From: a virus
Lineage: Duplodnaviria > Heunggongvirae > Uroviricota > Caudoviricetes
Virus record (IMG/VR): IMGVR_UViG_2698536458_000008
Coordinates: 1-4,989 of that record
Reading direction: 5' to 3' (one strand)
Length of the DNA stretch: 4,989 nt
In this document: piece after piece, positions 1 through 4,989 of the stretch
Numbering within the stretch: position 1 is the first letter of the stretch
Layout: each line of letters starts with the position of its first letter
Notes under the pieces: generated by a model
Told to the model about the DNA's origin: nothing
Databases searched by the model: none
What the model saw: the letters and a program-made list of their open reading frames with translations, nothing else
Program-made: the position numbers and the translations under genes

Positions 1-103
1 ATCAATAACTTAAACTGGTGGTGATGGTGACATAAAAATCAAAAAATACGCCTTTTTCCGCGAACCGCCCGCCCCGTGGACAGGCCACCCCCACCAGGAG
101 TAC

Positions 104-131
104 CTACAAAAAAGCCGGATTGCTCCGGCTT
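104..131 (-). terminator. Rho-independent terminator ending the minus-strand operon after the SSB-like gene
   Basis: On the minus strand: 8-bp stem AAGCCGGA / UCCGGCUU with loop GCAA, followed by a U-run (UUUUGU); it lies about 15 bp past the SSB-like stop codon (146-148). Confidence 0.6.
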
Positions 132-145
132 CTGTCACTCGTTGC

Positions 146-568
146 TTAAAACGGTATGTTATCCCCGTACGGATCATCATTCCCCGCCTGTTGTTTGGCC
201 CTGTTCAGTGCATCAGTGGCCTGCCCCTGTTGGCCTTTTTTACCGCCCGGTCGCGCCGTTCTGGCACTGATTACACTGTCTGCGATAACCTGCCAGCCCT
301 GCCGCGTTTCTCCGTTCTGGCCTGTCCACTGGCTTACCTGCATGTTACCCGCCACGCTCACCAGCTCGCCTTTCTGGTGCTTTGCCAGTGCGTCAGCCTG
401 TCTGCCAAACGCCAGGACGGATAACCATATCGTCGCCGTTCCGTCATCTGCCTGGCTGCACGGCAGGGGAACCGCCATACTCGCCATCGTCATTTGCGTA
501 CCCTTGCTGGTGGTCTTTAACTGCGGGTCAGCCACCAGCCGCCCGTAAGCCGCTATCTGTGCTGTCAT
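146..568 (-). CDS. ssb: Single-stranded DNA-binding protein (SSB family), 140 aa, accessory copy carried by the element
   Basis: OB-fold core collinear with E. coli SSB (IWLSVLAFGRQADALAKHQKGELVSVAGNMQVSQWTGQNGETRQGWQVIADSVI versus the [40 protein letters not shown] region), Gly/Gln-rich linker and a C-terminal tip ...DDPYGDNIPF resembling the canonical DDDIPF tail. GGAGAG Shine-Dalgarno 8 nt upstream; the ATG overlaps the upstream stop as ATGA (565-568). Confidence 0.85.
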   Translation of the reverse strand: MTAQIAAYGRLVADPQLKTTSKGTQMTMASMAVPLPCSQADDGTATIWLSVLAFGRQADALAKHQKGELVSVAGNMQVSQWTGQNGETRQGWQVIADSVISARTARPGGKKGQQGQATDALNRAKQQAGNDDPYGDNIPF

Positions 569-810
569 GCTGTCTGCTCTCCGGTTTTAACGTTGATGGT
601 TGTCACCTGTTCCGCTTCGGCAATCTCCCGTTCTGTCAGCGTGGCAAAGTTTGCCGCCGTCGTGGTCATGAATGCGCTTATCAGTTCGGGATGTGCTTTC
701 GCGTATCCTTCCCCGGCGTTGCGGTCGATGATTTTTATCGCCACCCTCAGCCAGTGTTCTGTCAAATCAAGGGCGTGAGATTGTGGTTTTTTGGCGTGCT
801 TCGTTGTCAC
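565..810 (-). CDS. Hypothetical protein, 81 aa, translationally coupled to the SSB-like gene
   Basis: ORF in the six-frame track beginning MTTKHAKKPQ; GTG start at 810-808 preceded by GAGG with a 7-nt spacer; stop overlaps the SSB start (ATGA). No family recognised by eye. Confidence 0.55.
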   Translation of the reverse strand: MTTKHAKKPQSHALDLTEHWLRVAIKIIDRNAGEGYAKAHPELISAFMTTTAANFATLTEREIAEAEQVTTINVKTGEQTA

Positions 811-854
811 AGGCTTTACCTCACAGCAATAAAATAAAATTTTTGCATTTTAAC

Positions 855-1084
855 CCTTCACCTGTTCACCTTTTGCAATTTTCCCTTTTTATTCATGATG
901 TTAATGGGTTAACAGTTTCACAAAAACTATTCACCAACTGTTCACCACTGTTCACCCTTAAAGCTCAATAAAGAATCAAAAAGGTGAACAGTGAATAGTT
1001 TGGTGAACAGTTCATAAATAACTGTTCACCCTATAATATACTGATATAAAAGACATTTATTGCAGGGTGAACAGTGGTGAACAG
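855..1084. repeat. Iteron-type replication origin (P4 ori-like): TGTTCACC octamers in both orientations around an AT-rich core
   Basis: Direct TGTTCACC at 863-870, 939-946, 949-956, 1023-1030, with degenerate copies at 855-862 (CCTTCACC) and 928-935 (TATTCACC). Inverted GGTGAACA at 983-990, 1003-1010, 1066-1073, 1076-1083, with a degenerate copy at 991-998. Tandem copies are phased at 10 bp (939/949 and 1066/1076). A perfect 9-bp inverted pair GGTGAACAG(1003-1011) / CTGTTCACC(1022-1030) flanks an AT-rich spacer, followed by the AT-rich stretch 1031-1062. TGTTCACC is the type I iteron bound by the P4 alpha protein at ori and crr. The array sits immediately 3' of the primase-helicase gene. Confidence 0.75.
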
Positions 1085-1113
1085 TTATTCCATAAGTTTA
1101 ATTTTTTCCATCG

Positions 1114-2916
1114 TCATTTGTGACCTATTGCACATGATGGCATCCAGTCTTCTGAATCCTCTGTCAGGGTCACATTTGAACGCAAACCGTGCTTCGTTTT
1201 CCGTTTCATATACTCCCTGCCATATTCCGCCATTGCCCCCGGCATATCTTTACCGAAGCGCGTCAGTGTTACAGGTTTACCGAATCCGTGTGCCCTCATA
1301 TATGCCAGATAGGCGTGATAAAGATACCTGCGCGGACTGAACGGAATAATTTCGGCATTACCCACTAACAGACCATCACACATTACCGACGACATGAGAT
1401 AGCCGCAGAAGTCCACCAGCGAATCGCCCTCGCGTTTTATCACCAGAGCTTCTTCTGATTTCTGCTGCTCATACAGCAGGCGTTTAGCTTCGTCCTGGTC
1501 AGAAAAACGAGTAAGCAGGTGGCGAATCACAACCGCCAGCTCTCCTTCTATTTTTTCTGCCAGCATGGGGTCGCGTTCGTTCTCCGGTACAACTTCCGAA
1601 AAATTGAATATCACCCGACGACGTGAGATCCCCCCGCTGCGGTCACTGAATGACATGGCGTTATTGTTAACCGCCAGCACTACTGCCGGAATACGCGTTG
1701 AGTAGGGGGCTTTGTGTTTCGGGTCAATTGCCACCTTGTCACCGCCTGTAATGGCCTTAATCCCTGCCCCATCACCAGCGTAGCGGGTCATATCCGGCAT
1801 GATAATCAGCGAAAAGCCAACCACTAACGCGCGTTCCCTTGCATCTTCCAGCGCCTTCATGCTTGCCGATACTGTGTTGGCCTTACCCGCCAGCATGGTG
1901 CAAATCTCCGCCATCACGCTTTTACCACTTCCCCCTGGACCTGTTACCTCAATGAATAACTGCCAGTCGTACCGGTTCGCCAGCACCATGAATAATACAG
2001 CCAGTACGCGATCCGCCTTGCGGTCATTCTCAGCCACCGAACGGCGTAACCACTTCCAGAAATTCGGCGCATGTGTTGCCAGCGTTTCCCCCTCTGCTGG
2101 TGGGCTGAAAGGTAATTCACTGGCAATTAACAACCAGTCGTTTTTGTTATGCTCCCGAAAATTACCTGTTCTGGTATCAAATACCCCGTTACTGAATCCA
2201 ATCAGGTTACGGGCTGTATTCCCCATTACAGGCAAACTTAACTTCATGGTATCGACCGCCGATTTAATGGCGTTCTGCGAATAGCTGATCTCCGCATCAA
2301 TGAAAATCTGTGCCATAGCTCGCTGTAATTCTTTATCCTGTACTGGCTCCCATACAACGCCGTTGTAATGGTGAACAGTGTCAGAGTCAGCATGAATCGC
2401 CAGTTCACCGCCATAATGTGCCAGGAGAACTTCGCCGCGTTGACTTGCTCCCATCTGGTTAAGCGCCAGTGATGAAGCGTTATCGTCTTTTACCCGCTCT
2501 TTTTTCTTTACAGGCAGTTCAACTACCTTTTTCTTTTCCGCCTGCTCTGCCCGTTCACGTTCCAGATATTCGCGCCAGTTCTCCCGTTTCTGGCTGTGCA
2601 TTCCTTCAGGGTAATAATCAGCATCCCTGACACCTGCCGCTGCCAGTTTCTGCCCGATGGTATTAACAAGCCCCGGACGCAATAACCCCGCCTGGTAGAG
2701 ACGCACCCGATAGCGTCCGTCCGGTACGATTTGCAGCTTATCCAGTTCGGCAAGTTGTTGTTCTCCAAGCCAGACAGGAGGCACGCTGTCGCCAGCCAGT
2801 CGCCCGTCCTGTTCCTGCCACTGCTTCGCATGTGCCCACGCATCATTACCCGCAAAAATGATGACTTCCGTCATTTTGTCACGCGGCTGGTGTTTTAAAT
2901 TTGGCGCTTTTTTCAT
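1114..2916 (-). CDS. Replication initiator: P4-family primase / D5-like SF3 helicase, 600 aa
   Basis: Walker A FIEVTGPGGSGKSV, Walker B-like LIIMPDMTRYAGD, SF3 motif C-like VVLAVNNNA, and a D5_N-like region upstream (VLLAHYGGELAIHADSD...HYNGVVWEP). Preferred start is the ATG at 2916 (MKKAPNLKHQ...), with GGAGAGAG 5 nt upstream and an ATGA overlap with the upstream gene; the ORF track extends 5 codons further to a GTG at 2931. The cognate iteron array lies directly downstream. Confidence 0.9.
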   Translation of the reverse strand: MKKAPNLKHQPRDKMTEVIIFAGNDAWAHAKQWQEQDGRLAGDSVPPVWLGEQQLAELDKLQIVPDGRYRVRLYQAGLLRPGLVNTIGQKLAAAGVRDADYYPEGMHSQKRENWREYLERERAEQAEKKKVVELPVKKKERVKDDNASSLALNQMGASQRGEVLLAHYGGELAIHADSDTVHHYNGVVWEPVQDKELQRAMAQIFIDAEISYSQNAIKSAVDTMKLSLPVMGNTARNLIGFSNGVFDTRTGNFREHNKNDWLLIASELPFSPPAEGETLATHAPNFWKWLRRSVAENDRKADRVLAVLFMVLANRYDWQLFIEVTGPGGSGKSVMAEICTMLAGKANTVSASMKALEDARERALVVGFSLIIMPDMTRYAGDGAGIKAITGGDKVAIDPKHKAPYSTRIPAVVLAVNNNAMSFSDRSGGISRRRVIFNFSEVVPENERDPMLAEKIEGELAVVIRHLLTRFSDQDEAKRLLYEQQKSEEALVIKREGDSLVDFCGYLMSSVMCDGLLVGNAEIIPFSPRRYLYHAYLAYMRAHGFGKPVTLTRFGKDMPGAMAEYGREYMKRKTKHGLRSNVTLTEDSEDWMPSCAIGHK

Positions 2917-3267
2917 TTCTGCTCTCTCCACGCGGCAATCATGTTTTTCAGTTCCTGTAGTTTTTTATCAACATCCATACATGACACATGGTTATTTCTG
3001 GAAAGCGGGATTTCCCGCCTGAATCTGCTAATAAAGATCTCCACGTTCAGCGAACTATGAAATGAATAGCCATCACGAATAAAATACACACGGTCAAACA
3101 TCAGTTCTTTTACCGTTACTCTGTTACCGTTCNNNNNNNNNNNNNNNNNNNNNNNNNNNNNNNNNNNNNNNNNNNNNNNNACCGTTCTTATCCAGATAAA
3201 TAGCGCCGGGGATAATTTTGGGGTGTGCATAACCGCTGGCAGTCAAGCCAGATAAATACGTTCTCAT
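2913..3267 (-). CDS. Hypothetical small protein immediately upstream of the primase gene, interrupted by a 48-N run (3133-3180)
   Basis: C-terminal part after the gap (NGNRVTVKELMFDRVYFIRDGYSF...AAWREQK) is in the ORF-track frame and its stop overlaps the primase ATG (ATGA at 2913-2916). Before the gap, the frame from the ATG at 3267 reads MRTYLSGLTASGYAHPKIIPGAIYLDKNG; the 7-mer accgttc flanks the N-run on both sides (3126-3132 and 3181-3187), and removing the gap plus one copy joins the two frames into one continuous protein (...YLDKNGNRVTVKELMFD...). Alternative start in the ORF-track frame at 3230. Product unknown. Confidence 0.45.
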
Positions 3268-3273
3268 GATTAT

Positions 3274-3594
3274 TTATCTCAGATTTGAATCAGTATTCGC
3301 TTTCTCTATGGCATTTAATGCATCTGTGGCATTTTCAATGGTGCACCGTAACGAAATATCAAACTGCCCAAGCATTGCCAGTAACAAGCCAATATTACCC
3401 ATGTCAATGCGCATAGCCTTTTCGTCATATTCCTCATTTTCTGACGCATGCCACATCAGGCTACCAATTGACGCAACAGCCATTGATATATTGTCAGTAG
3501 CCCCATCCGCAGCGGAATAAACCTTTTTAGCAATATCATGCTCACAGTTAAAATGCGGATTAATCAGGTACTGGTAATTGGTCATGTCAGGCAT
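3274..3594 (-). CDS. Hypothetical acidic protein, 106 aa
   Basis: ORF with a perfect AGGAGG Shine-Dalgarno 6 nt upstream of the ATG at 3594 (MPDMTNYQYLINPHF...); the ORF-track start at 3636 is 14 codons further upstream and lacks an RBS. TAA stop at 3274-3276. Start overlaps the preceding gene's stop by 8 bp. No family recognised by eye. Confidence 0.6.
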   Translation of the reverse strand: MPDMTNYQYLINPHFNCEHDIAKKVYSAADGATDNISMAVASIGSLMWHASENEEYDEKAMRIDMGNIGLLLAMLGQFDISLRCTIENATDALNAIEKANTDSNLR

Positions 3595-3784
3595 GGCACA
3601 CCTCCTGACGAATACGGGCGGCGAATACAGCAACACAACCTGACGGGCAACGGTTACGCGCTTCGCGTTCCGTCCAGGCGGTTACGTGGATGATTTGAGA
3701 TTCTCCGGCACTCAGGGCCAGAAAACGCCACACAAAGGCCGTTTGTGTGTGTACAAGGTGTGGTATATGATTTACGGCAACCAT
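3587..3784 (-). CDS. Small protein, 65 aa, possibly Icd-like (host cell-division inhibitor family); first gene of the leftward early operon
   Basis: ATG at 3784 preceded by GAGGAG with a 5-nt spacer (the ORF track extends 33 codons further upstream into a hairpin region without an RBS). Sequence MVAVNHIPHLVHTQTAFVWRFLALSAGESQ...TEREARNRC...VFAARI resembles, from memory, the Icd-like proteins annotated next to alpA in P4-like islands; that assignment is unverified. Confidence 0.5.
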   Translation of the reverse strand: MVAVNHIPHLVHTQTAFVWRFLALSAGESQIIHVTAWTEREARNRCPSGCVAVFAARIRQEVCHA

Positions 3785-3813
3785 AACGGCTCCTCGTTTA
3801 CGTTGTTGGTTAG

Positions 3814-3850
3814 AAGCCCTGCGAGTGGTAACGACACTTGCGGGGCTTCG
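3814..3850. other. Long stem-loop (15-bp stem, 7-nt loop) in the regulatory region between the divergent early operon and the RHH gene
   Basis: GAAGCCCTGCGAGTG (3814-3828), loop GTAACGA, CACTTGCGGGGCTTC (3836-3850). As plus-strand RNA all 15 positions pair (13 Watson-Crick plus 2 G-U); as minus-strand RNA 13 of 15 pair. It lies in the 5' leader of the 3784->3587 gene. Confidence 0.4.
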
Positions 3851-3885
3851 TCGTTTCAATTGCTGAATTGCATGTATCAGCACTT

Positions 3886-3957
3886 GTGGTATTCACATTA
3901 CATTTAGGTGAATACCATTTCAAGTCTTTTTTGGTATTCACTTTTGTATTACACTGC
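3886..3957. promoter_or_regulatory. Operator-like repeats (GGTATTCAC) in the promoter region upstream of the RHH gene
   Basis: GGTATTCAC at 3888-3896, its inverted copy GTGAATACC at 3908-3916 (11-bp spacer) and a second direct copy at 3933-3941, plus a degenerate GTATTACAC at 3947-3955, all within about 100 bp of the RHH start codon in an AT-rich region. Confidence 0.45.
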
Positions 3958-3984
3958 ATCCCGTTATTAATGGGAGGTGCAAAC

Positions 3985-4290
3985 ATGTCCAGGAGTTCTG
4001 TTAACAATAAGTCACAGCAACTGAATGCCAGATTTCCACATGAAGTAGTGAGTGGCATTGAGGCATCCCTACAGCCAGGGGAAACTAAAGCGAATTTTAT
4101 AGTTACGGCTGTACGCGGTGAGATCGCCAGGCGCCAGGCAGAAGGAAGTGGAGAAAATCCCCTTGTGTCTTCACTGGATGCCCTAGCTAATGTCGAACAA
4201 ATCGGCATCAAGGCAGCGGAGGAAATCGGGCAGCTTATCACCGTTGCACGCGAAGAACTCCAGCGCCGCAAGGCCAAAGAATCAGAATAA
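3985..4290 (+). CDS. Ribbon-helix-helix (Arc/MetJ/CopG-like) DNA-binding protein, 101 aa; candidate repressor of the element
   Basis: GGGAGGTG Shine-Dalgarno 5 nt before the ATG at 3985. N-terminus KSQQLNARFPHEVVSGIEASLQPGETKANFIVTAVRGEIARRQ fits the RHH beta-strand/helix/helix pattern (compare Arc QFNLRWPREVLD). C-terminal ~50 aa is helical and charged. Opposite orientation to all flanking genes. The ORF-track version starting at 3838 is an unsupported N-terminal extension. Confidence 0.7.
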   Translation: MSRSSVNNKSQQLNARFPHEVVSGIEASLQPGETKANFIVTAVRGEIARRQAEGSGENPLVSSLDALANVEQIGIKAAEEIGQLITVAREELQRRKAKESE

Positions 4291-4347
4291 TCACTATCAG
4301 CGCCGTGGTGTGAGGAACTCCGGCGCATTGCTTTACAGGCGCACACA

Positions 4348-4524
4348 ATGACCAACGAAGAATCAACCAAAAAAACATCACCTGCACGAAAAAGACGACG
4401 CAGAAAGAAAGAGCATGAATCAGAACGATTCGCGCCGTGTTCTTTTGCCCTTGAGAAGTACCTTAAAGAATACTCATCAAAGGAGAGAGCTTCGCAGTTA
4501 TGGCAACGCACTGAAACAGACTGA
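4348..4524 (+). CDS. Putative small basic protein, 58 aa, downstream of the RHH gene (uncertain)
   Basis: My own translation of ATG 4348 to TGA 4522-4524: MTNEESTKKTSPARKRRRRKKEHESERFAPCSFALEKYLKEYSSKERASQLWQRTETD. Same strand as the RHH gene and upstream of the plus-strand terminator, but no convincing RBS; below the ORF-track length cutoff. Confidence 0.25.
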   Translation: MTNEESTKKTSPARKRRRRKKEHESERFAPCSFALEKYLKEYSSKERASQLWQRTETD

Positions 4525-4588
4525 TAGCATTGCCCACCAGCCTGATAGCGGCTATCATTGACATGCTTATGTTTAGTGTTTCCAAACT

Positions 4589-4618
4589 GGCGACCGCCCC
4601 AGGTCGCCTTTGTTTTAT
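4589..4618 (+). terminator. Rho-independent terminator for the plus-strand RHH transcript (possibly weakly bidirectional)
   Basis: GGCGACC (4589-4595), loop GCCCCA, GGTCGCC (4602-4608), followed by TTTGTTTTAT. On the minus strand the same hairpin is followed by a poorer U-tract and lies just downstream of the AlpA-like stop. Confidence 0.65.
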
Positions 4619-4635
4619 GTGTCATATGCTCCCCT

Positions 4636-4845
4636 TTACACTGCCTTACCTGAATTAATGCGATCCCGGCTTTTAACCCATTCCATAACCTCGGACAGCA
4701 GCCACCCTACAGAACGACCGCCCAGATTAAGACGTGACGGAAAGCGCCCTTTTTTCTCCAGTTCGTAACGTGTAGTGCGGCACACTCCAGTTAACTTACG
4801 ACATTCATCCTCACGGATTACGCGATCTTCATTTATTTCACGCAT
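4636..4845 (-). CDS. alpA: AlpA/Vis-family phage transcriptional regulator (excisionase-like HTH), 69 aa
   Basis: MREINEDRVIREDECRKLTGVCRTTRYELEKKGRFPSRLNLGGRSVGWLLSEVMEWVKSR contains the AlpA-type motif (compare E. coli AlpA ...LGVKSVGWIEAEIDEWL). ATG at 4845 gives the family-typical ~70 aa; the ORF-track start (GTG at 4932) adds 29 residues of doubtful coding quality. Confidence 0.8.
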   Translation of the reverse strand: MREINEDRVIREDECRKLTGVCRTTRYELEKKGRFPSRLNLGGRSVGWLLSEVMEWVKSRDRINSGKAV

Positions 4846-4989
4846 ACAAAAACCTACATAAAAATTACGTATATAAACTTTTCTCTTAGCTGTAGATATA
4901 TGAGATCGGATATTACTTAGATTCTTTTTCACCTCTTAAATTAAAAACACAACCATGCTGGTAATGACTCCAACTTATTGATAGTGTTT

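Follow-up and report, generated by a model that had tools for sequence, protein, structure and literature searches.

Which kind of element encodes an SSB (single-stranded DNA-binding protein) translationally coupled to a small companion, and what would the two proteins do there? The DNA analysed here, called the window throughout, is a stretch of 4,989 nucleotides (IMG/VR record IMGVR_UViG_2698536458_000008, positions 1 to 4,989; Caudoviricetes). A first-pass annotation, made from the sequence alone, placed at positions 146–810 an accessory SSB and an unknown 81-aa protein, immediately beyond the origin of a P4-like satellite. It offered several roles: replication of the element itself, competition with host SSB, or a decoy or trigger for host defences.

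A coupled gene pair between an origin and a terminator

The part of the window that concerns the pair contains the following features.

105–135, minus strand: intrinsic terminator past the SSB gene; stem GAAGCCGGA / UCCGGCUUU closed by a GCAA loop and followed by a U run
146–568, minus strand: 140-aa SSB open reading frame, ATG start (ORF list)
565–568, minus strand: ATGA stop/start overlap of the pair, read from the sequence; translational coupling
565–810, minus strand: 81-aa open reading frame, GTG start (ORF list)
811–1113, no strand assigned: replication origin, 303 bp, AT-rich (30–36% G+C), with TGTTCACC iterons in opposed (inverted) sets at 863–1083
1114–2931, minus strand: Pri-Rep initiator-helicase, 605 aa, with D5_N, DUF5906 and Pox_D5 domains

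The ORF list and the sequence at 565–568 both bear out the coupled pair; annotations of E. coli relatives and of the island EcCICFT073 show an identical overlap of 4 bp. Each start is preceded by a Shine-Dalgarno-like sequence: GAGGT 7 nt ahead of the GTG of the 81-aa gene, and GGAG about 10 nt ahead of the ATG of the SSB gene. Both reading frames are real, constrained genes, since their pairwise dN/dS values (81-aa gene, 0.15; SSB gene, 0.17) denote purifying selection. The position immediately beyond the origin is likewise confirmed: the AT-rich iteron spacer of 303 bp is all that separates the primase stop (1114) from the start of the 81-aa gene (810).

On the other side of the pair, the minus strand of 95–150 folds into a GC-rich stem of 9 bp followed by a U run, with a free energy of −19.8 kcal/mol (z −3.6; none of 200 shuffles was equally stable), as expected from the terminator described in the first-pass annotation. 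A scan for consensus promoters and terminators missed this hairpin at 105–135; it reported no terminator at all and a single promoter-like site, on the plus strand. Between the primase gene and the pair, neither sequence reading nor the consensus scan found a promoter-like site or a terminator on the minus strand, and the pair would be co-transcribed with pri-rep.

G+C content is 53–63% in the SSB and partner genes, against about 43–54% in the primase gene (profiled over 1101–1500) and 30–36% in the origin. The pair and the rest of the island may have different evolutionary sources.

The element is a Gram-negative PICI

The element is a phage satellite: a Gram-negative phage-inducible chromosomal island (PICI) of the same type as EcCICFT073. 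Gram-negative PICIs (GN-PICIs) are defined by an AlpA regulator, a pri-rep gene and an origin made of two iteron sets around an AT-rich region (Fillol-Salom et al. 2018, PMC6092414). The window has an AlpA gene, the primase gene and the iteron-containing AT-rich origin; its other genes are listed here.

2913–3267, minus strand: DUF4222-like open reading frame upstream of the primase gene, broken by 47 N (3134–3180) and not readable in full
3587–3883, minus strand: Icd-like gene, with small open reading frames on both sides
3985–4290 and 4348–4524, plus strand: YlcI/YnfO-family gene and a 58-aa Lys/Arg-rich gene (phrog_21027), between the AlpA gene and the leftward operon
4636–4932, minus strand: AlpA-family gene (PF05930, E 2.1e-16)

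The YlcI/YnfO and phrog_21027 genes are the only ones to run against the main direction of transcription, and this plus-strand segment (3985–4524) may serve as the island's regulatory switch region. No tRNA gene is present in the window.

Megablast places the region in E. coli chromosomal islands of about 10 kb, with the order int, AlpA-type HTH, YlcI/YnfO, Icd-like, DUF4222, primase, hypothetical protein, SSB, a PerC gene in some, a ClpP-protease/capsid fusion and a few small genes. Relatives that are 93–96% identical are islands of about 10 kb as well, with int at one end and the capsid/protease gene followed by one to three small genes at the other; their insertion sites include pgrR/mppA and cspD/clpS. 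The window itself covers 5 kb, and the bounds of the island (int, overall size, lack of a full structural or lysis set) are taken from these relatives, which fit the PICI format of some 10–12 kb between an integrase and a specific att site.

Four E. coli genomes have the pair between the primase and capsid genes of int-bounded islands, which occupy three different chromosomal sites. The pair therefore belongs to the mobile element, as first proposed, and the alternative that it is ordinary chromosomal flank is ruled out. Of 5426 complete E. coli genomes, 1753 (32%) contain DNA of the pair, in up to six places per genome, where it is consistently annotated as 'single-stranded DNA-binding protein / hypothetical protein'.

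A P4-type replicon in a PICI gene order

Eight exact TGTTCACC octamers lie in the spacer, against an expectation of 0.24 for the entire window. P4 has this octamer in its ori and crr, under the name 'ori type 1 repeat', and the layout of the origin agrees with that published for GN-PICIs (PMC6092414). The sole Rfam match, to the plant microRNA family MIR5380 at 912–1025 on the minus strand (32 bits, gathering score 150), falls on the inverted iteron repeats and is an artefact of the palindromic origin.

Residues ~150–600 of Pri-Rep are 50% identical to residues ~325–777 of P4 alpha, that is, to its helicase and DNA-binding part. Because of this identity and of the shared type 1 octamer, we class the replicon, on sequence, as a P4-alpha-type allele. 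The first 340 residues of alpha match Zn_Ribbon_Prim and Toprim_3, which are both absent from the island protein. Instead, the N-terminal 160 aa of Pri-Rep (2452–2931) match no Pfam family and no PDB chain and show no recognisable primase domain: the protein may be wrongly named a 'primase', or this domain could be a novel one.

The likeness to P4 set out in the first-pass annotation holds for the initiator-helicase and the iteron octamer and gives way elsewhere. Next to alpha, P4 has a terminator and then crr, attP and int, whereas in the island Pri-Rep is followed by the origin and then the pair. P4 has neither an SSB of the island clade nor a phrog_1231 gene (the family of the 81-aa protein, see below); conversely, neither the window nor the full-length relatives of the island have sid, delta, psu or epsilon. 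A search for the CI-type immunity RNA (Rfam C4 / isrK) gave no match in the window at E up to 0.1.

The gene order is that of EcCICFT073, which we located at NC_004431.1, 1,377,930–1,388,654, between roxA and phoQ of strain CFT073. The two islands share int, the AlpA-type HTH, YlcI/YnfO, Icd-like and DUF4222 genes, a primase-family initiator, an iteron origin, a small hypothetical gene, the SSB gene and late/capsid genes. Straight after its primase gene and origin, EcCICFT073 carries an 85-aa gene with a 4-bp overlap into the gene of a 136-aa SSB. Compared with the proteins of the window, identity is 88% for the partner and 72% for the SSB, whose tip in EcCICFT073 is GDDIPF in place of GDNIPF. 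Past the SSB gene, EcCICFT073 continues with PerC and a small hypothetical gene, and then with genes for capsid and decoration proteins, which are c1499 and c1500 in PMC6092414, whereas the window has the terminator and then ends.

The replicons of the two islands differ far more than the pairs. The Pri-Rep of EcCICFT073 is a different allele, 48% identical to that of the window, and its iterons are TGTCTACC / GGTAGAYA (positions 28990–29280 of locus L190) as opposed to the eight copies of TGTTCACC at 863–1083. Since the pair stays similar where Pri-Rep and iterons diverge, it is independent of initiator specificity. We also observe that the two Pri-Rep proteins resemble each other closely in their N-terminal domain, whereas elsewhere they are about 45% identical. 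It appears that the helicase/DNA-binding part and the iterons were swapped together as a cassette, and that the N-terminal domain and the genes of the 81-aa protein and SSB stayed similar.

Induction, replication and packaging of EcCICFT073 were shown to be helper-dependent (PMC6092414), and another paper assigns the 'Primase, SSB and DUF5906' genes of GN-PICIs to the replication category, co-localised with mapped origins (Mageeney et al. 2023, PMC10111431). The pair is thus already catalogued and annotated, in the replication module of the GN-PICI that has been studied best, and the copy in the window is an unremarkable allele. In the literature searched, we found no functional study of a PICI SSB or of its partner.

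The island SSB carries a canonical docking tip

Profile searches confirm the 140-aa protein as an SSB. It matches PF00436 (E 3.9e-16, 59.4 bits, cut-off 26), TIGR00621 (60.5 bits, cut-off 53.95) and phrog_44, as well as 29 solved SSB chains at E < 1, the best being 1z9f (E 3e-10). The protein consists of an OB-fold (residues ~1–100) and a short linker rich in Gly and Gln, and ends in an acidic tip, ...NDDPYGDNIPF.

With 140 aa against 178 aa, the island protein is shorter than E. coli SSB, to which it is 25% identical over the OB domain. A single pairwise alignment places W48, F54 and W81 at the positions of W54, F60 and W88 of E. coli SSB, and a non-aromatic residue at that of W40; in the pairwise alignment His55 is replaced by Leu. 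In E. coli SSB, His55 is important for tetramer stability. Owing to the His55-to-Leu replacement and the short linker, the oligomeric state and the cooperativity of the island SSB may differ from those of its E. coli counterpart.

The tail had at first been called slightly non-canonical. Among 72 related loci the tip reads GDNIPF in 33, GDDIPF in 27, GDGIPF in five and GDEIPF in one, and the terminal IPF is retained in every intact copy except one (ISF). Judged against these relatives, the tail of the window is instead an ordinary allele of the canonical acidic ...D-x-IPF partner-docking tip. DnaG, Pol III chi and PriA dock on the C-terminal tip of SSB; recruitment of SSB-interacting proteins by this tip is well established (see, for example, the abstract of PMC10164576).

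Proteins 50–72% identical to the island SSB are encoded by small circular 'plasmids' of Klebsiella, Enterobacter and Serratia that resemble satellites or phage-plasmids, and another in this range by Sodalis pSG2, beside a relaxase. A protein search returned 775 SSB clusters (90% identity), which come almost entirely from Escherichia, Shigella, Salmonella and Citrobacter, and no SSB of the phage collection is more than 31% identical. The island SSB belongs to an enterobacterial mobile-element clade, distinct from the E. coli chromosomal SSB and from the SSBs of the phage collection. Accessory SSBs are common on plasmids and phages; those of plasmids and temperate phages that belong to PF00436 likewise combine an OB-fold with an acidic IPF tip, on a mobile element and near replication or transfer genes.

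The partner belongs to a family that recurs in replication modules

The 81-aa protein matches phrog_1231, a phage family with no assigned function, over nearly its whole length (E 4.7e-49, residues 2–80 on profile positions 4–82 of 83). It has no match in Pfam, NCBIfam or PDB, nor in PADLOC at E up to 0.01. All 33 proteins tested, the 81-aa protein and 32 distant relatives, match the same profile. A profile search of 1.84 billion representative proteins gave 682 clusters (50% identity) of small proteins at E ≤ 0.001, found in Proteobacteria, Verrucomicrobia, Bacteroidota and Cyanobacteria; at 90% identity, a protein search gave 160 partner clusters, again almost entirely of Escherichia, Shigella, Salmonella and Citrobacter origin. 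The family shares the motif ID..xG.GYA..HPELI.AFM.TAA. AlphaFold, run with the wider alignment, predicts a helical hairpin (pLDDT 84.7) with helices at 9–32 and 41–75 and the motif at the turn; fold searches with this model returned no informative match.

The first-pass annotation proposed to look for co-occurrence of the partner with SSB genes in other elements. Of 80 close relatives on viral contigs, 73 have room for an SSB gene, and 70 of these 73 do have one at most 60 nt downstream, in the same orientation. Distant relatives belong to Nitrosomonas, Xenorhabdus, Achromobacter, Verrucomicrobia, Bacteroides and further genera, or to phage contigs of metagenomes, the genome collection being scanned with a narrower alignment as query. 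With an SSB profile of the PF00436 type, which would miss DUF2815-type and other non-PF00436 SSBs, an SSB gene was found in none of 18 genome loci and in two of 73 viral loci, adjacent in one only. The association therefore stands at 70 of 73 close loci versus one or two of 91 distant ones.

What some of the distant loci do show is replication enzymes of several kinds. In 20 of them a primase-helicase is encoded within two genes upstream of the family member, with at least five unrelated architectures (Zn-ribbon/Toprim-DUF927, VapE, D5_N-DUF5906-Pox_D5, AAA_25 and PrimPol-DUF3987), and in nine a family-A DNA polymerase gene lies directly downstream. Apart from the weak matches beside a capsid gene described below, the remaining distant loci have small unannotated neighbours only; overall, about two thirds of the distant loci have no identifiable replication enzyme within two genes. 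By gene neighbourhood, the partner family is a frequent member of mobile-element replication modules, and its tight coupling to an SSB gene is a trait peculiar to the enterobacterial PICI clade.

Two further observations concern these neighbourhoods. In satellites with a VapE primase, the next gene resembles a late-gene antiterminator by its N-terminal sequence, as judged by eye. About nine weak matches to the 81-aa profile adjoin a T4-type major capsid gene; among them are short proteins of 63 aa encoded directly 3' of Gp23 major capsid genes on metagenomic phage contigs (L143, L158, L167, L168, L170, L171 and L173). These matches represent either a divergent branch outside replication modules or chance.

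A probable role in replication of the island

We propose that the pair forms the distal, accessory end of the GN-PICI replication operon and probably serves replication of the element. We read it as the tail of the pri-rep operon because the SSB has the family assignment and the tip described above, because the position after the origin is conserved, because nothing separates the pair from pri-rep and because a terminator follows. That the pair is conserved while initiator and iteron specificities differ between islands speaks for a role alongside something that all of them share, such as single-stranded DNA or the host replisome, and not in origin recognition.

Upon induction by a helper phage, the leftward (minus-strand) operon would be transcribed through the initiator-helicase gene, across the iteron origin and into the genes of the 81-aa protein and the SSB, to stop at the terminator around 105–135. 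The island SSB would coat the single strands opened by the island helicase at the origin and at forks, while its conserved ...D-x-IPF tip would dock the same host proteins as host SSB does (Pol III chi, DnaG, PriA and others). It could thereby provide extra SSB capacity during the burst of joint helper and island replication. As Pri-Rep has no recognisable primase domain, it is plausible that the island depends on host DnaG, brought in through the SSB tip. The predicted hairpin of the 81-aa protein would act as an accessory factor of the replication module, its binding partner being more likely a conserved component of the host replisome, or DNA, than the island helicase or SSB.

Several points count against this replication model. 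A clone of pri-rep and ori from EcCICFT073 maintains a plasmid in E. coli DH5alpha, and deletion of pri-rep cuts transfer of the island about 100-fold (PMC6092414). Provided that the clone excludes the pair, neither of its genes is required for initiation and host SSB is enough at plasmid copy number, since pri-rep and ori suffice; the pair thus appears to be accessory rather than essential. The Leu at the position of His55 together with the short linker, the two thirds of distant loci where no replication enzyme is identifiable, and the weak matches on the capsid side also weigh against the model. Replication of the element is nevertheless the best supported of the roles first offered for the SSB, and this support comes from gene context.

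PICIs interfere with their helper phages, and the pair might act in this way, the SSB titrating SSB-interacting proteins or displacing helper or host SSB. A tip that is conserved and compatible with the host would suit such a function, and so would an OB domain as divergent as this one (25% identity to E. coli SSB, at most 31% to SSBs of the phage collection). Furthermore, the EcCICFT073 gene behind interference with lambda is neither c1499 nor c1500 (PMC6092414). However, the abstract of a later paper assigns EcCICFT073 interference to redirection of packaging (PMC6739421). The pair also sits in, and is coupled to, the replication module, and plasmids and phages commonly carry accessory SSBs with no such role; altogether we hold interference to be quite improbable. 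A function in host defence has an even smaller chance of being right. Here the SSB would be a decoy or trigger for SSB-sensing systems, or would shield island DNA from defence nucleases, with the 81-aa protein as a modulator. Defence and counter-defence genes are frequent cargo of satellites. Retron Eco8 is indeed activated by phage SSBs, as the first-pass annotation stated (10.1101/2022.08.27.505566, PMC13402713), but neither protein of the pair matches PADLOC-DB 2.0 at E up to 0.01. In addition, the genes occupy the conserved core beside the origin and not a variable accessory region, and they are conserved across integration sites at a dN/dS of about 0.15, with no sign of diversifying selection of the arms-race type. 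The earlier suggestions of a decoy, of competition with host SSB and of a defence trigger thus find no support here.

A different possibility concerns the partner and leaves the SSB as a merely co-located gene. In P4, Cnr is a small regulator of alpha; by analogy, the 81-aa protein might bind the initiator-helicase and control initiation or copy number. The protein is small and helical, and in 20 distant loci a member of its family comes directly after a primase-helicase. Yet the neighbouring helicases come from unrelated families (D5/DUF5906, DUF927-Toprim, VapE, AAA_25, PrimPol-DUF3987), with DNA polymerase A in their stead in nine loci, so that a single conserved motif is unlikely to recognise them all. 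The 81-aa protein is, moreover, 88% identical between islands whose Pri-Rep proteins are 48% identical, and it has no homology to P4 proteins. We regard such a regulator as unlikely, and retain the accessory replication role for both genes.

The finding changes little as far as the SSB is concerned: an accessory SSB is commonplace on mobile elements, and the pair is present in about one third of sequenced E. coli. What is worth explaining is the pairing of a PICI initiator that has no recognisable primase domain with an SSB of its own whose tip is compatible with the host. The main residual interest lies in phrog_1231, whose members accompany the replication modules of numerous phages and satellites; a function found for the partner of EcCICFT073 would annotate hundreds of protein clusters. 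As a speculation to which we give a low probability, phrog_1231 could be a widespread replication accessory family that acts on a universal component of the host replisome and has become one translational unit with a dedicated SSB in enterobacterial PICIs. It may, for example, be an adaptor or inhibitor that diverts the clamp, the primase or SSB-bound factors of the host to the incoming replicon.

Two candidate links between partner and SSB were discarded. The C-terminal motif 'T.INVK', specific to the E. coli clade, is rejected as a marker of SSB linkage, because the SSB-adjacent distant member (L120) lacks it and because near-identical proteins of two other loci (L100 and L136) have no adjoining SSB gene. 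On the Klebsiella plasmid NZ_CP033626.1, the protein ahead of the related SSB is ruled out as a divergent 81-aa homologue (BLASTP E 5.9): it is an unrelated protein of 126 aa (...GRPSLLIPGDHLEYCDRFKYPVIIVWKR...; L004, 5624–6004) whose gene overlaps the SSB start. A homologue of this 126-aa protein comes after a phrog_1231 member in L136 (6248–6703). The slot upstream of the SSB gene is therefore modular, being held in Klebsiella by a different family that is also seen in L136.

Follow-up and report, generated by a model that had tools for sequence, protein, structure and literature searches.

Iterons of the P4 type in the proposed single, Rep-dependent replication origin of an EcCICFT073-family PICI

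The window considered here, a stretch of 4,989 bp analysed at its full length, contains a replication initiator gene (rep), followed on the same strand by an array of short repeats, by the small conserved gene orf81 and by a gene for a single-stranded DNA-binding protein (SSB), and the coordinates of all of these features are gathered in Table 1. The initial annotation had placed the repeats between the large ORF and the orf81/SSB pair, and this is the position they occupy: the 605-aa ORF stops at 1114 on one side of them, orf81 starts at 810 on the other, and the first iteron lies 31 nt past the rep stop codon; the 81-aa ORF of orf81 in turn overlaps the SSB gene. For rep, an alternative ATG at 2916 would give a protein of 600 aa, and fits the MKxAPN start of most of the homologues. 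The exact sequence of Rep has no entry in the protein collection, and that of the SSB is listed as a multispecies protein of Shigella / S. sonnei (E. coli), so that the window would probably derive from an IS1-rich genome of Shigella or E. coli. Beyond the SSB gene, a hairpin read directly from the sequence and followed by a run of T would likely be the intrinsic terminator that closes the rep-ori-orf81-ssb unit.

Upstream of rep and on the same strand there are a DUF4222-like ORF, part of which is masked by a run of 48 N (3133-3180), and small and Icd-like ORFs, together with a divergent YlcI/YnfO gene and a gene of the AlpA family, AlpA being the hallmark activator of the Gram-negative PICIs (PMC6092414). 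The end of the window (4960-4989) is terminal sequence of IS1, with thousands of matches beside IS1 transposase genes, and therefore the AlpA-integrase side of the island from which the window comes has been interrupted.

Table 1. Features of the window, with positions counted from its first letter; site positions given as single numbers are the first base of the site.
Feature	Position	Strand	Description
Hairpin followed by a T run	106..134	-	GCCGGA-GCAA-TCCGGC, then TTTTTT; likely terminator
Single-stranded DNA-binding protein gene (ssb)	146..568	-	140 aa; Pfam SSB, E = 3.9e-16; TIGR00621; phrog_44
orf81	565..810	-	small conserved gene directly downstream of ori; phrog_1231
Whole iteron array, proposed replication origin	855..1083		two inverted arms with 12 sites of the TGTTCACC type
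Rep-distal arm	855..956		pair 855(+), 863(+); inverted single 907(-); triplet 928(+), 939(+), 949(+)
AT-rich centre, proposed DNA-unwinding site	957..982		26 bp, 77% AT, between the two arms
Rep-proximal arm	983..1083		triplet 983(-), 990(-), 1002(-); inverted single 1023(+); pair 1066(-), 1076(-)
Exact TGTTCACC sites within 855-1084	863, 939, 949, 1023	+
Exact TGTTCACC sites within 855-1084	983, 1002, 1066, 1076	-
One-mismatch site TGTTAACC	907-914	-
One-mismatch site TATTCACC	928-935	+
Two-mismatch site CCTTCACC	855-862	+
Two-mismatch site TATTCACT	990-997	-
rep, initiator gene	1114..2931	-	605 aa from GTG; SF3 helicase; Pfam D5_N, DUF5906, Pox_D5
C-terminal origin-binding domain (Rep residues 502-598)	1138..1428	-	match to PDB 1KA8, E = 2.3e-24
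Specificity segment KRKTKHGL (Rep residues 576-583)	1183..1206	-	changes whenever the iteron changes
N-terminal Toprim-like domain (Rep residues ~6-137)	2521..2916	-	without primase motifs
AlpA-family regulator/excisionase gene	4636..4845	-	Pfam Phage_AlpA, E = 2.1e-16; phrog_2790; longest ORF to 4932

The array is made up of 12 TGTTCACC/GGTGAACA sites within 855-1083, of which 8 are exact, 2 have one mismatch and 2 have two. Nine exact and three degenerate octamers had been counted at first; the total of twelve stands, but the division between the two kinds does not, because the ninth exact copy is found inside the rep coding sequence, and "at least nine exact" is thus one too many for the region. 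This copy, at 2370-2377 on the minus strand, lies in the codons for SDTVHHY, is shared by most close relatives at the corresponding position, and probably reflects a coding constraint. In the whole window the exact octamer occurs nine times where 0.24 would be expected, a number that was not reached in any of 200 dinucleotide-preserving shuffles, and the probability of at least 8 exact copies per 229 bp, calculated from base composition, is ~2e-22.

The start-to-start spacings of the iterons (8, 44, 21, 11, 10, 34, 7, 12, 21, 43, and 10) are mostly near whole helical turns, in agreement with the 10-bp phasing that had been noted. The two opposed clusters of the same description are likewise present, although each arm also has one site in the opposite orientation, and these arms mirror each other with six sites apiece, in the succession pair, 43–44 bp, inverted single, 21 bp, and triplet. 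The segment between them was correctly described as AT-rich, the window as a whole having 51% AT, and the two outer spacers, of 35–36 bp, have 75–77%. No DnaA box with up to two mismatches is found within 811-1113, which fits an initiation that does not use DnaA; in P4, too, initiation is not known to use DnaA. A full-text search of the literature for the TGTTCACC octamer returned unrelated primer sequences only.

The neighboring protein of some 600 aa had been proposed as the cognate initiator, and both its homology to P4 alpha and the covariation of its C-terminal part with the iterons bear this out. Residues 150-600 of Rep are 50% identical to residues 320-771 of alpha, that is, to its SF3 helicase and its origin-binding domain, the latter being the winged-helix domain of PDB 1KA8, and over its full length (596 aligned residues, N-terminal domain included) Rep is 48% identical to the Pri-Rep of EcCICFT073. 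Pfam gives, in addition, a weak PPV_E1_C match in Rep. The segment KRKTKHGL would presumably form the wing of the winged helix, an assignment that we only infer, the pLDDT of the AF2 model being 44.6 for the C-terminal DNA-binding domain.

The helicase and the winged helix are thus what the two initiators have in common, but the resemblance does not extend to their N-terminal parts, and it is here that the label "primase" is weakened. In P4, alpha joins a primase of the DnaG type to an SF3 helicase, with a winged helix at the C-terminus (PMC2777425), and has both a zinc finger and the EGYATA primase motif; in Rep these are replaced by a domain of 125 aa with a predicted Toprim-like fold, in which there is no EGYATA, no CxxC zinc finger and no conserved DxD. 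In the MAFFT alignment the FAGNDAW of Rep stands opposite the AEGYATA of alpha, and residues 1-319 of alpha have no sequence counterpart in Rep. The name itself is inherited from the helicase-domain family TIGR01613, the match of Rep being below the cut-off of that family, and a primase activity of Rep would be unlikely on these grounds. However, the domain keeps two invariant acidic residues, E22 and D30, which together with the Toprim fold would leave room for some catalytic role. This domain is more conserved between the Rep alleles of PICIs than the helicase part is, and it is also found joined to helicases of the RepA/AAA_25 type (P0132, P0178).

The relationship between the protein and its repeats can be followed through 80 species-level loci in GTDB genomes, in which the repeat word located 3′ of the gene varies by lineage while the layout remains constant. 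The words among these loci are TGTTCACC, TGTCTACC, TCTCCACC, TGTCC(G/A)C, TATCTACC and CTATACAC, and the word follows a short segment near the Rep C-terminus (residues 576-586 of the window protein). All the TGTTCACC/TATTCACC origins are paired with the segment [KR][RK][KHR][TS]K-x-G-[ILM]-[RQ]-[ST]-N, including that of P4, whose domain is 49% identical, and in the TGTTCACC origins the segment takes the form K-R-K-T-K-x-G-[IL]-R-S-N; every other word, TGTCTACC, TCTCCACC, TGTCC(G/A)C and TATCTACC among them, goes with a different segment, several of these having insertions of 1–5 aa. A related locus (IMG/VR UViG_2784132061_000002, 4690-4940) encodes a Rep 96% identical to that of the window, with 10 substitutions in residues 131-601, of which 5 fall at 577-583 (KRKTKHGL -> KKRTTAGV), and in its origin, which keeps the layout and is otherwise alignable to that of the window, the iterons are without exception TGTTCAT(T/C). 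Five residues and a two-base change in all twelve sites are what distinguishes the TGTTCAT variant from the TGTTCACC one, which constitutes a natural experiment on the specificity of an initiator for its origin.

A similar indication comes from 14 divergent origins of the same specificity, belonging to eleven genera (Raoultella, Citrobacter, Klebsiella, Pectobacterium, Xenorhabdus, Photorhabdus, and Zobellella among them), in which the iteron columns are 81% and the spacers 59% identical to the window (p = 4e-9), in an alignment that is partly anchored by the iterons themselves. Close relatives alone give a weak contrast (0.98 vs 0.95, p = 0.02), and it is for this reason that divergent relatives were needed for the comparison. 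That Rep and the TGTTCACC array would be binding partners is, judging from these sequences, well supported.

The kind of element to which this pair belongs is revealed by its more complete relatives. The closest complete copy in E. coli, in strain R18 (93.6% identity over 93% of the window), is an island of ~10.5 kb located between clpS and cspD, and cspD-clpS is among the listed att sites of E. coli PICIs. In this island an integrase and an AlpA-like HTH accompany the operon known from the window, with its iterons, orf81 and SSB, and there are also a protease-capsid fusion and DUF1441. The context of a PICI, which comprises an integrase, the AlpA activator, a unidirectional operon, and an island of 8–12 kb at a dedicated att site, is thus provided by AlpA and the operon in the window and by the integrase and the borders in the R18 copy. 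Of the 5,426 complete E. coli genomes, 669 carry the origin region, which is also found in several other enterobacterial genera. That the repeat might be shared with unrelated loci had been contemplated at the outset; it is not common to them, since 29 of 30 evenly sampled E. coli matches adjoin a gene for a "DNA primase family protein."

Two further relatives illustrate the range of elements that carry the module. In the record LR881103.1 (vB_KppS-Ant) a Rep that is 75% identical is followed by the same two-armed TGTTCACC origin (9938-11949), and as this 16.5-kb "phage" record encodes terminase, portal, capsid and head-tail genes, the replication module serves capsid-encoding islands too. NZ_CP148328.1 (pZ1323HEC0475-3) is a circular "plasmid" of 10,790 bp in a complete E. 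coli assembly, which consists solely of an island of this type, with int, alpA, rep, the iterons, the protease-capsid fusion and DUF1441, while orf81 and ssb are missing from it. The record could represent an excised island that replicates, in which case it would lend indirect support to autonomous replication, or else the assembly of an excised form that does not; either way, it keeps the origin without orf81 and ssb, and retention of the origin thus does not depend on these genes.

The type example of a Gram-negative PICI origin is that of EcCICFT073 (Fillol-Salom et al. 2018, ISME J, PMC6092414). The order of its genes is int, HTH, YlcI/YnfO, Icd-like, small ORFs, DUF4222, "DNA primase family protein," a gap of 288 bp, an ORF of 85 aa, and SSB, and the window has in common with it the succession alpA, YlcI/YnfO, Icd-like, DUF4222, rep, ori, small ORF, and SSB; a small gene equivalent to orf81 is found at the same place in both EcCICFT073 and EcCIIHE3034. 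The layout of the sites is also common to both, with a pair, 43–48 bp, an inverted single, 20–21 bp, a triplet, the centre, and then the mirror image. In EcCICFT073 the T(G/A)TCTACC sites are at 7011 and 7020, with the inverted one at 7068 and the triplet at 7088/7099/7108, and past the centre there are the inverted 7141/7152, a single at ~7174, and the pair 7219/7228.

The two differ in the iteron, which is TGTTCACC in the window and T(G/A)TCTACC in EcCICFT073, in the helicase and DNA-binding part of Rep, which in the window is closer to P4 alpha than that of the EcCICFT073 protein is, and in the morphogenesis genes downstream, which are a protease-capsid fusion and DUF1441 in the closest relatives of the window and a capsid and a decoration protein in EcCICFT073. 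For the latter island it has been demonstrated that a temperature-sensitive plasmid can be maintained by means of the rep-ori segment, an ability that deletion of rep or of ori abolishes or reduces (PMC6092414). The cloned-origin experiment has therefore already been carried out for the sister allele, and the functional evidence comes from an allele whose Rep is 48% identical and whose iteron is another one. The features of a PICI origin are found together in the window: a position directly 3′ of the initiator gene, mirrored arms round an AT-rich centre, a homologue of Pri-Rep, and, when the R18 copy is taken into account, the gene context of a PICI. The element is an EcCICFT073-type PICI and not a P4-like satellite. 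As for the stretch 855-1083, the comparative analysis indicates that it is, with high probability, the single Rep-dependent replication origin of a PICI of the EcCICFT073 family, in an allelic class that would have the DNA-binding specificity of P4 alpha.

The location of the array within what could be a transcribed unit deserves separate consideration. The initial annotation had supposed that transcription through ori may couple replication to the expression of the downstream genes. In a scan of the interval between rep and orf81, nothing resembling a terminator came up on either strand, nor anything resembling a promoter on the coding strand, a negative result that is weak, as the same scan missed the hairpin after ssb. 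Given also that the Gram-negative PICIs are transcribed in one direction (PMC6092414), co-transcription from rep to orf81-ssb through ori would be plausible. It could then be argued that the array is mainly an element of transcriptional control, with Rep acting on it as a roadblock or an operator for orf81-ssb, or that it serves to control copy number by handcuffing. The iterons of plasmid replicons often double as control sites. However, the deletion of the equivalent region in EcCICFT073 reduces the replication of the rep-ori plasmid (PMC6092414), pZ1323HEC0475-3 retains the array with no orf81-ssb left to regulate, and the design of two arms with an AT-rich centre is typical of origins, all of which makes such a principal role improbable.

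With regard to regulation, there are also three 9-bp GGTATTCAC repeats resembling weak iterons (3889 +, 3907 -, and 3934 +; window 3888-3942), situated where the promoters of the Icd-like operon and of the YlcI/YnfO gene diverge. Autoregulation by Rep through these repeats was considered and rejected, since their equivalents are not constant even between islands alike in Rep and iterons, and do not follow the iteron type: they are different in pZ1323HEC0475-3, whose Rep is of the same type, and they differ between CFT073 and IHE3034. They would therefore probably be the operator of another regulator of the island.

The resemblance of the array to P4, on which the initial annotation was founded, is real at the level of the sites. 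In X51522 the very octamer of the window, TGTTCACC, is annotated as the "ori type 1 repeat," and each arm of the window corresponds to the six-iteron core of the P4 ori in order, orientation and spacing, the distances being 10/11/22/43/10 in the P4 ori (9310-9413) and 7/12/21/43/10 in the rep-proximal arm; in a blastn comparison, window 900-957 aligns with P4 ori 9309-9367 taken as its reverse complement. (For the biochemistry of P4 we rely on the annotation of GenBank X51522, on PMC2777425, and on general knowledge.) The organisation, in contrast, is not that of an alpha-dependent P4 replicon, as had been claimed. P4 is bipartite, its ori lying upstream of alpha at a distance of 2.3 kb and its crr, which is duplicated, directly downstream of the gene, at 46 bp, whereas the window has one two-armed cluster. 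When P4 4291-4590 and 9310-9413 are compared with window 855-1083, the 120-bp unit of crr consists of a single, a triplet, 43 bp, and a pair. Of the P4 type II repeats there is no tandem CCACTTAAAG-type array, the scattered matches with two mismatches being at chance level, and sid, delta, psu, epsilon and cI, which P4 has, are lacking in the full-length relatives, the R18 island and pZ1323HEC0475-3.

These differences bear on a second interpretation, according to which the replicon would be bipartite in the manner of P4, with the cluster as the counterpart of crr, an enhancer required in cis, and the true start of replication in a second cluster elsewhere. The crr does have the same relative position and a similar set of sites, and the interruption by IS1 leaves the far side of the window's own island out of view. 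However, by a criterion applied identically to all (at least 4 sites with up to one mismatch), P4 alone has two clusters, while 17 other loci (the R18 island, vB_KppS-Ant, pZ1323HEC0475-3, EcCICFT073, EcCIIHE3034, and 12 others) have one, of 160–335 bp and mostly 200–260 bp, right after the initiator gene. These 17 include the alpha-length genes (~810 aa) of Xenorhabdus, Photorhabdus and Zobellella, which are also followed by an undivided two-armed cluster. The search for a second, crr-like cluster that had been suggested found none in any complete relative, be it the R18 island, the 16.5-kb vB_KppS-Ant, or the circular pZ1323HEC0475-3, and none among 80 IMG/VR loci taken together with as much as 6 kb of the sequence on either side; 79 of the latter have one TGTTCACC cluster immediately 3′ of rep, and the remaining one is the TGTTCAT variant. 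The contrast between one cluster in the 17 loci and two in P4 makes the organisation PICI-like and not P4-like, and the cluster of the window is equivalent to two full copies of the P4 ori module and not to the crr unit; the bipartite interpretation is thus very unlikely.

That the repeat would be foreign to replication, as a packaging site, a recombination site or a chance palindrome, hardly merits consideration: the miRNA hairpin matches that the E-value mode of Rfam gives across 912-1025 are weak and far below the gathering score (32 vs 150 bits), and are explained by the dyad symmetry of the array, while the octamer count is ~40-fold over expectation, the repeat covaries with the DNA-binding segment of the neighboring initiator, and the cos sites of EcCICFT073 are other sequences, resembling phage cosN (PMC6092414).

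If the array is the Rep-dependent origin that we propose, replication could proceed as follows. Upon induction, the leftward operon would be transcribed (the Icd-like gene, the small ORFs, DUF4222, rep, ori, orf81, and ssb), and the C-terminal winged helix of Rep would bind the twelve TGTTCACC sites, helically phased and distributed in the two mirrored arms of six sites. Each arm could then nucleate one hexamer of the SF3 helicase, and the two hexamers, head to head, would load on the AT-rich centre of 26 bp and melt it before moving outwards as they unwind the DNA, giving a bidirectional theta replication in which the SSB of the island itself would coat the unwound strands. As Rep is without the primase motifs of P4 alpha, priming would probably be supplied by the host, and this is the least certain step. 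The stoichiometry of binding, the loading of a double hexamer, the site of melting and the source of the primers are what we infer from the arrangement, and to read six sites per hexamer into it would be numerology.

There are parallels to such an arrangement outside the bacterial world. The E1 protein of papillomaviruses and the large T antigen of SV40 also combine a sequence-specific DNA-binding domain and an SF3 helicase in one initiator, and at their origins inverted sites flank an AT-rich segment at which two hexamers assemble head to head. In the window, by contrast, the DNA-binding domain is C-terminal and a winged helix, the sites are twelve and not four, and the double hexamer of Rep is a proposed assembly. 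Within the PICIs, the SaPIs and other Gram-positive islands likewise have ori directly 3′ of rep, with two sets of iterons round an AT-rich segment, and a pri-rep-ori segment that suffices for plasmid replication (PMC6092414); by description they are set apart, in that their initiators and iterons are unrelated in sequence to those of the window and in that transcription is divergent from the repressor gene.

An origin of this kind has already been published and functionally validated, in EcCICFT073, and the array of the window is consequently an allele of a known kind, which leaves the accepted picture of how such origins work unchanged. What goes beyond the published description, in which the Pri-Rep proteins of PICIs are called different from P4 alpha (PMC6092414), is that this allele has the helicase/DNA-binding module of alpha together with its exact iteron, and that the P4 ori is equivalent to one arm of the PICI type, with the crr unit looking like a condensed centre. 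It might be speculated, although the balance of probability is against so extended a claim, that P4 alpha and the PICI Rep recognise each other's TGTTCACC origins, that the two-armed origin in one piece is ancestral, the P4 ori (one arm) and crr (the condensed centre) being derived from it, and that the changes in the specificity segment represent an escape from cross-talk. The undivided clusters after the alpha-length genes of Xenorhabdus, Photorhabdus and Zobellella do make the split layout of P4 look derived.

In summary, the replicon of a very common island of E. coli is fixed by this assignment, and two likely errors of annotation are corrected, as the element is not P4-like and its "DNA primase" gene is without primase motifs. 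The replicons of P4 and of the PICIs, which have been described as different, become linked. If the mutual recognition suggested above were true, a resident P4 and an island of this type could cross-activate each other or compete for replication in one cell, and shifts of the specificity segment, such as that of the TGTTCAT variant, would be the way in which the islands escape this cross-talk.

Follow-up and report, generated by a model that had tools for sequence, protein, structure and literature searches.

The run of Ns that interrupts the 4,989-nt stretch of viral DNA analyzed here (IMG/VR record IMGVR_UViG_2698536458_000008; hereafter the window) is in all likelihood a scaffolding artefact, in which filler Ns were placed between contig ends that share 7 bases, and the 48 Ns most likely match no real sequence. 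The run occupies positions 3133-3180 and is the sole non-ACGT stretch in the whole window. The initial annotation had pointed out that the 7-mer ACCGTTC abuts the N-run on both sides, at 3126-3132 and at 3181-3187; this was borne out, and no other copy of the 7-mer is present on either strand of the window. Comparison of the two window flanks with each other yielded a suffix/prefix overlap of 7 nt and of no other length. Given the window's own base composition, two fixed positions would match over 7 nt by chance with a probability of 6.6e-5, and in the repaired window the same 7-mer was met again at an offset of +55 at none of 4867 positions. The local sequence at the junction is not of low complexity, with a GC content of 0.36-0.52. 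The junction can be broken down as follows:

3126..3132: ACCGTTC, putative left contig end, the same 7 genomic bases as 3181-3187
3133..3180, no strand: putative scaffold-gap filler of 48 N; in near-identical ungapped assemblies the flanks adjoin with nothing between them, which corresponds to a true gap of -7
3181..3187: ACCGTTC, putative right contig start and redundant second copy, the same 7 bases as 3126-3132

The source would be a draft assembly, very probably of an isolate of the Shigella sonnei lineage, in which two contigs stopped within the DUF4222 gene of a PICI/P4-type phage satellite. With only 7 bases in common, their ends would not have been merged by the assembler or scaffolder. 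The contigs may then have been set side by side on the basis of read-pair links, and the scaffolder would have written an estimated gap of 48 N in place of the real distance of -7. Together with the second ACCGTTC, the 48 N would amount to 55 spurious bases, causing a +1 frame shift that splits the 99-aa gene into two apparent ORFs. Negative-gap artefacts, or unmerged contig overlaps, in short-read scaffolds present as a non-round N-run between ends that repeat a few bases, as is the case here. The flanks of ungapped relatives overlap and the frameshift vanishes on merging in such artefacts; the same was observed for the present junction, which has nothing unusual in this respect.

Taken literally, the segment 2913..3267 comprises 355 nt (355 mod 3 = 1), and the mechanical ORF list contains two fragment ORFs (2913..3230 and 3124..3267) that occupy different frames, in line with the earlier statement that the literal Ns split the gene across two frames. 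For the repair, positions 3133-3187 were removed (48 N and one 7-mer, 55 bases in total), resulting in a window of 4934 nt. After repair, the minus-strand ORF 2913..3267 has 300 nt, encodes 99 aa plus stop and reads MRTYLSGLTASGYAHPKIIPGAIYLDKNGNRVTVKELMFD...AAWREQK. The initial annotation had predicted that deletion of the Ns and one copy of the 7-mer would give a continuous protein of about 100 aa, from the ATG at 3267 to the ATGA overlap with the primase, and this is what was obtained. The frame is broken because of the extra 7 nt. The repaired junction with a single ACCGTTC is CTCTGTTACCGTTCTTATCC, and the full repaired 99-aa protein is MRTYLSGLTASGYAHPKIIPGAIYLDKNGNRVTVKELMFDRVYFIRDGYSFHSSLNVEIFISRFRREIPLSRNNHVSCMDVDKKLQELKNMIAAWREQK. 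The three reading frames concerned are:

2913..3230, minus strand: predicted artefactual ORF of 105 aa with 17 X, in which the true C-terminal frame continues across the Ns and acquires an N-terminus from the wrong frame, MHTPKLSPALFIWIRT
3124..3267, minus strand: predicted artefactual ORF of 47 aa with 16 X, consisting of the true N-terminal 29 residues, then X's
2913..3267, minus strand: DUF4222-family gene with a true length of 300 nt / 99 aa and 55 spurious bases inside, assigned by PF13973, phrog_285, an exact public protein and the annotation of relatives

Judged by sequence comparison, the 105-aa and 47-aa ORFs are artefacts. The stop codon TGA of the repaired ORF (2913-2915) overlaps the ATG of the primase (2914-2916) as ATGA (2913-2916), and gene calls on identical DNA in the S. 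sonnei chromosome CP022672.1 have the same 4-nt overlap (3705-4004 vs 4001-5803 in locus coordinates).

Alignment to ungapped close relatives, the check that had been proposed for the junction, revealed flanks that overlap by exactly the 7-mer with nothing between them. In the complete genome of E. coli G1/2, a query of 1001 nt that includes the gap covers just 946 nt; the 55 nt missing equal 48+7. Three complete E. coli genomes of about 97% identity, aligned base by base, showed one ACCGTTC and no insert between the flanks; their annotation gives the gene as 'DUF4222 domain-containing protein' (98-99 aa), with a 4-nt overlap with a 'DNA primase family protein'. The repaired 300-nt junction query matched 474 complete E. 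coli genomes, with at least 80% of the query in one place in 471 of them. The query aligned as a single piece in every listed match, and strain 10153 was 100% identical. When the whole window was compared with complete E. coli genomes, no full-length relative above 96.3% was found.

Near-identical relatives were found via the exact 600-aa primase protein and include CP022672.1 (locus L004), AKNE01000020.1 (L005), CP046286.1 (L006) and the further assemblies L007 and L008; an IMG/VR locus (L034) is near-identical as well. CP022672.1 and CP046286.1 are complete Shigella sonnei chromosomes, the former belonging to strain 866 (PMC6128377). The left flank (window 1-3132) is identical at 3131 of 3132 positions in L004, L005, L006, L007 and L008, and the right flank (3181-4989) at 1809 of 1809 positions in L004-L007 and at 1775 of 1775 in L008, where the contig ends. 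The last base of the left flank maps to L004:3785 and the first base of the right flank to L004:3791, an overlap of exactly 7 nt that is seen in the six independent assemblies and supports the original proposal of an unmerged contig overlap instead of a true 48-bp gap. The repaired window matches L004, L005, L006 and L007 at 4933 of 4934 positions, L008 at 4899 of 4900 and L034 at 4789 of 4790; in each of these six assemblies the sole mismatch is at position 23 or 862, distant from the junction. The window has G at 23 and C at 862, while A is found at 23 in L004, L005 and L034, and T at 862 in L006, L007 and L008. Since each relative differs at either 23 or 862, the source represents a third haplotype of the same element, which matches no retrieved assembly. 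From the relatives, we infer that the source isolate has the same sequence across the gap.

Scans with a 34-mer of the left flank added 60 IMG/VR loci and 49 metagenome contigs, giving 117 related loci altogether from complete genomes, drafts, IMG/VR and metagenomes. One ACCGTTC, followed directly by TTATCC or TTGTCC, is present in 117/117 loci, and the left-flank 34-mer and a right-flank 25-mer are each single-copy in all of them. An N-run or a duplication at the site was seen in none of the 117 related loci, and no copy of the left-flank 34-mer with Ns was detected in the collections scanned (genome_contigs, 0 matches; viral_contigs, 60; metagenome_contigs, 49). In the phage collection, nothing beyond a 78% primase match was found. 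Because the 34-mer and the 25-mer are single-copy and the 34-mer lies directly before TTATCC or TTGTCC, a 55-bp tandem duplication is excluded in these 117 loci in any register that is compatible with the flanks.

The right end of the window carries a further feature that bears on the source assembly:

4960..4989, no strand: IS1 terminal 30 nt (GGTAATGACTCCAACTTATTGATAGTGTTT), from which relatives continue into a complete IS1

In the near-identical S. sonnei relatives, a complete IS1 of 768 bp (L004:1245-2012) with InsA/DDE_Tnp_IS1 genes is situated between alpA and the integrase. De Bruijn contigs stop k-1 bases into a multicopy repeat. The IS1 stub suggests that the window represents an entire contig or scaffold from short reads that stops at a multicopy repeat, and from its length we infer k=31 (k-1 = 30) for the source assembly. 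A test for a diverged second copy of the element as the cause of the contig break considered allele differences placed symmetrically around the gap (3133-k / 3180+k): among about 42 allele patterns only L117 (k=64) was symmetric, which is within chance, and no symmetric pattern occurred at the k=31 suggested by the IS1 stub.

The flanks would arithmetically also fit an arrangement A-U-U-B with |U| = 55, in which the 48 Ns stand for real bases and a private 55-bp tandem duplication frameshifts the DUF4222 gene; the flanks accommodate any register from the 7-mer to a point 48 nt to its left. Such a duplication would itself break the assembly via a loop in the de Bruijn graph, short tandem duplications are a known cause of contig breaks, and S. 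sonnei is rich in pseudogenes. However, a duplication in any register was found in none of the 117 related loci, including the six one-mismatch assemblies, and microhomology at 55-nt spacing amounts to at most 2 nt in any compatible register. A tandem duplication would additionally need a read-pair gap estimate that is exact to the base, and it would be a rare private event where a common artefact suffices. We therefore regard it as very unlikely that the Ns hide a 55-bp tandem duplication private to this strain, or a different short insertion, with a frameshift of DUF4222 as the consequence. If it were true, the satellite of the source isolate would have acquired a recent inactivating mutation in its replication module, 5' of the translationally coupled primase. 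Some stretches of one sequence collection are masked as N runs, and the Ns might in principle be a one-for-one mask that a data pipeline placed over normal sequence. Since a one-for-one mask keeps the spacing, it would predict a distance of 48 nt between the flanks in relatives, whereas the observed arrangement is a 7-nt overlap. As the flanks overlap by 7 nt in relatives, the mask reading collapses into that of a 55-bp insertion, and we give it next to no credence.

The two copies of ACCGTTC could alternatively be a 7-bp target-site duplication around an IS or another repeat that the assembler did not traverse, with the Ns in place of the element. Direct repeats around unresolved sequence are a signature of transposition, IS1 abuts the satellite element, the near-identical relatives are S. 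sonnei, and S. sonnei is IS-rich. The present case shares with known IS target-site duplications the short direct repeat around unresolved sequence in an IS-rich lineage. It differs from them in that there is no IS terminus at the Ns and native sequence reaches the N-run on both sides; an IS junction inside the window would be expected to resemble the window's right end, where 30 nt of IS1 are retained. Moreover, the gap estimate of 48 nt is far too small for an IS (IS1 has 768 bp), IS1 usually gives duplications of 8-9 bp and other common Shigella IS elements of 3-5 bp, and none of the relatives (117 loci) has an insertion at the site. An IS insertion at this position is in our opinion highly improbable.

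With the N-run read as filler between overlapping contig ends, the repaired protein matched the Pfam family PF13973 (DUF4222) with 61.1 bits at a cut-off of 27. Its residues 16-67 align to positions 1-52 of the profile (of 53) with no indel, crossing the join at residues 28-30, and phrog_285 matches residues 14-97 in one piece, likewise across the join. The exact 99-aa sequence is already public as 'DUF4222 domain-containing protein [Shigella sonnei]' and is found on at least 1000 contigs. A sequence search of the PDB with the repaired protein returned nothing at E<=1, and the five papers that mention DUF4222 do so once apiece. The repaired gene is like those for the DUF4222 (PF13973 / phrog_285) proteins of PICI-/P4-type satellites of E. 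coli and Shigella, which are located 5' of the primase; it has the same int-alpA-...-DUF4222-primase-SSB order and the 4-nt ATGA overlap, and no difference to the satellite genes is left after the repair.

For the annotation of the window, a single intact DUF4222 gene of 99 aa should take the place of the two fragment ORFs, and this gene should not be counted among pseudogenes, frameshift sites or novel split genes. The warning that coordinates to the right of the gap may be offset proved justified: all window coordinates beyond 3132 exceed the true ones by 55, which has to be subtracted. The finding has bookkeeping value only, as it concerns an ordinary assembly artefact and no new biology.

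Judged by its neighbors, the DUF4222 gene lies in the replication module of a PICI/cfPICI/P4-like phage satellite. The order of genes is integrase and IS1 (just outside the window, in relatives), AlpA, a 271-aa ORF, an Icd-like protein, a 106-aa protein, DUF4222, primase, an 81-aa protein and SSB. Besides the DUF4222 gene and the 271-aa ORF, the window contains:

4636-4845: AlpA (PF05930)
3587-3784: Icd-like 65-aa protein
3274..3594, minus strand: 106-aa hypothetical protein immediately upstream of the DUF4222 gene (phrog_15327; coordinates inflated by 55)
1114..2916, minus strand: primase/replicase (D5_N + DUF5906 + Pox_D5) of 600 aa, immediately downstream of the DUF4222 gene, assigned by Pfam and the gene calls of relatives
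565-810: 81-aa protein
146-568: SSB

The primase is probably translationally coupled to the DUF4222 gene. Its start is placed at an upstream GTG (2931, 605 aa) in the mechanical ORF list, in contrast to the ATG (600 aa) in five assemblies. Integrase, AlpA (PF05930) and the D5_N/Pox_D5 primase are found in conserved order, with the integrase just beyond the window in near-identical loci, and integrase-AlpA-primase is the left part common to PICI and cfPICI in the SatelliteFinder description (PMC10085698). Components specific for cfPICI are the capsid, protease, portal, head-tail adaptor/connector and terL (PMC10085698). Among these, we looked at protease and capsid, and a ClpP/SDH protease and a Phage_capsid_4 gene follow the SSB gene in L005 and L007. 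The loci of S. sonnei 866 (L004) and L006 have no gene calls for protease or capsid 3' of SSB (7434-9265, beyond the left end of the window), although the length of the locus is the same as in L005 and L007. The missing calls may mean that the capsid module has undergone pseudogenisation or that the genes were called differently. A scan of the window against Rfam gave no family at gathering score.

Several further observations concern the surroundings of the gap and the neighboring genes. Two copies of the 8-mer TTACCGTT, at 3111-3118 and 3124-3131 with a spacing of 13 nt, lie close to the left side of the gap, and the second of them is overlapped by the 7-mer. As a local direct repeat (3111-3131), the pair is too short to trouble an assembler but could confuse the manual joining of contig ends. 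On the minus strand at 3810-4625, the 271-aa protein is called in L004, L005 and L008, whereas in L006 an antisense 150-aa ORF (3838-4290, plus strand) and a 58-aa ORF are called on identical DNA. Neither the 271-aa nor the 150-aa product had a match in Pfam, and the 271-aa product, the only one of the two scanned against PHROG, had none there. In the corresponding place of L002 and L003, which are 97% relatives, RefSeq lists a short protein encoded by the opposite strand ('YlcI/YnfO family protein').

The 90%-identity cluster that includes the 99-aa DUF4222 protein has as its representative a 707-aa DUF927 protein in which, by eye, no DUF4222 sequence is present. The cluster mixes DUF4222 proteins and replicases, and the clustering looks chained or erroneous. 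We considered whether the 707-aa 'DUF927' representative is a fusion of DUF4222 and replicase and rejected this idea, because inspection by eye revealed no DUF4222 part and only the N-terminal 140 aa of the primase are common. Residues 1-140 of the primase (2497-2916, minus strand), for which Pfam gave no match, share 95% identity with the N-terminal part of the 707-713-aa 'DUF927' replicases that other E. coli elements encode; beyond this part, the proteins are unrelated. The N-terminal module of the primase, encoded directly downstream of the DUF4222 gene, appears to have been swapped between two different replicase bodies.

Follow-up and report, generated by a model that had tools for sequence, protein, structure and literature searches.

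RESULTS

Genes between alpA and the leftward operon

The window, i.e. the whole stretch of 4989 nt that was analyzed, carries a plus-strand unit between alpA (4636–4842, minus strand; Pfam Phage_AlpA, E 1.6e-16), with which it is convergent, and a leftward operon whose first member is an Icd-like gene of 65 aa (3587–3784, minus strand; NCBIfam NF033153, 64.8 bits), the proposed target of repression. The ORF call places a gene for a 101-aa protein, here termed the RHH gene, at 3985–4290 on the plus strand. Its Shine–Dalgarno sequence GGGAGGTG (3972–3979, plus strand) can be read directly from the sequence and is separated from the ATG at 3985 by 5 nt (3980–3984), or 7 nt if counted from the GGAGG core, and all related loci show a GGAG element at the matching position before the RHH gene. 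The ORF with a strong ribosome binding site described in the initial annotation was therefore borne out, and so was the dedicated terminator: an intrinsic terminator (GGCGACC-GCCCCA-GGTCGCC followed by TTTGTTTT; 4589–4616, plus strand) closes the unit and faces the end of alpA, with an equivalent hairpin in EcCICFT073. Between the RHH gene and this terminator lies a second ORF (4348–4524, plus strand), which encodes a basic protein (KRRRRKK) of 58 aa and matches phrog_21027 (E 7.8e-13). This ORF is kept in E. coli-type islands, with a clearly related 57-aa homologue in EcCICFT073. In the locus comparison it was missing from the loci of Photorhabdus, Xenorhabdus, Klebsiella and Enterobacter, and elsewhere unrelated ORFs take its place; it is accessory. 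The earlier description of a self-contained unit holds for the gene, the repeats and the terminator, but a second ORF lies inside and the left boundary is the edge of a recombination cassette.

The 101-aa protein is a member of the YlcI/YnfO family, as the NCBIfam profile YlcI_YnfO_N (NF041551) matches residues 9–50 over all of its 42 positions with 60.3 bits, compared to a curated cut-off of 30. In the AF2 model of the N-terminal domain (pLDDT 83) an extended N-terminus is followed by two helices, which is the strand–helix–helix topology of about 45 residues expected of RHH (Arc/MetJ) proteins. The domain spans approximately residues 10–54 and consists of the strand SQQLNARF, a helix (19–27), the turn G32-E33-T34 and a second helix (35–54). 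Polar and hydrophobic residues alternate in the strand as in other RHH proteins, with R16 being invariant, while the turn reads G-E-S/T family-wide with an invariant E33 and fits the G-x-S/T/N turn before RHH helix 2. In hhalign, QQLNARFPHEV falls in register with QFNLRWPREV of Arc. Weak matches to the RHH-type Pfam family PSK_trans_fac were observed in 27 of 37 family members (E 0.018 for the window protein), remote members weakly match Pfam RHH_1 (E 0.0029), TacA1, CB_ParB_C and RHH_5, and two UniRef homologues are titled ‘Arc-like DNA binding domain-containing protein’. The HMM searches thus gave a clear match to YlcI_YnfO_N, but the curated RHH models (Pfam Arc, RHH_1 and others) gave sub-threshold matches only, none of them significant. 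Foldseek against the PDB with the full-length and N-domain models and a sequence-profile search of the PDB found nothing, and no more than 2 proteins came up when homologues were sought with the N-domain alone. Taken together, these data support the earlier proposal; the protein very probably belongs with the Arc-like RHH DNA-binding proteins and would dimerize and contact DNA in the manner of this fold.

The C-terminal ~50 aa had been left without assignable function. We found that residues 59–100 are modeled as one long helix with a pLDDT >90, and in the family alignment this helix is kept across specificity types (see below); it is most likely an oligomerization or partner-binding domain. 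A natural 59-aa form of the RHH protein without this helix is widespread and occurs, for example, in EcCICFT073. Short forms of 55–70 aa that likewise lack the helix and resemble the EcCICFT073 variant are YlcI and YnfO of the E. coli K-12 prophages DLP12 and Qin, which share the 42-aa N-terminal domain family with the window protein. Their genes presumably adjoin terminase genes and do not lie in an int-alpA-primase island. We found no assigned function for YlcI/YnfO of DLP12 and Qin in the literature, and a 2026 survey lists the family only as ‘prophage-associated protein’.

The element is a Gram-negative PICI

The genes are arranged as in EcCICFT073, in the order int, alpA, small genes, pri-rep and ori iterons, and the agreement extends to the YlcI-like gene, the small ORF and the Icd-like gene; int itself lies beyond the window, as an IS1 end breaks in at 4960. 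The iterons adjoin the primase gene, between this gene and the SSB-side genes, and differ in sequence from the operators described below. We observed neither psu, delta, sid or epsilon nor an alpha-type primase in the window or in full-length related islands, which carry DUF4222, SSB, PerC and capsid genes instead of the P4 set, and blastn of 3200–4989 gave no match in a phage collection that included P4. The view of the element as a P4-type replicon with a distinct immunity solution is therefore not borne out. It is an EcCICFT073-type Gram-negative PICI, here in Shigella sonnei, and the RHH/operator module is the norm in this family: the model PICI EcCICFT073 carries it, annotated features place it in E. 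coli 042 too, and the exact proteins of the module are found on at least 1000 Shigella/E. coli contigs. A count of E. coli genomes is unusable as a prevalence, since the query included 30 nt of IS1. For comparison we used about 35 related loci from eight genera, in which the RHH gene and its operators recur.

Repeats lie on predicted divergent promoters

Three exact copies of the 10-mer TGGTATTCAC occur within 3887–3941 and none elsewhere in the window, compared to a chance expectation of 0.01 per window; three copies were reached in 0 of 200 shuffles. The operator-like repeats of the initial annotation are confirmed in this respect. The predicted leftward promoter P_L of the Icd-like/replication operon (3895–3923, minus strand) consists of a -35 element TTGAAA (3923–3918), a 17-nt spacer and a -10 element TAATGT (3900–3895). 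Operator O1 (3887–3896, plus strand) overlaps the end of this -10 element and the predicted leftward start, a position conserved in all loci, and the inverted copy O2 (3908–3917, minus strand) fills the P_L spacer beside the -35 element. O3 (3932–3941, plus strand) lies in the -35/spacer region of a candidate rightward promoter P_R of the RHH gene, whose putative -10 element TATTAC (3947–3952, plus strand) aligns with TATAAT/TATACT in relatives. P_L, with its -10 element TAATGT, was too weak to pass a consensus promoter scan of the window, and P_R has a weak -10 element and no good -35 element there. Nearly all of 16 distinct loci nevertheless share the P_L layout (TTGAC/TTGAA, 17–18 nt, TAnnnT, mostly TAAnnT). 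A fixed scaffold of four site positions recurs across the loci, the fourth of which (O4) is occupied in most relatives and absent from the window. Within 5–19 kb of each locus, the type-specific 9-mer is confined to its own site set. An RNA hairpin formed by the O1/O2 inverted repeat was considered and rejected because of its AT-rich sequence and its place upstream of the leftward start predicted here, and because it leaves the phased third and fourth copies unexplained. The only Rfam matches in the window, sub-threshold miRNA models on the iteron and operator inverted repeats, were taken as chance.

The position of the sites bears on two other roles for the protein. RHH proteins such as ParG, omega and CB_ParB coat repeated sites in an architectural or segregational function, and weak CB_ParB_C matches in two remote members as well as the multiple, phased sites would fit such a role. 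However, only 3–4 sites are present and they are locked to promoter elements, no partition ATPase occurs in any locus examined and the element is chromosomally integrated, so we regard this explanation as extremely unlikely. The module could also be an autoregulated accessory unit, for example an RHH antitoxin with the 58-aa protein as toxin, that acts on its own promoter only and plays no part in the life cycle; RHH antitoxins (M. tuberculosis Rv0298; PSK_trans_fac) are the known systems for comparison. A type II toxin–antitoxin pair has a conserved adjacent toxin gene, whereas the ORF downstream of the RHH gene is variable or absent, and the RHH gene and operators persist where the 58-aa ORF is missing or replaced. 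Moreover, the operators span a divergent promoter, with two site positions on the conserved leftward promoter and not on that of the RHH gene, and we detected no PADLOC match and no toxin or defense family in the window. An antitoxin-like unit is thus unlikely.

Repeat type covaries with the RHH strand

In the ~35 loci the repeats lie over back-to-back promoters and their sequence changes with the type of the RHH beta-strand. Each beta-strand type has its own half-site, and this pairing is kept between distant genera: it links E. coli to Photorhabdus and Xenorhabdus, Shigella and E. coli to Phytobacter, and Enterobacter to Klebsiella. A Mantel test of the covariation gave r 0.715 (p 2e-4), a correlation that may partly reflect linkage because the operators adjoin the N-terminal codons. 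A simple residue-to-base recognition code across types was not derivable, because the half-site orientation differs between types. Operator type is uncoupled from AlpA, the leftward gene, the C-terminal domain and the replicase type. The operators and codons 1–40 of the RHH gene (3825–4105) form an exchangeable specificity cassette: compared to locus L019, the window is 92–100% identical on both flanks and 32–57% identical within the cassette, while the same-type locus L011 shows the reversed pattern. The repeats thus overlap a promoter and covary with the residues predicted to read DNA, as expected of a repressor and its operators, and across genera they behave as cognate operators to which the RHH protein would bind.

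We also considered that another island protein, namely an AlpA/Vis-type excisionase, the integrase at arm sites or a replication initiator, binds the repeats. Binding to repeated sites close to promoters is known for P4 Vis and AlpA-type proteins. AlpA is moreover a known activator of Gram-negative PICIs that acts on downstream PICI genes (PMC6092414). However, AlpA is almost the same in the loci L003 and L010 and yet their repeats differ, while the window and L011 have the same repeats and unrelated AlpA proteins; the same repeats stand alongside D5-type and DUF927-type primases, and the ori iterons differ from them in sequence and place. AlpA, integrase and replicase were rejected as repeat binders, since none of them follows the repeat type, and the RHH N-domain is the only type-specific coding segment nearby. 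A binder other than the RHH protein is therefore very unlikely.

A candidate antisense RNA and absence of P4-type RNAs

The left edge of the interval (3814–3850) is not an operator. It holds a separate conserved hairpin, a GC-rich stem–loop with a U-rich tail (3813–3858, plus strand) that is stable only as plus-strand RNA and is a candidate terminator of a short antisense RNA. RNAalifold gives 13 pairs, of which 7 show compensatory changes, with ~25 G.U cells compared to 0 A.C cells; in the 18 distinct sequences compared, the plus strand always yields the more stable fold except for a single sequence with equal strands, and the fold z-score is -5.8. A candidate antisense promoter (TTGTGT, 17 nt, TATGAT; 3743–3771, plus strand) lies upstream, and 11 distinct sequences have a TAnnnT hexamer at the position of its -10 element, synonymous codon positions included. 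The predicted RNA (~3778–3858) would cover the start codon (3782–3784) and the Shine–Dalgarno sequence (3790–3795) of the Icd-like gene, and the hairpin suggests that a short RNA of this kind is made.

This conserved, strand-specific hairpin with its upstream -10-like hexamer raises the possibility that leftward control is mainly RNA-based, through the antisense RNA ending at 3858, an intragenic hairpin in the Icd-like gene and antitermination by AlpA, with the RHH protein as a minor modulator or setting the balance between antisense and own promoter. A terminator-like site on the minus strand (3749–3720) within the Icd-like ORF points in the same direction, AlpA alone induces EcCICFT073 (PMC6092414) and AlpA family members can antiterminate (PMC9371919). 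On the other hand, the antisense promoter is weak and lies within coding sequence, conservation of the intragenic terminator does not extend to the CFT073-type leader and the operators sit exactly on the leftward -35 and -10 elements, which argues for control at transcription initiation. We therefore consider predominantly RNA-based control to be rather unlikely.

The initial annotation had stated that P4 holds RNA-based immunity between vis and the early genes. This is correct: in P4, which served as positive control, Rfam C4, isrK and c4-a1b1 are found between vis and epsilon. The window, in contrast, shows no match to C4 (RF01695), isrK (RF01394) or c4-a1b1 (RF03163) at E≤1, whereas some other Gram-negative PICIs carry these RNAs (PMC10111431). 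The interval between vis/alpA and the early operon is equivalent to that of the P4 CI RNA and P1 C4, and the next gene is Icd-like, which is also the case in P1 immI. The statement that a protein replaces RNA immunity stands insofar as P4-type RNA is undetectable, but an RNA-free switch is doubtful because the conserved plus-strand terminator points to an additional layer of antisense RNA. We gave up the equation of the Icd-like ORF with the P4 cI region, as BLASTP gave no match to the annotated P4 ‘cI’ CDS and blastn of the region gave no match either.

DISCUSSION

We estimate at roughly 65% the probability that the interval is a PICI regulatory switch in which the RHH protein acts as a Mnt-like repressor of the leftward operon, with binding and repression deduced from the arrangement and covariation of the sites. 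Since the repeats overlap the conserved leftward promoter, a protein-based divergent switch, as initially proposed, is the best reading, but its closest design appears to be P22 immI with Mnt and not lambda (P22 immI references are listed in PMC2629481). In the proposed mechanism, RHH dimers would read the 10-bp TGGTATTCAC sites via the beta-strand residues Q12, N14 and R16, and the long C-terminal helix would join dimers bound about two helical turns (21–24 bp) apart. With O2 in the P_L spacer and O1 over the -10 element and the start, bound protein would shut off leftward transcription and thereby silence the Icd-like, DUF4222, primase-helicase and SSB genes. O3, and O4 in relatives, would mediate autoregulation at the promoter of the RHH gene itself, and the cis-antisense RNA ending at 3813–3858 may add a translational block on the first leftward gene. 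Relief of repression could come from a helper-phage factor that acts on the conserved C-terminal helix or from convergent transcription driven by AlpA.

Like P22 immI, the window combines a small RHH protein with the Arc-type strand motif QxNxRxPxEV, a gene divergent from an operon in which an antirepressor or Icd-type gene comes first and operators that overlap the divergent promoter. Mnt also has a C-terminal helical segment, which in the window protein would serve oligomerization, and the sar antisense RNA of P22 is a possible parallel to the candidate RNA over the ribosome site of the first leftward gene. However, hhalign probabilities of 5.7% to Arc and 1% to Mnt do not demonstrate membership by sequence, and the sites are spaced by 21–24 bp compared to about 11 bp within Mnt/Arc operators. 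The host element is a satellite, the controlled operon is a replication module and the specificity resides in exchangeable cassettes, which also sets the window apart from P22. A second comparison is provided by the Stl/Rpr master repressors; Stl proteins are larger, of the HTH type, and helper-phage proteins relieve their repression. In Gram-positive PICIs (SaPIs) the stl/rpr gene is divergent from the replication operon and lies between the integration and replication modules (PMC6092414). The RHH gene has the same position and the same proposed role, but its product would have an RHH and not an HTH fold, and activation by AlpA is also required.

Within the window, the weak -10 element of P_L, the missing O4 and the poor P_R count against the repressor reading. 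EcCICFT073 stays helper-dependent and is induced by overexpression of AlpA alone (PMC6092414) although it has the 59-aa form without the helix, so that the main off-switch may be something other than the RHH protein. In PICI papers these islands are described as unidirectional and their repressor as "unclear". A more far-reaching reading, which we put forward tentatively and hold to be somewhat doubtful, is that the RHH protein is the missing master repressor of Gram-negative PICIs and would keep the replication operon off without a helper. The exchangeable cassettes, at least eight, would then define immunity groups among co-resident islands, the type-independent C-terminal helix would be the handle for helper-phage- or AlpA-dependent relief and the antisense RNA would form a second, P22 immI-like layer. 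Such a two-layer switch would have been overlooked because the small genes are missing from early annotations.

PICIs transfer virulence and defense genes at high frequency. The islands studied here consistently have a divergent RHH gene and, on the promoter of the replication operon, operators that match its type, with EcCICFT073 offering a natural C-terminal deletion form of the RHH protein. The module is very common but unstudied and may supply the repressor believed to be missing from Gram-negative PICIs. If it is a repressor, Gram-negative and Gram-positive PICIs would have a divergent regulatory layout in common, the cassettes would predict which islands coexist or cross-repress, and the induction of these islands by helper phages would become directly testable.

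Kind of element and gene content

The initial annotation had placed the DNA in a P4-type element. The element is not P4: family searches of the window found none of psu, delta, sid and epsilon, and the genes follow the order of EcCICFT073 (NC_004431, 1377930-1388654), the model Gram-negative phage-inducible chromosomal island (PICI); the phage collection gave no blastn match to the region. The minus strand carries an SSB gene (146-568), an 81-aa ORF, a D5/P4-type primase-helicase of 605 aa (1114-2931), small ORFs, an Icd-like gene (3587-3784) and alpA (4636-4842). Between the 81-aa ORF and the primase-helicase lie at least eight iterons (CTGTTCACC/GGTGAACAG, 861-1090), likely the replication origin, whose sequence is unrelated to that of the operators; sub-threshold Rfam miRNA matches at this region were rejected as spurious. 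ORF 2913-3230 (minus strand) is partly hidden by a run of 48 N (3133-3180), and in relatives the gene at its place encodes a DUF4222 protein. The window ends (4960-4989) in the IS1 terminal sequence GGTAATGACTCCAACTTATTGATAGTGTTT, which has 49,032 matches in E. coli genomes, located under annotated IS1A transposases, so that genome match counts for the window query are inflated by this end. Since IS1 has inserted upstream of alpA, the integrase side of the island is separated or lost here.

The plus-strand unit described by the initial annotation was confirmed as an observation, and every feature it named is real: the RBS GGGAGGTG (3972-3979), the 101-aa ORF (3985-4290), the operator-like repeats and a dedicated terminator (4589-4616). 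Its composition had to be corrected, as a 58-aa ORF (4348-4524, plus strand) had been missed and a separate hairpin (3813-3849) wrongly included. The product of this small ORF, which lies downstream of the 101-aa gene, is basic and conserved (SPARKRRRRK...ERFAPC.FALE.(Y/F)LKEY) and matched no known family; variants of 57, 67, 69 and 84 aa share a FALE/FALD-type motif, and in the related loci compared none was found outside E. coli/Shigella-type islands. Directly after the stop codon of the 101-aa ORF, a plus-strand hairpin (4300-4336; GCGCCG at 4300-4305 pairing with CGGCGC at 4321-4326, then ATTGCTTT) is kept in E. coli-type loci, also where the small ORF is missing downstream, and may be a partial terminator separating both ORFs.

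The 101-aa protein

The protein belongs to the YlcI/YnfO family (NCBIfam, 60.3 bits, cut-off 30), named 'prophage-associated protein' in a 2026 survey; PHROGs labels its group 'unknown function' only. HMM searches reflected the proposed ribbon-helix-helix (RHH) fold in part: no Pfam RHH model passed the threshold for the protein itself, but weak matches to RHH families recur in homologues, with the antitoxin family PSK_trans_fac matched by 27 of 37 and RHH_1, TacA1, CB_ParB_C and RHH_5 by remote family members. A toxin-antitoxin-like accessory module and a partition-type role of the protein are weaker explanations than a repressor. Using hhalign, residues 9-30 are in register with Arc residues 6-27, and Q12, N14 and R16 stand opposite Arc Q9, N11 and R13, the base-contacting residues of Arc. 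The G32-E33-T34 turn agrees with the RHH G-x-S/T motif, and two homologues are named 'Arc-like DNA binding domain-containing protein' in UniRef. We consider the predicted RHH fold probable; membership of the Arc or Mnt family was not demonstrable by the hhalign comparison.

An exhaustive profile search among 1.84 billion proteins returned only 84 clusters at 50% identity, made up of about ten long forms and many of 55-70 aa. At least 1000 Shigella sonnei contigs encode proteins identical to those of the window, and at least 874 contigs encode a 59-aa form. Among the long forms there is almost no variation at residues ~40-101, and residues 1-35 sort into discrete types with the beta-strands QQLNARF, QMKNIRF, QMTTLRV, KQISIRI, QLTTVRV, QSLTARI, QVKNVRI and QALAARV.

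Proposed operator sites and their covariation with the protein

We compared the interval in about 35 loci from E. coli, Shigella, Enterobacter, Klebsiella, Phytobacter, Photorhabdus, Xenorhabdus and a Serratia-type metagenome contig, and found the YlcI-like gene and a scaffold of sites to recur across them. Wherever the flanks suffice the gene order is constant: int and alpA (accompanied by Bro-N genes in some loci) come first, then the YlcI-like gene, oppositely oriented, and after ~185-200 bp of intergenic DNA a leftward operon. This operon holds Icd-like or Ash-type genes, small ORFs and DUF4222, together with a replicase of one of several kinds and SSB. In two loci phage late genes directly adjoin the island, namely a gene for the terminase large subunit beside int (L014, 7335-8306) and a capsid gene fragment (L024, 4664-4939), which fits the helper-embedded PICI configuration of PMC10111431.

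Sites are fixed near -99, -76, -53 and -30 relative to the ATG of the YlcI-like gene. A plus-strand TCAAG kept across loci corresponds to the minus-strand -35 element (TTGAC or TTGAAA), which a 17-18 nt spacer separates from a TAnnnT-type -10 (TAAnnT in most cases); O2 lies within this spacer, O1 abuts the -10/+1 region, and on the rightward side O3 and O4 flank a TATAAT or TATACT box. The window contains three exact copies of TGGTATTCAC, O1 (3887-3896), O2 (3908-3917, inverted) and O3 (3932-3941), where 0.01 are expected by chance and none of 200 shuffles reached three; O4 was not found in its intergenic region. The predicted leftward promoter consists of TTGAAA (3923-3918) and TAATGT (3900-3895), and a weak candidate rightward box is TATTAC (3947-3952).

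Each beta-strand type goes with a half-site of its own: QQ[LI]NARF with GG[TG]ATTCAC, QLTTVRV with GTGTGTTTC, QSLTARI with GTGTAAGAC, KQISIRI with TGTGATTC, Q[MV]KN[IV]R with GGTGTG[TC]A, QMTTLRV with GTGA[GT]ATA[TC]AC, and QALAARV and QALKARV with other half-sites. The pairing is common to E. coli and Photorhabdus/Xenorhabdus despite a diverged inter-site spacer, to Shigella/E. coli and Phytobacter, and to Enterobacter and Klebsiella; a Mantel test gave r 0.715 (p 2e-4), a figure inflated by relatedness. The sites are uncoupled from replicase type and from AlpA: loci L003 and L010 share AlpA and differ in sites, and the reverse holds for the window and L011. Against L019 the window shows 92-100% identity at 3625-3825 and 4145-4300 and only 32-57% at 3825-4105, hence neither the leftward gene nor the C-terminal domain is coupled to the sites. 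Operators and codons 1-40 thus make up an exchangeable cassette resembling a phage immunity region.

Because operators and codons 1-40 are adjacent, part of the covariation is linkage. Even so, conserved scaffold separates the type-specific sites, and each of these is repeated 3-4 times per locus, a pattern that calls for a type-specific binding protein; the sole candidate is the RHH N-domain. Binding of the repeats by another protein is a weaker explanation. The type-specific 9-mers have no further copy elsewhere in each locus.

A predicted RNA layer

Rfam searches gave C4, isrK and c4-a1b1 matches in P4 itself and none in the window. The initial annotation's interpretation is supported in part: the RHH protein and its operators stand, but the proposal that the protein acts instead of RNA is doubtful, as a conserved plus-strand hairpin suggests an antisense RNA beside it. 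This stem-loop (3813-3849, with a U-rich tail to 3858) is kept in all loci, has 13 predicted pairs with 7 compensatory (RNAalifold) and matched no Rfam family. Its alignment holds ~25 G.U and no A.C cells, so the structure is selected as plus strand; that strand folds more stably in all but one of 18 distinct sequences, where both are equal. Upstream at fixed distance, within the opening codons of the leftward gene, a TAnnnT hexamer is retained at synonymous positions (window: candidate promoter TTGTGT, 17 nt, TATGAT, 3743-3771, plus strand). Stem-loop, tail and hexamer together suggest an unannotated candidate RNA of ~80 nt (~3778-3858; fold z -5.8), antisense to the SD and start codon of the Icd-like gene. 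Control mainly by RNA, to which this conservation might point, is a weaker explanation than control by the RHH repressor.

On the minus strand, 35 nt inside the Icd-like ORF, lies a terminator-like hairpin (CACACAAACGGCCTTTGTGTG then GCGTTTTCTG, 3749-3720), whose 3' half and T-run encode a conserved FVWRF motif. It is kept in E. coli loci with the same Icd-like type, not in the CFT073-type leader, and could be an attenuator to be passed by AlpA-type antitermination.

Proposed mechanism and meaning for PICIs

The evidence best supports a Mnt-like RHH repressor that would occlude the leftward promoter and autoregulate. Dimers bound 21-24 bp apart would be joined through the C-terminal helix. RHH repressor-operator switches are a known class; among known designs P22 immI (Mnt/Arc and sar RNA) comes closest.

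EcCICFT073 has the same module, with the widespread 59-aa form of the protein and, for the small ORF, a homologue of 57 aa, and in E. coli 042 the module genes are annotated at the corresponding place. The EcCICFT073 protein (NC_004431, 1380473-1380652; locus L037, 8474-8653) has lost the C-terminal helix in frame (...EIKRRQ|RRKAKEQE), and its operator is the near-palindromic GGTGTGGCCCAC in two direct copies; experiments with this island may under-report repressor function, if any. The founding PICI paper described Gram-negative PICIs as 'transcribed unidirectionally', with AlpA as activator and the global repressor 'unclear' (PMC6092414), and a later one described a dynamic zone in which some islands carry Bro proteins and C4/isrK RNAs (PMC10111431). 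In the literature covered, which is incomplete and may miss earlier work, we found no paper giving a YlcI/YnfO protein a function. For PICI biology the module is of interest because Gram-negative PICIs had been believed to lack a repressor, and it supplies a concrete candidate for that role that can be tested.

Follow-up and report, generated by a model that had tools for sequence, protein, structure and literature searches.

A long hairpin lies between two divergently transcribed genes of a phage satellite, and the question that it raises is which strand it serves and what it does there. The window, that is, the whole stretch of DNA that was analysed (4,989 nucleotides, positions 1 to 4,989 of IMG/VR record IMGVR_UViG_2698536458_000008), is part of a satellite of the PICI or capsid-forming PICI (cf-PICI) type and belongs to the family of EcCICFT073, the prototype Gram-negative PICI, and of the Sakai prophage-like element Sp7, in which ECs1577 is the icd-like gene. 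EcCIEDL933 has been named among the cf-PICIs (10.1101/2025.02.11.637232) and is probably the same element as Sp7. The close E. coli relatives additionally carry integrase and capsid genes. Read from right to left, the minus strand of the window encodes AlpA, the icd-like protein, a 106-aa ORF, a DUF4222-like ORF, the primase, a small ORF, and SSB, and a single gene is read in the other direction (Table 1). A 97-nt query covering positions 3766-3862, from the hexamer to the tail described below, matched 788 of 5,426 complete E. coli genomes, including those that carry the model elements EcCICFT073 and Sakai Sp7. The phage collection contained no sequence that matched the hairpin region at the DNA level.

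The hairpin lies on the icd-like side of three repeats that are presumed to be operators, and the icd-like ATG is 28 nt downstream of it on the minus strand. A sense promoter predicted between the divergent genes places the hairpin sequence within the 5' UTR of the icd-like gene, the first early gene, where the earlier note on this DNA had also put it. In EcCICFT073, a clear promoter (TTGACG-18-TATAGT) is found at the equivalent place upstream of the same hairpin. In the window type, a further hairpin that resembles a terminator and has a U-run lies inside codons 12-19 of the icd-like gene, on the sense strand (3749-3729). We treat this second hairpin as a side observation because it is not conserved in the EcCICFT073 type.

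Table 1. Positions of the genes, predicted signals, and RNA elements in the window
Feature	Position	Strand	Remarks
P4-type primase	2931-1114	-	
Small ORF and SSB		-	After the primase in minus-strand order
DUF4222-like ORF		-	Interrupted by a run of 48 N
106-aa ORF after icd-like		-	Its ATG overlaps the icd-like stop (ATGCCTGA)
icd-like target gene	3587..3784	-	65 aa; NF033153, 64.8 bits; first cistron of the replication operon
-35-like hexamer TTGTGT	3743..3748	+	17 nt before TATGAT; conserved in window-type relatives
-10-like hexamer TATGAT	3766..3771	+	Inside icd-like codons 5-7; predicted antisense promoter
Predicted SL1	3779..3811	+	AACCAUAACG pairs with CGUUG-UUGGUU
Anti-start codon CAU	3782-3784	+	In the 5' strand of SL1
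Anti-Shine-Dalgarno CUCCUC	3790-3795	+	In the SL1 loop
Conserved UGGUUAGA motif	3807..3814	+	Immediately precedes the stem; supplies the 3' side of the outer helix of SL1
Hairpin, read as SL2	3813..3849	+	GAAGCCCUGCGAGUG-GUAACGA-CACUUGCGGGGCUUC
Tail after the stem	3850..3860	+	GUCGUUUCAAU; 3' end predicted about 4-8 nt past the stem
Three TGGTATTCAC copies	3887..3941	.	Direct, inverted, direct; between the divergent genes
Predicted sense promoter	3895..3923	-	TTGAAA 3923-3918, 17 nt, TAATGT 3900-3895; unflagged by the promoter scan
YlcI/YnfO-family gene	3985..4290	+	NF041551, 60.3 bits; divergent, downstream of the hairpin; only plus-strand gene
AlpA gene	4636-4932	-	

The earlier note had described a 15-bp hairpin at positions 3814-3850. 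The hairpin and its length were confirmed by repeat search and by folding, but its true span begins and ends one base further to the left. The inverted-repeat search returned two arms of 15 nt each, at 3813-3827 (GAAGCCCTGCGAGTG) and 3835-3849 (CACTTGCGGGGCTTC), which are separated by a 7-nt loop and are 87% Watson-Crick complementary; there is no other long G+C-rich hairpin in the window except at the origin iterons. As plus-strand RNA, the stem is unbroken, with all 15 positions paired (13 Watson-Crick and 2 G-U pairs), and has a minimum free energy of -30 kcal/mol (z score of -5.65), a stability reached by none of 200 dinucleotide shuffles. As minus-strand RNA, the same stem is interrupted by two 1x1 C-A mismatches at the wobble sites and folds at -19.9 kcal/mol (z score of -4.24). 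The stem is thus better paired on the plus strand, as had been claimed, and the same is true of 49 of the 50 unique variants discussed below. With 8 G-C pairs among its 15 bp, it provides the plus strand with the G+C-rich stem-loop of an intrinsic terminator. On the minus strand, the hairpin is followed by UCUAACCAAC, which contains no U-run, and the earlier statement that it is not a minus-strand terminator holds.

We gathered 237 related loci via the Icd-like protein, among which there are 50 unique hairpin cores; a profile search of genome contigs with the Icd-like alignment returned 3 loci only. A hairpin is found at the same position in every locus that shares the leader, with about 10 distinct stem-top and loop sequences, and one stem type, GAGGCUGCGAAAGGA...UCCUUUUCAGCCUC (GAGGCUG...CAGCCUC), is unrelated to the stem of the window. 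Covariation was examined in an alignment of 29 sequences in the plus-strand orientation, with 13 consensus pairs and 373 cells. Changes on both sides, compensatory in nature, were found at 8 of the 13 consensus pairs, and 97.3% of the cells were paired, compared to 38-56% when the partners were slid by 1-3 columns. None of 500 shuffles reached the observed covariation values. The pairing, which the earlier note had proposed to examine by covariation across related elements, is therefore conserved.

The same alignment distinguishes between the strands. Among its 373 cells, 308 are Watson-Crick pairs and 55 are G-U pairs on the plus strand, and there are 0 that would be G-U pairs on the minus strand. 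The plus-strand fold is the more stable one by a mean difference of -7.3 kcal/mol across the unique variants. A site in duplex DNA or a structure in the sense mRNA would not give such a one-sided pattern, which argues that it is the plus-strand RNA that has been selected. Judged from this substitution pattern, the functional molecule is an RNA of plus polarity, antisense to the icd-like gene, and single-stranded DNA of that polarity is less likely. What is expected of an antisense RNA, namely, a conserved RNA structure on the strand opposite the target gene, is thus found at this locus. Almost all the relatives come from Escherichia, and they are mosaics in which SL1 and SL2 types recombine freely; the number of independent events is therefore modest.

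On the plus strand, the hairpin is preceded by a promoter-like element that lies within the target gene. In 85 of the 86 unique sequences, the stem is preceded at a distance of 41-44 nt by TATGAT or TATGCT, a conservation that is not cleanly separable from coding constraint, since the histidine concerned is always encoded by CAT and there are only about five independent N-terminal types. The remaining sequence has TATAGT at this place, which results from a His-to-Tyr change and keeps the TA...T positions. The distance between the hexamer and the stem is kept although the position of the hexamer relative to the icd-like ATG differs by 6 nt between the types (+13 for the window type, +7 for the EcCICFT073 type). 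It is backed by TTGTGT at a distance of 17 nt in the window type or by an extended -10 TGn in the EcCICFT073 type. The combination TTGTGT-17-TATGAT has 8 of 12 consensus matches and falls under the threshold of the promoter scan. We presume that this weak predicted antisense promoter fires.

Downstream of the stem, the tails of the relatives also differ between the strands. Counted over the 12 nt that follow the last G-C pair, U occurs 6.8 times on average on the plus strand but only 2.4 times on the minus strand, and UUUGCUUUUUUA and UUGUUUUUUGG are examples of U-rich plus-strand tails. In 28 of the 50 variants, 7 or more of these 12 nt are U. The Sakai Sp7 copy, with a tail written GCUUUUUU, was flagged as terminator-like on the plus strand by the terminator scan. 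The tail of the window, written GUCGUUUC, is among the weakest of the family, and its GUCGUUUCAAUU is below the U-run criterion of the scan (5 T in 8). The hairpin may thus act as a terminator on the plus strand, although the U-tract of the window copy is weak; sar and SymR, described below, end after similar stems that have no U-run. The tail GUCGUUUCAAUU is moderately U-rich as plus-strand RNA. The earlier note was silent on this tail and had not considered the possibility that a countertranscript made from the plus strand is terminated by the hairpin.

Between the hexamer and the hairpin, the plus strand contains CAU and CUCCUC, which by position overlap the start codon and the Shine-Dalgarno sequence of the target. 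Both are part of a second predicted stem-loop, SL1, formed by the 35 nt that separate the two elements. The 3' strand of SL1 is an invariant UGGUU(A), and its 5' strand is the complement of the start codon region, which reads AACCA, AGCCA, or UAGCUACC depending on the type. The A-to-G and C-to-U differences in this 5' strand can be accommodated only as wobble pairs of the plus-strand RNA. Across types, the anti-Shine-Dalgarno sequence is in or beside the SL1 loop, and the UGGUUAGA motif shows no variation in alignments A2 and A3. Four sequence types fold into SL1, and in each of the 34 unique variants the plus-strand version is the more stable one, with z scores of -2.9 to -4.6 in three types and only -1.1 in the window type, the SL1 of the window being the weakest of the family. 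RNAalifold recovered SL2 alone from a MAFFT alignment of the full RNA because SL1 is unaligned across types; the support for SL1 accordingly consists of the per-type folds.

When the full-length unit was used as a covariance model (R2), it gave 107 matches at an E value of ≤1e-5 in 100 loci, and all 107 were antisense to an icd-like gene. In some elements, the whole unit from hexamer and anti-AUG to SL1 and SL2 occurs a second time, before other short leader ORFs. A conserved two-stem RNA structure of plus polarity covers the translation-initiation region of the icd-like gene, bounded by the -10-like hexamer on one side and by the hairpin on the other.

The explanation that we favor, with a probability of roughly two in three, is that the hairpin is the 3' terminator and stability stem-loop of a cis-antisense RNA of about 80 nt, which would extend on the plus strand from about 3779 to about 3857 and block translation of the icd-like gene. 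A small regulatory RNA, one of the roles that the earlier note had offered, is thus the best reading of the hairpin. In the proposed mechanism, a sigma-70 promoter (TTGTGT-17-TATGAT, 3743-3771) within the first codons of the minus-strand icd-like gene would drive a transcript that runs backwards over the icd-like start codon and Shine-Dalgarno sequence. The RNA would fold into SL1, with the anti-Shine-Dalgarno sequence in its loop, and SL2, and would end a few bases past SL2. By analogy with SymR, sar, R1162, and P1 c4-icd, antisense transcription would be constitutive, and the hairpin would both terminate the RNA and protect its 3' end. Once paired with the leader of the icd-like mRNA, to which it is complementary, the RNA would prevent ribosome binding. 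Through the overlapping stop and start shared with the next ORF, expression of the replication operon, including the primase, may be lowered as well; the replication module would be held down because the next ORF starts inside the icd-like stop and the primase operon follows. In the window type, if ribosomes normally melt the hairpin at codons 12-19, a block of translation would bring about premature termination in addition. The regulatory outcome as a whole is proposed by analogy with characterized antisense RNAs.

A sole alternative retains appreciable, if small, probability, namely, that the hairpin is a plus-strand terminator without a dedicated small RNA, which either insulates the divergent regulatory region and the ylcI promoter against pervasive antisense transcription emerging from the replication operon or attenuates a longer plus-strand transcript that continues into ylcI. 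The strand asymmetry and the T-rich tails fit such a terminator equally well, and a repressor-like gene is always located downstream on the plus strand. However, the -10-like hexamer is kept at a fixed distance of 41-44 nt, SL1 is conserved with the anti-Shine-Dalgarno sequence in its loop, and the correspondence with SymR, sar, and R1162, element by element, indicates a discrete RNA.

It is unlikely that the hairpin acts instead on the sense strand, where it could stabilize the icd-like mRNA, attenuate it, or be cut by RNase III within the 5' UTR. The hairpin does lie within that predicted leader, the minus strand still folds with the stability given above, and the sense sequence, as the complement of the antisense RNA, would be part of the target anyway. 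However, each wobble is a G-U pair on the plus strand and a C-A mismatch on the minus strand (55 versus 0), the minus strand gives the weaker stem in all but 1 of the 50 variants, and on that strand no U-run follows. The suggestion in the earlier note that the hairpin is a leader element of the early mRNA, an RNase III processing site or an attenuator, is thus not borne out, as the selected strand is the opposite one.

We consider it very unlikely that the element functions at the level of DNA, as an operator (for example, of AlpA or the YlcI-like protein), as a cruciform, or as a single-stranded hairpin in replication or packaging. The inverted repeat adjoins the operator-like repeats, the element encodes a primase and SSB, and G-T pairs are tolerated in single-stranded DNA hairpins. 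However, the arms change completely from variant to variant with no loss of pairing, which speaks against a protein that recognizes a specific sequence; duplex DNA would not be expected to show so strict a strand asymmetry; and the origin iterons are 2.8 kb away. Finally, a protein-coding explanation is hardly credible: although a 98-aa ORF (3587-3883) is open through the hairpin in the window, PGAP annotates long "ash family" or extended Icd-like CDSs across it in some genomes, and some database proteins of 90-108 aa carry PF10554, the hairpin variants differ by 1-2 nt in length and also in sequence without keeping the frame, the Shine-Dalgarno sequence and the ATG at 3784 are conserved, and the NCBIfam domain begins at residue 17 of the 65-aa form. 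The antisense unit would itself account for the over-extended "ash" and Icd-like CDSs that gene callers place across the region.

In Gram-negative PICIs, the global repressor is unclear and AlpA is an activator (Fillol-Salom et al. 2018, PMC6092414). A testable candidate for the quiescence of these satellites would be a conserved countertranscript directed at the cistron with which the replication operon begins. It is conceivable, although we hold this only tentatively, that this antisense RNA supplies the negative regulation that has been missing from the picture of Gram-negative PICIs and cf-PICIs, for which only the activator AlpA has been described, and that it silences the replication operon by blocking translation of the icd-like leader cistron. 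If so, the terminator-like hairpin at codons 12-19 could reinforce silencing in the window type, and the interchangeable stem and loop types of SL2 would set the specificity of pairing. Satellites residing in the same cell could then be controlled independently, in the manner of plasmid incompatibility groups. Icd-like proteins have also been implicated as cell-death effectors (bioRxiv 10.1101/2023.04.06.535777), and the icd-like gene and its antisense RNA may for this reason act as a pair resembling a type I toxin-antitoxin system.

No transcript evidence for the antisense RNA was found in the Sakai Hfq-CRAC list or in the literature. The Sakai Hfq-CRAC catalogue (Table S2) contains no small RNA in Sp7, which is weak evidence because RNAs of the SymR type do not need Hfq. 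The literature search returned no paper that mentions the hairpin sequence or that combines Icd-like proteins or PICIs with antisense RNA. Antisense regulators of this kind are well known; for the position before icd-like in a PICI or cf-PICI, we found no curated family or paper. When the whole window was searched with Rfam at an E value of ≤1, nothing was returned except noise of the microRNA type at the operators and the iterons of the origin.

Among known RNAs, C4, isrK, and P4 CI (RF01695 and RF01394) act on icd or icd-like genes from the leader and pair with the ribosome-binding site. C4 and CI are encoded on icd's own strand and act in trans after processing, whereas the selected strand here is the opposite one. 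Canonical isrK and C4 are present upstream of the icd-like gene on the sense strand in P4-like relatives (L002, L086, L104, L079, and L135), in which they fill the slot before icd-like; in P4-like relatives, they are sometimes located downstream of the hairpin unit. For the window, Rfam gave no match to C4, isrK, or P4 CI even at an E value of ≤10, and membership in these families was rejected on this basis. The analogy with the P4 CI RNA drawn in the earlier note does not, therefore, extend to membership. A substrate of RNase P of the minihelix kind was also considered, since in the sense strand the hairpin is followed by ...ACCA and C4 offers a parallel, but it was rejected, as the CCA is 3 nt too far from the stem and the sense strand is the poorly paired one.

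The sar RNA of P22 (RF00262; sequence from PMC13397905, 97.8 bits with Rfam) is similar to the predicted RNA in being antisense, in having its -10 in the first codons of the target (ant), in crossing the ribosome-binding site, and in consisting of two stem-loops. Its -10, TATACT, is in ant codons 2-4, the transcription start adjoins the ant AUG, and SL1 carries UCUCC. SL2 of sar is GAAGCCCUGACUG-UUACCG-CAGUUGGGGCUUC, and the base of its stem, GAAGCCCUG...GGGGCUUC, including a U-G pair, is the same as that in the window. The sar RNA ends 4 nt past the stem without a U-run, and the small divergent repressor gene mnt is downstream on the sar strand, as ylcI is in the window. In contrast to sar, the target here is icd-like rather than ant, there is no arc cistron, the sequence of SL1 is unrelated, and the host element is a PICI-type satellite rather than a P22-like phage. 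The Rfam sar model scored 11.9 bits on the plus strand of the window against a gathering score of 43 (E value of 7.3), a match that is not decisive because it covers SL2 only and because, with our models, even the mirror strand of true members scores about 20 bits.

SymR of E. coli K-12 (RF01809) is a 77-nt cis-antisense antitoxin of symE. Its promoter is embedded in the symE ORF, and it blocks translation without a need for Hfq or RNase III (PMC1891008). Common to SymR and the predicted RNA is an anti-Shine-Dalgarno stem-loop with (G/U)GAUUAG or GGUUAG after it, and then a 3' hairpin that is rich in G+C and has no U-run behind it. SymR and the window share the geometry of a -10, 7 nt, and A-N-N-CAUAAC (AGUCAUAAC in symR versus AACCAUAAC in the window). 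In symR, TAGAAT is followed after 7 nt by AGUCAUAACUGCUAUUCUCC...UUGUGAUUAG and then by a G+C-rich hairpin and GCUAA; in the window, TATGAT is followed after 7 nt by AACCAUAACGGCUCCUC...UUGUUGGUUAG and then by the hairpin. SymR ends 4-5 nt past its stem without a U-run, as sar does. The Rfam SymR model matched the predicted RNA of relatives in full length and on the correct strand with 34.5-35.9 bits (E values of 0.002-0.004), and weaker matches in relatives extend the range to 25.9-35.9 bits, all below the gathering score of 61. The copy in the window itself gave no match to this model. The target protein family and the genomic context differ from those of SymR.

The R1162/RSF1010 IncQ countertranscript (RF00043), which we group with PtaRNA1 (RF01811), is an RNA of about 75 nt that is complementary to the beginning of the replication gene repA. 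The countertranscript strand of RSF1010 reads GUAGCCAUUGAUUGCCUCCUUUGCAGGCAGUUGGUGGUUAGGCGC... and has the 12-mer GUUGGUGGUUAG in common with type-2 relatives such as EcCICFT073. It also has the same SL1 outer helix, in which the anti-start CCA pairs with UGG, followed directly by a G+C-rich SL2, and like the predicted RNA, it precedes a replication operon. Model R2 matched the RSF1010 countertranscript strand in full length with 21.1 bits (E value of 7e-4), the best non-self match in 62.7 kb. In the reverse comparison, the Rfam R1162 model scored 16.6 bits on the mirror strand of the window (E value of 0.74; gathering score of 55). The R1162 countertranscript differs in the sequence of SL2 and in serving plasmid copy control rather than a phage satellite. 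One IncQ plasmid, L239, is a hybrid without the countertranscript region. The match to SymR, sar, and R1162 is one of architecture and not of membership, with no Rfam gathering score reached, and through it three families that are curated separately are linked by shared geometry and motifs.

Across alignment A3 and the 37 representative sequences, the SL1 types of the predicted antisense RNA, the stem types of its 3' stem-loop SL2, and the tail or regulatory modules are combined in many ways, which implies frequent recombination at conserved UGGUUAGA and stem-base junctions. In the P4-like relatives L094 (1054-1500), L002, L086, L097, and L104, the hairpin unit and the initial 24 codons of the icd-like gene (MVAVNHIPHLVHTQTAFVWRFLAL) precede canonical isrK and C4 RNAs and another icd-like gene, so that a single leader holds the two RNA systems one after the other. 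In some relatives, a second complete antisense unit is located approximately 750 nt farther upstream, past the divergent regulator gene. This copy opposes a short or truncated leader ORF (e.g., MAIKEHSLLFIHTQT...), which is followed by a terminator-like hairpin of its own. No second copy of the antisense unit is present in the window.

Features of the window and of related loci (L-numbers), with positions
Feature	Position	Strand or orientation	Context
Terminator-like hairpin CACACAAACGGCCUUUGUGUG, then GCGUUUUCUG	3729-3749, tail to about 3719 (window)	minus (icd-like sense)	icd-like codons 12-19
Three operator-like repeats TGGTATTCAC	3887-3941 (window)		adjoin divergent YlcI/YnfO gene (3985-4290)
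48-N run (masked or unresolved)	3133-3180 (window)		in DUF4222-like ORF upstream of primase
Iteron cluster, ACTGTTCACC / GGTGAACAGT	896-1075 (window)	both	between primase gene and next ORF
Second antisense-unit copies	L041 675-764; L058; L060; L066; L076; L086 282-370; L097 353-438; L100; L002 5395-5515		
sar-like hairpin GAAGCCCUGACUGUUACAGCAGUUGGGGCUUC	L237 17267-17298 (Sakai prophage Sp6)	antisense to antirepressor gene ECs_1557	just upstream of ECs_1557

The terminator-like hairpin within the icd-like gene is kept in window-type relatives, even at loci in which the remainder of icd has been replaced, and it is absent from the EcCICFT073 type. This hairpin is a candidate that could function as a translation-sensitive attenuator. 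Its 3' arm is also the -35 element of the predicted antisense promoter.

Several PGAP coding sequences, annotated as "Icd-like" (158 aa) or "ash family," cross the hairpin and promoter region (L238 4277-4750 in CFT073; H18, H19, and H21). These over-extended calls are probably annotation artefacts, most likely made because the open frame spans the RNA gene. The iteron cluster of the window looks like a P4-type replication origin of the satellite, and it also gave rise to spurious microRNA matches in Rfam.

In the RSF1010-type plasmid (L240, CP044303.1), positions 564-638 of the repA-sense strand score 98.5 bits against the Rfam model RF00043 ("R1162-like plasmid antisense RNA"). The matched strand includes AUGGCUAC, which codes for the Met-Ala-Thr of RepA, and the PtaRNA1 (RF01811) match is on the complementary strand. 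It may be that RF00043 was modelled on the target strand. The hairpin found in Sakai prophage Sp6 probably represents a lambdoid-prophage homologue of sar.

In the divergent regulator region of the window, the N-terminal part of the YlcI/YnfO protein resembles, by eye, an Arc/Mnt-type ribbon-helix-helix. In the Sakai relative, the small divergent ORF is a different one, with GGTGGTCACC repeats. The overall layout is similar to that of P22 immI (mnt, operator, sar, and ant).

Follow-up and report, generated by a model that had tools for sequence, protein, structure and literature searches.

A putative operator of a YlcI/YnfO-family protein between the predicted divergent promoters of a Gram-negative satellite island

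The TGGTATTCAC boxes that precede a YlcI/YnfO-family gene in the 4989-bp stretch of DNA analysed here (hereafter "the window") are likely to form the operator of the protein encoded by this gene, located at two back-to-back promoters. One of these, P_L, would fire leftward into an operon with icd-like, primase and SSB genes, and the other, P_R, would fire rightward into ylcI. A role of the repeats as operators of a divergent promoter pair had been proposed from inspection of the window, and our comparison of related loci supports this proposal, because the boxes bracket both predicted -10 elements at fixed positions of a common scaffold and because box sequence and the N-terminal region of the YlcI-like protein vary together in a one-to-one manner.

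The island, the boxes and the predicted promoters

The gene content of the window and of its closest complete relatives identifies it as part of a Gram-negative phage-inducible chromosomal island (PICI) or capsid-forming PICI (cf-PICI). The window contains the hallmarks of Gram-negative PICIs, namely alpA, a D5-type primase, an iteron origin and an SSB gene (Table 1). Its closest complete relatives are E. coli chromosomal islands with 87–95% identity across parts of the window, which also possess an integrase gene beside alpA and, in one case (L001 from E. coli, 87% identical), genes for a major capsid protein, a decoration protein and a small terminase as well as the integrase. On the int side, the window has the end of an IS1 element instead; in the relatives the leftward operon runs on into the capsid genes. 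A phage database search with the window returned one weak match to a primase, which is uninformative. The leader of the leftward transcript contains a stem-loop whose stem is kept across lineages despite differing stem sequences; this element lies outside the operator and within the same control region.

Three exact copies of a repeat, two of them direct and one inverted, had been reported between the two divergent genes, and we indeed find GGTATTCAC at positions 3888–3896 (+), 3908–3916 (-) and 3933–3941 (+), in the 200-bp gap between the start of the icd-like gene (3784, - strand) and the start of the YlcI-like gene (3985, + strand). The true repeat unit is 10 nt long, TGGTATTCAC (boxes O1, O2 and O3 in Table 1); with this unit, boxes 1 and 2 are separated by 11 nt, as had been stated for the inverted pair, and boxes 2 and 3 by 14 nt, so that the three exact 10-mers fall within 55 bp. 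A 10-mer present three times on either strand was encountered in 13 of 20,000 dinucleotide-preserving shuffles of the 200-bp intergenic region, and a 9-mer present three times in 69 of 20,000. In the whole 4989-bp window, GGTATTCAC with at most one mismatch occurs at 4 sites versus 0.86 expected, and the only such site outside the three boxes is at position 2659.

The original prediction also included a degenerate fourth copy. A sequence of this kind, TGTATTACAC, does exist at 3945–3954 (+ strand, 6/10 identical positions in an ungapped comparison), but the alignment of 20 intergenic regions reveals that it corresponds to the conserved TTTTGTGTATA(A/C)TG block, i.e. to the rightward -10 region, and not to the fourth box of the related loci. 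According to this alignment, the homologous fourth box is the degenerate O4 at 3954–3963. A good fourth box is found at about -30 in the relatives L032, L022, L010, L030 and L017. The 9-mer CTGCATCCC, unchanged in the window at 3954–3962, has two mismatches in the near-identical L001 and L002.

The promoters discussed here are consensus predictions, obtained with a simple position-weight scan of 17 representative loci. In all 17, the best leftward sigma-70 candidate was found at one position of the scaffold, with a TTGAC-type -35 at about -70..-61 and a spacer of 17–18 bp; in 12 of them the -35 is located exactly at -67..-62 and the -10 exactly at -90..-85. The leftward -10 conforms to TAAnnT, TAnnGT or TAATAT in 16 of the 17 representatives (it is CAATGT in L015) and lies between boxes 1 and 2 in every one of them, and the leftward -35 is near-consensus in most relatives. 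The rightward -10 is found at -36..-31 or -35..-30 in most loci scanned, and reads TATACT, TATAAT or TATAGT in the relatives where the window has TACACT. On paper P_R of the window is weak (score 5.8) and has no real -35, which counts against the operator explanation.

Given the predicted coordinates of P_L, box O2 occupies its spacer and abuts the -35. Box O1 covers the final two bases of the -10 and the predicted leftward start. Box O3 is placed between the T-run and the rightward -10, that is in the -35/spacer region of P_R, and O4 covers both the final bases of the rightward -10 and the start predicted for P_R, near 3962. Boxes 1 and 2 thus bracket the leftward -10 and the predicted start, and boxes 3 and 4 bracket the rightward -10, in a mirror-image layout (start-box, -10, box and -35 on one side; -35 region, box, -10 and start-box on the other). 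Promoter prediction, which had been suggested as a check on the operator proposal, therefore places the boxes over predicted core elements of both transcription units, at positions conserved among the 17 representatives.

Table 1. Features of the 4989-bp window; promoter elements are consensus predictions, and distances of equivalent boxes in related loci are given from the ylcI start codon
Feature	Position	Strand	Remarks
Orf81 (81 aa), followed by SSB gene		-	leftward operon, beyond the origin; SSB by Pfam
Iteron origin	863–1083		TGTTCAC repeats
D5-type primase/helicase gene	1114–2916	-	Pfam
DUF4222-type gene		-	leftward operon, after orf106; interrupted by a run of N
Orf106 (106 aa)		-	after the Icd-like gene in the leftward operon
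Icd-like gene	3587–3784	-	first gene of the leftward operon; NF033153
Stem-loop in leftward transcript leader	3813–3849	-	inverted repeat I1, then CTAACCA
Box O1, TGGTATTCAC	3887–3896	+	exact; equivalent position in relatives, about -99, occupied
Predicted P_L start	about 3888	-	
Predicted P_L -10, TAATGT	3895–3900	-	17-nt spacer; between O1 and O2
Box O2, GTGAATACCA on the + strand	3908–3917	-	exact, inverted; equivalent at about -76 in relatives
Predicted P_L -35, TTGAAA	3918–3923	-	top leftward candidate
T-run in place of a P_R -35	3927–3932	+	upstream in P_R
Box O3, TGGTATTCAC	3932–3941	+	exact; equivalent at about -53 in relatives
Predicted P_R (ylcI) -10, TACACT	3950–3955	+	weak, score 5.8
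Degenerate box O4, CTGCATCCCG	3954–3963	-	6/10 to GTGAATACCA; assigned by homology with the fourth box of relatives
YlcI/YnfO-family gene (101 aa)	3985–4290	+	NCBIfam NF041551
Orf58 (58 aa, basic)		+	downstream of ylcI
Terminator-like hairpin	4589–4608		separates alpA from the convergent ylcI-orf58
alpA	4636–4845	-	PF05930; convergent with ylcI-orf58; followed by the end of an IS1 element

Boxes of related loci and the N-terminus of the YlcI-like protein

Our comparison covers 37 loci that encode relatives of the YlcI-like protein, with 20 distinct intergenic regions. A search of genome contigs gave 8 of the loci, and the classes were filled by exact-protein look-ups. The loci come from genomes of E. 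coli, Shigella-like bacteria, Yersinia, Klebsiella, Enterobacter, Photorhabdus, Xenorhabdus and Phytobacter, from a Serratia-type metagenome contig and from one contig labelled Martelella. The 130 bp upstream of ylcI align as a single scaffold, with conserved columns that comprise a CAAG/TTGAC block, the T-run, the TTTTGTGTATA(A/C)TG block and a ribosome-binding site, and this promoter scaffold is common to the Escherichia, Yersinia, Klebsiella, Enterobacter, Serratia-like, Photorhabdus, Xenorhabdus and Phytobacter loci. Into it are set four variable segments, at about -99, -76, -53 and -30 from the ylcI start codon, which differ in sequence between classes of loci, are copies of one another within each locus (mostly in + - + - orientation), and are separated across the 37 loci by the conserved TTGAC, T-run and TGTGTATA(A/C)TG blocks. 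Four loci (L009, L019, L028 and L011) deviate from the orientation rule in the orientation or identity of their boxes, which counts against the operator explanation. Members of one class from distant hosts have retained the boxes but differ in the spacer that separates box 1 from box 2 (L032 versus L012–L016; L025 versus L010). We also checked the region upstream of ylcI in E. coli K-12 (prophage DLP12) and found no similar box array; this gene is a distant short-form relative in another context, adjoining nohD.

The C-terminal half of the YlcI-like proteins is well conserved, and the N-terminal region falls into discrete classes, which for residues 10–17 are represented by QQLNARF, QMKNIRF, QLTTVRV/QMTTLRV, KQISIRI, QSLTARI, QALAARV and KKLEARV. 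Box sequence tracks this beta-strand region one-to-one, whereas the types of AlpA and of the replicase are cross-distributed; across the 20 intergenic regions and 37 loci we distinguish about eight strand classes, each with its own box. The QQLNARF class, to which the window belongs, is associated in E. coli with TGGTATTCAC, and in E. coli, Yersinia and Phytobacter with (G)GTATTCAC or ..ATTCAC; the QQ(L/I)NARF proteins of Yersinia and Phytobacter are preceded by boxes that retain the ATTCAC core. The QLTTVRV class has GTGTGTTTCA in E. coli, Photorhabdus and Xenorhabdus, with a constant box and an O1–O2 spacer that varies between genera. KQISIRI occurs with TGTGATTCAG in E. coli, QSLTARI with GTGTAAG.. 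in Klebsiella and Enterobacter, and KKLEARV, a short form of 59 aa, with TGTCAGCCAC in E. coli. In this set of loci, the N-terminal class of the YlcI-like protein is the only predictor of box sequence. The residues that vary between classes are the alternating positions 12 and 14, beside a nearly invariant R16, and such an arrangement would be expected for a beta-strand that reads DNA.

The YlcI-like protein is probably a ribbon-helix-helix (RHH) DNA binder of the Arc/Mnt type with a long C-terminal helix. It matches the NCBIfam model NF041551 over residues 9–50 (60.3 bits versus a cut-off of 30), its homologues are named "YlcI/YnfO family protein" in RefSeq, and both corresponding PHROGs (6522 and 949) bear the annotation "unknown function". 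The N-terminus displays an Arc-like strand-helix-helix pattern (QQLNARFPHEV...) followed by a long C-terminal helix, and in the family it conforms to K-S-x-x-x-x-x-R-[FVI]-P-H-[ED]-[VI] followed by two predicted helices. The AF2 model of the monomer has helices at residues 19–26, 35–53 and 59–100, with block-mean pLDDT of 78–94 over residues 61–100. Pairwise BLASTP comparison with Arc gave an alignment of 15 residues (E 4e-4), in which Q12-N14-R16 of the YlcI-like protein matches Gln9-Asn11-Arg13, the contact residues of the Arc recognition strand. Among recognisable DNA-binding families, the sub-threshold Pfam matches of family members belong mainly to the RHH group (PSK_trans_fac, CB_ParB_C, RHH_5, Arc, HicB_lk_antitox, CopG_antitoxin and RHH_1).

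Searches of Pfam with the YlcI-like protein gave nothing above the curated thresholds, the N-terminal domains alone had no Pfam match, and sequence searches of the PDB with the protein and with the family profile returned no RHH match. The C-terminal half has weak helix-hairpin-helix-like matches in the PDB to Pol beta and Hef (E 0.014–0.3), which are at odds with the model, in which there is a single long helix. Structure comparison of the model gave no informative match, and an AF2 prediction made without an alignment for a natural tandem-repeat relative, P0166, was of low confidence. Of 5426 complete E. coli genomes, 654 (about 12%) possess a long-form ylcI gene, with up to three per genome.

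Other binders and other roles for the boxes

The boxes physically adjoin the 5' half of ylcI, and therefore some of the co-variation would arise from linkage alone. Recombination breakpoints also appear to lie within ylcI, with the conserved C-terminal half found behind different N-terminal halves. This fits a reading in which box and strand travel together in one recombination block and the actual ligand of the boxes is some other protein, for instance a regulator of the helper phage, a host factor or a further product of the island. We consider this quite improbable, as linkage leaves unexplained why the three to four copies in a locus change in concert while the intervening promoter blocks stay constant, and why a box persists in different genera whose spacers between boxes have drifted apart; moreover, the only class-specific candidate for DNA binding in the block is the YlcI-like N-terminus. 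AlpA is a known activator of Gram-negative PICI genes and of its own promoter (PMC6092414), and AlpA/Xis-type winged-helix proteins often bind short repeats, so the boxes could be conceived as AlpA sites from which the leftward operon is activated. This has very little probability in our opinion: identical boxes of the window type occur with three types of AlpA, whose identity goes down to about 35–40% by eye, AlpA of type B occurs with four box classes as well as in the O157:H7 island L008 that has neither ylcI nor boxes, and no box lies upstream of alpA in the window or in L002, which is where AlpA acts in related islands (PMC6092414). To two further readings, a transcribed hairpin (attenuator or terminator) and iterons related to the repeats of the origin, we give hardly any credence. 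Boxes O1 and O2 could pair into a 10-bp stem, but, given the predicted starts, O1/O2 and O3 lie outside the transcripts, and the hairpin is not conserved, since all three boxes of L009 are direct repeats and the orientations differ in L019 and L011. With regard to the origin, the original prediction had pointed to the core TATTCAC shared between the boxes and two degenerate iterons, and had cautiously raised the idea that the initiator and the repressor recognise related sites. The 7-mer is present at 928 and 991, but the iteron of the origin reads TGTTCAC(C), and only its two degenerate copies contain the shared 7-mer, so we judge the sharing to be coincidence. The same boxes occur with four replicase types (D5-type primases of 605 and 584 aa, a RepA helicase and a DUF927 protein), and primases of the window type (605–606 aa, with the same Pfam domains) also occur with other box classes, which argues against a site shared with the initiator/primase; replication iterons were rejected on the grounds that the repeat sequence does not follow the replicase type.

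It is also conceivable that the YlcI-like protein does bind the boxes, though not as a maintenance repressor of P_L: it could activate one promoter or, once the island is induced, be a transient down-regulator of the Cro/Arc type, with induction decided by AlpA alone. The founding paper describes AlpA as an activator and as the master switch of Gram-negative PICIs. In the E. coli PICIs studied, AlpA is both required and enough for induction (PMC6092414), and because the published master switch is an activator, current models do not require a repressor. Islands without ylcI exist (L008), so the ylcI module is dispensable for the basic life cycle, and at P_R, which has no -35, the location of box O3 would allow a class II activator to contact RNA polymerase. 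Nevertheless, the position of O1 on the predicted P_L start and of O2 in the spacer corresponds to the geometry of repression rather than activation, and P_L, with its near-consensus -35 in most relatives, would on paper require no activator; we therefore regard such a role as unlikely, though as a genuine alternative. A type II toxin-antitoxin system was rejected as well, as there is no conserved co-transcribed toxin gene directly downstream of ylcI. The downstream ORF is absent in L006, L025, L032 and L035, and in L022 an unrelated ORF of 178 aa is found.

A possible repressor of Gram-negative satellites

For the YlcI-like protein as the ligand of the boxes, we infer from the sequence comparison both binding and repression (rather than activation), as well as the stoichiometry and the ways in which repression would be lifted. 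One dimer would bind each 10-bp box, and dimers on boxes 21–24 bp apart, which corresponds to two helical turns and therefore places the boxes on the same face of the DNA, would be tied together via their long C-terminal helices. Occupancy of O1 and O2 would shut off the leftward replication/packaging operon, and occupancy of O3 and O4 would lead to autoregulation of ylcI, which may be weak in the window because O4 is degenerate there. Repression could be lifted by an anti-repressor of the helper phage, as for Stl in Gram-positive islands. Stl and Rpr are much larger helix-turn-helix proteins, hence the YlcI-like protein would have no homology to them. There is a likeness in organisation, as in the SaPIs the regulator is divergent from an excision/replication/packaging operon with the control region in between (stl-str), and in the silencing of the island, which is the role proposed here for the YlcI-like protein; master repressors of the Stl/Rpr kind have been described only for Gram-positive islands (PMC6092414). 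Alternatively, AlpA-driven leftward transcription could pass through the terminator at 4589–4608 and across ylcI, thereby bypassing the operator. This option is suggested by gene order: in the O157 island L008, which has no ylcI, alpA, a 247-aa ORF and icd are co-directional, whereas in ylcI-bearing islands the ylcI cassette has the opposite orientation and lies behind a terminator-like hairpin. AlpA of Pseudomonas was described as an antiterminator.

Our literature searches found no functional study of YlcI/YnfO and no description of the gene or the boxes. A paper on helper-embedded PICIs, in which four zones of the islands (integration, Bro, replication and late) are distinguished, makes no mention of ylcI, and the word "repressor" is absent from the cf-PICI preprint. 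Arc and Mnt of P22 exemplify a classical arrangement, in which a small repressor of the RHH type is combined with repeated boxes across divergent promoters, and no such regulator has been described for Gram-negative satellites; the operator reading would supply a candidate, and a testable function for a common uncharacterised family. It is tempting to go further and to propose, tentatively and as a possibility to which we lean less than to its rejection, that in a large subset of the Gram-negative PICIs and cf-PICIs the missing master repressor is a long-form YlcI/YnfO protein. Such proteins would exist in at least 7–8 interchangeable "immunity" specificities, every one of them paired with a four-box operator of its own, satellites that share a cell would be silenced independently, and induction would proceed by helper anti-repression or AlpA read-through. 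If the proteins are indeed operator-specific repressors with exchangeable specificities, an uncharacterised gene family would gain a function, and the independent regulation of several related satellites in one cell would be explained. The family would also offer compact orthogonal repressor/operator pairs with a readable code, namely strand positions 12 and 14 versus the inner bases of the box.

Among the known systems considered here, one with a similar layout is the immI region of phage P22, in which the RHH repressors Arc and Mnt act at the divergent promoters Pant and Pmnt; Mnt also possesses a C-terminal helical tetramerisation domain. In common are a small protein with an N-terminal strand-helix-helix pattern and operators (putative ones here) placed across two divergent promoters, with the regulator's own gene transcribed from one of them, and QQLNARFPHEV of the window aligns with QFNLRWPREV of Arc through the pattern Q-x-N-x-R. 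However, Arc and Mnt use one 21-bp operator with half-sites about 10–11 bp apart, whereas here we find four 10-bp boxes 21–24 bp apart, a centre-to-centre distance greater than the spacing in the operators of Arc, Mnt, CopG, MetJ or omega, which also counts against the operator explanation. In addition, the Pfam Arc family gives no above-threshold match here, and the setting is a satellite island, not a phage. In NikR, two RHH dimers joined by a central tetramerisation domain bind half-sites about 16 bp apart, a spacing that resembles the 21 bp from centre to centre of O1 and O2. Dimers of omega from pSM19035 each bind one short non-palindromic repeat, direct or inverted, and this mixed orientation resembles that seen among the box classes. 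Unlike these two systems, the one described here has no metal-binding domain, no contiguous heptad arrays, no ParA partner and no context of plasmid partition.

In satellite P4, immunity is exerted by the CI RNA, which acts on the leader of the left operon and leads to premature termination. The island of the window is a P4-related satellite, and control would be exerted in the same place, at the entry into a leftward early operon of the icd/eta type; the difference is that P4 employs an RNA and premature termination, whereas here we have a candidate protein and DNA boxes at promoters. A search of the full window against Rfam (E up to 1) detected no C4/isrK immunity RNA, and the matches obtained were spurious ones to microRNA families, on the ori iterons and the box region. 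A remnant of the "ash family" is found between icd and ylcI in some relatives.

Inverted repeats to the left of box O1

The intergenic region to the left of box O1, the leftmost of the proposed operator boxes, contains two inverted repeats (see the table below). The first forms a stem-loop within the leftward operon's leader and is conserved across all lineages, with stems that differ from one lineage to another (GAAGCCCC/GGGGCTTC, ACGCCCCG/CGGGGCGT or AAACCCG/CGGGTTT) and loops that also vary, and it is invariably followed by CTAACCA. In about 350 additional E. coli genomes the intergenic match is limited to this stem-loop part, and some of these islands lack ylcI. On the plus strand the stem-loop, together with its T-rich tail, has the look of an intrinsic terminator. 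Going by Rfam, it does not belong to the C4/isrK RNAs.

Where the leftward transcript is predicted to begin lies the second inverted repeat (CAATTGCTGA ... TCAGCACTTG), and another short inverted repeat (e.g. CCTTGA...TCAAGG) occupies the same place in other box classes. The window's repeat could serve as a stabilising hairpin at the 5' end or as an additional protein site.

Features of the control region, the origin and the right end of the window
Feature	Position in window	Location and remarks
Origin	863-1083	two inverted groups of TGTTCAC(C) iterons, eight in all, with an AT-rich centre between them
Run of 47 N	3134-3180	hides a stretch of the DUF4222-type gene that separates orf106 from the primase
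Stem-loop	3813-3849	leftward-operon leader (minus strand); CTAACCA at 3806-3812
Second inverted repeat	3857-3866 / 3877-3886	immediately left of box O1
58-aa highly basic ORF	4348-4524	ylcI-alpA slot
IS1 terminal inverted repeat (GGTAATGACTCCAACTTATTGATAGTGTTT)	4960-4989	window's end

The YlcI-like protein and its family

The conserved C-terminal half of the YlcI-like protein, the proposed box binder (residues 50-101, window 4135-4290), gives weak helix-hairpin-helix-like matches around LDALANVEQIGIKAAEEIGQL, to Hef (E 0.014) and DNA polymerase beta (E ~0.2), whereas its AlphaFold model is a single continuous helix. In the different classes of the family this constant half is joined to exchanged N-terminal halves, and such swapping suggests recombination within the ylcI gene. 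P0166, a distant family member of 122 aa found in the representative search, carries two tandem strand-helix-helix units in one chain, as might be expected of a single-chain pseudo-dimer; the model built from its sequence alone was of too low quality for use.

Other genes and surroundings of the island

The Icd-like protein encoded in the leftward operon (3587-3784) matches the PHROGs families phrog_1743 and phrog_6196, both labelled "transcriptional repressor", and has no recognisable DNA-binding domain; the label is probably an annotation transferred from phage immunity regions. Besides its eight iterons, the origin includes two degenerate copies that read TATTCAC (928 and 991). Rfam returned only spurious matches to microRNA families in the window, which fall on the palindromic origin array and, in one case, on the box region.

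Cargo varies in the interval that separates ylcI from alpA (in the window and in the related loci L001, L003, L004, L007, L022 and L028); in relatives this site holds Bro-N or AntA/AntB-type genes, a number of small ORFs or a 178-aa ORF, or is empty. On the other side of alpA, an IS1 end is found upstream of alpA, ~115 bp from its start, at the position where relatives have an alpA-int spacer of roughly 370-420 bp and an integrase gene. Because the IS1 end replaces these elements, the island copy in the window may have lost the alpA promoter region and/or the integrase.

Among E. coli relatives, L001 comes closest to the window in its control region. As seen at 9452-12930 and 1-497 of L001, the island there sits inside the portal gene of a lambdoid prophage, flanked by terminase genes; such a helper-embedded PICI configuration has been described (PMC10111431).

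Follow-up and report, generated by a model that had tools for sequence, protein, structure and literature searches.

The immI region of phage P22 combines the Arc and Mnt RHH repressors with the sar antisense RNA, and phage P1 carries the arrangement c4 RNA–icd–ant. Arginine-rich-motif RNA-binding peptides are exemplified by lambda N and HK022 Nun. In P4, the left operon (vis–eta/kil–CI RNA/seqA; NC_001609) includes vis, an AlpA homologue, and translation of eta lets read-through transcription escape (Rho-dependent) termination (PMC10111431). Gram-negative PICIs of the EcCICFT073 type are ordered int–alpA–variable regulatory zone–primase/replication–late genes and are switched on by the activator AlpA, whilst their global repressor has been stated to be unclear (PMC6092414). 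The published descriptions of these elements (PMC6092414, PMC10111431) mention no RHH cassette on the opposite strand, and no description of such a cassette was found in our literature searches.

The window analysed here, a 4,989 nt stretch of a viral record (IMGVR_UViG_2698536458_000008), is by its gene and repeat content a PICI-type phage satellite of E. coli/Shigella with a P4-type primase and TGTTCACC iterons. It holds alpA, encoding a Phage_AlpA regulator (4636–4851, − strand; PF05930, E=1.8e-16), an icd-like gene with the same domain as P4 Kil (3587–3790, − strand; NF033153, E=5.6e-18), a P4-family primase, the iterons and SSB. The iteron TGTTCACC is the same repeat as the annotated ori type 1 repeat of P4 and occurs nine times in the window, against 0.24 expected, with eight of the copies clustered at 863–1083. 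Deposited phage genomes gave no match at the DNA or protein level, and a species-level genome scan returned one locus only. The region is carried by ~1200 E. coli genomes. In a 10.8-kb circular record (L168), a size in keeping with the ~10–15 kb of PICI-type satellites, the order was int–alpA–[YlcI + ORF]–icd–DUF4222–primase–capsid/protease. Between alpA and the replication genes lies a regulatory zone, which contains an operon of an RHH-like gene and a small ORF, convergent with alpA. The joint reading of this zone that we consider probable is a real second-cistron gene, lying antisense within a stop-free, eta-like frame and followed by a palindrome of which one arm forms the −10 box of a promoter-like element.

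The first gene of the operon (3985–4290, + strand, 101 aa) encodes a YlcI/YnfO-family, RHH-like putative repressor. Its product matched the YlcI/YnfO N-terminal model NF041551 (E=1.3e-16) and phrog_6522 (E=1.7e-46), and its RefSeq relatives are annotated as YlcI/YnfO family protein. The product may adopt an RHH fold. A single-sequence AF2 model (pLDDT 64) displayed helices at residues 19–28 and 35–52 and no N-terminal strand, and the RHH-type match in Pfam, to the Rv0623-like antitoxin family, was below the cut-off (E=0.018). Between this gene and the divergent icd-like gene lie three copies of TGGTATTCAC (3887–3896, 3908–3917 in inverted orientation, and 3932–3941), forming perfect 10-nt inverted repeats (I9, I10) and a direct repeat (D2), which may act as operators. 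A candidate icd promoter picked by eye in the same interval (P_icd, TTGAAA-N17-TAATGT, − strand 3923–3895) was discarded, as its −10 box agreed at only 3/6 positions and it was not called by the promoter scan.

The small ORF (4348–4524) follows after a spacer of 57 nt and is most likely co-transcribed with the RHH-type gene, as the initial annotation had proposed. In every variant the terminator is located 3′ of the ORF; in the window it is an intrinsic terminator of the + strand operon at 4589–4616 (stem 4589–4608, then TTTGTTTT), and terminators of differing sequence were found at the same place in 6/6 variants folded. The two genes share one frame. A stop-codon read-through fusion of the pair, compatible with this frame and with a window spacer free of stops, was rejected on account of the in-frame stops found in several spacer alleles.

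The order RHH gene, then small ORF, within one operon had also suggested a pair of RHH antitoxin and small basic toxin, that is, a type II toxin–antitoxin or regulator–effector addiction pair, and the sub-threshold likeness to Rv0623-like antitoxins points the same way. Against this, Pfam, NCBIfam and PADLOC yielded no toxin or defence family for the small product and the PDB no relative, the predicted product, a single charged helix, does not resemble the known type II toxins, and a 57-nt intergenic spacer is not the usual tight coupling. Furthermore, the small ORF follows at least three different RHH genes, and none at all in L166/L167 (L167a), which argues against a specific RHH partner. 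The RHH gene itself is divergent to the icd–primase operon with operator-like repeats between them, an arrangement resembling that of an immunity repressor. The addiction-pair reading can already be called weakly refuted, and we regard it as most improbable.

The operon is antisense to a stop-free 'bridge' frame of 271 codons on the − strand (3810–4625), a putative counterpart of P4 eta. This ORF covers the entire region treated in the initial annotation. Its ATG at 4625, preceded by AGGGGAG, comes 11 nt past the stop of alpA, and the frame ends 20 nt before the icd-like ATG of the window. The open phase, defined as that starting at coordinates divisible by 3, contained no stops, versus 27 and 13 in the window's other antisense phases; across the loci simulated the other phases held 13–33 stops versus 0. 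Simulation placed the null probability of an open bridge frame at ~2–3e-4 per locus, ~3e-4 being the value for the window, with 0/4000 for L167, where the frame reaches 785 codons from a GTG start 4 nt after alpA. The frame was open for at least ~600 nt in 159/159 loci, and the median open run in 48 unbiased loci was 1077 nt, versus 60/135 nt in the other phases. The bridge frame is kept stop-free by selection. It is not conserved as a protein, with a pN/pS of 1.33 in the spacer and a replacement score of −1.09 between diverged copies. An open frame of this kind represents a clear and statistically supported case in which translation itself is selected across antisense genes; by analogy with P4, the role of the frame may be anti-termination.

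We also considered that the long − strand ORF could be an ordinary protein gene, an N-terminal extension of Icd/Ash such as the PGAP label 'Icd-like pseudogene' would imply, with functional proteins made from both strands. This would explain why it is stop-free in all loci, why a Shine–Dalgarno sequence and ATG directly follow alpA, and why in L001, L002, L168, L165 and L167 it continues in frame into the Icd-like domain. It would not explain why the spacer pN/pS exceeds 1 and the replacements are as radical as random, nor why the antisense part is without a family match among NCBIfam, Pfam and PHROG profiles and is rich in Ser, Cys and Arg. The frame moreover crosses terminator hairpins and non-homologous segments, is separated from icd by a stop in the window and L003, and is truncated in ~12 % of loci by earlier stops at scattered positions. 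On this evidence an ordinary gene is unlikely. PGAP labels the region an 'Icd-like pseudogene' because of the in-frame fusions with icd; the absence of family matches and the unconstrained replacements led us to reject both a conserved protein and a true pseudogene of this kind.

The overlapping + and − frames share third codon positions, and periodicity therefore cannot separate them. The 58-codon ORF of the initial annotation is present at 4348–4524 (+ strand, 58 aa, peptide start MTNEESTKKTSPARKRRRRKK...), and its codon-level signature and integrity indicate that in all likelihood it is a genuine gene for a small protein, the ORF being probably translated. Comparison of synonymous and nonsynonymous change gave its frame the lowest pN/pS of the six, 0.30 versus 0.46–2.2 in the other five, the gap between 0.30 and 0.46 being moderate. 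Changes in codons 11–42 were almost all synonymous, including AGA/CGA and CTT->TTA. Between diverged copies, in an alignment guided by the + strand protein, the + frame displayed 45 % identity, a mean BLOSUM62 score of 2.39 and replacements at −0.10, versus 40 %, 1.43 and the −1.09 noted above in the antisense frame. Indels kept the frame, and the ORF was intact in 54/54 distinct sequences that had been picked via CATTGCCCACCAGCC, a DNA motif outside the ORF. Two highly diverged alleles (L253, L208) preserved the slot, the length and a FAL[DE]xF core.

Two reservations of the initial annotation bear on this conclusion. It had held that frameshifts in close relatives would speak against the ORF; frameshifted copies do exist (P0018, P0019, P0021, P0023, P0024 and P0030), but they form rare clusters of one to three sequences each, to be set against the 54/54 intact copies of the unbiased sample. 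It had also found no good ribosome-binding site. There is indeed only a weak AGG (4337–4339, 8 nt before the ATG), but the Shine–Dalgarno-like CAGG to which it belongs (4336–4339, + strand; alignment A3, columns 41–44) was invariant in 24/24 distinct spacers, diverged loci included.

An untranslated ORF, whose conservation would be the shadow of the other-strand frame together with RNA or DNA signals on an effectively non-coding + strand, has these same points in its favour, namely the weak Shine–Dalgarno sequence and the frameshifted copies. To them can be added the clear selection against stops in an opposite, eta-like frame that shares wobble positions with the ORF, and the flanks of L253 and L208 (the spacer and a downstream 15-nt block), which are better conserved than the ORF body. 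What decides against it is that amino-acid constraint was seen in the + frame and none in the antisense frame, and that the first-position changes AGA/CGA and CTT->TTA are silent in the + frame only. A stop-free antisense frame alone would not keep the + frame open in every one of the unbiased sequences, and replaced alleles retain both length and core motif. We therefore consider a non-coding + strand distinctly unlikely and treat 4348–4524 as a probable gene.

Its product belongs to a narrowly distributed family. Residues 4–54 matched phrog_21027 over profile positions 3–55 of 65 (E=7.8e-13), and the protein encoded in L003 is WP_157918692.1, annotated as hypothetical protein; this same family has no assigned function, and a literature search found no paper on it. 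Some RefSeq genomes annotate the small protein as a 57-aa hypothetical protein, and many leave the ORF unannotated, with PGAP calling the 'Icd-like pseudogene' on the opposite strand there. An exhaustive HMM search returned ten matches among 1.84 billion representatives, two of which were repeat artefacts, and the family was confined to E. coli/Shigella PICI-type satellites. Searches of Pfam, NCBIfam, PADLOC and PDB sequences gave no significant match, the hit to PF22549 being sub-threshold (E=0.048). The AF2 model (pLDDT 72) consisted of a disordered basic tail rich in Arg and Lys (residues 1–23) and one long helix (24–56). The invariant core reads ER[FY]xPCxFALExFLK; the divergent homologues P0028 and P0029 retain it whilst the basic run shifts place, being found at the C-terminus in P0029 and L208. 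As there is no homologue of known function or structure, any role proposed for the small protein is guesswork. Taken alone, the ORF would be an ordinary hypothetical protein of narrow distribution.

The spacer between the two genes contains a GC-rich hairpin (4300–4326, + strand; GCGCCGTGG / CTCCGGCGC) whose pairing extends across alleles, with 94.4 % of cells paired versus 24–56 % in slid controls. Common G.U pairs were compatible with a + strand RNA only. Only one compensatory pair was found and shuffles did equally well, hence we did not accept the hairpin as a proven RNA structure and retain it as a conserved hairpin. It was likewise rejected as a terminator, given a loop of 9–15 nt, a poor T-run and no call by the terminator scan. 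A common secondary structure of the 3′ region was also rejected, as the variants each folded (z −1.7 to −6.8) into differing shapes. An Rfam search of 4291–4620 at E<=1 gave no match in the window or in the same region of six relatives.

Downstream of the small ORF, the octamer CTGATAGC was found at both positions given by the initial annotation, 4521–4528 and 4542–4549 (two matches versus 0.10 expected, a count reached in 2/200 shuffles), as was the 15-bp palindrome TGATAGC-G-GCTATCA at 4543–4557. A third, inverted CTATCAG is present at 4294–4300. In the minimum-free-energy fold, the right arm of the palindrome paired with the first TGATAGC copy. The proposal that these sequences form a conserved second binding site did not hold up across loci. 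Both octamer copies occurred in only 18/211 loci, the first copy usually being CTGATTGC or CTGATCAC, and the perfect palindrome in 91/211, as one of two main alleles; in ~40 % of loci it was replaced by GCAAATGTGGCATTGT. On these allele counts, neither the palindrome nor the octamer repeat qualifies as a conserved operator.

A related proposal, in which the palindrome and TGATAG repeats are operators for the RHH protein or for a small basic protein resembling a basic-region plus coiled-coil dimer, could draw on the four TGATAG copies within 270 bp (4294–4300 inverted, 4521, 4542, and 4551–4557 inverted), the perfect 7+1+7 symmetry of the palindrome and its standing as the commonest allele. However, no copy is conserved: most loci have CCATCAG or CACCAG in place of the upstream copy, 150/211 have CTGATTGC in place of the first downstream copy, and the palindrome undergoes the replacement described above. 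The operator-like repeats of the RHH gene itself differ in sequence (TGGTATTCAC), and palindrome type is independent of RHH type. Operators of this kind are very unlikely.

What is conserved here is a 15-nt block, CATTGCCCACCAGCC (4528–4542), which is invariant across alleles whilst both its flanks vary, and stays unchanged even in L253 and L208, next to ORF alleles that have diverged strongly. It contains a −35-like TTGCCC and a Chi octamer. The former belongs to a promoter-like element on the + strand (4530–4558), with −35 TTGCCC at 4530–4535, a 17-nt spacer and −10 TATCAT at 4553–4558. TTGCCC-N17-TATCAT was the only sigma-70-like match in 3700–4989 (9/12), in a promoter scan whose yield was no greater than that of shuffles (one match versus a mean of 1.8). 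In the hexamer 17 nt after TTGCCC, A2 and T6 were kept in 26/26 distinct alleles versus 0–4/26 at other offsets, the 26 alleles being related by descent and so not independent, and weak −10 alleles carry TGn. The promoter-like architecture is conserved, and the right arm of the palindrome, which overlaps this hexamer, seems to supply its −10 box.

The Chi octamer (4534–4541; GCTGGTGG on the − strand in direct reading) offers a different account of the block, in which it is invariant as a Chi site protecting or recombining satellite DNA and its promoter-like appearance is coincidental. The octamer is exact and invariant across alleles. Chi sites are unusually frequent in these satellites. Their density in these loci, 0.83 per kb, is about four times that of E. 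coli on average, and among the 168 permutations of the octamer's letters Chi itself takes first place, with the qualification that the loci are related and the counts not independent. In L167b the proximal copy is mutated (CCCACTAGCC) and a second, intact copy lies 35 nt upstream, and mosaic or homology breakpoints start right after Chi, at 4542. Even so, Chi accounts for eight of the 15 invariant bases but not for the TTG before it, and the invariant A, T and T of the hexamer exactly 17 nt downstream are unexplained. The two roles are also compatible, −35 and Chi together covering 12/15 bases. We accept Chi alone as a real possibility, though one we lean against.

If the promoter-like element is active, it would give an RNA of ~50 nt (~4563–4616, + strand) that ends at the shared terminator of the operon. 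This predicted RNA is antisense to roughly codons 4–20 of the − strand frame. The suggestion in the initial annotation that the region might encode RNA rather than protein is probably wrong for 4348–4524, but a candidate short RNA does lie just downstream of it.

In the reading that we prefer, the small protein would be an accessory regulator made with the repressor during satellite quiescence, its basic tail contacting nucleic acid and its long amphipathic helix dimerising or docking on a partner. The eta-like − strand frame, running from 11 nt after alpA to the kil/icd-like gene, would correspond to P4 eta, and the promoter-like element may yield a ~50-nt RNA antisense to the first codons of that frame. 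A more ambitious proposal, which we advance tentatively and think doubtful in full, is that these parts form a three-layer switch that is the missing 'repressor module' of one class of Gram-negative PICIs. In a quiescent satellite the convergent operon would make the RHH repressor and the small arginine-rich protein, along with the ~50-nt promoter-to-terminator antisense RNA. The transcript driven by alpA could extend as far as the kil/icd–primase genes only under translation of the eta-like frame. With that translation blocked by the antisense RNA and by convergent transcription, Rho-mediated termination of the transcript would follow and keep the satellite silent. Transcription of alpA induced by the helper would overcome the silencing, and the small protein might aid an RNA–RNA or RNA–protein step. 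With the operon antisense in a frame that requires translation, both strands of ~800 bp would be translated under this proposal; one would yield a useful product, whereas on the other only the process of translation would matter. In sum, the locus offers a candidate silencing module for Gram-negative PICIs, in which a repressor of RHH-like type is joined by a conserved small protein and possibly by a short antisense RNA, and this module accounts for a recurrent PGAP artefact, the 'Icd-like pseudogene' called opposite an unannotated small gene.

Among known systems, type II toxin–antitoxin operons with RHH antitoxins likewise pair a leading RHH-like gene with a small gene behind it; here no toxin family is present, and the RHH partner is exchangeable or absent and placed like an immunity repressor. 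The small protein resembles lambda N and Nun as a small, mostly disordered, phage-related protein with a short Arg/Lys N-terminal run, and its ORF has the conserved RNA hairpin just upstream (4300–4326). It differs from them in having no sequence or profile similarity (Pfam, PDB), in a basic run that moves to the C-terminus in P0029 and L208, and in a hairpin almost without covariation. As in the immI systems of P22 and P1, RHH repressors and/or a short antisense RNA would control an operon starting with icd or an antirepressor, and an Icd-like gene would be the first gene controlled; here, however, Rfam found no c4 or sar homology, and the cassette runs convergently to alpA, within a read-through frame that is predicted to be translated. 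The gene order is that of Gram-negative PICIs (PMC6092414), and Bro-N genes lie upstream in some variants, recalling the PICI 'Bro zone' (PMC10111431).

P4 is compared here through its left operon. The window and L168 ORFs lack the Phage_ASH domain, and neither a C4 (CI) nor an isrK (seqA) RNA was found in the window, L001–L003 or L168 (Rfam, E<=1). The window-type frame crosses an antisense operon of RHH gene and small ORF with its own terminator, BLASTP detected no similarity between its antisense part and P4 Eta (E=16), and in the window the frame is cut off from icd by a stop. There are also likenesses. The long ORF begins where the alpA homologue ends, as P4 eta overlaps vis; the C-terminus of P4 Eta (Kil) matches NF033153 (E=1.4e-20), the same model matched by the icd-like gene of the window; and the long ORFs of L165 and L167 carry a Phage_ASH domain with C4 and isrK RNAs inside, as in P4.

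The window is a portion of an E. coli/Shigella phage satellite. Its minus strand encodes SSB (146-568), a P4-family primase (1114-2931), an Icd-like protein (3587-3790; NF033153, E=5.6e-18) and alpA (4636-4851; PF05930, E=1.8e-16), with additional small ORFs, and a YlcI/YnfO-family gene with a putative RHH fold (3985-4290; NF041551, E=1.3e-16) lies on the plus strand between icd and alpA. Downstream of the primase gene is a cluster of eight TGTTCACC iterons in mixed orientation (863-1083); this motif occurs nine times in the window against 0.24 expected, and is identical to the annotated 'ori type 1 repeat' of phage P4. Weak Rfam miRNA 'hits' at 912-1025 corresponded to these iterons. A run of 47 Ns (3134-3180), masked or unresolved, falls within minus-strand ORFs between the primase gene and a 107-aa gene. 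In the interval separating the RHH gene from the divergent icd-like gene, TGGTATTCAC is present three times (direct, inverted, direct; 3887-3941), presumably as operator-like sites for the RHH protein. The right edge of the window (4950-4989) matched an IS1-family end that recurs at >10,000 sites across plasmid records, and this IS1-type insertion upstream of alpA has therefore probably separated the satellite from its integrase. The entire element, integrase included, was identified in a 10,790 bp circular E. coli record (L168; NZ_CP148328.1) in the order int, alpA, YlcI gene and small ORF (both on the opposite strand), icd-like, DUF4222 and primase, with a late end comprising a prohead protease/capsid fusion followed by DUF1441, a layout matching the four zones of Gram-negative PICIs (PMC10111431). 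This record was deposited as a non-mobilizable plasmid, but may instead be a satellite that has excised and circularised.

Comparative analysis indicated that the 58-codon ORF downstream of the RHH gene (4348-4524, plus strand) is very probably a real gene. A long minus-strand ORF (3810-4625) overlaps it such that the third codon positions of both strands coincide, and three-base periodicity therefore cannot separate the strands. The synonymous-versus-nonsynonymous comparison across relatives proposed in the initial annotation supported its suggestion of a gene, as pN/pS across 49 distinct sequences was 0.30 in the small-ORF frame, against 0.46 for the open antisense frame and 0.54-2.2 for the others. 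Changes in codons 11-42 were almost all synonymous in the plus frame, including AGA/CGA (Arg) and double CTT->TTA (Leu) exchanges that hit second codon positions of the opposite strand. Among five diverged copies (the window, the common type, one from related locus L165 and two from L167), the plus frame displayed 45% identity and a mean BLOSUM62 score of 2.39, with replacements averaging -0.10, against 40%, 1.43 and an approximately random -1.09 in the antisense frame. The first 160 loci had been selected via the peptide itself, and to avoid this bias loci were instead collected via a 15-mer outside the small ORF, CATTGCCCACCAGCC; in the set so selected, 54/54 distinct homologous sequences kept the same reading frame intact over 57 codons or more. 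Two of the loci selected by this motif (L253 and L208) carried a very different 63-69-aa allele in the same slot, behind the same spacer, keeping only the core KFALDxF and a basic tail. In divergent homologues (protein clusters P0028 and P0029), ER[FY]xPCxFALE[KQ]FLK was kept while the basic run shifted position. Indels were in frame, and CAGG 8 nt upstream of the ATG was invariant across 24 distinct spacers. Frameshifts in relatives, anticipated in the initial annotation as a sign of non-coding sequence, do occur, as rare clusters only.

Two features of the region preceding the small ORF were also observed. A 53-codon ORF (4190-4351, plus strand, frame 2) shares the 3' end of the RHH gene but in a different frame, and its TGA stop, part of an ATGA, overlaps the small-ORF start codon; its frame had no stop in 26/26 distinct spacers and a pN/pS of 0.54, which could reflect translational coupling or could be chance. 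The 57-nt spacer contains a GC-rich hairpin (4300-4326) that forms in 94% of cells with G.U pairs that fit the plus-strand RNA only, though with only one compensatory pair its structure is not proven.

DNA resembling 3800-4640 was present in 1200/5426 complete E. coli genomes, with at least 80% of this interval matched in only 37 E. coli genomes. The part most often matched was ~4284-4574, and most related loci had in common only ~4230-4580, revealing a mosaic in which two parts are exchanged between loci, namely the RHH N-terminus together with its operators and the stretch past 4542. The small-ORF peptide formed 24 protein clusters, exclusively from E. coli/Shigella; it was found at one locus among 185,579 species genomes, had 10 matches when 1.84 billion representatives were searched exhaustively by profile and none in deposited phage genomes, and matched phrog_21027 (E=7.8e-13). 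Its RefSeq annotation differs between genomes: in some it is a 57-aa hypothetical protein, in others it is absent and the opposite strand carries an 'Icd-like pseudogene' call, likely an artefact of reference proteins that fuse the stop-free antisense frame to icd. PGAP calls of 'host cell division inhibitor Icd-like protein, incomplete' were present opposite the small ORF in L001 (4371-4820) and L002 (2857-3450). Considered alone, the small ORF is an ordinary, narrowly distributed hypothetical protein with an existing PHROG.

The small protein had no significant match in Pfam, NCBIfam, PADLOC or PDB sequences, and AlphaFold2, run on the family alignment, predicted a basic, disordered tail over residues 1-23 followed by one helix over residues 24-56, with a mean pLDDT of 72. 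The earlier idea of a toxin-antitoxin pair was not borne out: there was no toxin or defence match, and the small ORF follows three RHH types (101-aa YlcI-type, 57-59-aa Arc-like and 59-aa short YlcI-type) or, for one copy in L166/L167, no RHH gene at all. From composition and position only, its proposed role is that of an accessory regulator produced with the repressor, in which the basic tail would sit on nucleic acid and the helix would serve for dimerisation or docking.

Both copies of the octamer CTGATAGC and the palindrome TGATAGC-G-GCTATCA (4543-4557) were present as originally described, along with the ORF itself and, downstream, the plus-strand terminator, the stem of which (4589-4608) is followed by TTTGTTTT. 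The octamer occurs twice in the window against 0.10 expected, and 2/200 shuffles gave as many. Among 211 family loci, the perfect palindrome was present in 91 (111 including one-base variants) and a different sequence, GCAAATGTGGCATTGT, in ~40%, while both octamer copies occurred together in 18, the first copy mostly being CTGATTGC. On these allele counts the palindrome and repeat are not conserved operators, and the proposed second binding site was not supported. A plus-strand terminator was present in every variant, each of different sequence, supporting the operon boundaries.

What is invariant is the 15-nt block CATTGCCCACCAGCC at 4528-4542, just past the small ORF. Within it lie a -35-like TTGCCC and, at 4534-4541, the complement of Chi (CCACCAGC), together accounting for 12/15 of its bases. 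The one sigma-70-like match reported in 3700-4989 was TTGCCC-N17-TATCAT (4530-4558), the -10 of which is the right arm of the palindrome. The hexamer exactly 17 nt after TTGCCC (TATCAT, TATGAT, TATTCT or CATTGT) kept A2 and T6 in 26/26 distinct alleles, against 0-4/26 at neighbouring offsets, and of the 31 variable bases that follow the block, only the columns of hexamer positions 2, 3 and 6 were invariant. TGn always preceded CATTGT, the weakest hexamer. A promoter at 4530-4558 thus has good comparative support, albeit from alleles that are related by descent. The putative transcript would begin at about 4563-4565 and run to the operon terminator, giving ~50 nt here and a median of ~75 nt elsewhere; its region matched no Rfam family. 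The window contains five Chi octamers (506 and 2096, plus strand; 532, 1413 and 4534, minus strand). Chi density across 167 related loci, whose relatedness means that counts are not independent, was 0.83 per kb, ~4x the E. coli average (~0.22 per kb; chance 0.03), and Chi was the commonest of 168 permutations of its letters in these loci; P4 has no Chi octamer. Mosaic breakpoints begin at 4542, and Chi may also be relevant to conservation of the block.

The RHH and small-ORF operon is embedded antisense within the stop-free minus-strand frame (3810-4625, 271 codons), which starts at ATG 4625, 11 nt after the alpA stop and preceded by AGGGGAG, and ends 20 nt before the icd-like ATG. This frame was open in 159/159 loci first examined and continues in frame into icd in L001, L002 and L168; its length is 419 codons in L165 and 785 codons in L167, the latter a single run that spans two cassettes in tandem. 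The tandem in L167 (3001-4125) comprises a diverged 81-aa small-ORF copy with no RHH gene in front, then a full RHH and 65-aa pair, all in the same phase. Stops numbered zero in this frame versus 13-33 in the other two antisense phases. Under a null model in which plus-strand proteins were kept, synonymous codons resampled and non-coding parts shuffled, the chance of an open frame was ~2-3e-4 per locus, and 0/4000 for L167. The open run in 48 distinct motif-selected loci had a median of 1077 nt (minimum 696 nt), against medians of 60 and 135 nt in the other antisense phases. By sequence comparison the frame is nonetheless not conserved as a protein: pN/pS was 1.33 in the spacer, replacements looked random, no protein family matched, and it traverses segments without homology as well as terminator hairpins. 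Earlier stops in the frame occurred in ~12% of loci. Just upstream of the icd-like Shine-Dalgarno (minus strand), at the end of the frame, is a 15-nt inverted repeat, GAAGCCCTGCGAGTG / CACTTGCGGGGCTTC (3813-3849; 87% complementary), with no T-run following. Some variants (L017/L065-type loci) have, between the cassette and alpA, a BRO-N-like gene (MNKNIAVTGKGDAR...VVYLNGDPWFVAKD) that either stands alone (193 aa) or is joined to the stop-free frame without a break (328 aa).

The minus-strand frame has a known precedent in P4 eta, and is best read as eta-like, apparently kept open for translation itself. P4 eta starts inside the end of vis, an AlpA homologue, and ends with a Kil segment that matches the same Icd-like model as the icd-like gene of the window; P4 Eta also carries Phage_ASH. 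In P4, translation of eta allows read-through transcripts to avoid termination (PMC10111431). The long ORFs of L165 and L167 likewise carry an Ash domain, and contain C4 (CI-like; 79-81 bits) and isrK (seqA-like; 62-63 bits) RNAs (Rfam; L165 1703-1891, L167 2289-2477, minus strand). These two loci have P4-type immunity RNAs in addition to the cassette; the window type has the cassette alone, with no Ash domain and neither RNA found by Rfam. In the eta-like frame, the short transcript from the conserved block would lie antisense to about codons 4-20. A 2018 study described the repressor of Gram-negative PICIs as unclear (PMC6092414), and we found no description of a protein-coding cassette inside an eta-type frame in the literature searched. 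In sum, the context is akin to the P4 eta arrangement, but the frame, apparently kept open only for translation, holds a protein-coding cassette and probably also a short antisense RNA.
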